A DNA stretch of 52,973 nucleotides from Candidatus Dormiibacterota bacterium (GTDB lineage Bacteria; Chloroflexota; Dormibacteria; Aeolococcales; Aeolococcaceae). Positions within the stretch are counted from its first letter, which is position 1. Each line of letters begins with the position of its first letter. Below the pieces are notes generated by a model that was given only the letters and a program-made list of their open reading frames with translations, searched no databases and was not told where the DNA came from. Position numbers and translations under genes: made by a program. Location of the stretch: the NCBI GenBank assembly GCA_003136295.1, contig PLDZ01000232.1:1-52973 (forward strand). Reading direction: 5' to 3'. Positions 1-52,973 of this stretch are shown piece after piece.

Positions 1-1
1 G

Positions 2-1294
2 ACGGCGATGTCGATCTCGTGCCAGGGCGAGACGGTCGTGTGCCTTGACGCCGACTCTCAACCCTTGCGACCCGCAATTGTGTGGCTCGACAATCGAGCC
101 GACGCCGAGGCTGACGTCATCGGTACGCGCTTTGGCAACGACGAGATCTACGCCCGCACCGGTCAGGTGGAGTGTGTGGCGTCTTGGACCGCCTGCAAAA
201 TCCTCTGGCTGCAGCGACACGAGCCGGCGATCTTCAACGCGACACGCTCTTTCCTCCTCCTCGAGGACTGGTTGATCCAACGCCTCACTGGAGAAGCGGC
301 CGGGGAGTACTCCCTGTATCCGACCACGCTGCTCTTCGATATCCGGTCACGCGAGTGGTGGCCGGCGATGCTCGAAATGCTCGCCATTGACGATGGTCTT
401 CTCCCACCACTGGTTCAGCCGGGTACCGCCGTCGGTCACCTTCGCGTGGCGATCGCCGGCGAGCTCGGACTCCCTTCCTCGCTACCGGTGATTGCCGGGG
501 GGCTTGACCAGGTGCTGGCCTCAACGGCCGGCGGCAACGTGCGCCCGGGCGTCGTGACCGAGCTCACCGGAACCGTGCTCGCGCTCGCCACGTCGCTAAC
601 TGCACTCCCCCCGCGCGAACATATGCTCCCGATCTATCTGCACGTGATTCCCGAACTGTATTGCGCGTTGCCATATGGGCAGACCGGTGGCCTGCTGTTG
701 CGCTGGTTGCGGGATAATTGCTTCGGAGATCCCGCCCGCGTGAGCGCACCACCGTCGTATGACGAGATTGTTCAAGAGGCGGTGGCGATTCCGGCCGGTG
801 CCGGCGGCGTGATCGTCCTGCCGCATTTCGCCGGCGCGTACTACCCCGAGTTTGATATGAAATGCAAGGGTGTCATCTCAGGATTACGACTTGGACATAC
901 TCGTGGTCACATTGTGCGTGCGTCTCTCGAAGCCATCGGCTACATGTTGCGCAGTAGCGTGGACGCGATCCGTGGCATAGGGATTCCTGTTGACGACCTG
1001 ACCTCGCTCGGGCCGGCGGCCAACAATCGATTCTGGCGCCAGCTCAAGGCGGATATTTGTGGCGTCGAGATTTATCGACTAAAAACGGACGAGGCCTCAC
1101 TCCTCGGAGCCGCAGTGCTGGCAGCCGTCGCCTGTGGACGCTACTCGAACATTGCAGAAGGCGTCGAGTCGATGTCGTCTCGAATCGATCCGTTGACTCC
1201 GAGCTCCGCGTCATCTGAGGTCTACGAACGTCAGTTGATCGCGTACCGCACCACCTACCGTCAGCTCGCACCATACTTTCAGGCGGCCACTTAG
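2..1294 (+). CDS. FGGY-family carbohydrate kinase (xylulokinase-like), 5' end cut by the window edge
   Basis: The reading frame is open to the window edge. The translation shows the FGGY C-terminal motif order (GGLDQVLASTAGG, LPHFAGAYYPE, LEAIGYMLR, GPAANNRFWRQLKADICGVEI). The N-terminal ATP-binding part of the family is missing, so the gene is partial. Confidence 0.8.
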   Translation, partial: TAMSISCQGETVVCLDADSQPLRPAIVWLDNRADAEADVIGTRFGNDEIYARTGQVECVASWTACKILWLQRHEPAIFNATRSFLLLEDWLIQRLTGEAAGEYSLYPTTLLFDIRSREWWPAMLEMLAIDDGLLPPLVQPGTAVGHLRVAIAGELGLPSSLPVIAGGLDQVLASTAGGNVRPGVVTELTGTVLALATSLTALPPREHMLPIYLHVIPELYCALPYGQTGGLLLRWLRDNCFGDPARVSAPPSYDEIVQEAVAIPAGAGGVIVLPHFAGAYYPEFDMKCKGVISGLRLGHTRGHIVRASLEAIGYMLRSSVDAIRGIGIPVDDLTSLGPAANNRFWRQLKADICGVEIYRLKTDEASLLGAAVLAAVACGRYSNIAEGVESMSSRIDPLTPSSASSEVYERQLIAYRTTYRQLAPYFQAAT

Positions 1295-2316
1295 TGATCG
1301 GGGTATCGGTGGTGGTACTTGGTGATCCTGCTCAGCCTGCCCATCTAACAGCAGCGGCGTTGCAAAATCTTATGGGTGAGCGGCTCTCCGTGCGAGCGTT
1401 CGAGTGGTCGTTGGACGGAGCGGGGTCGTTCGCGGACGCGGCAGAGCAAGCGGAGCGAGGCTATGAATTCCCCGTGCCCGATACATGGCTGGACGCGCTC
1501 GGCACTGCGGAGGTGCTCGTCACCCATTTCTTTCCCATCAGGCAGGGTGTGCTTGCGTTGTCTCCGCGCCTTCGTGTCATCGCAACGCTGCGCCACGGCG
1601 AGGAGAACGTCGATAAGGATGCCGCGCGAGCTCGGGCGATCACGGTGATCAACAACCCCGGACGTGAGGCCGAGGCCGTCTCGGACTTCGCCGTCGGGTT
1701 GATCATCGAGCAGATCCGCGGCCTCACGAAGTCATCCTCAGCACTGGCAGCGGGTGAATGGTTGAGTCCCTCAGATGCCGCACCATATGCTCGGAACATG
1801 AGGGATGTGCGTGTTGGGATCGTCGGCTATGGACACGTCGGCCGCCTTGTACGCAAGAAGATCGCAGGATTTGGTAGCTCGGTGTCAGTGTGCGATCCGC
1901 AGGTGGACGATTCGACCATCGCCTCCGACGGCGCGACACCGGTGAAGTTCCTGGAACTCCTCCAGTGGGCCGACGTGGTGACACTCCACGTTCGATTGTC
2001 GCGTAGTACGCACAGCCTCATCGGGGCTCGGGAGTTGTCCGCCATGCAACGCCACGCATACCTGATCAACACGGCACGAGCCGAACTGATCGATCAAGAG
2101 GCGCTGCTGGAGGCTCTCGGGAGCGGGACCATTGCCGGCGCAGCCTTGGATGTTTTCTGGACCGAGCCCATTCCGCCGGGCAGTTCGGTGATGTCCGCGC
2201 GGAACCTGATCAAGACTCCGCATCTGGCTGGATCGACATCGGACTCCCAGGTCGAAAGCGCAAAGCTGCTGGCTCGAAGGCTCGCCGATACCCTCGAGAT
2301 GCTTGCCACGCAGTGA
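1294..2316 (+). CDS. D-isomer-specific 2-hydroxyacid dehydrogenase family protein (NAD-binding)
   Basis: Rossmann motif GIVGYGHVGRLV. Family motifs NTARAELIDQEAL, AALDVFWTEP and TPHLAGST are present. The GTG start overlaps the upstream TAG stop by 1 nt. Confidence 0.85.
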   Translation: MIGVSVVVLGDPAQPAHLTAAALQNLMGERLSVRAFEWSLDGAGSFADAAEQAERGYEFPVPDTWLDALGTAEVLVTHFFPIRQGVLALSPRLRVIATLRHGEENVDKDAARARAITVINNPGREAEAVSDFAVGLIIEQIRGLTKSSSALAAGEWLSPSDAAPYARNMRDVRVGIVGYGHVGRLVRKKIAGFGSSVSVCDPQVDDSTIASDGATPVKFLELLQWADVVTLHVRLSRSTHSLIGARELSAMQRHAYLINTARAELIDQEALLEALGSGTIAGAALDVFWTEPIPPGSSVMSARNLIKTPHLAGSTSDSQVESAKLLARRLADTLEMLATQ

Positions 2317-2460
2317 TCGGACATCCCGCCCGTCGGTGCCGCTCATTGGGAGCCTGACTGCGCTGGTTCGGTATCATGACTGGATGACCGCCCTGCGAGG
2401 GACGCGGGCCTGTGACTGGCCCTGCGGCTCCAACCGACAAGCTCAGCTGCCGGCCAGACT

Positions 2461-3426
2461 GTGACCGACTCAAACCCGTTCGGCGAACTCCTATTACTCT
2501 CGGGGAGCGGCAACCCCGAGCTCTCTGAGCGGATTGCCCGCGAGATCGGCATGCCGCTTGCCGACGTCGAAATCACCCGCTTTGCCGATGGCGAGTTCGA
2601 CGTCAAGATTGCTGAGTCAGTACGAGGTCACGACGTCTTCCTCATACAGCCGACCTGTCACCCGGTGAGTGACAATCTCATCGAACTCTTCATCGTGCTT
2701 GACGCTTTGCGCCGGGCTTCTGCATCGCGCATCACCGCGGTCATCCCGTACTACGGTTACCAGCGGAAGGAAAAGAAAACCCAACCTCGCGATCCGATCA
2801 GCGCGAAGTTGATGGCGAACATCATCGAGCTCGCAGGCGCCAACCGAGTGATCTGCGTCGATCTCCACGCCGAAGCAATCCAGGGCTTCTTCGATATCCC
2901 GGTTGATGCACTTATTGCGACCAAGATCCTCGCCCGACGGGTCCGCGAACGCCACGGGCATGACGTCGTGATTGTTTCCCCTGACAGCGGCGGGGTTGAC
3001 CGGGCGCGGAAACTCGCGCGAATCCTGGACGCGCCTATCGCGGTTATCGATAAGAGGCGCCCCCGCGACGACACGGTCGAGATCGTGAATGTCATCGGCG
3101 ATGTTGCGGGCGCGAAGTGCGTGATTATCGACGACCTCATCTCGACCGGTGGGACCCTTGCCAGCGCCGCGGTTGCACTGCGTTCCAGTGGAGCAATCAC
3201 GGTGGATATCGTCGCAACCCACGGCGTTCTGAGCAATGGAGCGCTCGCTCGATTGCACGCCGCGCCGATCGACGAGATCTGCATCACCGACACGATCCCC
3301 CAGCACAATGGCACTCGCAGCTTTGATGACGCACCGAAGCTACGCATCCTGTCCGTAGCACCGCTCATCGCCGAAGCGATCGTCCGTGTTCACGAGGGAC
3401 GGAGTGTGAGCGAGTTGTTTCGGTGA
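2461..3426 (+). CDS. prs: ribose-phosphate pyrophosphokinase
   Basis: Typical Prs N-terminus (LLLSGSGNPELSERIA..FADGE..V), the YYGYQRKEKK flexible loop and the PRPP-binding loop VIIDDLISTGGTL. GTG start. Confidence 0.93.
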   Translation: MTDSNPFGELLLLSGSGNPELSERIAREIGMPLADVEITRFADGEFDVKIAESVRGHDVFLIQPTCHPVSDNLIELFIVLDALRRASASRITAVIPYYGYQRKEKKTQPRDPISAKLMANIIELAGANRVICVDLHAEAIQGFFDIPVDALIATKILARRVRERHGHDVVIVSPDSGGVDRARKLARILDAPIAVIDKRRPRDDTVEIVNVIGDVAGAKCVIIDDLISTGGTLASAAVALRSSGAITVDIVATHGVLSNGALARLHAAPIDEICITDTIPQHNGTRSFDDAPKLRILSVAPLIAEAIVRVHEGRSVSELFR

Positions 3427-3641
3427 ACGTTTATGGCAGCGGGCCCCGCTTGGTCAACGCCCGCTAACAGGGCACGGAACGCGCAACGCGCGTCGTCCAA
3501 AATGGGAGTCAGCCGCGCCTCAGCAGTTGGCTGTGCGCGACGATATGCTCCTGCGCCCGGCATGACCTACGACGACACGAATCGCGGATGGAGGAGCCCG
3601 TGACGCCAGCACTATGTGGCGTGTGCCCGATTCGCGGAGGA

Positions 3642-4160
3642 CTAGGCGTCCTCAGCCTCAGCCGCTAGTAGGCCCTGGATCGCGGTAGCCATGTCGGACA
3701 AGCGGCAAAGGGTGCTGACAAGACACAGTTGCTCGAGCGTACGACAGCCAGCTCGGAGCAGCAGCAGCGCTGAGCACACGACCGCGGCAAACGTGCGCGA
3801 GAGAGCGCCGCGTTGGCTGGTTGCGACTGAAGAGGAATCGAGATTGCGCCGCACGTCCTCCGCGGACGTGGCGATGCTGTAGTCGACAGCCGGTGCCTGC
3901 TGCCCCCGGGGACTTGTCCACCGTTCCTACCCGGACGCCTGGAGGCAGCGCGTCGCGGACCTTGCGCACTTGCACGTTGCACGGTGCGACCACGAGGATG
4001 TCGCCGACGCGCGTGGGCCGCGAGTGCACGCACGCGTCGATCAGATCGGTGGGACTGAGCAGAGGACGGTGACCGACGACGTGCGCGCAATGAGCATCTG
4101 ATCACGCTGCGACAACTGGCTGTCGGCGAGCCATGCGGGGTTGGATAAGGGTTGGACACT
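3642..4160 (-). pseudogene. decayed C-terminal fragment of an SF1 (Upf1/DNA2-like, AAA_12-type) helicase
   Basis: Helicase C-terminal motifs are split over at least two minus-strand frames. One frame reads DILVVAPCNVQV..VGTVDKSPG and FLFSRNQ; another reads ALSRTFAAVVCSALLLLRAGCRTLEQLCLVSTLCRL. There is no N-terminal ATPase part and no intact ORF. Confidence 0.7.
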
Positions 4161-4361
4161 GGCGGTAGGTCGATGACCAGCTGTAATGGTCCCGGTTGCC
4201 GACCACCTCACGGGTGCAGCGCCTGATGGTTGGTTGATGCCAAACTACTCGTTCCTCGTGGCACCTCGTGAATTCGCGTTGTGGCTCTCGACGGCATCAT
4301 CTAACCCTACTTGTCCGCTGCTCTGCATCGACTAGGCGGGTGCTGAGGGTCGATTTGGATT

Positions 4362-4457
4362 GACTAATCTGGTGCATCAAAACGCCGCGAAATCGCTCGC
4401 ACTTTAGGACGTGATGATAGGAAGTTAGCCGTTGCTCCGCGCGGCCGATAGCGGTGG
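4362..4457 (-). repeat. copy A of a diverged repeated relic (paralogous gene fragment)
   Basis: It is collinear with 35192-35289. The 49-nt core 4409-4457 matches 35241-35289 at 40 of 49 positions. The minus-strand frame reads AIGRAEQRLTSYHHVL. Confidence 0.6.
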
Positions 4458-4688
4458 TTGGACAAGGGAATCGGAGCCCATAGCTTCGGTGGCCGTCACC
4501 GCGATTCTGCTCCGCGATTCTTCGTGGGCGCTCTCCACGAAAAGATGACAGCCGTGTCACCGCTGCGACAATTTGAATCCCCCTATTCACTTCTTACGGA
4601 TCGGGCCCCGACAGCGGTGCTGGCCTGATGCGGCTTTGGCATCGCGTCGCTCAAATGCACCAGGCGCGAGTCCCTCCCCTCCAGTGGT

Positions 4689-5456
4689 TCAGAATGCTCC
4701 CACGACGCGATGCGCCAGTTCGAACAATTCGGCGGCTTCGTTTGGACTCACGTAGGGCCCGTAGTACTCGGCGAGGTACAACTTGGCCAGATGAGCCGCT
4801 TCCAGCGCATCTCCTTTGCTGATCATTCTCAACACCCGCGCGTGTCGAGTGCACGTCTGCTCGTGCAGCGCACGAAGATCCGACGAGCGAGCCAGTTCGT
4901 CACCGATGAGCCCCATCACGAGGCCGGGCGCAACCTCGTTGCAGACGCGAAGAAGTTGATTCCCACTTGCCTCGGCGATGGCTTGATGGAACTCAGCATC
5001 GACTCGAGCAAACTCCTTCTGGTCACCACCAACGAGGCGGCGCATTGCTAGGTGAGCCTTGCGAATGCGACGAAGGTGTTCGTCTTGACGATGCAGCGCT
5101 GCAAGGTAAGTGGCCGACCCCTCGACCACCATGCGGAAGACGACCAACTCGTGAAGCCGCAGTCCTTCGAGCCGAACGAGTGCCGTGAGCGAGCGAGACA
5201 ACACAGCCGACGAGAACGATTGGACCTCCGCGCCGCCGGAGGGATCGCCTGGCCTTGAGCGGAGTAATCCCGAACTCTGCAGATCTCTGAGAGCCTCTCT
5301 GACCGAGGCTCGGCTGACGCCGAACTGGACCACCAGTTCACGCTCGGACGGTAGACGTTGTCCGGGGGCAACGTCCCCGCGAAAGATTGCTTCTTCGATC
5401 TGGTGGACGATGGATTCGTGAGTCCGAACTGGCTTGACGGGCTGAAACTGGGGCAT
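4689..5456 (-). CDS. GntR/FadR-family transcriptional regulator (wHTH + FCD-like domain)
   Basis: N-terminal GntR HTH (HESIVHQIEEAIFRGDVAPGQRLPSERELVVQFGVSRASVREALRDLQSSGLL) followed by a helical effector domain. Start set at the internal MPQFQ methionine; the ORF extends to 5501. Confidence 0.85.
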   Translation of the reverse strand: MPQFQPVKPVRTHESIVHQIEEAIFRGDVAPGQRLPSERELVVQFGVSRASVREALRDLQSSGLLRSRPGDPSGGAEVQSFSSAVLSRSLTALVRLEGLRLHELVVFRMVVEGSATYLAALHRQDEHLRRIRKAHLAMRRLVGGDQKEFARVDAEFHQAIAEASGNQLLRVCNEVAPGLVMGLIGDELARSSDLRALHEQTCTRHARVLRMISKGDALEAAHLAKLYLAEYYGPYVSPNEAAELFELAHRVVGAF

Positions 5457-5763
5457 CGCTCGCTTTGGGTGACCGCACATGAAGCCAAACACTTCAACCA
5501 ACGGTGGCGGTTAGAAGTCGGTCCTCAGGGAGTGTACTTGCGCGACCATCGGCTATCCACCACGAAGTCGGGGCGCCAAGCCCTAGGTGGTGCCGAATCG
5601 TCTACGGCCGGGTGTCACGAGTAATCCGAGTACCAAGCACCGCGCGCCGCCGACAGCTTGGTGGAAATGGCGAGGACCCGTCGAGGGTGTCAGGCGTCGG
5701 CTGGGCAGCGAAGCGCCGCACTTGACGTTCCATCGAGCAAGCCGGTAGAGTTTTGGGACTCTC

Positions 5764-5779
5764 GTGAAAACGTTTCTCC
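5764..5779. promoter_or_regulatory. candidate LacI-type palindromic operator GTGAAAACGTTTCTCC
   Basis: 16-bp inverted repeat (half-sites GTGAAAAC / GGAGAAAC). It lies 30-63 nt upstream of the possible SDR starts, in the GntR-SDR divergent intergenic region. Near-identical copies are at 15112 and 30537. Confidence 0.5.
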
Positions 5780-5808
5780 GACGGATGGGAGGGGCGACTT
5801 GATGAACT

Positions 5809-6864
5809 TTGGTCGCAACCCTGGAGCGGGAGATGGTGCTGATGTCTGAGCCGATGCCCGCTCACGATCGAGAGAGCTTCCTCGTCACCGGCGCCCTCGG
5901 CTGCATCGGATCGTGGGTGCTCAAGCAGCTGGTCGGCGCACGCGTACCGGTGGTCGCGTACGACAGACACGGGGCGAGCATGCACCGTGCCCACCTCATT
6001 ATGACTCCCGAGGAACTCGGCAACGTTGAGTTCGTCTCCGGAGATGTCCTCGACAAGGACGATCTGCAGAGGGCTGTCCTTGCTTATGGGGTGACGCACG
6101 TTGTGCACCTCGCGGCCCTCCAGGTCCCCTTCGTCAAAGCAGATCCGATGCAGGGTGCTCTGGTGAATGTGGTCGGTACCACCGCAGTGTTCGAGGTCGC
6201 TCGCGACCTAGGCAGCCAGATCGCCGGCCTCGTGTATGCGAGTTCCGCCGCGGTGTGGGGGTCACCCGCCGCCTACCCACCCGGTCCGCTCTCGGACGAT
6301 GCGACCCCCAAGCCGACGACGCTCTACGGGGTCTTCAAGCTCGCCAACGAGGGTACGGCCGCCATCTATTGGCAGGATCACGGGGTTGCCAGCATCGGAC
6401 TGCGTCCCAACGTCGTCTGGGGACCGGGTCGCGACCAAGGATTCACGTCGCCGCCGAGCAAAGCACTCCTGGCAGCCGCCGTCGGCCGGCTGTACCACAT
6501 GGCGTGGGGAGGCCGCTCGGGTCTTCACTACGCGCCGGACGTCGCCGCCCACTTCGTGCGAGCCGTCCGAGCCTGCGCTGACGGCGCCGAGTCGTTTGAT
6601 CTAGGCGGTCCCTTCGTTCGCATGAAGGAGTTCACTGAGCTCATCGAGCACGCGGTCCCCGAGGCACGAGCCACGATCACCTATGACCGCGGCGACTTTC
6701 CGCAGGTCGAACTCTCAGGCCACCGCTTCGAAGCGCGGCTCGGTCCGGCCGATTGGACGCCAATGGAGACAGCGGTCCGACGCAGCGTCAGCCAGTTTCG
6801 TGATGCGGCATCCCGGGGGGACTTGGACGTGGACGCGATCCTCAACGGTGCGGGCCGACCGTGA
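5809..6864 (+). CDS. NAD-dependent epimerase/dehydratase (extended SDR)
   Basis: The nucleotide-binding motif is LVTGALGCIGSWV and the SDR catalytic YxxxK is YGVFK. The true start is uncertain: TTG 5809, ATG 5833 or ATG 5842. The stop overlaps the next gene. Confidence 0.8.
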   Translation: MVATLEREMVLMSEPMPAHDRESFLVTGALGCIGSWVLKQLVGARVPVVAYDRHGASMHRAHLIMTPEELGNVEFVSGDVLDKDDLQRAVLAYGVTHVVHLAALQVPFVKADPMQGALVNVVGTTAVFEVARDLGSQIAGLVYASSAAVWGSPAAYPPGPLSDDATPKPTTLYGVFKLANEGTAAIYWQDHGVASIGLRPNVVWGPGRDQGFTSPPSKALLAAAVGRLYHMAWGGRSGLHYAPDVAAHFVRAVRACADGAESFDLGGPFVRMKEFTELIEHAVPEARATITYDRGDFPQVELSGHRFEARLGPADWTPMETAVRRSVSQFRDAASRGDLDVDAILNGAGRP

Positions 6865-7988
6865 GACCTCTCGATGGCCTCCTGGTTGTCGAGTTCAGCC
6901 AATTCTTGGCCGGCCCTTCCGCGGCACTCCGGCTTGCCGACCTTGGCGCCAGAGTGGTGAAGGTCGAGCGACCGATAACCGGCGACGCCGCCCGCCAACT
7001 CACCCTGGCAAACCAGGTCATGGACCAGGACAGCGTCCTCTTTCAGACCATTAACCGAAACAAGGAGAGCGTCGTCGCCGATCTCAAAAATTCCGCTGAT
7101 CTAGCACGGGTGCAGGAGCTCGTCAGACGCGCCGACGTGATGATCCAGACCTTCCGCCCAGGCGCGCTCGGTCGTTTTGAGCTGGATCACGCTGGTGCCG
7201 CACGTCGGAATCCCCGCTTGGTCTATGCGTCAGTCAGCGGGTATGGAAACGTGGGGCCGTGGACGAACAAGCCCGGGCAAGACCTGCTGGTGCAAGCACT
7301 GAGCGGGATAGCCTGGCTCAATGGACACGGCGCCGATCCGCCTCTCCCACTCGGTGTGTCGGTGGCGGACATGTTTGCCGGCGCACTGCTGACCCAGGGC
7401 ATTCTGGCGTGCTTGTGCCGCCGCAGCATTACGGGGAGAGGTGGCCTCGTCGAGGTGAGCCTAATGGAGGCCGTGATTGACCTCCAAGTCGAGACATTCA
7501 CTGCGTTTCTGAACGATCACACCCTCCTCCCCACAAGGGCCTCGGATCACGGGGCCAACGCGTACATCGCGGCCCCGTATGGCGTGTACGAGACATCCGA
7601 TGGCTACCTCGCGATCGCGATGGGACCTGTGCCTCGACTCGGCGTCCTCATCGGCGTCGACGAGCTGTTGGCGTACGAAGAACCCAGCAGCTGGTTTGAG
7701 CGACGCGAAGAGATCCTTCCATTGATCGCGAACCGGCTCAGAAGGGCCACCACGCGGCACTGGCTGGACCTCTTGGAACCGGCCGACGTCTGGTGCGCGG
7801 AGGTGCTTGACTGGCCACGGCTTGTCGGCCACGAGGGCTTCAACGCGTTGGAACTCACCCAGAGCGTGACCCGCCCCGCAGGACCTTCGATGACGGCGAC
7901 CCGTTGCCCGATTCGCATCGACGGCGAAATCCTTAAGAGTCCGCGGGGCGCACCACGCCTCGGTCAGAATCGCGGGGGGTTAGAGTGA
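6861..7988 (+). CDS. family III CoA-transferase (CaiB/BaiF type)
   Basis: N-terminal signature LDGLLVVEFSQFLAGPSAALRLADLGARVVKVERP..GD..R. There are 4-nt overlaps with both neighbouring genes. Confidence 0.88.
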   Translation: MRPLDGLLVVEFSQFLAGPSAALRLADLGARVVKVERPITGDAARQLTLANQVMDQDSVLFQTINRNKESVVADLKNSADLARVQELVRRADVMIQTFRPGALGRFELDHAGAARRNPRLVYASVSGYGNVGPWTNKPGQDLLVQALSGIAWLNGHGADPPLPLGVSVADMFAGALLTQGILACLCRRSITGRGGLVEVSLMEAVIDLQVETFTAFLNDHTLLPTRASDHGANAYIAAPYGVYETSDGYLAIAMGPVPRLGVLIGVDELLAYEEPSSWFERREEILPLIANRLRRATTRHWLDLLEPADVWCAEVLDWPRLVGHEGFNALELTQSVTRPAGPSMTATRCPIRIDGEILKSPRGAPRLGQNRGGLE

Positions 7989-8458
7989 CAGGACCCACCC
8001 CCACGAGCACCCCGCCCTTCTACTGGGAGCAGTATCAAACAGGGACAAAGCGGCTGACCGGACGACGCACCATCACCGAGGCCGACATCACCCTCCACGC
8101 TTGCCATACCGGAGACTTCCATCCGTATCATGTCGACGCCGAATGGTCCAAGTCCCAGCCTTTCGGGCAGAGAATCGCGCACGGTACGCTGATCTTCTCG
8201 GTTGGGGTAGGCCTCACCGCAACGGGAGGTGGCGAGAATCCAGCGGCCTTCAGCTACGGGTACGATCGCATTCGCTTCGTCAAGCCGGTGTTCATCGGGG
8301 ATACGATTCAGACCGAGCTCACGATCGTGGAGAAGCGCGACGACCCAAAGCGACCTGATCGCGGCTTCGTCGACGAACAGGGAGAGATTCGTAATCAACA
8401 TGGCGAGACAGTTCTGGTCTTCACTCACATCCACGCTGTGGACAAGAGACCAGCTTGA
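7985..8458 (+). CDS. MaoC-like (R)-hydratase/dehydratase hotdog protein
   Basis: The MaoC motif TITEADITLHACHTGDFHPYHVD..QRIAHGTL is present. The gene is translationally coupled to the CoA-transferase. Confidence 0.85.
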   Translation: MTGPTPTSTPPFYWEQYQTGTKRLTGRRTITEADITLHACHTGDFHPYHVDAEWSKSQPFGQRIAHGTLIFSVGVGLTATGGGENPAAFSYGYDRIRFVKPVFIGDTIQTELTIVEKRDDPKRPDRGFVDEQGEIRNQHGETVLVFTHIHAVDKRPA

Positions 8459-8566
8459 CGCAGGGTCGTCCCTTCGAACGTGTACCGAAGATCGACCGAT
8501 ATCGTCCACCCTGGAGCGCGTGTCTTGACCGGTAATCCCTCGATGCGGGTTCTCTAAGAGATATCG

Positions 8567-9610
8567 ATGCCTACCACCATCATTGAGGTGGCTCGGTATG
8601 CCAGAGTCGCACCTTCGATCGTCTCGCGCCTGCTCAACGCGGATCCGAAGTTGCACATCAGGCCGGAGACCGAGGCCAGAATCCGCACCGCCGTCGCCCT
8701 CCTCAAGTACCAGCCGAACAACGCTGGACGCGCACTCCGGAGTACCAAGGCCGCCGCCGTTGGCTTGATACTTCCCGACGTTACGAACCCTGTCTTTGCA
8801 GAGAGTGTTCGCGGCGCGGAGTCCGAGGCTGCGAACCTCGGCTACGTTCTCCTCCTCGGCAGAACAGACGACCTCGACACCCAGAGCAGCTCGTACCGAC
8901 GGCTCATCGGTGAACGACGCATCGACGGCGTGCTCGTTCAGGTCAGCAATGTTCTTGACAGCGCAACCATGTCGAAGGTCATCGATACTCGCGTACCAAC
9001 GGTTCTCATCAATTCGAGGCTCGAGGATATCCCAGGATCGGTTCGCATCAACGACGAATTCGCTGCCTACCTGGCGACTGCTCATCTCATCGACATTGGT
9101 CATCGCGACATCGGAATGCTGGCCGGGCCCCGCGGTCTTTACACGAGCGCGCAGCGTCAACACGGCTTTGAGAAGGCCATGAAAGAAGCTGGACTCCGGG
9201 TTCGACGCAACTGGATCGTCGACGGAAGCTACGACGTTGACACCGGTCAAGCCGCGATGAAGGCGATGCTTCGGTCACCGGGCCACCATCCCACTGCGGT
9301 CTTCGTCACGACACTGAGCGCTGCCGTGGGGGCGCTGGCCGTGGTGCACGAGGGCGGAATGAGCGTTCCTGGCGACATCTCCATCGTAGGTCTGCATGAC
9401 TTCTGGTTTGCCGAACACACCTCACCGCCGCTGACGACCGTGCGCACGCCGCAATTCGCGTTGGGAGTTGCCGCGATGCGCGTACTGGCTGGCCGGATCA
9501 ACGGCGCTGAACCGGTTGATCTCGTAGTCGACGAGCCACCTCCGGAGTTGGTGATCCGTGGCTCGACGGCACCGCTTCACGCCGCGGGCGGCAGTCAGGG
9601 CCTCGCATGA
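8567..9610 (+). CDS. LacI-family transcriptional regulator
   Basis: N-terminal HTH (TIIEVARYARVAPSIVSRLLN) followed by a periplasmic-binding-protein-like sugar-binding fold (GLILPDVTNPVFAE..). Confidence 0.9.
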   Translation: MPTTIIEVARYARVAPSIVSRLLNADPKLHIRPETEARIRTAVALLKYQPNNAGRALRSTKAAAVGLILPDVTNPVFAESVRGAESEAANLGYVLLLGRTDDLDTQSSSYRRLIGERRIDGVLVQVSNVLDSATMSKVIDTRVPTVLINSRLEDIPGSVRINDEFAAYLATAHLIDIGHRDIGMLAGPRGLYTSAQRQHGFEKAMKEAGLRVRRNWIVDGSYDVDTGQAAMKAMLRSPGHHPTAVFVTTLSAAVGALAVVHEGGMSVPGDISIVGLHDFWFAEHTSPPLTTVRTPQFALGVAAMRVLAGRINGAEPVDLVVDEPPPELVIRGSTAPLHAAGGSQGLA

Positions 9611-9656
9611 CGAACTGGAATCCGTACCCGAGTGTTATCAGATTCAGGAGACTCTC

Positions 9657-11195
9657 TTGACTGTGCGTCGACCAACTGCTGATGAAATTGCGGCTGCGGC
9701 CCTAGCCAATCACTTTCAGCTGAATGCCGAAGAGATCAGGGTCTACGCGAGTCTCATCGAGGACAGTCTTCGGTCGTTTGGTCGACTCGATCAACTCACT
9801 GAACACAGACCGATTTCGCGCTATCCACGAACAAACGGTCACCGCCCGACCCGCGAAGAGAATCCATTCGGCGGCTGGGCATGGAAGTGCTCTATTCGAG
9901 GTCCGGAGGGTGGCCCACTGAGTGGGCGGAGCGTCGCCTTGAAAGACGTGATCTCCGTTGCTGGTATTCCACTACAGCAGGGATCCGCGGTCATGCGCGA
10001 TTTCGTCTCTGACAACGACGCGACGATCGTGACGCGCCTCCTCGATGCCGGCGCTGAGGTCACCGGCAAGGCCACGTGTGAGAGCTTTTGCTTCTCCGGG
10101 TCATCGAACACATCGTTCCCGGAGCCGGTGAGAAACCCGCACGACCCGAACCGCATGACAGGTGGTTCCTCGAGTGGCTGCGCCGCGCTACTGGCTGCCG
10201 GCGCCTGTGACATTGCAATCGGCTGCGATCAAGGGGGTTCGATCCGGGAGCCCAGTGCTTACTGCGGCGTCTTCGGGCTGAAACCCACGTTCGGACTGGT
10301 CCCCTACACGGGGATCGCGTCCATCGAGCCGACCCTTGACCACGTGGGACCTATGGCGCGCACCGTCAGGGATATCGCAGCGGTGCTCCAGGTCATCGCC
10401 GGTCGCGACGAGCTGGACCCGCGAACGTTCTCGGCACCCGATCCCATCCCCGACTACGTGGCGGCGATTGGTCGCGGTTGTGAGGGCTTGTCGCTGGGCG
10501 TCCTCCGTGAAGGATTCGACTGGCCGAACGCATCCGAAACGGACGTCGAGGAGGGCGTTCGGCGGGCTGTTTCCCGCTTTCGTGAGTTGGGAGTCGATGT
10601 TCACGAGGTCTCCATTCCCATGCATCGCGATGCCGGACACATCTTCAACGCGATCATGACGGAGGGCTCCTGGTCAACGATGTTCCGGGACGCCGGCACC
10701 GGCCGTGGGTGGTCTGGCTTCCATGACACTCACCAGCTCGACTTCATGCAGAACGCTCTGCTCGCTCGCGGCAATGATCTACCCCATCAGGCAAAGCTGG
10801 TCACGGTACTCGCGACCTACATAGAGGCTCAGTGTGGCGGCCACTACTACGCGAAGGGACAGAACCTTCGGCGGCAATTGGTTCAGGCGTATGACGAGTG
10901 CCTGACCCACGTCGACCTACTGGTCATGCCCACCGTGCCCCAAAAAGCAACGACCTTCGATTCGAAGCGCTCCTTGCAAGAGGAGATCTTCCTGTCCGGC
11001 AACATGAATCAGAACACCGCCCCCTTTAGTCTCAGCGGGCATCCAGCGATCAGTGTTCCATGCGGGTTTTCGCAAAGGCTACCGATCGGCCTGATGCTCG
11101 TCGGCCGGCCGTGGGAGGAGTCGACGCTGCTGCGAGCTGCCGCCGGCTTCGAGAGGTTGGAGCCCGCGCGAATGCCGGGCGCCGGTCACTCCTAG
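9657..11195 (+). CDS. amidase (amidase-signature family)
   Basis: The amidase-signature motif GGSSSGCAALLAAGACDIAIGCDQGGSIREPSAYCGVFGLKPTFG is present. Start chosen at TTG 9657, 6 nt after AGGAG (9646-9650); GTG 9663 is an alternative. The longer ORF from 9558 overlaps lacI. Confidence 0.85.
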   Translation: MTVRRPTADEIAAAALANHFQLNAEEIRVYASLIEDSLRSFGRLDQLTEHRPISRYPRTNGHRPTREENPFGGWAWKCSIRGPEGGPLSGRSVALKDVISVAGIPLQQGSAVMRDFVSDNDATIVTRLLDAGAEVTGKATCESFCFSGSSNTSFPEPVRNPHDPNRMTGGSSSGCAALLAAGACDIAIGCDQGGSIREPSAYCGVFGLKPTFGLVPYTGIASIEPTLDHVGPMARTVRDIAAVLQVIAGRDELDPRTFSAPDPIPDYVAAIGRGCEGLSLGVLREGFDWPNASETDVEEGVRRAVSRFRELGVDVHEVSIPMHRDAGHIFNAIMTEGSWSTMFRDAGTGRGWSGFHDTHQLDFMQNALLARGNDLPHQAKLVTVLATYIEAQCGGHYYAKGQNLRRQLVQAYDECLTHVDLLVMPTVPQKATTFDSKRSLQEEIFLSGNMNQNTAPFSLSGHPAISVPCGFSQRLPIGLMLVGRPWEESTLLRAAAGFERLEPARMPGAGHS

Positions 11196-11256
11196 CTGCT
11201 AACCGCAGGCGTCACTGGTTTGATGCTGGGGACCTAGCCAGCAATGATCGGATCGT

Positions 11257-12582
11257 TCACGCGGGCGAGCGTGAGGCGAGGTCGCCCGCGGCCCATACCG
11301 AGCCGCGATTGAAGTCATAGTCGTGCAGCGACTCAGGCTTCATGGTGATGCTGTATCCGGGCGCCGAGGGTGCAATGTAGTGTGCATTACGGATAACAAC
11401 CGGATCGACAAAGTGTTCGTGGAGATGATCCACGTATTCGAGCACCCGGCCCTCCAAGGACGCGCCCACGCAGATGTAGTCGAAGAGTGAGATGTGCTGC
11501 ACGTACTCGCACAGGCCCACGCCGCCAGCATGCGGGCAGACGGGCACGCCGAACTTCGCGGCCATAAGCAAGACCGCGAGCACCTCGTTGAGGCCGCCCA
11601 GCCTGCAGCTATCGAGCTGACAGTAGTTGATCGCCTTCGCCTGGAAGAACTGCTTGAACATAACCCGGTTCTGACAGACCTCGCCTGTGGCCACGCCAAT
11701 TGGCCTGATCTGTTCCGCGATCGCACGATGTCCAAGAATGTCGTCCGGACTCGTGGGTTCCTCAATCCACAGCGGCTTGAACCGCGCGAGCGCCCGCATG
11801 TTGGTCACGGCCTCACCAACGTCCCACACCTGGTTTGCATCCATCATGAGCGTTCGCTGCCACCCGATCTCCTCGCGGATGATCTCCGCGCGGCGGATGT
11901 CCGTGGCAAGATTGGCACCGACCTTCTGCTTGAAGTGCGTCCATCCCTGAGCGATCCCGGTACGACAGAGTTCCCGCAGCTTCTCGTCCGAGTACCCCAA
12001 CCACCCCGCCGACGTCGTGTATGCGGGGAACCCAGTTTTCAGCATCCCGGCTTCTCGGAGGGCGCGAGTGCTCACATTGGCTCGCAGCATGTCCAGAGCC
12101 TCGGATGGCGTCAGGACGTCGGTGATGTAGCGGAAATCGATCGCCGCTACCACCTGCTCGGGAGGCATGTCGACCAGCAACTTCCACAGCGGTTTGCCCT
12201 CGGCTTTGGCGTACAGATCCCACACCGCGTTGACGATAGCCGCCGTTGCCAAATGGATGATCCCCTTCTCGGGCCCGAGCCAGCGCAGCTGCGAGTCGCT
12301 GGCCAGACCCCTCCAGAATCCAGCCATGTCGTCGCGGATGGACTCGAGCGTCCTCCCGATGACATGTCCTTCCAAGCTGTGGATGGCGGCAACGCACAAC
12401 TCAGTCCCTCGTCCGGCGGTGAAGGTCATTCCATGGCCCTTGATTCCATCGGACCTGTCGGTGCCGAGGATCACGTAGGCCGCCGAGTAGTCTGGGGACG
12501 GATGCATGGCATCCGAACCATCCAGATCGCGCGAGGTCGGAAAGCGAACGTCGATGGTGTCGACGCTGGTGATGGTGGTCAT
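11257..12582 (-). CDS. fucD: L-fuconate dehydratase (enolase superfamily, MR subgroup)
   Basis: Close resemblance over the full length to characterised FucD, as recalled from memory (DVRFPTSRDLDGSDAMHPSPDYSAAYV.., DSQLRWLGPEKG, YTTSAGWLGYSDEKL, WIEEPTSPDD, PHAGGVGLCE). The ATG at 12582 forms an ATGA overlap with the upstream stop. Confidence 0.9.
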   Translation of the reverse strand: MTTITSVDTIDVRFPTSRDLDGSDAMHPSPDYSAAYVILGTDRSDGIKGHGMTFTAGRGTELCVAAIHSLEGHVIGRTLESIRDDMAGFWRGLASDSQLRWLGPEKGIIHLATAAIVNAVWDLYAKAEGKPLWKLLVDMPPEQVVAAIDFRYITDVLTPSEALDMLRANVSTRALREAGMLKTGFPAYTTSAGWLGYSDEKLRELCRTGIAQGWTHFKQKVGANLATDIRRAEIIREEIGWQRTLMMDANQVWDVGEAVTNMRALARFKPLWIEEPTSPDDILGHRAIAEQIRPIGVATGEVCQNRVMFKQFFQAKAINYCQLDSCRLGGLNEVLAVLLMAAKFGVPVCPHAGGVGLCEYVQHISLFDYICVGASLEGRVLEYVDHLHEHFVDPVVIRNAHYIAPSAPGYSITMKPESLHDYDFNRGSVWAAGDLASRSPA

Positions 12583-13976
12583 GCGCTGGGGCTCGCCGTC
12601 CCCTGCGCATCGGCCGAGAGTCGCGCAAAGCTTTGCAGCATTGCGCAAGCGCACGCAACGCCAGCGGGCAGCAGGTCCAGCGAGAGCCGCTCGTTGGGTG
12701 AGTGAATGTTGCCGTCGGGGAGGTCAAAGCCAGTGATGATTGTTGGAATTCCTCGCTCAACGAGAGCCGGGAAGATCGGAATGCTGCCACCGCCGCGATA
12801 GAGCAGCGGCCTCGTACCGAGTGTTGCTTCAACGGCGTCCTGTCCAAGAACGAAAACCCGCTCACCAGGGTCTTGAAATGCAGCGGCGCTACTCCCCATG
12901 ACCTGTAGTTCGATCTCAGCCCCATCGGGTGCCGCCTCGCGGAGGAGCGTCTCGAGTTCGGCTGCGATCGTCGCCGGGTCCTGGCGCCAAGCAAGCCTCA
13001 TGCTCAGGTTCGCCTCTGCCACTACGGGGAGCACCGTCTTCATGAGGTACGGAGACCCGACCTCGATACCGTTGACATCCAAGCTGGGTTCAGCCGTGGT
13101 TCGAAGGTAGAAATCGCGCGCGGCATCGGGATAGGCGGGTTTCCCGCCCTGAGTGCTGAGAAGATGAGCACCCGGGGTTCGCTGCTCGATCGCTTCGAAC
13201 TGCTGCGCTGAATTCGACACCGTCCCAAATCTGAGCCGCGGCGGTAGCTGACCGTCAACCGGAAGCACACTCGCCAAAGTTTGGATCAGCGCATGGCTCG
13301 CATTGAGAGCGGCACCGCCGTACTGGCCCGAATGAAGGTCGCGCTCACCTGTTCGGACCTTGATGTGAACGTAGAGAAGGCCCCGGCACCCTACCGCAAA
13401 TGTCGGAGTGTCGCGGTCGAGCATCGCACTGTCGTAAATGAGGCATGCGTCTGCGCCGCGGGCGTCTTGCGTGATCCATCGGCCGATCGCCGGCCCTTCG
13501 ATCTCTTCTTCCCCATCGCACGCGAATCGCACGTTGACGGGAAGCGTTCCCTCCCGGGCGAGCCGCCGCACGGCTTCGAGCAACATGAACAGCTGACCCT
13601 TGTCGTCGGCTGTTCCACGTCCATAGATCCAGCCGTCACGTACGTCGAGAGAAAAGGGATCTGTGTCCCACAGGTCGAGCGGATCTGGAGGTTGCACGTC
13701 GAAGTGACCGTAGACGAGTACCGTTGGCGCGGTCTTCGACTCATGTGACGCGCGCACTTCGCCGATCGTCAGTGGCGCGTCACCCACCATCTCAACATCT
13801 GCCTCGCCTCCAGCCATCTGGATCCGACGACGAACCCATTCGGCCGCAGTACGAATGTCCCCGGCCCGTTCCGGATCAGCGCTAACGCTCGGTATGCCGA
13901 TGAATTCGGTCAGCTCGCTGAGCCACCCATCAATCTCGGCGCCTTCGATACCGAACCTGTTGACGACGTGTGTCAT
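12579..13976 (-). CDS. M20-family metallopeptidase/deacylase (ArgE/DapE/dipeptidase-like)
   Basis: Motifs YGHFDVQP and GRGTADDKG are present. The ATG at 13976 is preceded by GGAGGA (complement of 13982-13987). Confidence 0.85.
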   Translation of the reverse strand: MTHVVNRFGIEGAEIDGWLSELTEFIGIPSVSADPERAGDIRTAAEWVRRRIQMAGGEADVEMVGDAPLTIGEVRASHESKTAPTVLVYGHFDVQPPDPLDLWDTDPFSLDVRDGWIYGRGTADDKGQLFMLLEAVRRLAREGTLPVNVRFACDGEEEIEGPAIGRWITQDARGADACLIYDSAMLDRDTPTFAVGCRGLLYVHIKVRTGERDLHSGQYGGAALNASHALIQTLASVLPVDGQLPPRLRFGTVSNSAQQFEAIEQRTPGAHLLSTQGGKPAYPDAARDFYLRTTAEPSLDVNGIEVGSPYLMKTVLPVVAEANLSMRLAWRQDPATIAAELETLLREAAPDGAEIELQVMGSSAAAFQDPGERVFVLGQDAVEATLGTRPLLYRGGGSIPIFPALVERGIPTIITGFDLPDGNIHSPNERLSLDLLPAGVACACAMLQSFARLSADAQGTASPSA

Positions 13977-14032
13977 CGTGTTCCTCCACCGCTCGACGCA
14001 ACGAGGCAGAAACGCAGTTGAGCGATACGCAT

Positions 14033-15073
14033 TTACACAGCACGCACGGCGCGAGCAAGGTCGCTCGCCGAGATCCACCCCCCCGTCAAGATGACTCCCG
14101 TCATCTCTCCGGGCATCTGCTGAGCGAACCTGCGGAGCGCGGCGATGCCGGCGGCGGCCGCGGGTTCGATCACAACGCCTTCGTTGTGCAGCGCGTAGGA
14201 AATCGCGTTGGCCAACTCGTGTTCCTCAACAAGGATCATCGTCTCGAGAAAAGCGTTCATGACGCTGAGAGATAAGGCTCCCGGACGGCTGGTCGCCAAC
14301 CCGCCGGCAGACGTCCTGCAATCCGCGGACGTCATTGTCCCGTTGAGCCAGCTGAGTGTCGTCCCCGGGGCGAACGTGGATTGGACCCCGGTAATCGCGA
14401 TCTCACGGTCGAGCACCGCGGCAAGCCAGAGGCAGCTCGCAATCAGGTTTCCCCCGCCGACCGGAACGACCACGGAGTCGAGATCAGGGCGGTCCTCGAG
14501 CATCTCCCACAGCACCGTGGCGGCTCCTGCGAGGAGCGCGGCGTCCTCACCATCCTCGATGTAGGTCAGCCCGCGTTCTCGTGCCAACTGCAGCGCGAGG
14601 TCCGACGATTCATTAATGTCGTTCCCGTCAATGAGTACGGTGGCTCCGAGGCTCTGCATCGCGCCCCGTTTCACGGGATCGAGTGAGTGGGGAGCCACGA
14701 CGCTGACATCCATCCCCAAGAGGCGGCCGGCGTATGCGACTCCCTGACCGTGGTTGCCCGTACTCGCGGTGATCACGCCCGCTCGGCGTTGCTCCGGCCC
14801 CAATCCGGCCAAAGACCAGATCGCCCCCCTCGCCTTGAACGAACGGATTGAGGAGAGACACTCCAGCTTGAGGTGCACTGAACGTTGCGAATCGGAGGAG
14901 AGCTGCCTCGATGGCATCAGGGGGGTCTTCCAGAGCCGGCTGCTGATCAGTTCTCGAGCGGCCTCCAGCTGGGTTCTGCTCGGCAGCACGCCCAGCGTTT
15001 CGGCGCTCAGCGGCTGACGCGGCGAGTGCCGCTTGTACACCCCGGGGGTGCGTTCAGCCGAAGGTTGACCCAT
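14033..15073 (-). CDS. PLP-dependent enzyme of the threonine/serine dehydratase (tryptophan-synthase beta) fold
   Basis: The PLP-lysine motif SFKARGA and the motif ASTGNHGQGVAYA are present. The glycine-rich phosphate loop VPVGGGNL is also present. Confidence 0.85.
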   Translation of the reverse strand: MGQPSAERTPGVYKRHSPRQPLSAETLGVLPSRTQLEAARELISSRLWKTPLMPSRQLSSDSQRSVHLKLECLSSIRSFKARGAIWSLAGLGPEQRRAGVITASTGNHGQGVAYAGRLLGMDVSVVAPHSLDPVKRGAMQSLGATVLIDGNDINESSDLALQLARERGLTYIEDGEDAALLAGAATVLWEMLEDRPDLDSVVVPVGGGNLIASCLWLAAVLDREIAITGVQSTFAPGTTLSWLNGTMTSADCRTSAGGLATSRPGALSLSVMNAFLETMILVEEHELANAISYALHNEGVVIEPAAAAGIAALRRFAQQMPGEMTGVILTGGWISASDLARAVRAV

Positions 15074-15111
15074 GATCACGGCACGCGAATCTAGCACACT
15101 CTAGCCGGGTC

Positions 15112-15127
15112 GGAGAAACGTTTTCGT
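15112..15127. promoter_or_regulatory. candidate LacI-type palindromic operator (plus strand GGAGAAACGTTTTCGT)
   Basis: Read in the gene direction it is ACGAAAACGTTTCTCC, matching the 5764 site at 14 of 16 positions. It lies 39-54 nt upstream of the PLP-enzyme ATG (15073). Confidence 0.5.
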
Positions 15128-15178
15128 ACTCTGGCACTCCAACCGACCTCACGGAGGTCGCGCCTCCAGGCGATCCCG

Positions 15179-16384
15179 TCAACGGAAGGGGATGAGCGGG
15201 ACGGTGAGTCCAACGGCCAGGAGACTCATCAGCCCACCAACGATGAATGCGATCGTGGTTTGCCCTGTGGCGCACAGCCCTCCCGCCAGTGCGGCTCCGA
15301 GGGGCGTTCCCAGCCCATTGAGCGCCATTGAAACGGCCAGGGCGCGCCCTAACATCTCCGGGGGGATCCGTCGTTGACGAAGTCCGAACATCGAAACGTT
15401 TGCCGGCCCCACGCCGAGCCCCGATATGGACACTCCCAACAACACGAGTAAGAGAGGCCCATGGACGGCCAGGAGTAGCGTCCCCACACCCATGAGACCG
15501 CTTCCGGCCACGATGAATGAACGTTCGCGGAGTTCGCTGTTGTGTTGACCGACCACCACTCCCGAGACGAGCCCCACTACTCCGTACAGCGCAAAGATCA
15601 ACCCAGTCAGTGACGCGCTCCCCCCAAACTGGTGCTGCACGAGTACTGGGATCGCCACCAGCAGCACGCCCACGCGTGCGTTGAGAAGCGCGACCACCAC
15701 CGCCAAGCCCCGCAGCGTCGGATGCGACACGACGTAGCGGAGCCCGCGCCACGCCGAGGAGAACAGCCGCTCGCCCAATACCGGTGCACCTGTCGGGTCA
15801 CCCAGTCGGAAGGTCACCAGTGCCGCGCCCGCAAAAACCGCCGCGACGGCCACTACCCCAGCAACAGCGCCAGCAATCCCGATGACCGCGCCGCCAAGCG
15901 CTGGGCCGATCAACGTGGCTATCACGTCGGTACTTGAGTCGAGGGCGTTCGCCCGATCCCACAGCTGACGCGGGATAAGGATGGGGAAGATCGAACGCAT
16001 CCCGGTCTGGCTCAACGGCTGTGTCGTTCCAGCCAACAGCAGCAGTCCGATAAGAACGCCCGAACTCAGAAGCCCCGCGACGGCGAGCCAAGCAATCCCT
16101 CCGATCAACGCTGCGGCAAGTGAGTAGTCGACGAGCACGAGATAGCTGCGGCCGTATCGATCGAGCAGTGCACCAGCAAGAGGGCTGACCACCTTGCCAG
16201 GAACCTGACCGGCGACGACACTGACCCCGGCCAGCGCCGGAGAGTGGAAGCGCTGCAGAACGAAGAGCACGAGCACGAGTTGCCACATCGAGCTGCCCAC
16301 TCGTCCGAGCAACAGTCCGACCGTGATCCGTGAAACGCCACTGATCGCAAAGAGACTGCGATACGAGCTGTCGATGCTTGTCAC
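15179..16384 (-). CDS. MFS transporter
   Basis: About 12 hydrophobic segments and an MFS loop motif (LLDRYGRS). Confidence 0.85.
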   Translation of the reverse strand: MTSIDSSYRSLFAISGVSRITVGLLLGRVGSSMWQLVLVLFVLQRFHSPALAGVSVVAGQVPGKVVSPLAGALLDRYGRSYLVLVDYSLAAALIGGIAWLAVAGLLSSGVLIGLLLLAGTTQPLSQTGMRSIFPILIPRQLWDRANALDSSTDVIATLIGPALGGAVIGIAGAVAGVVAVAAVFAGAALVTFRLGDPTGAPVLGERLFSSAWRGLRYVVSHPTLRGLAVVVALLNARVGVLLVAIPVLVQHQFGGSASLTGLIFALYGVVGLVSGVVVGQHNSELRERSFIVAGSGLMGVGTLLLAVHGPLLLVLLGVSISGLGVGPANVSMFGLRQRRIPPEMLGRALAVSMALNGLGTPLGAALAGGLCATGQTTIAFIVGGLMSLLAVGLTVPLIPFR

Positions 16385-16394
16385 CGGGCACGCT

Positions 16395-17558
16395 TCAGCG
16401 CATCACCCGCACATCACGGTACGTTTGCTCAAGAAGATCGATCGCTTCCTCGCTGCCGCATCGGCCGAGGAGGAATCCATGCACGATGGAGCCACCGCGC
16501 TCTTGGAATCGAAGAAATCCAGGGAACCGAGGCCGCAGCCAGGAGCGCTCGAGCGTCTCCCTCGTATCGCGAAAGAACTCGCTCGACCTTCGATTGACGG
16601 TTGCATCCGTCCAGGCATCCGCATTGGCTGGTTGGCCGCCGCCCTCAAAGTAGACCGTGCGTTGACACCCGGCGCTCGCCAGCCAGGCTGCGAATCTCGA
16701 CGCTGCCTCAACGGAGCGACTACTCGCCGAGACGCCAATTCCGGCGCCACCGAGCACCGCCCCAACCGGGCCCAACGACCAGGAAGGGATATTGGTGAAC
16801 CTGACCAGCGCAGGGCGAAAGCCAGGCCGCGAGTAGTTCGAGTAGCCGAACAACAGCGGGCAGTACTGAAGGCGTTCATCGCTGACCATGGCTTCGAGGG
16901 CAGCGATCGGATTCATCGAGGCACACGCGCCCGGGACCAGGTGAGCCAGGTCGAGCATGTATTCGAGCACCTCGACGCCGACTACTTTCGGGATCACTAC
17001 GTCTTCGTCGACGAAGCACGGATGACCCAGATTCGCGATAAGAGTGAAGAAGCTCATGAGCGCGTCGACTGGCTTGTAAGGCCACACAACCTTCCCTGCT
17101 CGCGCCAGCTCGAGGACCTGCTCCCAGCTGGTTGGCGGCGCAGAAGCGCCGTCCTGCCGGTACGCCGACACTTGCGCAGCGGCGTCGATGGCAAGCGCCC
17201 ACTGATGACCGGCGAAGTGGTAGCTGTCATGGCTGCGGCCAACCGACTGCTCAGCTAGACGCGCCAAGTCCTCGGCCCCGATCATTTCGTCGAGCGGTGC
17301 GAGGCACTTGGTTGCGGCAACCTCGCCCACATGCGGATGATCAATGACGGCGAGGTCGTATGAACCCGCCAGCCCCTCGATCGGCACGTCAGCAAACTCC
17401 TGCAGTGTTCGCGCGTCCCAGCGAACCGTCACTCCGGTGTGCTGGGAGGAATACGCGCCGGTCGCGGCCAGAAGCGGCCCGAGCCCACGCGGGTGGTCCC
17501 AGGTGATCCCGGTCAGTTCGGCTGACCCACGACCGCCATCGCTCGACCTCAAGCCCAA
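16395..17558 (-). CDS. ABC-type solute-binding-protein-like protein with no recognisable signal peptide
   Basis: The translation resembles family-1 extracellular solute-binding proteins (ITWDHPRG.., YDLAVIDHP.., FAGHQWALAIDAAAQV). The N-terminus is hydrophilic and the start is uncertain. Confidence 0.65.
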   Translation of the reverse strand: MGLRSSDGGRGSAELTGITWDHPRGLGPLLAATGAYSSQHTGVTVRWDARTLQEFADVPIEGLAGSYDLAVIDHPHVGEVAATKCLAPLDEMIGAEDLARLAEQSVGRSHDSYHFAGHQWALAIDAAAQVSAYRQDGASAPPTSWEQVLELARAGKVVWPYKPVDALMSFFTLIANLGHPCFVDEDVVIPKVVGVEVLEYMLDLAHLVPGACASMNPIAALEAMVSDERLQYCPLLFGYSNYSRPGFRPALVRFTNIPSWSLGPVGAVLGGAGIGVSASSRSVEAASRFAAWLASAGCQRTVYFEGGGQPANADAWTDATVNRRSSEFFRDTRETLERSWLRPRFPGFLRFQERGGSIVHGFLLGRCGSEEAIDLLEQTYRDVRVMR

Positions 17559-17585
17559 TCAGAGGGTCTCCCAAGCTCGCTTGTC

Positions 17586-17601
17586 ACGGAATCGTTTCTC
17601 T
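17586..17601. promoter_or_regulatory. weaker operator-like site ACGGAATCGTTTCTCT
   Basis: It matches the 5764 site at 11 of 16 positions. It lies 28-43 nt upstream of the SBP-like gene start (17558). Confidence 0.25.
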
Positions 17602-18182
17602 GATAGAGTCCGCCGGTCATGGGGCGGTTGTCAACCCAGGTTGAGCAATCCAGACCCGGGGAGTGGTGCACTGCCCGTCGGCCTCCCCGTGTGAACCCGC
17701 GAAACGCCACCTTCGGCGCCATCCGTACTTGCTTCGAGCTGAACACGTCGTGATCGGAACGGCGATCACCGGCTCTGACAATGCCTGCGAATGCATGGAT
17801 GAAGCTCGGCGGCTCGGCCAAACCGGAGGGCACGTGAGCAGGGTTGACACTCCATTGCACGTGGTCCTAGGATTGCGGCGCCGATGGCCTGCTGGCCTGA
17901 CCAGTCGACACAGGAGAAGCGTCGAAGCGTGCACGATAGAACGATCTCGGAGCGCAGGCCGCCTCGTCGCGGGGCCGACCAGGGTGAGTGACGTCGCCCT
18001 ACCCGTGGGTGGGACGTTGCTGGGAGATGTCCCTTGCGCGTTCGCTCCGCGATTGAAGCGGGTTGATCGACACGCGCGTCGCGGTTGCGACACGCACTCT
18101 GTGGGCCTATTCAACGAGGGCCTCTCGGCTTGATGTCAGTACGAGCTACTTTGCAATAGAAATTAGGAGGTCATGGTTCGTG

Positions 18183-19820
18183 ATGGATCAGAAACTCACG
18201 CGGCGAGGCTTTCTAGAGGGCAGCGGGCTTGCCGCACTCATGGTGGTGGGCGGGCCCGCACTGCTCTCAGCGTGCGGAGCCGCCACCTCAGCGACCAAAG
18301 GCTCGTCGTCGCTACGCATCGGACTACTTACCGACCAAGACACCCTCAACGTCTTCACCTCCGTCGACGCGCCCGAACTCTTCCGCTGCGTCTACGACAA
18401 CCTGATGGCCTATGACGCCCACCTGAATCCGCAACTCCAGCTGGCCAAGACGAAGACGGCTAGTGCGGACGGTAAGACGCTCACGTACACACTGCAACCT
18501 GGAGCGAAATTCCACGACGGAACTCCGGTGACCTCGGCGGATGTCAAATTCAGCTACGACCTCGTCGTGAAGACCGGTTTGAGCGGCGCAGCATTCTTCA
18601 TCCATACTCTCGTATCCACCGCAGCCCCAGATCCCGGCACGTTTGTAGCGACGTTCAGCGATCCTCCGGCCGACGATCCAGGTCTCTTTGTGCCCATCGT
18701 GCCGCAACATATCTGGGGCTCACTCGCTAAAGGTAAGATTGCCGCGTTCACCAACGATGCCATGATCGGATCAGGACCATTCAAATTCGTTGAATGGAAG
18801 CACGGCCAATCCTGGAAAATCGAGCGGAATCCTGATTACTGGGGCACCAAGGCCGGTCTCGAGTCCGCCAGCTGGATCGTCTTTCAGAACGAGGAGACTC
18901 TTGCGCTCGCACTTCGACAGGGAGAGATCGACCTCACTTATCCACTCACCGCCACCATCTTTGCCGGCCTCCGAAATACGTCGAACGTTGACGCGGTCCG
19001 GTATCAGGCGATTGAGTTCGTTCACTTCGGGTTCAACTTGTCGACCAATCCGAAATCGACCGGGAATCCGCTGCTGCGAGACAAGGTCATTCGCCAAGCG
19101 ATGGCCTACGGAACGGATAAGAACAAGATCGTTCAACTGGTGCTCGAGGGCTACGGTACGCCCGGCACTACGGTGATCATGCCCGCCTTCAGTGAGTGGT
19201 TTCTCAACATTCCAGCCTCGGAGCAATACGCATACAACCCTCAGCTCGCCAACAGCATTCTCGACCAAGCGGGATACGCGCAGACCAGCAGCGGCATCCG
19301 ACAGAGCCCTGGGGGCAAACCACTGCACTTCAGACTCTTCGCATCCACTGTCATCCCTCTGCTTGCGCCGGCGGCTCAGCTCCTGATACCGATGATGAAG
19401 GCGATCGGCATACAGATGGATCTCACCACGATGTCCGATCCGTCGCTTTCGAATCAGGTATTCACGCTGATCGACTATGACGCCTTCGTGTGGGACTGGT
19501 TCTCCACACCTACCCCGACCTTCATGTTGTCTGTCGAGACGACCGGGGCAATCGGAACGCTGTCGGACACGTACTACAGCAATCCGGCGTACGACCAACT
19601 GGTCGCCCTTGAGGCGAAGACCACCGACTTGAAGACACGGCAGCAGCTCGTCTACGAGGCGCAGAAGATCTTCTATGAAGATGCCGCGTACATCATTCTC
19701 TTCTACCTCGACGCTCTGATGGCACACCGCACGGATACGATTGCGGGATGGTCAAACGTCCCCGGCGGGATCGTGAACAACAACACCGCAGCAGGGATCG
19801 TCAACCTCAAGCCAGCATGA
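18183..19820 (+). CDS. ABC transporter substrate-binding lipoprotein, family 5 (peptide/opine/nickel type)
   Basis: ATG 18183 follows AGGAGG. A Tat-like leader with lipobox is present (RRGFLEGSGLAALMVVGGPALLSAC). The body is typical of family 5 (FHDGTPVTSADVKFSY, GSGPFKFVEW). Confidence 0.9.
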   Translation: MDQKLTRRGFLEGSGLAALMVVGGPALLSACGAATSATKGSSSLRIGLLTDQDTLNVFTSVDAPELFRCVYDNLMAYDAHLNPQLQLAKTKTASADGKTLTYTLQPGAKFHDGTPVTSADVKFSYDLVVKTGLSGAAFFIHTLVSTAAPDPGTFVATFSDPPADDPGLFVPIVPQHIWGSLAKGKIAAFTNDAMIGSGPFKFVEWKHGQSWKIERNPDYWGTKAGLESASWIVFQNEETLALALRQGEIDLTYPLTATIFAGLRNTSNVDAVRYQAIEFVHFGFNLSTNPKSTGNPLLRDKVIRQAMAYGTDKNKIVQLVLEGYGTPGTTVIMPAFSEWFLNIPASEQYAYNPQLANSILDQAGYAQTSSGIRQSPGGKPLHFRLFASTVIPLLAPAAQLLIPMMKAIGIQMDLTTMSDPSLSNQVFTLIDYDAFVWDWFSTPTPTFMLSVETTGAIGTLSDTYYSNPAYDQLVALEAKTTDLKTRQQLVYEAQKIFYEDAAYIILFYLDALMAHRTDTIAGWSNVPGGIVNNNTAAGIVNLKPA

Positions 19821-20362
19821 CGTACACGAAGATGTCGACGGCGCCAGCGAGTGAGCTCAATCTCAATTCGGAGTACATCAGGCGTGATCAACTCAGGCTG
19901 CCTGATCGACTTCTCGCCATTCTCAATGCAATGGATCAGCGTGTACCGGGGGTTCCGATCACGCGCTACGAGCATTCACTGCAATCGGCAACCCGGGCAT
20001 TTCGCTCCGGGAACGACGAGGAGTACGTCGTCGCCGCGCTGTTTCACGATATCGGTGATGATCTCGCCCCCTACTACCACGGCGAGTATTGCGCCGCCAT
20101 CCTCCGCCCCTACGTTTCAGAGAAGCTGTGCTGGATCGTCGAGACACACGCAACCTTCCAGCTCTTCCACTACGGGCATAAGGTTGGCCTCGATCGCAAT
20201 GCCCGGGATCAGTACCGGGATCATCCGTGGTATGCCGACGCGGTGGAGTTCTGCGCCAAGTACGATCAGAACTGCTTCGACGCAGAGTACGAGTCACTCC
20301 CGCTGGAGTTCTTCGAGCCGATGGTGCGACGGGTCTTCGCCGAACCGACCTACGTCCAATAG
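19817..20362 (+). CDS. HD-domain protein, PhnZ/TmpB-like (possible diiron oxygenase)
   Basis: The ATG overlaps the SBP stop (ATGA). Motif order YEHSLQSATRA..GNDEEYVVAALFHDIGD..IVETH matches the PhnZ-type HD layout as I recall it. Confidence 0.6.
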   Translation: MTYTKMSTAPASELNLNSEYIRRDQLRLPDRLLAILNAMDQRVPGVPITRYEHSLQSATRAFRSGNDEEYVVAALFHDIGDDLAPYYHGEYCAAILRPYVSEKLCWIVETHATFQLFHYGHKVGLDRNARDQYRDHPWYADAVEFCAKYDQNCFDAEYESLPLEFFEPMVRRVFAEPTYVQ

Positions 20363-20498
20363 GCACGGCGCAGAGGCAAGGCGTGCCCAAGGGGTTCGGG
20401 AACCACGTCACGTTCCCTTGTTTCCTTCCGGTCGGAGGAGCCGCTTGTCAGCCCTTCCTCTATCACCGGTCCGATGACACCAGCGGCAAGCGGTTGCG

Positions 20499-21473
20499 AT
20501 GACCACTGCGAGCCGCATCAGCAGCCGGATCGGCCAGACGGTCCTGACGCTGTTCATCGTCGTGACCTTCAACTTCTGGTTGTTTCGACTGCTGCCTGGT
20601 AACTTCACGCAACTCCTCTCCAGAGCAGGGGCCCTCGACCCGGCGGCAGTGGCCAGCCTGAAGCAGTCGTTTGGATTGGACAAGAGCCCCGTTGAGCAGT
20701 ACGTCCTCTACATCAAGAATCTGGTGACCTTTAACTGGGGTACGTCGTACGTGAGCCACCAGCCTGTGTTTCAGATGGTCTTCCAGGCTCTCGTCAACAC
20801 GATCGTTTTGATTACGGTTGCCTACATTCTGACGGTGATCATCGGCGTCGCATTGGGCGTGTTCGCCGGACGGAGAGCAGGACGCCTAGCCGACTCGGTC
20901 ACCGTCACTACCTCGCTGGCGCTCTGGAGCGTACCCACCTTCTGGCTGGGTCTCGTCCTGGTGTTCATCTTCAGCGTGTGGTTCGTCGGACTGCCTGTAT
21001 CTGGAATGACCACTTACGCAGCAACCTACAGCACGCCCTTTGATCAGGTCGTCGATATCGGCTTACATCTCATCCTTCCGACCATCACGTTGGTGATCAG
21101 CAGCATCGCGCAGTACACGCTGATCATGCGCAACTCGCTGGTCACTGTCCTTGACGAGGACTACGTAACCACGGCTCGGGCGAAAGGCCTTTCCAGTCGG
21201 AGGGTTCTTTGGCGCCATGCCGTACCCAATGCTCTCCTGCCCACATTCACGCTCACCTGGCTCAACATTGGCATCTTTCTCTCAACGACGCTTCAAGTCG
21301 AGGTCGTGTTCTCTTGGCCCGGCCTCGGCTCCCTGATCTTCCAGTCCGTGAACCAACGAGACTACCCGGTGCTCGAAGTCTCATTCCTGACCATCGCTGT
21401 GGTGGTCATCGCCGCGAATCTTCTCAATGACCTCCTATACCCGTTGCTCGACCCGAGGATTGCGCGCCGATGA
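20499..21473 (+). CDS. ABC transporter permease (DppB/OppB-like)
   Basis: Six hydrophobic segments and the EAA-type loop TARAKGLSSRRVLWRHAVPNAL. Confidence 0.9.
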   Translation: MTTASRISSRIGQTVLTLFIVVTFNFWLFRLLPGNFTQLLSRAGALDPAAVASLKQSFGLDKSPVEQYVLYIKNLVTFNWGTSYVSHQPVFQMVFQALVNTIVLITVAYILTVIIGVALGVFAGRRAGRLADSVTVTTSLALWSVPTFWLGLVLVFIFSVWFVGLPVSGMTTYAATYSTPFDQVVDIGLHLILPTITLVISSIAQYTLIMRNSLVTVLDEDYVTTARAKGLSSRRVLWRHAVPNALLPTFTLTWLNIGIFLSTTLQVEVVFSWPGLGSLIFQSVNQRDYPVLEVSFLTIAVVVIAANLLNDLLYPLLDPRIARR

Positions 21474-22375
21474 CGACCGTCGTGCTGTCGCAGCCACCGG
21501 GGCCGGTAACCGGGGAACAGACTCCGGCCGTCGAGCGCGGCACCTTGGCCCGACTGGCTCGTCGGAGGATGGTCCAGATCGGCGTCGGCGGCTTGGGCTT
21601 ATTCGTCGTCCTGGCGATCGCGGGACAACTGCTCACGGTCAATGGCATTGCCACGGGCTCGACGGCCGCCTCCATTTTCAACCCTCCGTCGCTGCAGCAT
21701 CTCATGGGTACCGACGAACTCGGTCGCGATGTGTTGACCGAGCTATCCGCAGGCGCGCTGGTTTCTCTGATTGTTGGCATCGCAGCCACCGCAATCGCGG
21801 TCGTGGTCGGAACGCTGGTCGGCTTACTCGCCGGCTTCTTCCGGGGCTGGCTAGAAGTGGTACTGATGCGTTTCACCGACGCCATGCTGACGGTCCCCTC
21901 GCTTCCGCTCATCATCGTCCTCGCGGCGGTGGTGGGCCAGGGTCTCGGGCAGATCGTGCTGGTCATCGGTCTCACCAGCTGGGCCGGGATGGCGAGGCTG
22001 ATCCGTTCCGAGGTCCTGAGTCTGAGAGAGCGGGCATTCGTGCTGCGCGCACGGTCTGTTGGTGTCCCACCGCTGCGGATCATGCGGGTCCACCTCCTGC
22101 CCCAGATCCTGCCTCTCGTGATTGCAAATACGGTCCTGATCTCAGCTGCTGCAATCCTCGCCGAGGCAACGCTGAGCTTCCTCGGCCTCGGCGTGCACAC
22201 GAGGCCGTCATGGGGACTCATGCTCAACAACGCCTTCAAGTCCGGCGCTGCCGGACGCGGGGCGTTCTGGTATGTCCTGCCCCCTGGCTTGTGCATCGCA
22301 ATCCTCGTCCTGTCCCTCTCATTCATTGGACACGCCATCAACGAAGAGCTGAGTCCGAGGCGCCAACGCCAGTGA
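21470..22375 (+). CDS. ABC transporter permease (DppC/OppC-like)
   Basis: The motif HLMGTDELGRDV and the loop RARSVGVPPLRIMRVHLLPQILP are present. It has a 4-nt overlap with the upstream permease. Confidence 0.9.
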   Translation: MTTVVLSQPPGPVTGEQTPAVERGTLARLARRRMVQIGVGGLGLFVVLAIAGQLLTVNGIATGSTAASIFNPPSLQHLMGTDELGRDVLTELSAGALVSLIVGIAATAIAVVVGTLVGLLAGFFRGWLEVVLMRFTDAMLTVPSLPLIIVLAAVVGQGLGQIVLVIGLTSWAGMARLIRSEVLSLRERAFVLRARSVGVPPLRIMRVHLLPQILPLVIANTVLISAAAILAEATLSFLGLGVHTRPSWGLMLNNAFKSGAAGRGAFWYVLPPGLCIAILVLSLSFIGHAINEELSPRRQRQ

Positions 22376-23334
22376 GTCTCCTCGCGGTCACGGATCTCAG
22401 CATCGACTACGCGCAGCTCGGAGGCGCAACTCGCGCCGTCACCTCAGCGTCATTCTCCATGGGTACGGGCTCGTCGATCGGCCTGGTTGGCGAGTCGGGG
22501 TCAGGAAAGACGACCCTTGCTTTGAGCCTCCTCGGCCTCCTTCCCGCCAACGGCCGGGTTGCTTCGGGTGAGATCCACTATGCAGACGAGAGCGTTTCTC
22601 AATACTCCGAGACTCAGTGGCGCAGGCTTCGCTGGACCAAGGCCGCTCTCGTCTTCCAGGGCGGGATGAACGCCCTGAATCCGGTCAGACGTATCGTTGA
22701 CCAGATCGTCGAGCCAATGCTGGTACATGGAACCGAAACCACGAAGCAGGCTGCGACTCAACGAGCGATCGAGCTTCTCGCAAGGGTTGGCATTCCAGCC
22801 TCGCGGGCTCGCGACTTCCCTCACGAATACTCCGGGGGAATGCGTCAGCGCGCCGGCATCGCCATGGCGCTCGCCTGCAAGCCCCAGCTTCTGATCGCCG
22901 ACGAGCCTGCCACCGCGATCGACGTCGTTGTCCAGGCACAGATCATCCGGCTCCTGGCGGAGTTGCGGGAATCACTTGGTCTCGCCCTCCTGATCATCAC
23001 GCACGATCTGGGTGTCGTGGCTCAATTGTGTGACGACGTCATCGTCATGTACGCCAGTGAGATCGTCGAGTCGGCATCTGTGCGGGGCATTTTCCACAAT
23101 CCGAAGCATCCGTACACCAAACAACTACTGGAGTCGGTTCCTCGCTTCTCCGGCCTGCGCGGCGTCGGCGCGGGGATCTCTGGGCAGCCCCCGTCTTTGA
23201 CCAACCCACCAACCGGCTGCCGCTTTCATCCACGCTGCCCCAGCGTGTTCTCCCCGTGTGCAACAGAGCATCCGCCCGCGAGTCGCCTCGCCGAGAAGCA
23301 TGTGGTGGCTTGCCACCTGTACGGCCATGACTGA
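22372..23334 (+). CDS. ABC transporter ATP-binding protein (DppD-like)
   Basis: The GTG at 22372 overlaps the permease stop (GTGA). Walker A GESGSGKTT, signature YSGGMRQR, Walker B LLIADEP and the oligopeptide C-terminal HPYTKQLL are present. Confidence 0.9.
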   Translation: MSLLAVTDLSIDYAQLGGATRAVTSASFSMGTGSSIGLVGESGSGKTTLALSLLGLLPANGRVASGEIHYADESVSQYSETQWRRLRWTKAALVFQGGMNALNPVRRIVDQIVEPMLVHGTETTKQAATQRAIELLARVGIPASRARDFPHEYSGGMRQRAGIAMALACKPQLLIADEPATAIDVVVQAQIIRLLAELRESLGLALLIITHDLGVVAQLCDDVIVMYASEIVESASVRGIFHNPKHPYTKQLLESVPRFSGLRGVGAGISGQPPSLTNPPTGCRFHPRCPSVFSPCATEHPPASRLAEKHVVACHLYGHD

Positions 23335-24409
23335 CGCTCTTGTCGCCATCCGAGGACTAGAGGTGGTGTTTGCGCGGGTCCGTTCCAGCGCTGATGGCGC
23401 GTCGAGTGTCTCAGCGGTCGCGGGTATCGACCTCGACATTCTCCGAGGCGAGACGCTCTGCTTGGTTGGTGAGTCGGGATCTGGGAAGACGACCACCGCG
23501 CGCGCAATCGGCCGCCTCGTCGCTCCTACCGCAGGGTCGATCCGCATTGATGATATCGACATCGCCAAGCTCCGAGGCACGCGGTTGCGTGATTTTCGCC
23601 GCCGCGTTCAGTTCGTGTTTCAGGATCCGTTCGAGTCACTGAACCCGCGGCAGCGAATCGGCGACATCGTGGCGGAGCCGCTGGTGGTGCATCAGGTATT
23701 GAGAACGAAGTCCGAGATCCAGGATCGTGTCTGGAAAAGCCTCGAGGAGTGCGGCTTGACGCCCGGCCGCGACTACGCGCGGAGATACCCACATGAGCTC
23801 TCCGGGGGGCAGCGGCAGCGTGTGTGCATTGCCACGGCGGCTATACTCGAGCCCGAACTGCTGATAGCCGACGAGCCGGTATCCATGCTCGATGTCTCTG
23901 TGAGGTCGGGCATCATCCGCCTCCTGTTGAGCCTTCGAAAGGTTCACCAGATGACCCTGCTGTTCGTCACGCACGATCTGTCGCTTGCGTGGGCTATCGG
24001 GGACCGGGTAGCGGTCATGTATGCGGGGCGACTGATGGAGCTTGGGTCAGCCGAACAGGTGATCACCGAACCAAAGCATCCCTATACCAGCGCGCTCGTG
24101 ACCGCCATCCCAGAGGCTGATCCAGACTTGCCCCTGCGCCCGATGAATCTCGTGGGAGAAGGCGCATCCTCAACTTCCATAACAGGCTGCTGTTTCCGAT
24201 TGCGATGCCCCTATGCGCAAGAAGTGTGCGCCACCTCAGTGCCACCGCTGGCGGACACAGGTCACGGTCACCTGACTGCTTGCGTCCGCCACGCGGAGAT
24301 CAGTAGTGGCCTGCCGACGATCGTGATGGGGACAACGGCAGCAGAACCACTCGCGTCCGAACCTGGCGACTCTGATCGGATGACAGCATCCGACACAACC
24401 ACCCGCTGA
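23327..24409 (+). CDS. ABC transporter ATP-binding protein (DppF-like)
   Basis: Walker A GESGSGKTT, signature LSGGQRQR, Walker B LLIADEP and HPYTSAL are present. The ATG at 23327 overlaps the upstream gene by 8 nt. Confidence 0.9.
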   Translation: MTDALVAIRGLEVVFARVRSSADGASSVSAVAGIDLDILRGETLCLVGESGSGKTTTARAIGRLVAPTAGSIRIDDIDIAKLRGTRLRDFRRRVQFVFQDPFESLNPRQRIGDIVAEPLVVHQVLRTKSEIQDRVWKSLEECGLTPGRDYARRYPHELSGGQRQRVCIATAAILEPELLIADEPVSMLDVSVRSGIIRLLLSLRKVHQMTLLFVTHDLSLAWAIGDRVAVMYAGRLMELGSAEQVITEPKHPYTSALVTAIPEADPDLPLRPMNLVGEGASSTSITGCCFRLRCPYAQEVCATSVPPLADTGHGHLTACVRHAEISSGLPTIVMGTTAAEPLASEPGDSDRMTASDTTTR

Positions 24410-24422
24410 GAGGAGACGAGCA

Positions 24423-25445
24423 TTGGATACGCCTGTCATCACGACCATCGACATCGACTCACCGGGACGGCATTTTGGGCTACTCCGGGTTCCGCGTTCG
24501 ACGAACGAGGGTGGCTGGTCCAGCCTTGACGTGCCTGTCGCCTCATTCATCAACGGAGCCGGACCCACCGCCCTTGTCATGGGTGGCAACCACGGCGATG
24601 AGCCCGAGGGAATGATCGCCTGCTATGACCTCATACACCGCATCCATCTCGGCGATGTCCGAGGCCGACTGATCGTGATCCCCTGTCTATCCCCAGATGC
24701 CGCTCGTGGTAACAGCCGCTTGTGGCCCTCGGGTGCGAACTTCAATCGGTCCTTTCCAGGCTCCGCGACCGGCGACACCAACGAGCAGCTCGCTGACTAC
24801 CTGAGTCGCTACCTCATTCCAATAGCCGATACGGTCGTCGACATGCACGCCGGCGGTAGATCTGGCGTCTGCCTTCCGTGGTCCGAAATGCACCCAGTCG
24901 ACGACCCCGATCAACGCAAGAGAATGGTCGAGGCGATGCTCGCGTGGAACTCCGACTGGCATTTCATCTATATCGACATCGCCGGTAGTGGCCTGCTTGC
25001 CGGCGAGGCCGAACGGCAGGGCAAGACTCATGTCAGCACCGAACTCAGAGGTGGTGGCACCATCCTCCGGGACAGTCTTGACATCGCTCGCGACGGTCTC
25101 ATGAACGTCCTGAGGCAGCAGGGAGTGCTGCGCGGCGAGGTCGCGAAGCGGGCTTCTTTAGGCAAGCCGCCGCCGACCATCCTTCGAGCGATCGATCGGG
25201 CCGACTATCTGCAAGCGCCCGAGTCGGGCTACTTCGAGCCTTTGGTCGCTCTCGGCGAGCGCGTCAATGAGGGTCAGCGCGTCGGGCTGATCCACTTCCT
25301 CGAGCGTCCAGATCGCACACCCGAACCCATCATCGCCCAGACGAGTGGCCTCGCCTGCAGCCACCGTGCGATATTCCGCACCGAACAGGGCGATTGCGTG
25401 GTTGTGGTGGGCCAACCGGTGACCCTCGAGGAGGCGTTGTCGTGA
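24423..25445 (+). CDS. succinylglutamate desuccinylase/aspartoacylase (AstE/AspA, DoeB-like) family zinc deacylase
   Basis: Motifs GGNHGDEPEG and DMHAGG are present. The TTG start is preceded by AGGAG. Confidence 0.75.
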   Translation: MDTPVITTIDIDSPGRHFGLLRVPRSTNEGGWSSLDVPVASFINGAGPTALVMGGNHGDEPEGMIACYDLIHRIHLGDVRGRLIVIPCLSPDAARGNSRLWPSGANFNRSFPGSATGDTNEQLADYLSRYLIPIADTVVDMHAGGRSGVCLPWSEMHPVDDPDQRKRMVEAMLAWNSDWHFIYIDIAGSGLLAGEAERQGKTHVSTELRGGGTILRDSLDIARDGLMNVLRQQGVLRGEVAKRASLGKPPPTILRAIDRADYLQAPESGYFEPLVALGERVNEGQRVGLIHFLERPDRTPEPIIAQTSGLACSHRAIFRTEQGDCVVVVGQPVTLEEALS

Positions 25446-25524
25446 AAGGGTGCAGAACGACATCCTTGCGCGGTCCGCAGCCGTTGGCAACGTCTAGCTC
25501 CGCCCAAAGCGTCGGAGTCGCGAG

Positions 25525-26820
<1,296 letters not shown>

Positions 26821-26926
26821 ACCACACAACTACCGACACGCAAGACGGCGCTCCGCTTCTCAACTCCACCACATGCTGCACCGATTTCGCCCGGCAGCTT
26901 TCTACCACTAAGTTCAGGACCAGTTC

Positions 26927-28048
26927 ATGAAGATTACCGAAGTCAGAGTCATTCATCTCCGACTGCCAGTCGTCAACGATCGCGCTGACGCCACCCAGGA
27001 TGCGCTCATCGTCAAGGTGGAGACCGACGCGGGGATTACGGGCATCGGCCAGGTTGACGCAAGCCCCATCGCTTGCATGGGTGCCATCGTGGCGCCCATG
27101 TCGTGGACCCTGGCGCGAGGCTTACGCGAGTGTGTGTTGGGTGAGGATCCGATGGAGCGGGAGAGGCTCTGGCATCGGATGTACGAAGGCAGCATCTACT
27201 ATGGTCGCCGCGGCGTTGCCATCGAGGCAATGAGTGGCATCGATCTGGCCCTCTGGGACATCGCGGGCAAGGCACTCAACGTGCCAGCCTACAAGTTGGC
27301 GGGTGGCGGTTTTCACAAGCGCATACGCGCGTACTCGAGCTTCCTCTGGGGAGACACACCCGAGGAGTCGGCTCAGGCTGCGAGCCAATTCATCGCTCAA
27401 GGGTTTACAGCGTGCAAGTTCGGCTGGAACAACTGGGGCAAGGATTGGGCCCGCGACGAGGCACAGCTGGCGGCAGTTCGCGAAGCGGTCGGGCCGTCCG
27501 TCGACATCATGGTCGATGCCGGGCTGGGATACCCAGACGCCAAGAGTGCGATTCAGATGGCGCGCCGCCTCGAGAAGTACAACCCATACTGGTTCGAGGA
27601 GCCGTTGCGACCGGACGACTACGACGGCTACGCCAAGATCGCCACGGCGACCTCGCTGAGAGTTGCGGCCGGGGAGGAGGAGACCAGCCGCCTGTCCTAT
27701 CTCGATCTCATGGACCGGGGCAATGTGGATGTCGTGCAGCTCGATGTGTGTCGCGTCGGCGGTCTCACCGAGGCGCTGAAGATCGGCTGGCTCGCTTACG
27801 ACCGCGGCCGGCTGGTGATCAATCACTCATACAGTACCGACATCAATCACGCGGCCGCACTCCATTTCCTCGCCTGCATGCCGCACACGCAGGTACTCGA
27901 GTTCTGCGTGGAGCCCAGTCCGTTGCTGACTGAGCTGGTGCGCAACCCGCTGAAGGCGGTCGACGGGTACGTCGCCGTGCCAGAAGAACCTGGCCTGGGG
28001 ATCGAGCTCAATGAGAGCGTTGTCGAGCGCTACCGGGTTCCCGCCTGA
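26927..28048 (+). CDS. enolase-superfamily enzyme (mandelate racemase/muconate lactonizing family)
   Basis: N-terminal capping domain (MKITEVRVIHLRLP..) and metal-ligand stretches (VDAGLGY, WFEEP, VQLDVCRVGG). Confidence 0.85.
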   Translation: MKITEVRVIHLRLPVVNDRADATQDALIVKVETDAGITGIGQVDASPIACMGAIVAPMSWTLARGLRECVLGEDPMERERLWHRMYEGSIYYGRRGVAIEAMSGIDLALWDIAGKALNVPAYKLAGGGFHKRIRAYSSFLWGDTPEESAQAASQFIAQGFTACKFGWNNWGKDWARDEAQLAAVREAVGPSVDIMVDAGLGYPDAKSAIQMARRLEKYNPYWFEEPLRPDDYDGYAKIATATSLRVAAGEEETSRLSYLDLMDRGNVDVVQLDVCRVGGLTEALKIGWLAYDRGRLVINHSYSTDINHAAALHFLACMPHTQVLEFCVEPSPLLTELVRNPLKAVDGYVAVPEEPGLGIELNESVVERYRVPA

Positions 28049-28089
28049 CGAGAGCACAGAGAACCCGTGACCGCAGGCGACCTACGGCT

Positions 28090-30489
28090 TCATAAACTCA
28101 ACGCTGCGAGTGCTGCATTGACGATATGGCCTGGCAACAGATCGTGCAATCCGTACAACTCGTGCACCGAGCCCGATTGACCAAACTGGTCGACGCCCAA
28201 GGGCACACAGGGCACACGCAGCGCTGACCCAAGCCACGCCATGGCATGGGAAGAGGCGTCGTGGACTGTGACTATCGGGGCGCGTTCTGTGGGAAATGCC
28301 GCTCGAAGTGCCGCCGCCTCCGATGGCGTCGAAGCTGTGCGCACGCCGCGCCGCAAGGTTCGTTGCCAGGCAGAATAAAGGCGGTCCAAGCTCGTCACAT
28401 CGATGACGTGTGCCGCAACACCCTCGTCCTTCAGTTCCGACGCGGCCGCAAGTACCTCAGGCATCACCGCTCCGGACGCGACGAGACTGACGGTCGGTGC
28501 TCCCGAATTCGCGAGAGACGACGCATCCACCAGTCGATACGCCCCTGCCAGAACCATCGGCCGGAGCAGCGCGTCGCCAACCCTCTTTCTCGCGTCACCA
28601 AAGGGCCGCTGATCCAGCGGTCGGGTGCTCAACCTGAAGTAGTACGCACCGATTTCTGGCGACGCCGCAGCCGCATCATTGGGGGCGGCGATCCGCGCAA
28701 GGGCATCACAGAGGAGCCAGTCCAACGCCTCCGCGTAGCACGGCTCGATGAATGTTGTATTGGGAAGTTCGAGTCCGATTGAGGGGGTGATGATGGATTG
28801 ATGCGCACCCCCCTCAGGCGCAAGCGTCACACCCGAAGGTGTCCCCGCGATAACAAAGCGCGCACCCGAATACACCGCATGAATGAAGGCGTCGAGGCCT
28901 CGGCAGACAAACGGGTCGTAGACGGTGCCGACGGGCAAGAGCGGCTGTCCAGACAGATCCCACGCCAAACCCAACTGGCCCAACAGGATGAACAGATTCA
29001 TCTCGGAGATGCCTAGTTCAATGTGCTGCCCCGTTGGGTTCTGTACCCACTTCAGGAGCGCGTCCGGGTTCCAAACCCGCTGATCAGTGGACGCAAAGAC
29101 CCCTGTGCGGTTAATGAATCCAGCGAGATTCGTCGACGTCGCCACATCGGGCGCTGTGGTCACGAGATATCGGTTGACATCGGGTACTCGCGATAACTCG
29201 ACAAGGACCTGGCCGAACGTCTCTTGCGTCGACATTGGCCTCGATCCCCTGATGCCGCTGGCCTGCGGAATAGTGACCTCGAGCGCCGGAGAACGAGGCG
29301 CGCGTGCGAGACGATCCGAACGCTGGTCCACCAGCTTTCCGACCGGGCTGGATGGTTCGAAGCGACTCCACTCGGACTCCTTCGTCAGTCCAACCTTGTC
29401 GCGAAGTGCGTCAATCTGCGCCGTCGTCAACAACGCCGAGTGGTTGCGAGGGTTTCCGGCAAGAGGAAGTCCCCACCCCTTGATCGTGTAGGCAAACACC
29501 ACGCTGGGTCGATCGGTGACCGAATCGCATTCCTCGAACGCTTGAAGAAGCGCCGCAAGGTCGTGGCCACCGAGGTCGTAGATCAGCGCGGCGAGCTCGC
29601 GGTCATCGATTCCAGAGAGCCAGGCGTGCACCTCCGGCGGCGCGCCCTCGATGAATCGAGCGCGGAGTTCCGCACCTTCGAGGCCGAACATCGATTGGTA
29701 GTGCTCATTCGACATCCGATCGATCCAGAGCCGAAGCGCCTCCCCATGAGGCAGGGTGAACTGCGTGCGCAATCGATGCCCGTACTTGACCTCGCAGACG
29801 TGCCAGCCGGCGGCCTCGAACTGTTGCTCCCACTGATGAGCACGCACTCCAGGGATCACGCGGTCCAGGGACTGGCGATTGAAGTCGATGATCCAGAGAA
29901 CGTTTCCTAGCCCCTGGGTGGCCGGATCGGCAATCGCCTCCCAGATGTTTCCCTCATCGAGCTCAGCGTCGCCGATGAGGGCGATGAACCGAGATCGTGG
30001 CCGCTCTCCGAAATGTGCGTCCACGTATCGGCGCGTCACAGCTGCGAACAGCGGAGCCGCAGCGCCCAGACCGACTGAGCCGGTTGAGAAATCGACGTAG
30101 AGGCTGTCTGGGTCTTTGGTTCGGCTCGGATACGCCTGGAGTCCCCCCAGGGCACGAAGCATCCTGAGTTGGAGCTCGTCGAGGTTGCCAAGCAGGTATT
30201 GGATTGCGTGGAACGCAGGCGATGCGTGTGGCTTGACACTGACCCGATCCTCAGGGTTCAGATGAGCAAACCACAGGGCGGTCATCACGGTCACCAGCGA
30301 GGCACTCGACGCTTGGTGTCCACCGACTTTGACGCCATCCCCGGCGTCGCGGTCGTGATTGGCGCTGTCGATCATCCGGGTCGCCAGCCACAGTACACGC
30401 TGCTGGATCTCGTCCAACCGGGCTAGATCCGCTGATTCGTGCTCGGTAGGACGGCTGGTTAGCGGGCTGGCGCTACGTGGTGGAGGCAT
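28090..30489 (-). CDS. thiamine-diphosphate enzyme resembling homodimeric-type pyruvate dehydrogenase E1 / transketolase-like
   Basis: The motif VGGHQASSASLV and the ThDP-binding motif IGDAELDEGNIWEA..(x)..NRQSLD are present. A transketolase-like Pyr and C-terminal domain follows. At 799 aa it is shorter than E. coli AceE. Confidence 0.75.
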   Translation of the reverse strand: MPPPRSASPLTSRPTEHESADLARLDEIQQRVLWLATRMIDSANHDRDAGDGVKVGGHQASSASLVTVMTALWFAHLNPEDRVSVKPHASPAFHAIQYLLGNLDELQLRMLRALGGLQAYPSRTKDPDSLYVDFSTGSVGLGAAAPLFAAVTRRYVDAHFGERPRSRFIALIGDAELDEGNIWEAIADPATQGLGNVLWIIDFNRQSLDRVIPGVRAHQWEQQFEAAGWHVCEVKYGHRLRTQFTLPHGEALRLWIDRMSNEHYQSMFGLEGAELRARFIEGAPPEVHAWLSGIDDRELAALIYDLGGHDLAALLQAFEECDSVTDRPSVVFAYTIKGWGLPLAGNPRNHSALLTTAQIDALRDKVGLTKESEWSRFEPSSPVGKLVDQRSDRLARAPRSPALEVTIPQASGIRGSRPMSTQETFGQVLVELSRVPDVNRYLVTTAPDVATSTNLAGFINRTGVFASTDQRVWNPDALLKWVQNPTGQHIELGISEMNLFILLGQLGLAWDLSGQPLLPVGTVYDPFVCRGLDAFIHAVYSGARFVIAGTPSGVTLAPEGGAHQSIITPSIGLELPNTTFIEPCYAEALDWLLCDALARIAAPNDAAAASPEIGAYYFRLSTRPLDQRPFGDARKRVGDALLRPMVLAGAYRLVDASSLANSGAPTVSLVASGAVMPEVLAAASELKDEGVAAHVIDVTSLDRLYSAWQRTLRRGVRTASTPSEAAALRAAFPTERAPIVTVHDASSHAMAWLGSALRVPCVPLGVDQFGQSGSVHELYGLHDLLPGHIVNAALAALSL

Positions 30490-30536
30490 TACCTATAGTC
30501 ATCCGTTCTTCTGGTTTTCGCTCGTAGGCCTATTCT

Positions 30537-30552
30537 AGAGAATCGTTTTCAC
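30537..30552. promoter_or_regulatory. candidate LacI-type palindromic operator (plus strand AGAGAATCGTTTTCAC)
   Basis: Read in the gene direction it is GTGAAAACGATTCTCT, matching the 5764 site at 14 of 16 positions. It lies 48-63 nt upstream of the E1 ATG (30489). Confidence 0.45.
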
Positions 30553-30998
30553 GTTGTCTGTCCACCTGGAAGCCCACCGGCACATCGATGCGGTGGCCCC
30601 CCGTTACCGGACGTTCGCGCTCATCGCCCATCTGCGCGAAGCCCATGGCATGGCCGACGTTGCAGCGGAGCGGGCCGTTATCGCCCACTCCCTGCTCACA
30701 CAACACGACATCGCGCTGGCGTTCCCCGTGGCCGAAGATCGGGAGGCGCCCTGACATCCGTTCGTAGCGGAGGGGATCGGGCATGATGTGTCGTGCGACA
30801 TGCTGGGCTTAGATCTCACCCCTCCCGCGGGACGGCTCAGAACCTTCACTTGGCTCATCGAGGATTGAGTAATGCCAATTAGCCGTACCTCCCGTCGTGT
30901 ACCGGAATGAACTCGACGAAAGCAGCTGAGTCCACGTCCTGGCTTCCTACTATCTTCGTAAGATATGCAAGAGGCTCCAGTCGTCGCGAGGATAAGGA

Positions 30999-32207
30999 AT
31001 GGTAATTGAGAGCGGCTTCGAAGACTATATCCCGACCCCCAGCCATCTGCATTGGACCGCATCAGCGTCTGCTTTGGGCGACCTTTGCAAGGAGTTGACC
31101 GAGGTTACGAAGGCCGGTGCAGACGATAGCATCGTTCTCCGCATACGCCTGTGCCACTTCAAACAGAACCACTGGCTTACACCACGCCTCTTCTGCTTCA
31201 ACCTCGCGAAGCTCGGAGGGGACGGCGTCTCGCTCGAAGACGCGATCTCCGGCGACGAGATCACCTTTGCGATTGTGTTGAATCACTCCGTTGAAGCCCA
31301 GATCCGCTCGGCGATCTCCACGATAGCGTCGCTTATCATGCGTCAGGAGCATATTGCGAAGATCCGCGTAGGACTGTCCTCGATCGACACGATTGATAGT
31401 GACGTGAAGTCGCTCGATGGACAGGCAAATGAAGAGATCGCCGACCGTCTGCGATTTGGTTATCGCTCCGCCACCTCTGTCCTGGCTCGAAGCGCCTCCG
31501 AACGTGGCTTCCGACTGGAATGCCGGTATGCGCCTGATCTCCTCCCGACCGAAGAGCTCGTCGACTCGCGAATTCCGACGTTGAGGGCTCTGTACAACGA
31601 ACGCGAAGACGTACGTGCTGCTGTGGACGGGACGGTGGCCATGATCGGCACGGGGCGTGTGGCGAGCGTCGGAGGATCGGAGAGTATGCGCGATCTTGTC
31701 CAGAGGTCAATGACGCTCTGGAATTTCGCAAAGCACATCAGTCACACGTTCCGGGACGCGCTCGTGTGTGGCAATGGATTCATGGTCGTAAACGCCGCGG
31801 CTTCATCACCGCTAAGCAATCTAGATCCGCTCACGACCACGGTCCTAGCAGAGGGTGTGGTCGAAGTCGGCGAGGGAAACACTGCTAAACGACGCATCGA
31901 CACTGGTGTTGTCCATTTACGCGGAATAGAACAAATCGACTGCCTGTATGGCGTGTCGCCACTTGAGGTACTTCTTCCCCACGTTCAAACCCTGCGCGTC
32001 ATCGACGAGACCGTGTCAGAGCTGGAGAAGTTCGACACTGGCAACCTTTCGGAGGCGAACCGCGCCGTGCTGGCTTCGCGAAAGGAGATGCGCGGCAGGG
32101 CGGTGCTTGCAACCACGGAAGCAATACGCGAGTTGTTCGCCGACTTCGTTCCGACGCACGGACCAGCGTTAGCGGATCTCTACTTCCAAGGCTACGAGTT
32201 GATGTGA
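30999..32207 (+). CDS. hypothetical protein with a phage-portal-like core segment (aa ~251-345)
   Basis: Clean 402-aa ORF with protein-like composition. The segment FRDALVCGNGFMVVN..LSNLDPLTTTV..VVHLRGIEQ..LYGVSPLEVLL follows the motif order of HK97/SPP1-type portal proteins. The stop overlaps the next gene's GTG start (GTGA). Confidence 0.6.
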   Translation: MVIESGFEDYIPTPSHLHWTASASALGDLCKELTEVTKAGADDSIVLRIRLCHFKQNHWLTPRLFCFNLAKLGGDGVSLEDAISGDEITFAIVLNHSVEAQIRSAISTIASLIMRQEHIAKIRVGLSSIDTIDSDVKSLDGQANEEIADRLRFGYRSATSVLARSASERGFRLECRYAPDLLPTEELVDSRIPTLRALYNEREDVRAAVDGTVAMIGTGRVASVGGSESMRDLVQRSMTLWNFAKHISHTFRDALVCGNGFMVVNAAASSPLSNLDPLTTTVLAEGVVEVGEGNTAKRRIDTGVVHLRGIEQIDCLYGVSPLEVLLPHVQTLRVIDETVSELEKFDTGNLSEANRAVLASRKEMRGRAVLATTEAIRELFADFVPTHGPALADLYFQGYELM

Positions 32208-34681
32208 CCCGATGGCGCAATCCGATACCGGCTACGTCATTCGCGCGAGCCGTATCGTGGCTACTATGCAATGGGGTGGCTCTGCTACCTCCCGCAAGAA
32301 CGTGGGCGCTCGGCCGAGCCGTGCAGATGCGCTGGCGACCGGACGGCATCGACTTCGAGCGCCCACAGGTCGATGATCGCCGCCTTCGAGCGTTGATTGA
32401 CCAGGGCGGACCCGTCGGCAAAGTCCTGCTACGTGAGTCGGCATCTCATTTTTCAATACCGGAGCTGGCCCAGGCCCTAGTTGATCCCGTCATGGAGCGC
32501 CCACTCATCGCCACCATCGCCGGAGTCGCTGATGGTGAGGGTCGCAGCCACTGGTGCCGGCAAACCATTCAAGCGGCGGGGACTATCGATCCCAGTCACG
32601 TGAGAGTGGCGCTTGGCGTCGCATCCAAGGTCGCTGATGCTATTGCCACCGATGATGCGCGAGCCATTCTCGACTACTGTTTCGAGGTCGTTGCCCAGCC
32701 CATAGGGCCATATGGCGGGTCAGTTCTGGCTGCGTCCGCGGCTGAGGCGGCCGAGGCTCTTCTCACGACGCATCGGGAACTCGAAGTGACATTGGTCGAT
32801 CGATGCAACGGTGCGCCGAGTGATGGCATCCGCGCCGTTGCTGCTGCCGTCGTACAGGCCCGGGACGACGGGACCGGCGTTCTCTTCCTAGAAATCCTCA
32901 AAGCATGGAGACCGCCTTCTGGCCGCGTGGCGCAGTTTGCGGTCGAGTGCGACAACCGGCGGTCACTCGGCGATGCCGCCCGAGCGGCACAACCGCTTGA
33001 TTTCATATGGCGCCAACGGCTGTCTCGCTACGCCGCGTGGGGGTGGTATGTTGCGCTACTACTCATCCCCGCTAGCGTGGTCTTCGTCGGCGTCTTCCAT
33101 GGACTGGCCGTAGTCCGACGGTCCAGCTACGTCGAAGCGATCGCGATTGTAGCCCTCCTGCTCGCGGTGCACGTAGTCGCGGCGCAGCTCGCGGCGACAA
33201 GACTGCCGAGTCCTCTGGCGTCTGGAGCGTTGCAGTCTCCTGCCATCACAGTCGGCTATGTTTGCGCGCTCACCGTCGTGCTGCTCACTGCCATGGTGCC
33301 GGTCAGTGGCAACGCCAACCTACAGGTAAGTGCGGCCTTGACGTTCACTGGCGGCCTGTTTTTCTTATCTGTTGTCGCCTCGGCACATGCACTGGTGCGA
33401 GCAACCGACTCGGTCGTTGCGGCCAGCGCGTTTGCAAGGGCTCGCCGCTGGCGATACCGCCGCGCAGGCCGGCGCCTAGGGGAGCTCCAGCAACACGGGA
33501 TAGAGTGCAAGGCGGCAGCAGAAGGCCTGTCATACGTCCGGCTCGAGCCCTTACCGTCCTTCACAGAACGACGTACGGACATACGTACCCAAGGTTTTGG
33601 CTACGTTGATGCCCAGGCGAAACGATTGCGAGGTTTAGGTACGAGACATTCATGGAGTGACGGCCATCTAACGCTTCGCGTGACCAGCGTCCTGGCCACG
33701 CGCATAGAACGAGGTGCAGTGGTGGCTTCAATAGTCCCGGACGCAGATACGATCGTCAGTCACGGCGACGCCAAACGGATTCAACGAGTCTTTCCTGTTC
33801 GGCGATCACCGCGAATCGACGAGGTCAGCGAGGCCGTCGCCGGGCTCTTTGCCCTGATAGTCCAGGAAGCAACCGGTGGTGACAGCTCCGGGGCAAGCCG
33901 TGTGGCTGAGATCTTGTGCGACATGCTGCTCAACCACCTGGACGGCGCGCTTTCTCGACGAGAGCGGACGGCACAACCTCAAGCGGATGCACAGCCAATT
34001 GCTCCTTCCGTGCTCGCGCTCGTCACACTCCTAATGAGCATGAAGAAGGCAGGACCGGAGGTTCTGCCGCTACAAGCGCTCGTACGGCGTCTGCTTTTCG
34101 AAGCCGACCCGAGCGAGAGAGTCGCGTTGGCGGTCGCAGGACGTGCCTCGCGAGCGGGGCCGGAGTTGTCGCTCCAAATGCCGCTACTGCTCGACTGCGC
34201 CCGCCGGTGTCTCGAGTTGCAGGATGGGCAGGGGGAAGCGCTCATTCGTCGGGTGATACAGGATGCGGTGGTTTCCGGCACGCCCCTAACCCAGATTGCG
34301 CTCAAGACTTCGTGCGAATTGGCATGCCTCGCGCCATGGCTTAGCTATGCTCGCGCTCCACACATCTGGAGGTGGTATTGGGAAATGCTTCCAGACAGAG
34401 CCGATGAAGAGCGACTTGTAGGTGCTTTCTCAGTCGGCGCGTCCGCACTTCGAGCAGGGCATCTATCGCTTGCGACGGCAGTGGCGCATGACGCGAACCA
34501 GCATGGGCTGACTCTCGATACTGCACCCGAGTCGGTAATTCGACAGGCCGAGCTCAGATCACTTGTGGAGGGACGCTATCTCGGCGACGATGTGCACGGG
34601 GCGCTCACGAGATATGCAAGCTTTGCACGCCGCTACGTCGAACTGATCAGCGCGCCGGCAGACGAAGCTCCTGGAGACTAA
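32204..34681 (+). CDS. large membrane protein: 4 central TM helices followed by a DUF2254-like soluble domain
   Basis: Hydrophobic helices lie at aa ~277-304, 310-331, 347-366 and 375-397. They are followed by QGFGYVDAQAKRL..HLTLRVTSVLATRIERGAVVASIVPDAD..RIDEVSEAVAGLFALIVQEA, the layout I associate with DUF2254. The GTG start is coupled to the upstream gene. Confidence 0.6.
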   Translation: MTRWRNPIPATSFARAVSWLLCNGVALLPPARTWALGRAVQMRWRPDGIDFERPQVDDRRLRALIDQGGPVGKVLLRESASHFSIPELAQALVDPVMERPLIATIAGVADGEGRSHWCRQTIQAAGTIDPSHVRVALGVASKVADAIATDDARAILDYCFEVVAQPIGPYGGSVLAASAAEAAEALLTTHRELEVTLVDRCNGAPSDGIRAVAAAVVQARDDGTGVLFLEILKAWRPPSGRVAQFAVECDNRRSLGDAARAAQPLDFIWRQRLSRYAAWGWYVALLLIPASVVFVGVFHGLAVVRRSSYVEAIAIVALLLAVHVVAAQLAATRLPSPLASGALQSPAITVGYVCALTVVLLTAMVPVSGNANLQVSAALTFTGGLFFLSVVASAHALVRATDSVVAASAFARARRWRYRRAGRRLGELQQHGIECKAAAEGLSYVRLEPLPSFTERRTDIRTQGFGYVDAQAKRLRGLGTRHSWSDGHLTLRVTSVLATRIERGAVVASIVPDADTIVSHGDAKRIQRVFPVRRSPRIDEVSEAVAGLFALIVQEATGGDSSGASRVAEILCDMLLNHLDGALSRRERTAQPQADAQPIAPSVLALVTLLMSMKKAGPEVLPLQALVRRLLFEADPSERVALAVAGRASRAGPELSLQMPLLLDCARRCLELQDGQGEALIRRVIQDAVVSGTPLTQIALKTSCELACLAPWLSYARAPHIWRWYWEMLPDRADEERLVGAFSVGASALRAGHLSLATAVAHDANQHGLTLDTAPESVIRQAELRSLVEGRYLGDDVHGALTRYASFARRYVELISAPADEAPGD

Positions 34682-35191
34682 GAGAACCGTCAGATAGTTC
34701 GAGTCCGATTCGGCGGTATCGAGTACATCGACTATCGCGCCCTCGGTGAAGGTTCGAGCGCGGCCTGTATCTAGTGCCGCTTCGCCTCGATGTCTGGACC
34801 GAGCAACCCGGGCGCGGGAGCACCACCGCAGTTCAGATTCGTTTGCCGGTAGATTAGCTGGATGACCAGCTCGTGCACCATGTGCAGGCTATACAGCTCG
34901 GCGCCGTCCCCTAGCCGCCGAACGCCATCGGTGCCGTTGGGCACCCGACGACCGCTACTATTGGCCCGCTCCGATCTACCGCACGCACTGCTGATGAAGT
35001 GATTCCCATCCCGCTCGTTCGAGCAGCGGAAGGACTCTGCGGCGAACGCGGACTGAGGCAGCCGACCACATCGCAGCAGCACCCGTCAGATTGAGCTGAT
35101 GAGAAGTTATGGGTTCTACACGCACCCTCCACGTGTCGCGCTTCTGAATTCAGGAGCAGCGGTTGATCCAGCACTTCGGATGATGATCACC

Positions 35192-35289
35192 GACTAATTC
35201 GGTGGGGATGCACATCAGCTCAAAGTCGCTCAAAAACAGCACGTGATGATACGAAATTACTCGTTGCTCCGTGAGGCCGATAGCCGGGA
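35192..35289 (-). repeat. copy B of the same relic
   Basis: The minus-strand frame reads AIGLTEQRVISYHHVL. Four of the core differences are synonymous third-position changes. The frame has no start codon and is closed upstream by a TGA. Confidence 0.6.
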
Positions 35290-35747
35290 GCAAGGCAAGT
35301 GTTTTGGCCGTGTCGGCACAATGTTCACTGACGATTCCGTGTCGCGTTTCCGTTTCCGCTGGTACTGCACTAGCCAGCCTCGGCTTGCAGAGTGTGTCCC
35401 GCTGAGCTGCGCAGGTGAACGCTACGGGCGGAACAAGCCGAATCCGTTTGCGGCGGGTGCTGGTTAGACGTCGACCTCAATCCATACGCGGCCGTGTCGC
35501 TAGATCCCCAGGAGGTTGGCTCCTTCAGCGCTGTCGAGGTTGGCGATCTCTCTCCTGGACTCCTGCGACAGGCTGTTGTCGCGGTTGCCGGTATGCTTGC
35601 ATCAGGGTCAAGAGAAACGGCACAAGCCTCCCGGCAGCCGTCTCAGCAACCGCGCATCCCGCGCACGGTGCTCCCGGGAGAAGACCTGACCGCAACCAAG
35701 GTGGCGGTAAGGGCGGGGCCGCTGAGGCCTCAGGACTGGAGGTAGGC

Positions 35748-36344
35748 ATGGACAACCGGCCTTTCTGGCAGCCGCGGCGGCGTTCGGATGGATCTACTCA
35801 GCGGATCGACCAGATGACCGCTGCTCTCTTGTGGCTTCGGCGTTCGGAGAACAGTTTCGTCGTCTTCGGCGATGCTGATCGCGCTGACCGCTATGCTCAA
35901 TTCGCGATTGACATGGGTGCCTTGGAGGAGGAAGCTTCGCCGGCGGCCGTCTCTGTCCCGGTTCCTGTACTCGTGGCCGCAGCGCTCGGCGGTCCCGCTG
36001 ACAACGTGGGCTTCGCGGTTTCCGTCGTGGACGGCCCGCCACATTGGGCCGCCGGCGGTGGCTACTTCGGTGAACCGGATCACGAGCCGTTGGTAATGGA
36101 GGTCGGTTCCGGCCTGTGGCCTCGGAGCAATCCTCGCGGTCTGGCCGACGACGAGACGGTCGTCGCGAACCTCGCGGCGCTCGGGCTCCGACTGGGCGGC
36201 GGCAGGCACACTTGCCTGAACTTCTGTCGTGACGGCGTGACCGAGCCGAGCGACATTCTTGCTGCCCTTTGCGAAGAAATTATGGTCGAGGTGGTCCATG
36301 CGCGGCCAACCTATCCGCTCATCGTTAAGCGCGGGCACTTCTGA
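35748..36344 (+). CDS. hypothetical protein, possibly YbjN/TY-Chap-like fold
   Basis: The ATG at 35748 is preceded by GGAGG. The segment RYAQFAID..LVMEVGSGLW..ETVVANLAALGL..LNFCRDGV..DILAALCEEIMVEVVHARPTYPL resembles actinobacterial TY-Chap-type proteins. The Arg-rich stretch upstream (35415-35747) looks non-coding. Confidence 0.55.
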   Translation: MDNRPFWQPRRRSDGSTQRIDQMTAALLWLRRSENSFVVFGDADRADRYAQFAIDMGALEEEASPAAVSVPVPVLVAAALGGPADNVGFAVSVVDGPPHWAAGGGYFGEPDHEPLVMEVGSGLWPRSNPRGLADDETVVANLAALGLRLGGGRHTCLNFCRDGVTEPSDILAALCEEIMVEVVHARPTYPLIVKRGHF

Positions 36345-36457
36345 TGAAGCGGCGAGCACGACACCATGAGCCGGCGGCCCAAGAGGATGCGGCAGCAGCT
36401 ATCCTGCTCGCACGAGAAGGTCTGCACACTGTCGCTATATAGACGGAGGTGAGCTAA

Positions 36458-36709
36458 GTGACACCGGACGAGGCCGTTCCAATCGCCAGAGTGCTGAAGT
36501 TTGTGGACCGCGGCGGTGATGTCATTCTCTATGAGGCCGGGGCGGCGGCTCAGGTCTTCGAAATAAACGAGGCTGCCGACGAGGCTGCCGACGATGGCGA
36601 GCAGACCTTGATCGACGCTTTCGACCCCGGGCCTCTTGGTGTTCCGCAAGAGCTACGCCGCTTCTACGTCATGCAGTACGGCATGATGTCAGCTGGTCTG
36701 CGCCAATGA
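36458..36709 (+). CDS. small acidic hypothetical protein (83 aa)
   Basis: GTG start with plausible composition, but no recognisable motif. Confidence 0.35.
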   Translation: MTPDEAVPIARVLKFVDRGGDVILYEAGAAAQVFEINEAADEAADDGEQTLIDAFDPGPLGVPQELRRFYVMQYGMMSAGLRQ

Positions 36710-36804
36710 GCGCCGACCTACCTGAGATTCGGCGTGTGGCAGAAGGAATTGGATGGCGTTTGGAAGAAGGCGACATAGAGGACCTACCGCAGCGTTGGGG
36801 TGAT
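36706..36804 (+). CDS. possible 32-aa micro-ORF coupled to the preceding gene
   Basis: The ATG overlaps the upstream TGA (ATGA at 36706-36709). It translates to MSADLPEIRRVAEGIGWRLEEGDIEDLPQRWGDS. It is below the ORF-track length cutoff and has no other support. Confidence 0.2.
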
Positions 36805-37130
36805 AGCTGAGTTCACGACTCGTGCGACGCAGGCAGCGTGTTCCCCACTAGAGCGCCGCGGCAGAGACGGCGCCGCCAGTGCTTGTGCCATCTCTCTTGA
36901 CCCTGGTGTAAGCATACCTGGCAACCGCGACAACAGCCTGTCGTGCGTCATGCGTGTGGCTACGAGCGTCTGCGACCTGCACCTAGCCGGCGAGACATCC
37001 CTGTTTCGATAGCATCCGGGATGCGTACGGCAATTGGGGCTCGGATTTGCGATGTCGAACTCGCCTGTTGGGGCCAGACCATAAACATCCAATCGTTGTC
37101 TGGTTCCAGACGTCGCTAGCAGTGGCTGTA

Positions 37131-37682
37131 TCAGCTCAACGCGCTGTCTCGAGCTGAAAGATAGGTCTTCGCCCAGTTCGTGCGGATGCGCATTGATATG
37201 ATCAGGTTGAACACGAGCATTGCGCGCTGCAACGGTTGGAGACCGCGCGCCACGATAGAGGGAACGAAGCAGACAAACCACAGCGCCGTCTCTTTCGTAC
37301 GCCAGGAACCGAGAAGATGGCACTCAGTCCACTCCTGGGTTTCAGCAAGATTGAGGTCGTTGGCCAGGCGGCTAGCTGCCTTCGGCTCCAGGGTGAGGGG
37401 GAGGCAGAGTCGCAGGAGCAGCCCGCCGCCCACACGCGGGTTTCTCTCGGTAACAGAGGCCATCAAGAGAGCTGTCGTGACGCCCCTTTTGGTGCCTGCG
37501 TCCAAGACTCCGTGGATGACCGCCGGCACGTCGTTGTAGAACGGGAATTCGGCCGTCAATCCAACGCAGCCACCAGTTGCGAGCACCGATGGTTGTAGCT
37601 TGGCCAGCACCCACACAAACACCTCAGGGGTAAAGGGCGACGGCTGCAGGTCGATCCGCATCGACGCACGAATGTTCAGCAT
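37131..37682 (-). CDS. hypothetical protein (184 aa)
   Basis: Start set at the internal MLNIRAS methionine, because the upstream part of the 268-aa ORF is Arg/Gly-rich and overlaps the preceding gene. The C-terminal part (ANDLNLAE..HLLGSW..ALWFVCFVP) is faintly YbjN-like. Confidence 0.5.
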   Translation of the reverse strand: MLNIRASMRIDLQPSPFTPEVFVWVLAKLQPSVLATGGCVGLTAEFPFYNDVPAVIHGVLDAGTKRGVTTALLMASVTERNPRVGGGLLLRLCLPLTLEPKAASRLANDLNLAETQEWTECHLLGSWRTKETALWFVCFVPSIVARGLQPLQRAMLVFNLIISMRIRTNWAKTYLSARDSALS

Positions 37683-37744
37683 GCCGTCCAAATCGGGTCT
37701 TTCCCCCGAAGTCGGATGTTGTGAGATTGCGGGCGCACCGCCGC

Positions 37745-38443
37745 CTAGGGCGCCGCAGACCTCCCGAAGGTGCTCATGATCTCCGCCCGGCGCAGAGCGG
37801 CGTGCGAAGAACTCTGAGCCTGTGCAAGATAGGTATCGAGTACCCATTGCTTGTCTTCGTCCGTCAGCGTCGATGACGAGATCCGGGGCGCGATGTCCCG
37901 AAGACGAGCGGTATCCGGGCTTATCAGCTCGTTGCAAAGATCCGACCAGGTCCAGCGTGGACCGACGTCGCCATCGCCGCCTATGTCACAGCAGGCCCAC
38001 AGGCCATCCCGGACGGCGTCCAGGAATGCGCTGTCGACCTGCACCGACATAGGGACGGAGCCGCCCGGGCGGCCGCCGCTGAGCAAATCCTTTATTGCCT
38101 GGGCAATGCCAGCATGATCGTCCGCCCCCTGCACCCGTTGCACCAGCGTCCATGGCTCCGGGTCATCGGGGCTAGGCGGAAGGCATACGTAGGCGCACTC
38201 ACCGATGACGAAAAGTCCGAAGCTCGCGTCGGACGACGGAAAGCTCGCCCACTCGAACCAGACGAGGGTGCGAGTCTCAGCCGGGAGGTCCTTGCTGCCT
38301 GGTGCGATGTCATACCAGGTGACCGCGTCGCGGTCGTCCTGGGGCCAGTCCGCGGTCAGCGAGTCCAGATCTAGCCACCTGGCTCCGTCTAATTCAGCGC
38401 GCTCGATGGCGGCTGCCAAACGTTCGATGGGGCTACCAGGCAT
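37745..38443 (-). CDS. hypothetical protein (232 aa, acidic, Trp-rich)
   Basis: Clean ORF with ATG start and protein-like composition. No motif recognised. Confidence 0.55.
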   Translation of the reverse strand: MPGSPIERLAAAIERAELDGARWLDLDSLTADWPQDDRDAVTWYDIAPGSKDLPAETRTLVWFEWASFPSSDASFGLFVIGECAYVCLPPSPDDPEPWTLVQRVQGADDHAGIAQAIKDLLSGGRPGGSVPMSVQVDSAFLDAVRDGLWACCDIGGDGDVGPRWTWSDLCNELISPDTARLRDIAPRISSSTLTDEDKQWVLDTYLAQAQSSSHAALRRAEIMSTFGRSAAP

Positions 38444-38787
38444 GCACCGAGAAGGATACGTCCCCCGTCGAACGCGTGGTCGCCGACTTGGCGCGTAGAC
38501 GAGATCATCAGGTTACTATCGAGGCACGGACGCAACCTCAAGAGTTGCTTCAACCCTGCCAATCCAGGCCTCTGTCCCAGACTGGCCACAACACGATTGA
38601 GGCGCCTTGCTTCGTTGAGCGGCGCCTGCCAACGGTCCGAGTCAATACGTAGCTCCTCTCGCGCAAGCATGATGTTGGCCATTGCCTCAATCGCCGTACC
38701 GTGCGTCAGTCGGTGGCGAGCCGGGTAGCTCGCGAGTACAGTCTTCGCCCAGACTCGATGTCTCCGGTGCGAAAAGCTAGCAGCCAT
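38389..38787 (-). CDS. hypothetical protein (132 aa), boundaries doubtful
   Basis: ORF with ATG start. Its 3' 55 nt overlap the next gene, so the C-terminus may be spurious. Confidence 0.35.
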   Translation of the reverse strand: MAASFSHRRHRVWAKTVLASYPARHRLTHGTAIEAMANIMLAREELRIDSDRWQAPLNEARRLNRVVASLGQRPGLAGLKQLLRLRPCLDSNLMISSTRQVGDHAFDGGRILLGACLVAPSNVWQPPSSALN

Positions 38788-39182
38788 GGTCGGGCTCTAT
38801 CCAGCAGAGAGTTTCCCTCTGGGGGGCCGTCCTCTCCTACATCGCGCTTGCAGGCGTTGGGAGCCTTTTGGTCGCCACGCGAGCCCGACAGCGCAGCAAG
38901 GCGCCCGTCTCAGACCAACCGGATCACCACAACGGCGACAGCTTGTTCGTAGGTCCGATCTTCACGGTTATCAGTTCAAGAGCATCGACTACTTGCTTCC
39001 CTCGCTCGCCACCATCTACATTGCACTTACGCGAAACAGCTCAACCTCCATACCGATCTGGACTCTCTTGGCCGCTGCTCTCCTCAAGGCGGTGATACGC
39101 GCGGCACGATACTTGCCTCCTCTAGGGGCCCGACGGGCGTAGGGCGCCGGAGTGACGCGGGTCAAGCAGGCGGCGCCATTTC

Positions 39183-39200
39183 AAACGCCCCAGGGCGTTT
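39183..39200. terminator. GC-rich hairpin between the helicase-nuclease operon end and the upstream region
   Basis: AAACGCC-CCAG-GGCGTTT forms a perfect 7-bp stem with a 4-nt loop, 29 nt downstream of the stop at 39229. There is no long U tract, so intrinsic-terminator function is uncertain. Confidence 0.35.
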
Positions 39201-39228
39201 GGCGACCCCGGCCCTGATCTTCGTGACG

Positions 39229-42200
39229 TTACGGTGTCGCTAACTTCGGAGCTGCGGGTCTCTTACGCGTCGACGACGGACACGCTCGCCAGTAGGCGCA
39301 CCCCCAGCACGGCGGCTCGTTTGGCGCCAGTCGTACCCCTCTCACCAACGTCGTCATTAGCCTCTCGACACCCAGCCAGCCGTCATCCCCACCGCGATGT
39401 ACCAAGCCGGTCCGCATCTCCATCAGTAACGCCCGGGCGTCGAGACCCAAGGCCTCCTTGATCGCCCGCTGATAAATGGCCAGTTGTCGCCCGTACACGG
39501 TCAGCGCCTCGGCCCCCAGGGAGCGGTTGGTCTTGTAGTCGACCACCCAGGCTCGGCCATCGGCGTCCCTGCAGAGACGATCGATGAATCCGCGTACCAA
39601 TACGGGCCGGCCACCTACATCAACCGCGAGATTGACCTCTTGTTCCGTGGCGATCGTCGGCATCCGAGCGACCTCCGTCGTCAGGTAGCGCTCGAACATT
39701 CGCCCCGCGCTCGCAGCCCACGCGGCTGAGGCGCTCTCGGCGCCCAAAGCGACAGATCCAATCTCATCCCAAAGGGCGCGCAGACGCGGGATCCCGCCAG
39801 TACCGTCCTCCGGCCCGGGCTGATGAAACCGCTCCAGGACGGCGTGAACAAGCGACCCAAGATCCGCAGCACCAATCGAGCCGAGGTGGGCTGTCTCGCG
39901 CTTCGGGGATAAGTCGTCCGGCGGAGCCGGCAGCCGCCACTCAAACATGTATTGGTACCGCAGACCGCACTGGGCCAGGACTTCGAGTTGCGAAAAGGAC
40001 ACCACCAAGCGTTCGGCGGTTTCGGCACCCCGATCGCGGGCCAGCGCCCCGGCGCCGCTCGGAAGCGCTATGGCGGCCGGCTTTTGGGCGTCAGGTACAG
40101 ACGCCACGCTCGGTGGTCTCGCCGCATCGCCGGATTCCGTTTCTAGGAGAGTCCCGCAACCACCATCGCGAAGGAATAGCCCCATCGTTCGGAAGTGGTC
40201 GTCAGCGGGATCCCTCCGCGCCCGGCCGTTACCGTCAAGTACCGAGAACACCGAGTCCCAATCCGGCTCTTTCTTTCGCGTCGCCGAGACAAACAACTGC
40301 CGCTCCGCCCGGGTGATCGCGACATACACGAGCCGACGCGACTCGGCTCGATCCACATCCTTGGGGAGATCGCCCGCTCTCGCGGTGACGAAGTCGCCGT
40401 GCTTCCGTGTTGGGTTCTTCGTGTCACCGAGATCCTTGATGATCAGCCCCATTTCATCGTCGAAGAAGAGCCAGCCCCGGTGCTGGATGATCGGTGGCTT
40501 CACGTGCGCAAGGAAAGCGACGGGAAACTCCAGGCCCTTCGCCGCGTGGACGGTCATGAAACGTACGGCATCGGATCCCGACACATCCGCTTCGGGCACA
40601 TCGATCGCGTGTTCGTCGTGCAGGTTGACGTATCGGATGAACTCGTCGAGCCCGGTGAACGCCTGTGACGCCTCGAAGTCGCCGGCCATTCGATACAACT
40701 TGCGGAGGTTCCCGAGCCGCCGCGGAGCCTCCGACGCCTCGCTCCCCGCAAGTGCGGCATATCCAGTCTCATCGAGCACGGCCTGCACCAAGTCGCCGAC
40801 GGACATTCCAGCGCGCCGCGATGCCAACCCCCTCACCAAGTCCAGCGCAGTAGTCACGCGCTCGGCTGTGGCCGTGTCGCCCAGCTCGGTGAACCCCCCC
40901 TTCTCCGCCCGGATGACCCGATCCCACTTGTAGCGCAGCTCAAGTTCGTCACCCTCTGCACTTCGAAGAAGCCGGTGCAACTGCCCGTCGCTTACCCGGG
41001 CCAACGGCCCCTGAAGGACGCGAACCAGCGCCATGTCATTGAGCGGGTTGTCGACTACGGCCAGATAGGCCATCACGTCCTTGATCTCTTCGCGATCGAA
41101 GAAACCCTGGCCACCCGAGGTTACGTAGGGGATCCCGTGCTTGCGAAGCTCCTGCTCGAACGCGATGGGGGGTCGCGCCATGCGAGTGAGGAGTGCGATC
41201 TCATGCCAGTTGGTGCCGCCGCTGTGCACCCGCAGGATTTGCTGCGCCACAAAGCGCGCCTCGTCCTCGGGAGTGTCAGCCCGGTAGAGGGACACAGAGT
41301 GCACATCGCCGCCACCAGCATCGGCCACCAGGTCGGGCTCTTCCCCAAACTGCGCGTCCTTGCGGATGAGATGTGTCGCCAGATCGAGGATCGGTTGTAC
41401 GGATCGGTAGTTGGTCAGCAACAGTCGCTCATCGCCAGGAAAGTCGAGAAGGTTGCGGATCTGTGCGTCACGCCACCCGTAGATGCTCTGCTTGGGGTCT
41501 CCGACCACGGCGACATTCGCGAATCCGTCCTGCGCGAGCAGCTCCAGGACATCGCGCTGGATCCGGCTCGTGTCCTGGAACTCGTCCACGATGATGTACT
41601 GGAACCGCTCGCGAACACGCTGCCGCCAGGCAGCGTTGTCTCTCAGTGAATCGCGGAGACGCAACAGAATGCCGTCGAAGTCGAGCATCCTCCGCGCGGC
41701 AAGCCATCGCTCGTATTCGTGGTAGGTCGCGCAGATGAGGCGAGCTACCTCCTGCTCCGCGAGTTGCTCGTTCCCCTCATCCGGCACATCGACGCCTCCC
41801 TTGTCGTGCCAGTACACCTCAGCGCAGGTCGTGCACTGTGTGGCAAGGGTATCGGGTACGATCCCACGCCCTTTCATTCCCTGGATGAAGCCGAACGCCT
41901 CCGACGATACCTTCATGGCTACTTCGGTGCTGAGGACACGCAGGTCGAGGATCCCGGCCTCGGGAATCTCCCCGTTGCGCAGCGATGTGAGCACTTGGTC
42001 CACTAGGAGACGCTCTTCCAGCGGGTCGATGACCCTCGTATCCCGGTCGAAACCAATCTCGTAGCAGTCGTCGCGCAGCAGGCGCACGCAGAGTCCGTGA
42101 AAGGTACCAACCCAAGCTGCGTCCATCGACGCACGATCCGCAACGAGGCCACCCGCAACCAGCCGATCGGTCACTCGACCGCGCAGGTCCGCCGCCGCCC

Positions 42201-42378
42201 GGTTGGTGAAAGTCACAGCAACGATGCGGTTGGGATCGAGGCCCCTCTCCGAGACCAGATACGCGAATCGCTCCACCATCGTGAGCGTCTTGCCCGTGCC
42301 GGCTCCCGCGACGATCTTCTCCGCCTGAGTCGGGTCTGCTGTTGCCGCAGCCCGCTGCAGGTCGTTGATTTCGGTCAT
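39229..42378 (-). CDS. UvrD-like helicase / RecB-type nuclease fusion, AdnA/AdnB (AddA-like) subunit, downstream partner
   Basis: Walker A GAGTGKT, motif II IIVDEFQD and motif IV TNYRS are present. The C-terminal PD-(D/E)XK module reads GFIDRL..WVVDYKTNRS, QLAIYQ. The Cys set is LAQCG plus CWGCAYWRAC. The ATG forms an ATGA overlap with the upstream gene. Confidence 0.85.
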   Translation of the reverse strand: MTEINDLQRAAATADPTQAEKIVAGAGTGKTLTMVERFAYLVSERGLDPNRIVAVTFTNRAAADLRGRVTDRLVAGGLVADRASMDAAWVGTFHGLCVRLLRDDCYEIGFDRDTRVIDPLEERLLVDQVLTSLRNGEIPEAGILDLRVLSTEVAMKVSSEAFGFIQGMKGRGIVPDTLATQCTTCAEVYWHDKGGVDVPDEGNEQLAEQEVARLICATYHEYERWLAARRMLDFDGILLRLRDSLRDNAAWRQRVRERFQYIIVDEFQDTSRIQRDVLELLAQDGFANVAVVGDPKQSIYGWRDAQIRNLLDFPGDERLLLTNYRSVQPILDLATHLIRKDAQFGEEPDLVADAGGGDVHSVSLYRADTPEDEARFVAQQILRVHSGGTNWHEIALLTRMARPPIAFEQELRKHGIPYVTSGGQGFFDREEIKDVMAYLAVVDNPLNDMALVRVLQGPLARVSDGQLHRLLRSAEGDELELRYKWDRVIRAEKGGFTELGDTATAERVTTALDLVRGLASRRAGMSVGDLVQAVLDETGYAALAGSEASEAPRRLGNLRKLYRMAGDFEASQAFTGLDEFIRYVNLHDEHAIDVPEADVSGSDAVRFMTVHAAKGLEFPVAFLAHVKPPIIQHRGWLFFDDEMGLIIKDLGDTKNPTRKHGDFVTARAGDLPKDVDRAESRRLVYVAITRAERQLFVSATRKKEPDWDSVFSVLDGNGRARRDPADDHFRTMGLFLRDGGCGTLLETESGDAARPPSVASVPDAQKPAAIALPSGAGALARDRGAETAERLVVSFSQLEVLAQCGLRYQYMFEWRLPAPPDDLSPKRETAHLGSIGAADLGSLVHAVLERFHQPGPEDGTGGIPRLRALWDEIGSVALGAESASAAWAASAGRMFERYLTTEVARMPTIATEQEVNLAVDVGGRPVLVRGFIDRLCRDADGRAWVVDYKTNRSLGAEALTVYGRQLAIYQRAIKEALGLDARALLMEMRTGLVHRGGDDGWLGVERLMTTLVRGVRLAPNEPPCWGCAYWRACPSSTRKRPAAPKLATP

Positions 42379-45300
42379 TCGGCCTCGTACGCCTCAGGTT
42401 CCTCGATGCGTCCAGGACATACCCAGGCGTAGTCGCACCCCTTGCCCCAGGCTGCGAGGCAGGTATACCCGTCGTGGCGAGGGCGCGGCGCGAAATCGCC
42501 CGCGTGGAGCTCCTCCAGCGTCGTGAGGATCCTCCCGCGGGCTTCTTCAAGCTGATCGTCGTTCAGATGGAGCGGCCCATTCTTGGGCGTCTCACTGTCG
42601 TCGGCAATGATCCGCGTCTTGCGAATCTGATCCCCCTTCATCAGGTTGGACGGGTACCAGAGTCCAACGACATGGGGATCGACAGTGGGCACACCATCCA
42701 CTTCACCCTCGCGGGAGCCGAAGAAGTAGATGAGCAACTGAAAGTCGTGAGGGACGTCACTCGTGATGCCGAGGTCGTCGCTCAGCTCACCGGTGGTCTT
42801 GCCGCTCTTACCCGTCTTGTAGTCGACGATCTCGTGGCCACCATCGTCAACGACGATGATCCGGTCGATGTAGCCGCGGATCGTGACGTCGCGCACTGGA
42901 TGCCAGGTGAATCGTGCCTCGGTCGCCGCCGTGGCCGGCGACTCATGTCCCTCGATCTCTGACTTGTAGTAATTGGCGAAGAGGCGGCGGAGCGAGCTCC
43001 GTTCGACACGGCGATCAAGCTCTCCGTCGACGGTGCGGAGGTGTGCCTCGATTGCCGTGTCACAGCACTCGGCGTAGAACGTCTCGGCGAGCGCGGCGTC
43101 GTGGCGCCACCGCCGTTCGTTCTCGGGAGCGTGGAACCGCTGGAGCGCCGCGTGGAACGCGCTACCACGAGCCGCCGCGACGCCGGACTCCGTGCGCAGT
43201 CCGAGTGTCTTGCTGTAGTAGTACTGGCGAGGGCAGGCGAGGAACTTGCTGATGCTCGATGAGCTGTCGTACGACTCACTGGTAAGGACGACCGGCTCTG
43301 ACCAGGCTTCCCAGCCGGTGAACGAGGCCGCCTCACCGTCGTCCGGCGCGCCGAGGGCACTACCTAGTGCCGGGTCGCGGTGCAGCTCTGTGTACTCGCG
43401 AAGTGGAGCGTCGCCCGCGAGTGGCTCCAGGAATGCGCTGGGGGCTCCGACCTCTTCCTTCTCGTAGGTATCCGCCCACGACAGAAACAGCATGTCCTGC
43501 GCACGCGTGGCCGCAACGTATCCGAGGCGCGCCTCCTCACGGAGGAACTCCTCGTCGGTCGCGGGCCACGGGGGAGCGAAATCCACGAGCGTTTCCTCCA
43601 GCCACTGCTGCTCATGTTTCTCCAGCAGTGGGGTCCGTGCGCGAGCCACTACAGGAAAGTGCTGCGATGCCATCGCCGGCATGAACACCACCGGGAACTC
43701 CAGTCCCTTGCTGGCGTGCGCGGTGAGGATGCGAACGACACCCTGCTCAGGCTCGTCGGCAGCCGCAAGCTCGTCGATGTATTCGGGAAGGAGTTGCTCG
43801 AGGGCTGAAATGGTTTCGATGAGTGAGGGCGGCTGGTCGGAGAGAAGGGCCTGAAATTCGGCGTGGTCGGCCACCGCCCGAAGCAACATCCGCAGCGGTC
43901 CAAGGAGCTCATCCCGCCGGGCGTCGGACGTGGTCTGTGACATCAGTAGCCGCATCACGCCGAGTTCGTCGAAGACCCCGTGCAGCAGCACATCGATAGC
44001 GACCTGACTGGCACTCGACCGCAATCGCGCCCACCGCCAGGTAAACCCGTGGATGGCATCGCGTCCCTCGTCGCTGAGGAGATCGAAGAACCTTGCGGTT
44101 CTGCGGCTCGTCTCGGTGGGCTCACGGGAGCTCCGCTCGAGGGCGTCGGCCGCGGCTTGCTCTCGCTCGAGGTCAATGCGGCTCTCGGGAGTGGGTGACG
44201 GTTCCGTGTCGCTCCACGGGAGCGGCCAGCGACGGGGATCAGCCTCGTGGAGGAGGAAGCATGTGTGCTTCAACACGTTCAGGAGCGACGTGGTGCGCAG
44301 CGTCTCCGTCGCGGCCCGTTGACGGCGCTCCGCTTCCGCGAGCAGCCGGTGAGCGTCGGCCGCTGGAACACCCGCGAAAGGCGACTCCATCACGCGCATC
44401 AGGAAGGTGTCGTCATCGGGATGAGCCAGCGCGCTCAGGGCGTGCACCGCGAACCGGACGATGTCGGACGACGCAAAGTTGGGAGATGCGCCCGCCTCGT
44501 GCGGTATGCCTGCTGCTCGGAGCGCCTCCTCGAATTGGCGGCCATGGCGGCGAACGCTACGCAGCACGATGGCAATGTCAACGGGATGGTAGCGCGGCGC
44601 GCGAGAGCGGTCCGCGGACATGAGTTCCGCGATCTGCCGGACTACCCCCGTGGCCTCGTCGGTCGCATTCTGCTCGTGCTCGCGATGCAGCACCGGAACA
44701 TCGGCATTGCCGCGGTCTGGGACGAGCGCAGCAGCGTTGAGTCCGTACCGCTCGAGAAGGCGATCCGAGCCAGCCAGAATCGCACCGAACGAGCGGTAGT
44801 TATGCACAAGATCCACACGAGTGCCGCCGAACTGCCACTTCTCCTCGAGAAAGGCAGGAAGCGTCCCGCGGAACGAATAGACGGCCTGGTTCGGATCGCC
44901 CACCACCGCCAGTCTCGGGTGGGGTTGATGCTGCTCTACGAGTTGCGCGATGAGCTTGACCTGTGCGGCGTCAACGTCCTGATACTCGTCGACGATGATG
45001 TGCTGGAACTTCGTCGACAACTCCTCTCGCAGCGCGTCGTTCCGCTCCAGAAGGAGCTGGCACTGGGCGATAACATCGCGAAAGTCCCAGAGATGACGGC
45101 GGTCCTGTTCGGCCCAATACGCCGAATAGATCCCCGCCAGGTCGCGCATCTTCGCGTTGTCAGCGTCGCGTGCGTGAGCGGTGAAGTCGTCCGCCCGAAC
45201 GAGATTCTGCTTGAGTATCCCGATGAACCACAGCGCGTCCTGCACAAGCGCCTCGCTCGTCTGTAAGGGCGCGAGGATCTCGAGCGTGCTCAGCTGCGAG

Positions 45301-45683
45301 AGCACCCGTCGCATGAGCACCTTCTCCTCGAACCCGTTGATTAGGCGAAACGGGACGATCCCGTGGAGGTGGCCGTAGGTCGTCAGGACGCGGGCAGCGA
45401 AGGAGTGGAATGTGCTCACCCACGACTCGTCGTACGAGGTGTTGTGTAGGGCATCGATCCGGCGCTTCAGATCGCCGGCCGCGTTGTTGGCGAACGTCAG
45501 TAGCAGGACCTGGCTCGGGCGTAGCCCCCTCTCGTCGAGCAGTCGCAGGTACATGGCTACCACCGTGGTCGTCTTCCCAGTTCCCGGCCCGGCGACTATC
45601 CGAAGCGGCCCCTCGTCCATAAGGTTGAGGGCGGCGACCTGCTCCGCGTTGAGATGCAAGCGGCATGCCAGAGAAACCGTCAT
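42375..45683 (-). CDS. UvrD-like helicase / RecB-type nuclease fusion, AdnA/AdnB (AddA-like) subunit, upstream partner
   Basis: Walker A GPGTGKT, motif II IIVDEYQD and motif IV HNYRS are present. The C-terminal nuclease reads GYIDRI..EIVDYKTGKS, QLLIYFF. The Cys set is FLACPRQ plus CLAAWGKGCDYAWVC. Confidence 0.85.
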   Translation of the reverse strand: MTVSLACRLHLNAEQVAALNLMDEGPLRIVAGPGTGKTTTVVAMYLRLLDERGLRPSQVLLLTFANNAAGDLKRRIDALHNTSYDESWVSTFHSFAARVLTTYGHLHGIVPFRLINGFEEKVLMRRVLSQLSTLEILAPLQTSEALVQDALWFIGILKQNLVRADDFTAHARDADNAKMRDLAGIYSAYWAEQDRRHLWDFRDVIAQCQLLLERNDALREELSTKFQHIIVDEYQDVDAAQVKLIAQLVEQHQPHPRLAVVGDPNQAVYSFRGTLPAFLEEKWQFGGTRVDLVHNYRSFGAILAGSDRLLERYGLNAAALVPDRGNADVPVLHREHEQNATDEATGVVRQIAELMSADRSRAPRYHPVDIAIVLRSVRRHGRQFEEALRAAGIPHEAGASPNFASSDIVRFAVHALSALAHPDDDTFLMRVMESPFAGVPAADAHRLLAEAERRQRAATETLRTTSLLNVLKHTCFLLHEADPRRWPLPWSDTEPSPTPESRIDLEREQAAADALERSSREPTETSRRTARFFDLLSDEGRDAIHGFTWRWARLRSSASQVAIDVLLHGVFDELGVMRLLMSQTTSDARRDELLGPLRMLLRAVADHAEFQALLSDQPPSLIETISALEQLLPEYIDELAAADEPEQGVVRILTAHASKGLEFPVVFMPAMASQHFPVVARARTPLLEKHEQQWLEETLVDFAPPWPATDEEFLREEARLGYVAATRAQDMLFLSWADTYEKEEVGAPSAFLEPLAGDAPLREYTELHRDPALGSALGAPDDGEAASFTGWEAWSEPVVLTSESYDSSSSISKFLACPRQYYYSKTLGLRTESGVAAARGSAFHAALQRFHAPENERRWRHDAALAETFYAECCDTAIEAHLRTVDGELDRRVERSSLRRLFANYYKSEIEGHESPATAATEARFTWHPVRDVTIRGYIDRIIVVDDGGHEIVDYKTGKSGKTTGELSDDLGITSDVPHDFQLLIYFFGSREGEVDGVPTVDPHVVGLWYPSNLMKGDQIRKTRIIADDSETPKNGPLHLNDDQLEEARGRILTTLEELHAGDFAPRPRHDGYTCLAAWGKGCDYAWVCPGRIEEPEAYEAE

Positions 45684-46175
45684 ATCCAGATTGTGGACGC
45701 CGTGGCGGGGCGACGCCGTACCGACGCCACAAAGCCTCCTGGAAACGATCTTCAGCCGAGCAGCTTGGACAGCGTCCGAGAGTACAGCCAGACCTGCGTC
45801 ACTGCCGTCCCCTCGATCTTAACGTAGGTCGCGACGCGAGTGATCGATCGCTGCGATGAGCAAAGACGCCTGTATAGCGCGCAGAGAAGGCGACGCTTCG
45901 GAAGGCTGGGTTCGTGGGAGAGGTTGACTCGGCCAAAGGCGACGCCCGCGTGCTACCTGACTAACTCGCTGGTTCCGGTTTGCTCATCGTCGAACGGCAT
46001 CCAAAGGCACAAGTCTGTTACAAGCTGGAGGTGCGCGTACGAGGCCGGGGCGTTTGACCGCCGCGACCGGCGCACAATCTACCTCTATGGCTGCGGCCCG
46101 AACCACACAAACGCACGGCGCTCGATCGGAGTGCGCGCTCGGGGATCCAACATACACTCGCGGAGTGGTCGGACT

Positions 46176-47420
46176 GTGAAAGCCTCGGGATTTCTTCGCT
46201 CGGTACCGGGCTTTCGTACTGGGTCACGATGGCGCGCGGTGCTAACCATCGTGTGGGCCGCATTCGGGATCCTTGGCGTCATCGGCGCCGTAGCAACACT
46301 CAGTGTCGTACTTGTATTGGAATGGGTGACAATATGGCTTGTTCCGATGCTTGCGGCGTGGGCCATCGCGAAACTAGTTGAGTCACCATACTTCCGAGCG
46401 CCGAGGGCGCAGACAGAAAGCCCCGAAACGCATCCCGGGGCCCGACCCGAACGCGCGATCCTTCCGCCACCGTTTCCTCCTCAGGGCCCGGCGGTATCAA
46501 CAGTGGCGGCGCAAAGCGACGTGCCGGCGCCCTCGGTCGTCAAGCCCTTTATTGTGAACGGTGACGTCGATGTCACGATTCTTGATCTGGCCAGCGCTAG
46601 CTATCCATATCCGGTGGCGCGTGCGGTGCGAATGTATGCAAGCGTCGAGCACGATCCTCGTGCACGGTTCGAAGGTGCACTCAACGTAGGAGAGAACCTG
46701 ATCATCATGCTCGCGGCCATCGGTCTCTCGTGGAATAGAGAGGCGTCTCCGCGATCGGAAGCCGTGCTTGCGTGGGCACGCTCCCTCACCCAAAGCGGGG
46801 TATCGCTCGGCGTATGGCTTGGGGTCGCCCGCGACGCGGCCGTCCGAGGGCAGACCGCCAAGGAAGGGATTTTTGGCCTTACAGACGCACTCTATCCCGA
46901 GCACAAACGCCACCGCTTGCTCGACGCGCTCAACGTCATCGTGGGCGCCCGGAACCGCTGGGCGCACGACGGTATGATCCACAGCGAACTGGATCTCCGG
47001 ACGCGACTGTCGGAACTCGAACCAGAAATCGCAACCGCCTTAGCCCATTCAAGGTTTCTGGCGGACTGCACTCTCAACCTAGTTAGGCGGAGTTCGCGGC
47101 AACGAGGGATTCGGCACATAAGCAACCGCGGTCTCTTACTAATGGGCGACAACCCTGTGTTCAAGCCGATTGAATTCGCCACAGATCAGTCGCTTGTGGA
47201 AGAGACGATCTACTTGCGCGACCAATCAGGTTCTATGCTCGATCTGAGCCCGTTCTACCTGGCCCACGAGTGTCCAATGTGCGGCAACCTGGAGATTTTC
47301 TACCCAAATCGCATGGCCGCCGGACGCACCGCTGTCATGATGAAAAGCACGGATACGACTCACGAATTCCGCGATCATGAACTCGTGGCAGAGTTCGTTT
47401 CCCTTATCGCCGATCCGTAG
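46176..47420 (+). CDS. 2-TM membrane-anchored protein with a HEPN-type Rx4H motif (RNRWAH)
   Basis: The GTG at 46176 lies 9 nt after GGAG. Two N-terminal hydrophobic helices are present (AVLTIVWAAFGILGVIGAVATLSVVLVL, VTIWLVPMLAAWAIAKLV), followed by a Pro-rich linker and a helical domain with LLDALNVIVGARNRWAHDG (nt 46950-46967). The ORF part upstream (45840-46175) is Arg-rich and judged non-coding. Confidence 0.65.
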   Translation: MKASGFLRSVPGFRTGSRWRAVLTIVWAAFGILGVIGAVATLSVVLVLEWVTIWLVPMLAAWAIAKLVESPYFRAPRAQTESPETHPGARPERAILPPPFPPQGPAVSTVAAQSDVPAPSVVKPFIVNGDVDVTILDLASASYPYPVARAVRMYASVEHDPRARFEGALNVGENLIIMLAAIGLSWNREASPRSEAVLAWARSLTQSGVSLGVWLGVARDAAVRGQTAKEGIFGLTDALYPEHKRHRLLDALNVIVGARNRWAHDGMIHSELDLRTRLSELEPEIATALAHSRFLADCTLNLVRRSSRQRGIRHISNRGLLLMGDNPVFKPIEFATDQSLVEETIYLRDQSGSMLDLSPFYLAHECPMCGNLEIFYPNRMAAGRTAVMMKSTDTTHEFRDHELVAEFVSLIADP

Positions 47421-47460
47421 ACAGAATACGAGTCAGGGTACCCCGCCCAGCGGCACCGGG

Positions 47461-47742
47461 CTACGGGACTATTGTGCGGTCAGTTAGCGACCACGTTCTC
47501 GGCGCCACCCTCTGAATCGCGCCTCGCCTCCTGAGGTCAACAAGCGTCCAGCGTAGACGGTAGTGCAACTCGGATCCCTTCGTTCGCCCGTGTCGCTCGT
47601 TGAGCTGATCTGAAGAGAATCGCCCCAGTCGTTCCACCCTAAGCCTTAGGTCGGATGTTGTTGCTGTCCCTGGCGACTCGGCGAGCGCCTGGAGGACGAG
47701 ATCCCGAAGGTCTGTCACGGACGGGACCCTGGACGAGGTCAT
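47461..47742 (-). CDS. small winged-helix protein resembling the Mrr N-terminal (Mrr_N) domain
   Basis: 93 aa. The pattern LRDLVLQAL..TTSDL..RV..L..FSSDQLNE..GRTKGSELHYRLRWTLVDLRRRGAI..RTWSLT matches Mrr_N-type wHTH. The ATG forms an ATGA overlap with the vsr stop. Confidence 0.6.
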   Translation of the reverse strand: MTSSRVPSVTDLRDLVLQALAESPGTATTSDLRLRVERLGRFSSDQLNERHGRTKGSELHYRLRWTLVDLRRRGAIQRVAPRTWSLTDRTIVP

Positions 47743-48239
47743 GGCGCGATTCTAGCTCGCAAACGGCATACATCGGACTCAGAAGCGGCGGCCTCTTCGA
47801 GCGCCTCGACAACACGCCGGACCGCGAGACTCGGAGGCTCGTGCTCCCACAGGCGAACGACCGTCCATCCAGCCGTCATGAGCAGGCTGTTGGAATGCGC
47901 ATCCCTTTCCTGATTCCGGGCGATCTTCGGGCCCCAATACTCTGCGTTGCGCGTTGGAAGGGCATAGTGCTGGCTGCAACCATGCCAGAAGCACCCATCC
48001 ACGAATACGGCGATCTTCCGCTTTGGAAACAGAACATCAACGACGGGGAAGCGGCCGCCAAGCGGCCGCGCGGCCACAAAATAGCGGTACCCGAGCGCGT
48101 GTAGCTGTCGACGGATCAGCAGTTCCGGCTTCGTGTCGCGTTTGCGGTTTCCTCTCATGACTGCGCGTACAGCCGGGCTCGACGCCCAGGACGCTACACT
48201 CATGTCCAGCGACGCGGTCACAGTTCTCGCGCCATTCAA
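47739..48239 (-). CDS. vsr: very short patch repair endonuclease
   Basis: Motifs RKRDTKPELLIRRQLHALGYRY, VDVLFPKRKIAVFVDGCFWHGC and NAEYWGPKIARNQERD are present. The start could instead be the ATG at 48203. Confidence 0.9.
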   Translation of the reverse strand: MNGARTVTASLDMSVASWASSPAVRAVMRGNRKRDTKPELLIRRQLHALGYRYFVAARPLGGRFPVVDVLFPKRKIAVFVDGCFWHGCSQHYALPTRNAEYWGPKIARNQERDAHSNSLLMTAGWTVVRLWEHEPPSLAVRRVVEALEEAAASESDVCRLRARIAP

Positions 48240-48248
48240 CTCGCGGTT

Positions 48249-49595
48249 TCAAACCGCTAGCAGTTGTTCGCCGGTGTCCTGACTTAGGGCGAGCAACGCG
48301 GAAGCGGCGATCAACCGAACCAGGTCAACATTCACCGCGTTACCCAGTGCACGAAAGGCAGCACCGCGCGACAATGGGAGTAGGTGATCATCCGGGAAGC
48401 CTTGCAGACGCAATCCTTCGCGCCGAGTTAGGAAGCGGCGCTCCGGGCCTAGAAGCGGGATTTGTGTAGTAGTCATGGCTACAAGAGCGGGCGAGGCGGT
48501 CATTCGCTTGACGCGGAGACCGGAGGGCCGAAACTGCATGACATGGTCCCAGAGGTCGCGCCTTTCTCCCTGGCAATTCCATTCGAACTTTCGCAGGGAC
48601 GGCTGCATGGAGCGCAGTTGAGAGCGCCACTCGAGAGGAAGATACTGCCGGTTGGCATTCCAAAAATCGCGGTTCTGCCGGATGAAGCGCACCTTCCACC
48701 CGGGGAACCGCGGTCCCGTTTCCCGTGCGTAGGCCGGAAGGCGCTCCAGCAGTTCCGCGGTCGTAAGCGGCTTCTTGCCCCTGTACCGGCACGCTTTCGC
48801 AAGATCGGGCTTCGGTAGGCGAGCTGGCACCAATTGCTCAAACGGATATCGTGCGTCCAACTCATCGCCCCACACTGGAAAGGACGGCAGAGGTGTGTCG
48901 GAAGGCAAACGCTGCAGGAACTCGTTCCAGTGATTGACGCACCGCTCCTGCGGGGCGGACATGCTCGTCTCGGCATTGTCAGCAATCGTCAACTCATCCA
49001 CGGGTTGGACTATCGTTTTCAAGTTTGGCGCCGAACCTGGGCGACGAACTGGAAGCACATTGCGATCCCAAGGCGTAAGCCGGCCTACGACGAAGAAGCG
49101 CTCGCGATGGTGTGGGTACCCAAAGTGATGTGGCGAAAGCAGGCCGCTGCCACCGCTTGCCATATGGGTAGTCGCCTGTACATCGTAACCGAGCTTTGCT
49201 AGCGACCGGCGAACGATCCTCCACGTGCGCCCACTGTCGTGGCGCTCAAAGTTGCCAACATTTTCCAGGAAGACATACTCCGGGCGATGGCGCTCCAAGA
49301 TCGTCAGCACGTCGTAGAAGAGAGTTCCACGCGTCTCGTCGAGGACGCCGTCTTGAGAGCCTGACTTCGAGAATGGCTGGCATGGGAACCCTGCGCAGAG
49401 GATGTCGTGATGAGGGACTTTGTCGACAGAAGCGCGGAGGTCGCCGAATGTGTACTCAGTTGCTGACTCATAGTTGAGCGTGTAGAGACTGCGCAGTTCC
49501 TCGTCGATCTCGCACGCGTAGACGCACTCATGGCCAAGGGATGTGAACGCTCGGTGGAATCCCCCAATACCGGCGAAGAGATCAACGAATTTCAC
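48249..49595 (-). CDS. dcm: DNA (cytosine-5)-methyltransferase
   Basis: C5-MTase motifs appear in order: I DLFAGIGGF, IV GFPCQPFS, VI FLENV, VIII HHRERFFVVG, X ALGNAVNV. Confidence 0.93.
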   Translation of the reverse strand: MKFVDLFAGIGGFHRAFTSLGHECVYACEIDEELRSLYTLNYESATEYTFGDLRASVDKVPHHDILCAGFPCQPFSKSGSQDGVLDETRGTLFYDVLTILERHRPEYVFLENVGNFERHDSGRTWRIVRRSLAKLGYDVQATTHMASGGSGLLSPHHFGYPHHRERFFVVGRLTPWDRNVLPVRRPGSAPNLKTIVQPVDELTIADNAETSMSAPQERCVNHWNEFLQRLPSDTPLPSFPVWGDELDARYPFEQLVPARLPKPDLAKACRYRGKKPLTTAELLERLPAYARETGPRFPGWKVRFIRQNRDFWNANRQYLPLEWRSQLRSMQPSLRKFEWNCQGERRDLWDHVMQFRPSGLRVKRMTASPALVAMTTTQIPLLGPERRFLTRREGLRLQGFPDDHLLPLSRGAAFRALGNAVNVDLVRLIAASALLALSQDTGEQLLAV

Positions 49596-49816
49596 GTTAG
49601 TGCCCTATCGAGGCGGCAAAGGGCTGGCTGGCGAGCCGAAGATCTTAGTACCGCCACACATGATGCGATCATGCCATTTACGGTGCGCCGACGCTAGGGA
49701 CAGAAGCGCAATAGCCAAGTGGCTCGATTGCAAGCCGTACCTGACCTCAGCTTGAAGGGTTTGCCGCCTTCGGTGATCGCGCCGCGCCGGCGTACGCCGC
49801 GCCCGCGATGGCCTGA

Positions 49817-50764
49817 TCAGGATCCCAACCCTATGAGGCTGGCGAGGCCTTGTGGTTGGGCCGCGCTAACGCCAGTGAGGTCCACCTCGAACTCCACCCT
49901 GCTGATGGCGACCGGAATGGGGAGGGCGATTGCTGGCACGTCCTCGGCCAGAAAAACACGAACGCTGGCCAGCGACGCCTCGAGGTCATATCGGGTTTGC
50001 TCCGTGGGGTTCCACGCGTTTCCGAGCCATTTGGCGGCTTGCCTTTCCAACTTCAATTGAAGTTCGCCGCGGCCGGCCAATCTTGGCACGATGCGATTGA
50101 CCAGATCAGGCACGGTCTCTCCACCGGCGCTGGGGATGGCGAGGATCGAAACGACCCAGACTTTCCGCCCACCTGAAGGTCGAAGTTGCGTCAACCCAAA
50201 TCGATGACGCCTGACCTCGCCACGGGTCGTCTTGATCTCTAGAGCCTCATCGCCCAACACAAAGTCGAGGGCCTCCGATGGCTCGCCGTGCCACGCCTCA
50301 AGGAGCCGAATAGGATCATTGCAGCGAGCAATCACCGCCAACTCGCCCCAGAGACCTAGCTCGCCGGCATTGGGCGGCCGCTGCGCGGCCTCGAAGAGTT
50401 CGACGAGGACCTCGATCGATTCTCGTATCGTCGAACAACCGAACGCCGGCAACAACCGTGCCAGAGCCACGAACCGCTCTCGGAGAGCGGCGTTGCTCGA
50501 CGTACACCGCACCACGGTGAAGCTGCCGGATCTAGGCTCGGCGCCCGGCTCGCGAACGATGCAGGCCGCGTGCGGAAAAGTCTGGAGATTCTGCAAGATG
50601 AGCGGTGTTCCCACCTTCTGGCTCGGCTCACTCGGAACCAGAACTGCTACAGATTGGATGCTGCTGCCAAGCAGCCAACTCGTTCCGACACCCAACGACT
50701 CAGTCTCAAAGACGAGGTCTGTGGAGGAGCCTTCAGCAGACGGATGCACAGGTGCGCTAGGCAC
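49817..50764 (-). CDS. PD-(D/E)XK-motif protein (DUF4420-like putative nuclease)
   Basis: The central block GELGLWGELAVI..EALDFVLGDEALEIKTT gives a D..E-x-K arrangement. The start overlaps the Z1 gene stop by 8 nt. Confidence 0.65.
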   Translation of the reverse strand: MPSAPVHPSAEGSSTDLVFETESLGVGTSWLLGSSIQSVAVLVPSEPSQKVGTPLILQNLQTFPHAACIVREPGAEPRSGSFTVVRCTSSNAALRERFVALARLLPAFGCSTIRESIEVLVELFEAAQRPPNAGELGLWGELAVIARCNDPIRLLEAWHGEPSEALDFVLGDEALEIKTTRGEVRRHRFGLTQLRPSGGRKVWVVSILAIPSAGGETVPDLVNRIVPRLAGRGELQLKLERQAAKWLGNAWNPTEQTRYDLEASLASVRVFLAEDVPAIALPIPVAISRVEFEVDLTGVSAAQPQGLASLIGLGS

Positions 50765-52937
50765 CCTGAACCACTGCTGCGCCGGTCAGCCGCTTTGGAA
50801 CCCAGACGGCCAGCACGGCCGTCGGGTCTTGCACCGGACGATCATCGTGGGTCACCTCAACTCTGTGCAACTGCACTGTCAAGACGTCAGGCGAATGCAC
50901 CGAAGCATCACCAGGATACCCACCGGATTTCGGATCCCGTCCCTGAAACAGGTTGTTCACGTTGGCGCCGTCCTGGCGCCGCCTACGAAGCGCGGGCTGC
51001 ATGTGCACCAGGAAAGCGCGTTCGTCTCCGCCTTCATCGATGACCCGCTGTAGCACGAGACCGAGAGCCACCAAGGCAGCATCGTCGTCGTCTTGGCCTG
51101 TGTAGTCGACCAACAGTTCGACGATGTTGGACAACAAAACCTTCGTGATCGGGTGCTGGAACTGCCAGTCCGTCTGGTTGAGGGCCCAGGAGTGGCTGGC
51201 GAGCACTGAATCGAGCAGCGCTGAGTTCGACTGCAGAAGCTTGGTGTCATCTGTGACAACGACCGACTGACGCCACCATGCGTCGCCGAACACGGAATGT
51301 TGCAGTTGCAGACGAACCACCGCGGCGCGAGTTGGCTTCATGCCCTTGTCAAGCAGGAACCTCCGTCGCCAGGTGCGGAGAGACTCACCGCTCTTGACCA
51401 CACCGGCAAGCTCCTTACGCATGCTCTCTTCATGTTCGACGTATCGTGTGAAAGCAGCCGCTACGTCAGTCTCGAGCCAGGCACGACATAGAGACGCATA
51501 AGGGCCCTTGTATCCGAAGAATCGGGCTCGCTGCTGGATCGTGTCGGCATTACCGACGCCCTTCCCTCGCGGCATGTACGTTATCGTCAACCCTTCAACA
51601 GTGAACCCTCGGTCCAGCAACTGTCCTCCAACAAGAACCCATGCGTAAGCCTGGGACCACGGCACCTTGGCTTCACCAGCTGCATTGATCACCTGCATGC
51701 GTAGTTGAAGAAGAGCGACAGGGAGTTGGGCGATCAGGTCCTCGTCGGTTGCGAGCCCAGATTCGGTCCCTCGGAGATCGTTGATGGCTGGCACGATCAG
51801 CGTCCGAAGTAGGTCTCGGCGATCGGCATCGGTGTCTGGCGCTTCCAGCAGTTCCAGCCATAGCTTGCGAAGGCTCTTCAGCCAATGGGCTGTCTCACCT
51901 TGCGGCGCTACCTGTTGGGAAGGATGGACGAGCATGCTCCGTTGGGTCGGCGCCCTAGGGGATTGAAGTGAGCCGTGCGCCACGCCGACGAGGAACGTCG
52001 CGAACGCCTGCTGAAGAGACTTCGGCGTCTCATGGCCCTTCTCTTTGAATGCAACCACGTCTTCGTCTGGTATGAGCCGGACGAAGTCTTTGTGATGCTC
52101 CTTGAAGAAGTACGAGCCACCCGTGTAGCCGCTTCCGGGCTCCAGAAGGGTTACCCAGTCGGGAGAGAGTTTATCCGCGAGGCTTATCAGGAGGGGAGCC
52201 TGCGGCGTCGCGGTGTACTGCAGAAACGTGTGACGCGGCAGAGCGTGACGGATCCTGCGGATCTGTGAATACGTCGTGCTTTCCTTGTCCGCGGCATGCT
52301 GCACGTTCGGAGAGGCTTGATCTGCCTCATCGTCGATAATCAGTGCTGGAAAGGATGACGAATCTCGGCGTTTGGAGACGTCTTCGAGCACGAGTGCAAG
52401 CTGTTCAAGCTGCTGGTACCGCTTCATCACGGTGACGAGAATGGTCGGTTGATTGCTTGACGAGCCCTTGCCCCATTGATCGAGGTCCGCGGTCAGTTGT
52501 TCGACAGCAACTTGCCCCTTTGGGCTCGGGAGATGTTGCCAGCGTTCATAAGCGTCCCCGGCGGCTAGGCGAAGGTCTTCGGTCAGGCGATCTCGAGACT
52601 GCTGAAGCAGCAGGTCGCTCGTGCCGGCGATGAGGATGACGATGGCGTAGTCATTGTCGCGGGCAAGCGCGGCGACAGTTGTGAAGGACAGCGTCTTGCC
52701 GCTCTGAACATATCCGACCACCAAGCCCGCGCGACCCTCGGGGGGTTGATCATGAGCAGGTGGGCTGCACCTGGACAGGATGTCTAAGGAACTGTCACGA
52801 ACGCTGTCTCGAATCGCCGCATCCTGACGTTCTAGAAGGCCGTAGCACTCAGCGCCTTCTACGGGGTCCCAGCGCGCTTCCGACGAACTAGAACTCGAGC
52901 CGCCTCCGAGCAAGGTGACGGTCGTGCCTCCGGTCAT
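50757..52937 (-). CDS. Z1-domain protein (helicase-like P-loop ATPase + Z1 C-terminal domain)
   Basis: Walker A VVGYVQSGKTLSF, Walker B/DEAD-like ALIIDDEADQASPN and LQYTATPQAPLL are present, followed by a long C-terminal domain as in Z1-domain proteins. The ATG forms an ATGA overlap with an upstream gene. Confidence 0.75.
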   Translation of the reverse strand: MTGGTTVTLLGGGSSSSSSEARWDPVEGAECYGLLERQDAAIRDSVRDSSLDILSRCSPPAHDQPPEGRAGLVVGYVQSGKTLSFTTVAALARDNDYAIVILIAGTSDLLLQQSRDRLTEDLRLAAGDAYERWQHLPSPKGQVAVEQLTADLDQWGKGSSSNQPTILVTVMKRYQQLEQLALVLEDVSKRRDSSSFPALIIDDEADQASPNVQHAADKESTTYSQIRRIRHALPRHTFLQYTATPQAPLLISLADKLSPDWVTLLEPGSGYTGGSYFFKEHHKDFVRLIPDEDVVAFKEKGHETPKSLQQAFATFLVGVAHGSLQSPRAPTQRSMLVHPSQQVAPQGETAHWLKSLRKLWLELLEAPDTDADRRDLLRTLIVPAINDLRGTESGLATDEDLIAQLPVALLQLRMQVINAAGEAKVPWSQAYAWVLVGGQLLDRGFTVEGLTITYMPRGKGVGNADTIQQRARFFGYKGPYASLCRAWLETDVAAAFTRYVEHEESMRKELAGVVKSGESLRTWRRRFLLDKGMKPTRAAVVRLQLQHSVFGDAWWRQSVVVTDDTKLLQSNSALLDSVLASHSWALNQTDWQFQHPITKVLLSNIVELLVDYTGQDDDDAALVALGLVLQRVIDEGGDERAFLVHMQPALRRRRQDGANVNNLFQGRDPKSGGYPGDASVHSPDVLTVQLHRVEVTHDDRPVQDPTAVLAVWVPKRLTGAAVVQGA

Positions 52938-52973
52938 GAACCGCCGCCAAGGGTTGCGGCGAGGGGTCCACGG
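52934..52973 (-). CDS. 3' end of an unidentified upstream gene of the Z1 operon (partial, runs off the window)
   Basis: The minus-strand frame reads ..RGPLAATLGGGS then TGA (52936-52934), overlapping the Z1 ATG. Too short to identify. Confidence 0.4.
   Translation of the reverse strand, partial: RGPLAATLGGGS

Follow-up and report, generated by a model that had tools for sequence, protein, structure and literature searches.

We analyzed a 52,973-nucleotide stretch of DNA from a Candidatus Dormiibacterota bacterium, referred to here as the window, and focused on two adjacent genes on its plus strand, which also carries all of the features described below. Gene 1 (positions 30999 to 32207) has an ATG start and encodes a 402-amino-acid (aa) protein predicted to be cytoplasmic, and gene 2 (32204 to 34681) has a GTG start and encodes an 825-aa predicted inner-membrane protein. 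The GTG start of gene 2 at 32204 lies inside the ATG-TGA that ends gene 1 (...TTG ATG TGA...), producing the GTGA stop/start overlap at 32204 to 32207 that had been pointed out in the initial annotation. The overlap is real by sequence and implies translational coupling of the two genes, and an identical 4-nucleotide (nt) overlap is found in 10 of 18 distinct loci that carry the pair. The publicly annotated start of gene 2 is M42 (784 aa; P0003). We favor the longer reading frame from the GTG codon because residues 13 to 41 are conserved in P0005 and because of the recurrence of the overlap in those 10 loci. Gene 1 is preceded by a short conserved leader (30961 to 30998) in which an AGGA-type ribosome-binding sequence can be read, and position 30961 is where the nucleotide homology (blastn) between the window cassette and a second copy of the pair, locus L001, begins. 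Scans for sigma-70 promoters and terminators returned no more sites than in shuffled sequence.

The family that includes gene 1 is rare, with 143 representatives among 1.84 billion, and its members are approximately 400 aa long. Residues 1 to 184 (30999 to 31550) form a family-specific N-terminal alpha/beta region, delimited by family conservation and by the secondary structure of an AF2 model, and the N terminus is conserved across the family. In hhalign comparisons with profiles of HK97-type portals, residues 1 to 184 gave no significant sequence match (E ≥ 0.13). The N terminus had been described as unrelated to portals, but residues ∼185 to 250 are colinear with the portal N-terminal helices under relaxed hhalign settings. 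The portal-wing homologous core spans residues 242 to 329 (31722 to 31985) and has the signature RDAxVCGNGY ... LxPxxV ... VxHLRG ... YGxSxLE. The four motifs from which a portal likeness was originally proposed are all present, with FRDALVCGNGFMVVN at residues 251 to 265, LSNLDPLTTTV at 272 to 282, VVHLRGIEQ at 304 to 312, and LYGVSPLEVLL at 316 to 326. Beyond the wing core the protein continues for only ∼75 residues, among which is a conserved C-terminal LYFxGxE motif (residues 394 to 400; 32178 to 32198) in which L394, Y395, and G398 are near-invariant in a 71-sequence alignment. By a strict regular expression, a motif of this kind occurs in 45 of the 89 full-length family representatives. 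A PDB match to the LYFxG motif was an artefact produced by the TEV site of an expression tag (ENLYFQG), and the PDB sequence matches of the gene 1 profiles to M24 peptidase and BHRF1 were attributed to chance or artefact.

Several comparisons relate gene 1 to phage portals. The Pfam Phage_portal profile (PF04860) matched residues 233 to 339 with an E value of 4.8 × 10−4, but the score of 19.9 bits is below the 39.1-bit gathering score and the match spans only profile positions 40 to 150 of 321. The same profile was matched independently by 14 of 71 family members (best E = 4.6 × 10−6). An AF2 model built on the 71-sequence alignment, which came from an exhaustive HMM search, had a pLDDT of 90.8 and a pTM of 0.89, and this confidence depends on alignment depth (pLDDT of 38.7 with 3 sequences). 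Foldseek searches with the model returned overwhelmingly phage portals as top matches in both PDB and BFVD. Approximately 35 of the top 41 PDB matches were portals, with probabilities up to 1.00, including those of T4 (gp20), T7 (gp8), lambda, Bxb1, and PhiV-1 (the last as solved in the Avs4 complex), and the best BFVD match had an E value of 9 × 10−6. The Foldseek TM-scores were low, at ∼0.3 over 210 to 367 aligned columns, and the model thus predicts a portal protomer fold in the sense of fold-level relatedness, not of full-length superposition. Profile-profile comparison of the gene 1 family with 15 genuine HK97-type portals gave a probability of 93.9% and an E value of 1.6 × 10−7; residues 242 to 329 aligned to portal columns 96 to 189, corresponding to HK97 gp3 residues 112 to 204, and relaxed settings extended the alignment to residues ∼155 to 390 against columns 28 to 232 of 408. 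HMM searches between the family and portals matched reciprocally in the same register. These three lines of evidence, structural matches of a high-confidence model, profile-profile alignment, and reciprocal HMM matches, show that gene 1 is portal-related. The extent of the likeness is uncertain, given TM-scores of ∼0.3 and a sequence homology limited to ∼90 to 200 residues.

A complete portal comprises a wing, a stem, a clip, a tunnel loop, and a crown, and the sequence homology of gene 1 extends over the N-terminal wing half only. No counterpart of the stem, clip, tunnel loop, or crown (HK97 gp3 residues ∼232 to 424) was detectable by hhalign. We also considered a circular permutation, with the gene 1 N terminus matching the portal C-terminal half, and rejected it (best E = 0.3, not significant). 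Gene 1 therefore resembles the HK97-family portals (PF04860, COG4695), such as HK97 gp3, in length (402 versus 424 aa), in the wing core, and in motif order (GNxY, LxPxxV, xHxxG, GxSPx), but it adds the ∼180-aa N-terminal region and the LYFxGxE tail. It also differs in its surroundings, since no terminase, protease, or capsid gene adjoins it in the loci examined and its partner is instead a membrane protein. Around the 15 genuine portals, a large terminase gene lies directly upstream in 11 and a head protease gene is adjacent in 12.

The gene 2 product begins with a 275-aa soluble domain (residues 1 to 275; 32204 to 33028) that is Ala/Arg/Leu-rich and predicted to be cytoplasmic from hydropathy, composition, and the family alignment, in agreement with the N-terminal extension of about that length noted earlier. 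It is followed by a cluster of four transmembrane (TM) segments (residues 277 to 398; 33032 to 33397), with Kyte-Doolittle peaks of 1.6 to 2.5 in all family members. The four central helices had likewise been recognized before, and the hydrophobic segments fall at residues ∼286 to 304, 312 to 330, 347 to 365, and 375 to 398. Nine K/R residues after TM4 suggest an N-in/C-in topology. The most conserved motif of the protein, HVVAA(E/Q)LAAxRLP (residues 323 to 335; 33170 to 33208), lies at the cytoplasmic end of TM2, and H323, V325, A326, L329, A330, A331, R333, L334, and P335 are invariant in the family alignment, as is the pair T401-D402 (33404 to 33409) immediately after TM4. The remainder of the protein (residues 403 to 825; 33410 to 34678) is a large soluble region, also predicted to be cytoplasmic from the family alignment, in which a conserved segment at ∼460 to 520 precedes a long alanine/leucine-rich, helix-favoring stretch.

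Searches of Pfam, NCBIfam, PHROGs, PADLOC, and PDB gave no match to gene 2, and no effector domain could be recognized in it. It contained no internal repeats or duplication and showed no relation to the portal or gene 1 profiles. The DUF2254-like domain previously assigned to it was not supported, as PF10011 was unmatched in all 10 family members searched even at E ≤ 10. DUF2254, itself uncharacterized, is like gene 2 in general layout alone, with approximately four clustered TM helices ahead of a soluble domain. Weak Pfam matches among gene 2 relatives (CyanoTRADDas_TM, E = 0.076; EAD2, E = 0.23; and Cox20 in one member) were judged to be noise. When the profile of the gene 2 family was used in a word-indexed search, it recovered only four relatives, all previously known. 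In the low-GC member of the gene 1 family (L040), the partner is a 914-aa protein with a gene 2-like architecture and no detectable homology to gene 2.

The two genes travel together. A gene 2 homolog lies directly downstream of a gene 1 homolog in 18 distinct loci, and the genes are kept together in all informative loci but one; L014 carries a family member without a gene 2 partner. The two genes diverge in parallel, their matrices of pairwise identity correlating with an r of 0.992 (Mantel P ≤ 2 × 10−4), and the pair is conserved down to ∼20% identity. The dN/dS values of 0.13 to 0.30 for both genes indicate purifying selection. Of the 18 paired loci, 16 have intact ORFs; the exceptions are L034 and L039, where gene 2 carries a frameshift. 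In the blastn comparison with L001, the 92% nucleotide identity is confined to window positions 30961 to 34641 and the flanks are unrelated. Flanks differ even between pairs that are ∼95% identical, and the two genes are the sole conserved unit across loci. The locus is thus a self-contained, horizontally mobile two-gene cassette. A genome collection searched with the gene 1 family alignment yielded one locus only, in a Solirubrobacteraceae metagenome-assembled genome.

The ORFs scanned around the window copy, from 18063 to 52937, include no member of a capsid, terminase, tail, or integrase family, as the initial annotation had stated; the HEPN neighbor that it also listed was not matched in these ORFs, and the neighbors are mostly metabolic or unknown. 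HEPN genes do adjoin the pair elsewhere. An SNF2 gene, a DUF1156 methylase gene, and a HEPN-DUF499 gene lie directly upstream in L033 to L035, GmrSD and HEPN genes lie beside the pair in L038, a GmrSD fragment is nearby in L001, and an Mrr-DEAD helicase gene adjoins the low-GC pair. Methyltransferases, Vsr, and mad2/mad3 appear among the top 25 families of the Pfam, PHROG, and PADLOC neighbor censuses. Integrases and recombinases are near several copies, and tRNA genes directly abut the pair in L004, L006, L008, and L009; in L004, an integrase element bounded by a tRNA-Pro duplication excludes the pair. By these neighbors, several loci appear to be defense or mobile islands; the association with defense is qualitative. 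Strong PADLOC "RmrA" matches among the neighbors proved to be HTH-M78 regulators or antitoxins and gave no evidence of a defense effector, and PADLOC-DB v2.0.0 had no family matching either protein at E ≤ 10.

Neither gene was found in phages. A tblastn search of 50,697 phage genomes gave no match to either gene, nor did IMG/VR. Phage structural families were absent from the top 25 neighbor families, capsid, terminase, and tail genes were absent from the loci examined, and none of these loci was situated in a head-morphogenesis module (terminase, portal, protease/scaffold, and capsid). Together with the purifying selection, these results bear out the earlier view that the pair lies outside any prophage.

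Starting from these observations of anatomy, portal homology, co-inheritance, mobility, absence from phages, and island context, we propose that the pair encodes a portal-derived, membrane-associated two-gene complex that acts in anti-phage defense or conflict and is carried on a mobile cassette. Gene 1 derives from a phage portal: it has kept the N-terminal wing, gained the ∼180-aa N-terminal region and the LYFxGxE tail, and lost, or altered past recognition, the parts that line the DNA channel (stem, clip, tunnel loop, and crown). The gene 2 product, predicted to lie in the inner membrane through four TM helices flanked by large cytoplasmic domains, may form a membrane-associated complex with the gene 1 protein. 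The portal wing is the portion of portals that contacts capsid and scaffold, and the portal-derived subunit could engage one of the head-assembly partners of the wing, namely, portal subunits, scaffold, or the major capsid protein. The outcome would be either poisoning of procapsid initiation or activation of the membrane subunit by a signal, in which case the TM domain of that subunit might act as the effector by permeabilizing the membrane and bringing about abortive infection. We hold this explanation as a whole tentatively, at somewhat less than an even chance. That the pair couples a portal mimic or sensor to an effector in the membrane, as first suggested for this locus, is a reasonable hypothesis given the genomic context and architecture. 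On the basis of genomic context only, we consider it plausible that the pair is an undescribed module for anti-phage defense or mobile-element conflict. The more specific proposal is that this is the first defense system built around a domesticated portal, in which a membrane-tethered, wing-derived protein would co-assemble with or be bound by phage head proteins (portal, scaffold, or capsid) and then poison procapsid initiation or open a membrane effector, aborting infection; we regard it as unlikely in this full form. If true, such a system would represent immunity through structural mimicry of a conserved virion component.

The homology of gene 1 to portals and the integrases near several copies could also be read as marks of a prophage or satellite remnant, with gene 1 the decaying portal gene of a degraded prophage and gene 2 an unrelated neighbor. 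This reading is scarcely credible and is largely refuted by the purifying selection on both genes, the conservation of the same pair to ∼20% identity, the absence from the loci examined of the terminase, capsid, protease, and tail genes of which genuine portals usually have the terminase and protease close by, and the lack of similarity to any of the phage genomes searched. The combination of nearby phage genes and signs of decay was not found. In a mobile-element hijacking module, the portal-derived protein would interfere with or redirect helper-phage capsid assembly for transfer of the island, as phage satellites do, and the membrane protein would localize or time its activity. The tRNA-associated islands with integrases or recombinases, and the capsid- and scaffold-contacting nature of the wing, fit such a role, but the hallmarks of satellites (primase/replicase, packaging genes, small terminase, and capsid-size factors) are not conserved alongside the two genes, the integrase element in L004 leaves the pair outside, and the window copy has no integrase in the scanned range. 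We consider this quite improbable.

Portals are ring-shaped DNA channels, and a portal-like ring docked on a membrane protein could serve as a conduit for the uptake, export, or exclusion of DNA or another macromolecule, which the strict coupling to a polytopic membrane protein would suit. Such a translocation device is highly improbable, given that the channel-lining parts of the portal have no detectable counterpart in gene 1 and that neither an ATPase nor any other transport component is conserved in the neighborhood. An addiction or toxin-antitoxin-like stabilization module, or an accessory membrane function unrelated to phage, would make the portal ancestry historical only. A translationally coupled two-gene mobile cassette of patchy distribution is what one might expect of an addiction module, the membrane protein could be a toxin, and RmrA-like HTH-M78 regulators and other HTH genes occur in some of the islands. 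Proteins of 402 and 825 aa are nevertheless very large for a toxin-antitoxin pair, the retention of the wing motifs under purifying selection throughout the family suggests that their surface still matters, and restriction-type genes recur as neighbors; we judge this alternative improbable.

If the pair is a defense system, its principle of sensing would be new, as the cell would use a mimic or decoy of the virion assembly hub instead of a receptor for that hub. It would also provide a way to study phage head assembly among soil Actinomycetota and their relatives, for which, to our knowledge, tests of defense systems have been few. Should the pair have no part in defense, its two proteins still represent uncharacterized families, with a confident structural model available for gene 1.

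Among known systems, Kiwa (KwaA/KwaB) combines a polytopic membrane protein of approximately four TM helices with a soluble partner in a compact operon in defense islands. The gene 1/gene 2 pair resembles Kiwa and similar two-gene membrane systems in layout, a likeness of possible working and not of homology: PADLOC includes Kiwa, and neither gene matches. Gene 2 is also far larger than the Kiwa membrane protein, with cytoplasmic domains of ∼275 and 425 aa, and its soluble partner is portal-derived. Portals are among the most conserved tailed-phage proteins and are known targets of bacterial immune sensors. One of these, the STAND NTPase Avs4, recognizes the phage portal and has been solved bound to the PhiV-1 portal (PDB 8dgf), whose portal chain is the PhiV-1 structure matched by the gene 1 model. 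The portal would be a focal point of immunity in both cases, but gene 1 is itself portal-derived, and profile searches found no NTPase or nuclease domain in gene 1 or gene 2. Cellular exaptation of phage structural folds has precedents in encapsulins, which have the HK97 capsid fold, and in tailocins, type VI secretion systems, and gene transfer agents; we found no description of an exapted portal in the searchable literature. The pair differs from these domesticated modules in consisting of two genes only, with no other structural components. A non-phage, portal-derived lineage that moves between islands in an operon with a novel membrane protein would be a new instance of cells recruiting a viral structural protein, equivalent for portals to encapsulins or tailocins.

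The two genes lie on the + strand of the window, gene 1 at 30999-32207 (ATG start, 402 aa) and gene 2 at 32204-34681 (GTG start, 825 aa), and both open reading frames (ORFs) agree fully with the initial annotation. The GTGA stop/start overlap that it described at 32204-32207 is real because the GTG start is embedded in the junction sequence TTG ATG TGA. The GC content over the pair is slightly lower than that around it (0.59-0.60 versus ~0.62). The public annotation of gene 2 (the 784-aa protein P0003) begins at M42 (region concerned, window 32204-32329). From sequence comparison, we favor the long form that starts at the overlapping GTG at 32204, rather than at M42, as the true gene 2 product because residues 13 to 41 are conserved in the protein sequence of a homologue with 52% identity and because the identical 4-nt stop/start overlap recurs in 10 distinct related loci. 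The 825-aa form was also called in a Logan assembly.

A word-indexed search with gene 1 returned two relatives only, and an exhaustive search with a hidden Markov model (HMM) across 1.84 billion cluster representatives returned 143 relatives, 68 of them at an E value of ≤1e-30. This makes for a very rare family (~143 of 1.84 billion clusters), found mainly in high-GC soil metagenomes, with further members in one Solirubrobacteraceae metagenome-assembled genome and at least one low-GC lineage. Most relatives are 380 to 450 aa long and align end to end with gene 1, and since they do so, the alignments identify its N-terminal 250 aa as a conserved portion of a distinct ~400-aa protein family. The N terminus had been described as 250 aa of unrelated sequence, but the region is a conserved part of the family and not an unrelated appendage.

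We examined the relationship of gene 1 to phage portals using sequence profiles and a structural model. All four portal-like motifs quoted for gene 1 were found at their reported residues (~251 to 345). The Pfam Phage_portal profile matched residues 233 to 339 (E = 4.8e-4) over profile positions 40 to 150 of 321, with a score below the gathering score (19.9 versus 39.1 bits), and 14 of the 71 family members in our alignment (A3) had their own match to this profile. Comparison of A3 by hhalign with a profile of 15 genuine HK97-type portals from phage genomes gave a probability of 93.9% (E = 1.6e-7), aligning gene 1 residues 242 to 329 with residues 112 to 204 of HK97 gp3. HMM searches in both directions between the family and portals always gave the identical register. 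AlphaFold2 modeled gene 1 with a pLDDT of 90.8 and a pTM of 0.89 when supplied with A3 (with a 3-sequence alignment, the pLDDT was just 38.7). Phage portals made up ~35 of the 41 best-ranked Foldseek matches of this model in the PDB, including those of T4 (gp20), T7 (gp8), lambda, Kp7, Pam3 and Bxb1 and the PhiV-1 portal of the Avs4 complex, with probabilities up to 1.00, a best E value of 7e-4 and low TM-scores (~0.3). A Foldseek search of BFVD agreed, the best match (E = 9e-6) being a 413-aa COG4695 portal.

Under relaxed hhalign settings, gene 1 residues ~155 to 390 were colinear with portal columns 28 to 232 of 408, and no match to the C-terminal half of the portal (stem, clip, tunnel loop and crown) was found by hhalign, relaxed settings included. 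A circularly permuted portal was also considered, and its hhalign match was not significant (E = 0.3). Only ~75 residues of gene 1 lie beyond the conserved wing core. As judged from the sequence comparisons and the predicted structure, gene 1 is portal derived and keeps the N-terminal wing part, to which it adds a ~180-aa family-specific N-terminal region and a conserved C-terminal LYFxGxE tail. Within this tail, the LYF(Q)G motif (window 32178-32198, residues 394 to 400) resembles the TEV protease site, ENLYFQG. PDB sequence searches with gene 1 catch expression tags because of this resemblance, and we rejected such matches (e.g., 8jzq_A) as artifacts.

Searches of gene 2 against Pfam, NCBIfam, PHROGs and PADLOC were all negative, as was a profile search of the PDB. 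The DUF2254 domain proposed for it is unsupported because none of 10 family members matched DUF2254, even at an E value of ≤10. Hydropathy did reveal the four central transmembrane (TM) segments that had been reported, flanked by soluble regions of ~275 aa on the N-terminal side and ~425 aa on the C-terminal side. Nine K/R residues follow TM4, which implies a predicted cytoplasmic location for both large domains. Conservation is strongest in HVVAA(E/Q)LAAxRLP (H323-P335), located at the cytoplasmic end of TM2, and in the invariant T401-D402 just past TM4. Gene 2 showed neither internal repeats nor any relationship to portals.

We ran the family HMMs of both genes across every fetched locus. 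A gene 2 homologue lies immediately 3' of gene 1 in 18 distinct loci (window/L015, L001-L006, L008-L010, L012, L031, L032, L033/35, L034, L037, L038 and L039). The sole exception was L014, where the gene 1 homologue stands alone; three further contigs were too short to show the presence or absence of gene 2. In 14 loci, the pairwise identities of gene 1 closely tracked those of gene 2, down to ~20% identity (r = 0.992; Mantel p ≤ 2e-4), so that both adjacency and codivergence show the pair to be conserved together. The dN/dS values of both genes were 0.13 to 0.30, and no third gene was conserved with the pair among the compared loci. In a 33%-GC organism (L040/41), the gene 1 member has a 914-aa partner in which a TM cluster separates two soluble domains, the same architecture as that of gene 2 but with undetectable homology to it.

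L034 and L039 carry frameshifted copies of gene 2. The gene lies in two frames or has a small overlapping ORF ahead of it in L034 (11139-13555), L039 (2871-5520) and L032 (1424-4436), and these broken copies could reflect pseudogenization or assembly error. Protein P0089 appears to join a gene 1 C terminus to a gene 2 N terminus through a frameshift.

The cassette appears in differing surroundings. Between the window and L001, nucleotide identity is 92% over a segment that opens 38 bp 5' of gene 1 and closes shortly before the 3' end of gene 2; outside it, the two have no nucleotide similarity. The pairs of L004 and L012 (~95% identical) and of L006 and L008 (~97% identical) likewise have mostly different flanks. 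The pair abuts tRNA genes in L004 (tRNA-Pro), L006 (tRNA-Tyr and tRNA-Thr), L008 (tRNA-Thr) and L009 (tRNA-Ser). In L004, two full tRNA-Pro(CGG) copies (2998-3073 and 9065-9140) bracket a ~6-kb element that encodes a tyrosine integrase together with an HTH-M78 (IrrE/RmrA-like) regulator; because the pair sits just beyond this element, the arrangement points to tandem accretion of islands at a tRNA hotspot. A conserved 79-bp palindrome 38 to 116 bp 3' of the gene 2 stop (L004 13571-13649; also in L010 and L012) may be a terminator or recombination site.

Neighbors of the pair in related loci include tyrosine integrases, serine recombinases and IS/transposase genes, and a census of 103 neighboring ORFs contained methyltransferases, Vsr and mad2/mad3. 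GmrSD and HEPN genes neighbor the pair in L038, as do a GmrSD fragment in L001 and an Mrr-DEAD helicase in L040. Immediately 5' of the pair in L033-35 is a cluster of SNF2 helicase, DUF1156 methylase and HEPN-DUF499 genes, which in L033 (220-9813) encodes SNF2/NOV_C helicase (1,170 aa), DUF1156 methylase (933 aa) and HEPN_Swt1-DUF499 (1,090 aa) proteins. Because L034 has other genes in place of the first two, this region is a variable defense hotspot beside ftsZ/ftsA.

Two other features of the window lie 3' of the pair. At 35566-36943, ~1.25 kb is flanked by imperfect terminal inverted repeats of ~62 nt, in which 24 nt match perfectly and a further 38 nt at 89%. The element starts ~0.9 kb 3' of gene 2 and overlaps an ORF at 35415-36344; by its sequence, it looks like a MITE or small IS-like element, if not a very large hairpin. 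On the - strand at 39229-45683 are two tandem UvrD-helicase plus PD-(D/E)XK nuclease genes (1,049 and 1,102 aa, 4-nt overlap). They are probably housekeeping rather than defense genes because the arrangement is of the AdnA/AdnB type, which is typical of Actinomycetota.

Portal related as gene 1 is, a prophage remnant is effectively excluded, in agreement with the initial placement of the pair outside any prophage. The neighbor lists, which give the top 25 families, included none for capsid, terminase, protease or tail proteins, tblastn with both genes found no match in 50,697 phage genomes or 72,556 plasmids, and IMG/VR gave no match. Genuine HK97-type portals have the large terminase directly 5' in 11 of 15 cases and an adjacent head protease in 12 of 15, whereas neither was among the families listed near the pair. 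A membrane conduit formed by the pair would draw on the portal ancestry of gene 1 and the TM segments of gene 2; the channel-lining portal parts are most probably absent from gene 1, judging by the alignments, and this reading has less support, as do satellite-like hijacking and a role in addiction or some other accessory process for this mobile pair.

The best-supported reading is that the pair is a mobile two-gene conflict module, in which a cytoplasmic derivative of the portal wing and a protein of the inner membrane would be produced at a fixed ratio, probably as partners in a complex. Because the wing is where a portal touches neighboring portal subunits, scaffold and capsid, we infer that the gene 1 product could engage head-assembly proteins of phages, acting as a decoy or poison subunit. 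The gene 2 product might anchor this activity at the membrane, or its TM domain might be an abortive-infection effector. Both proteins fall outside the curated families and catalogued defense systems of Pfam, NCBIfam, PHROGs and PADLOC, and the searchable literature holds no non-viral portal-fold protein paired with a membrane protein; the two-gene module, with its putative function, is new in composition.
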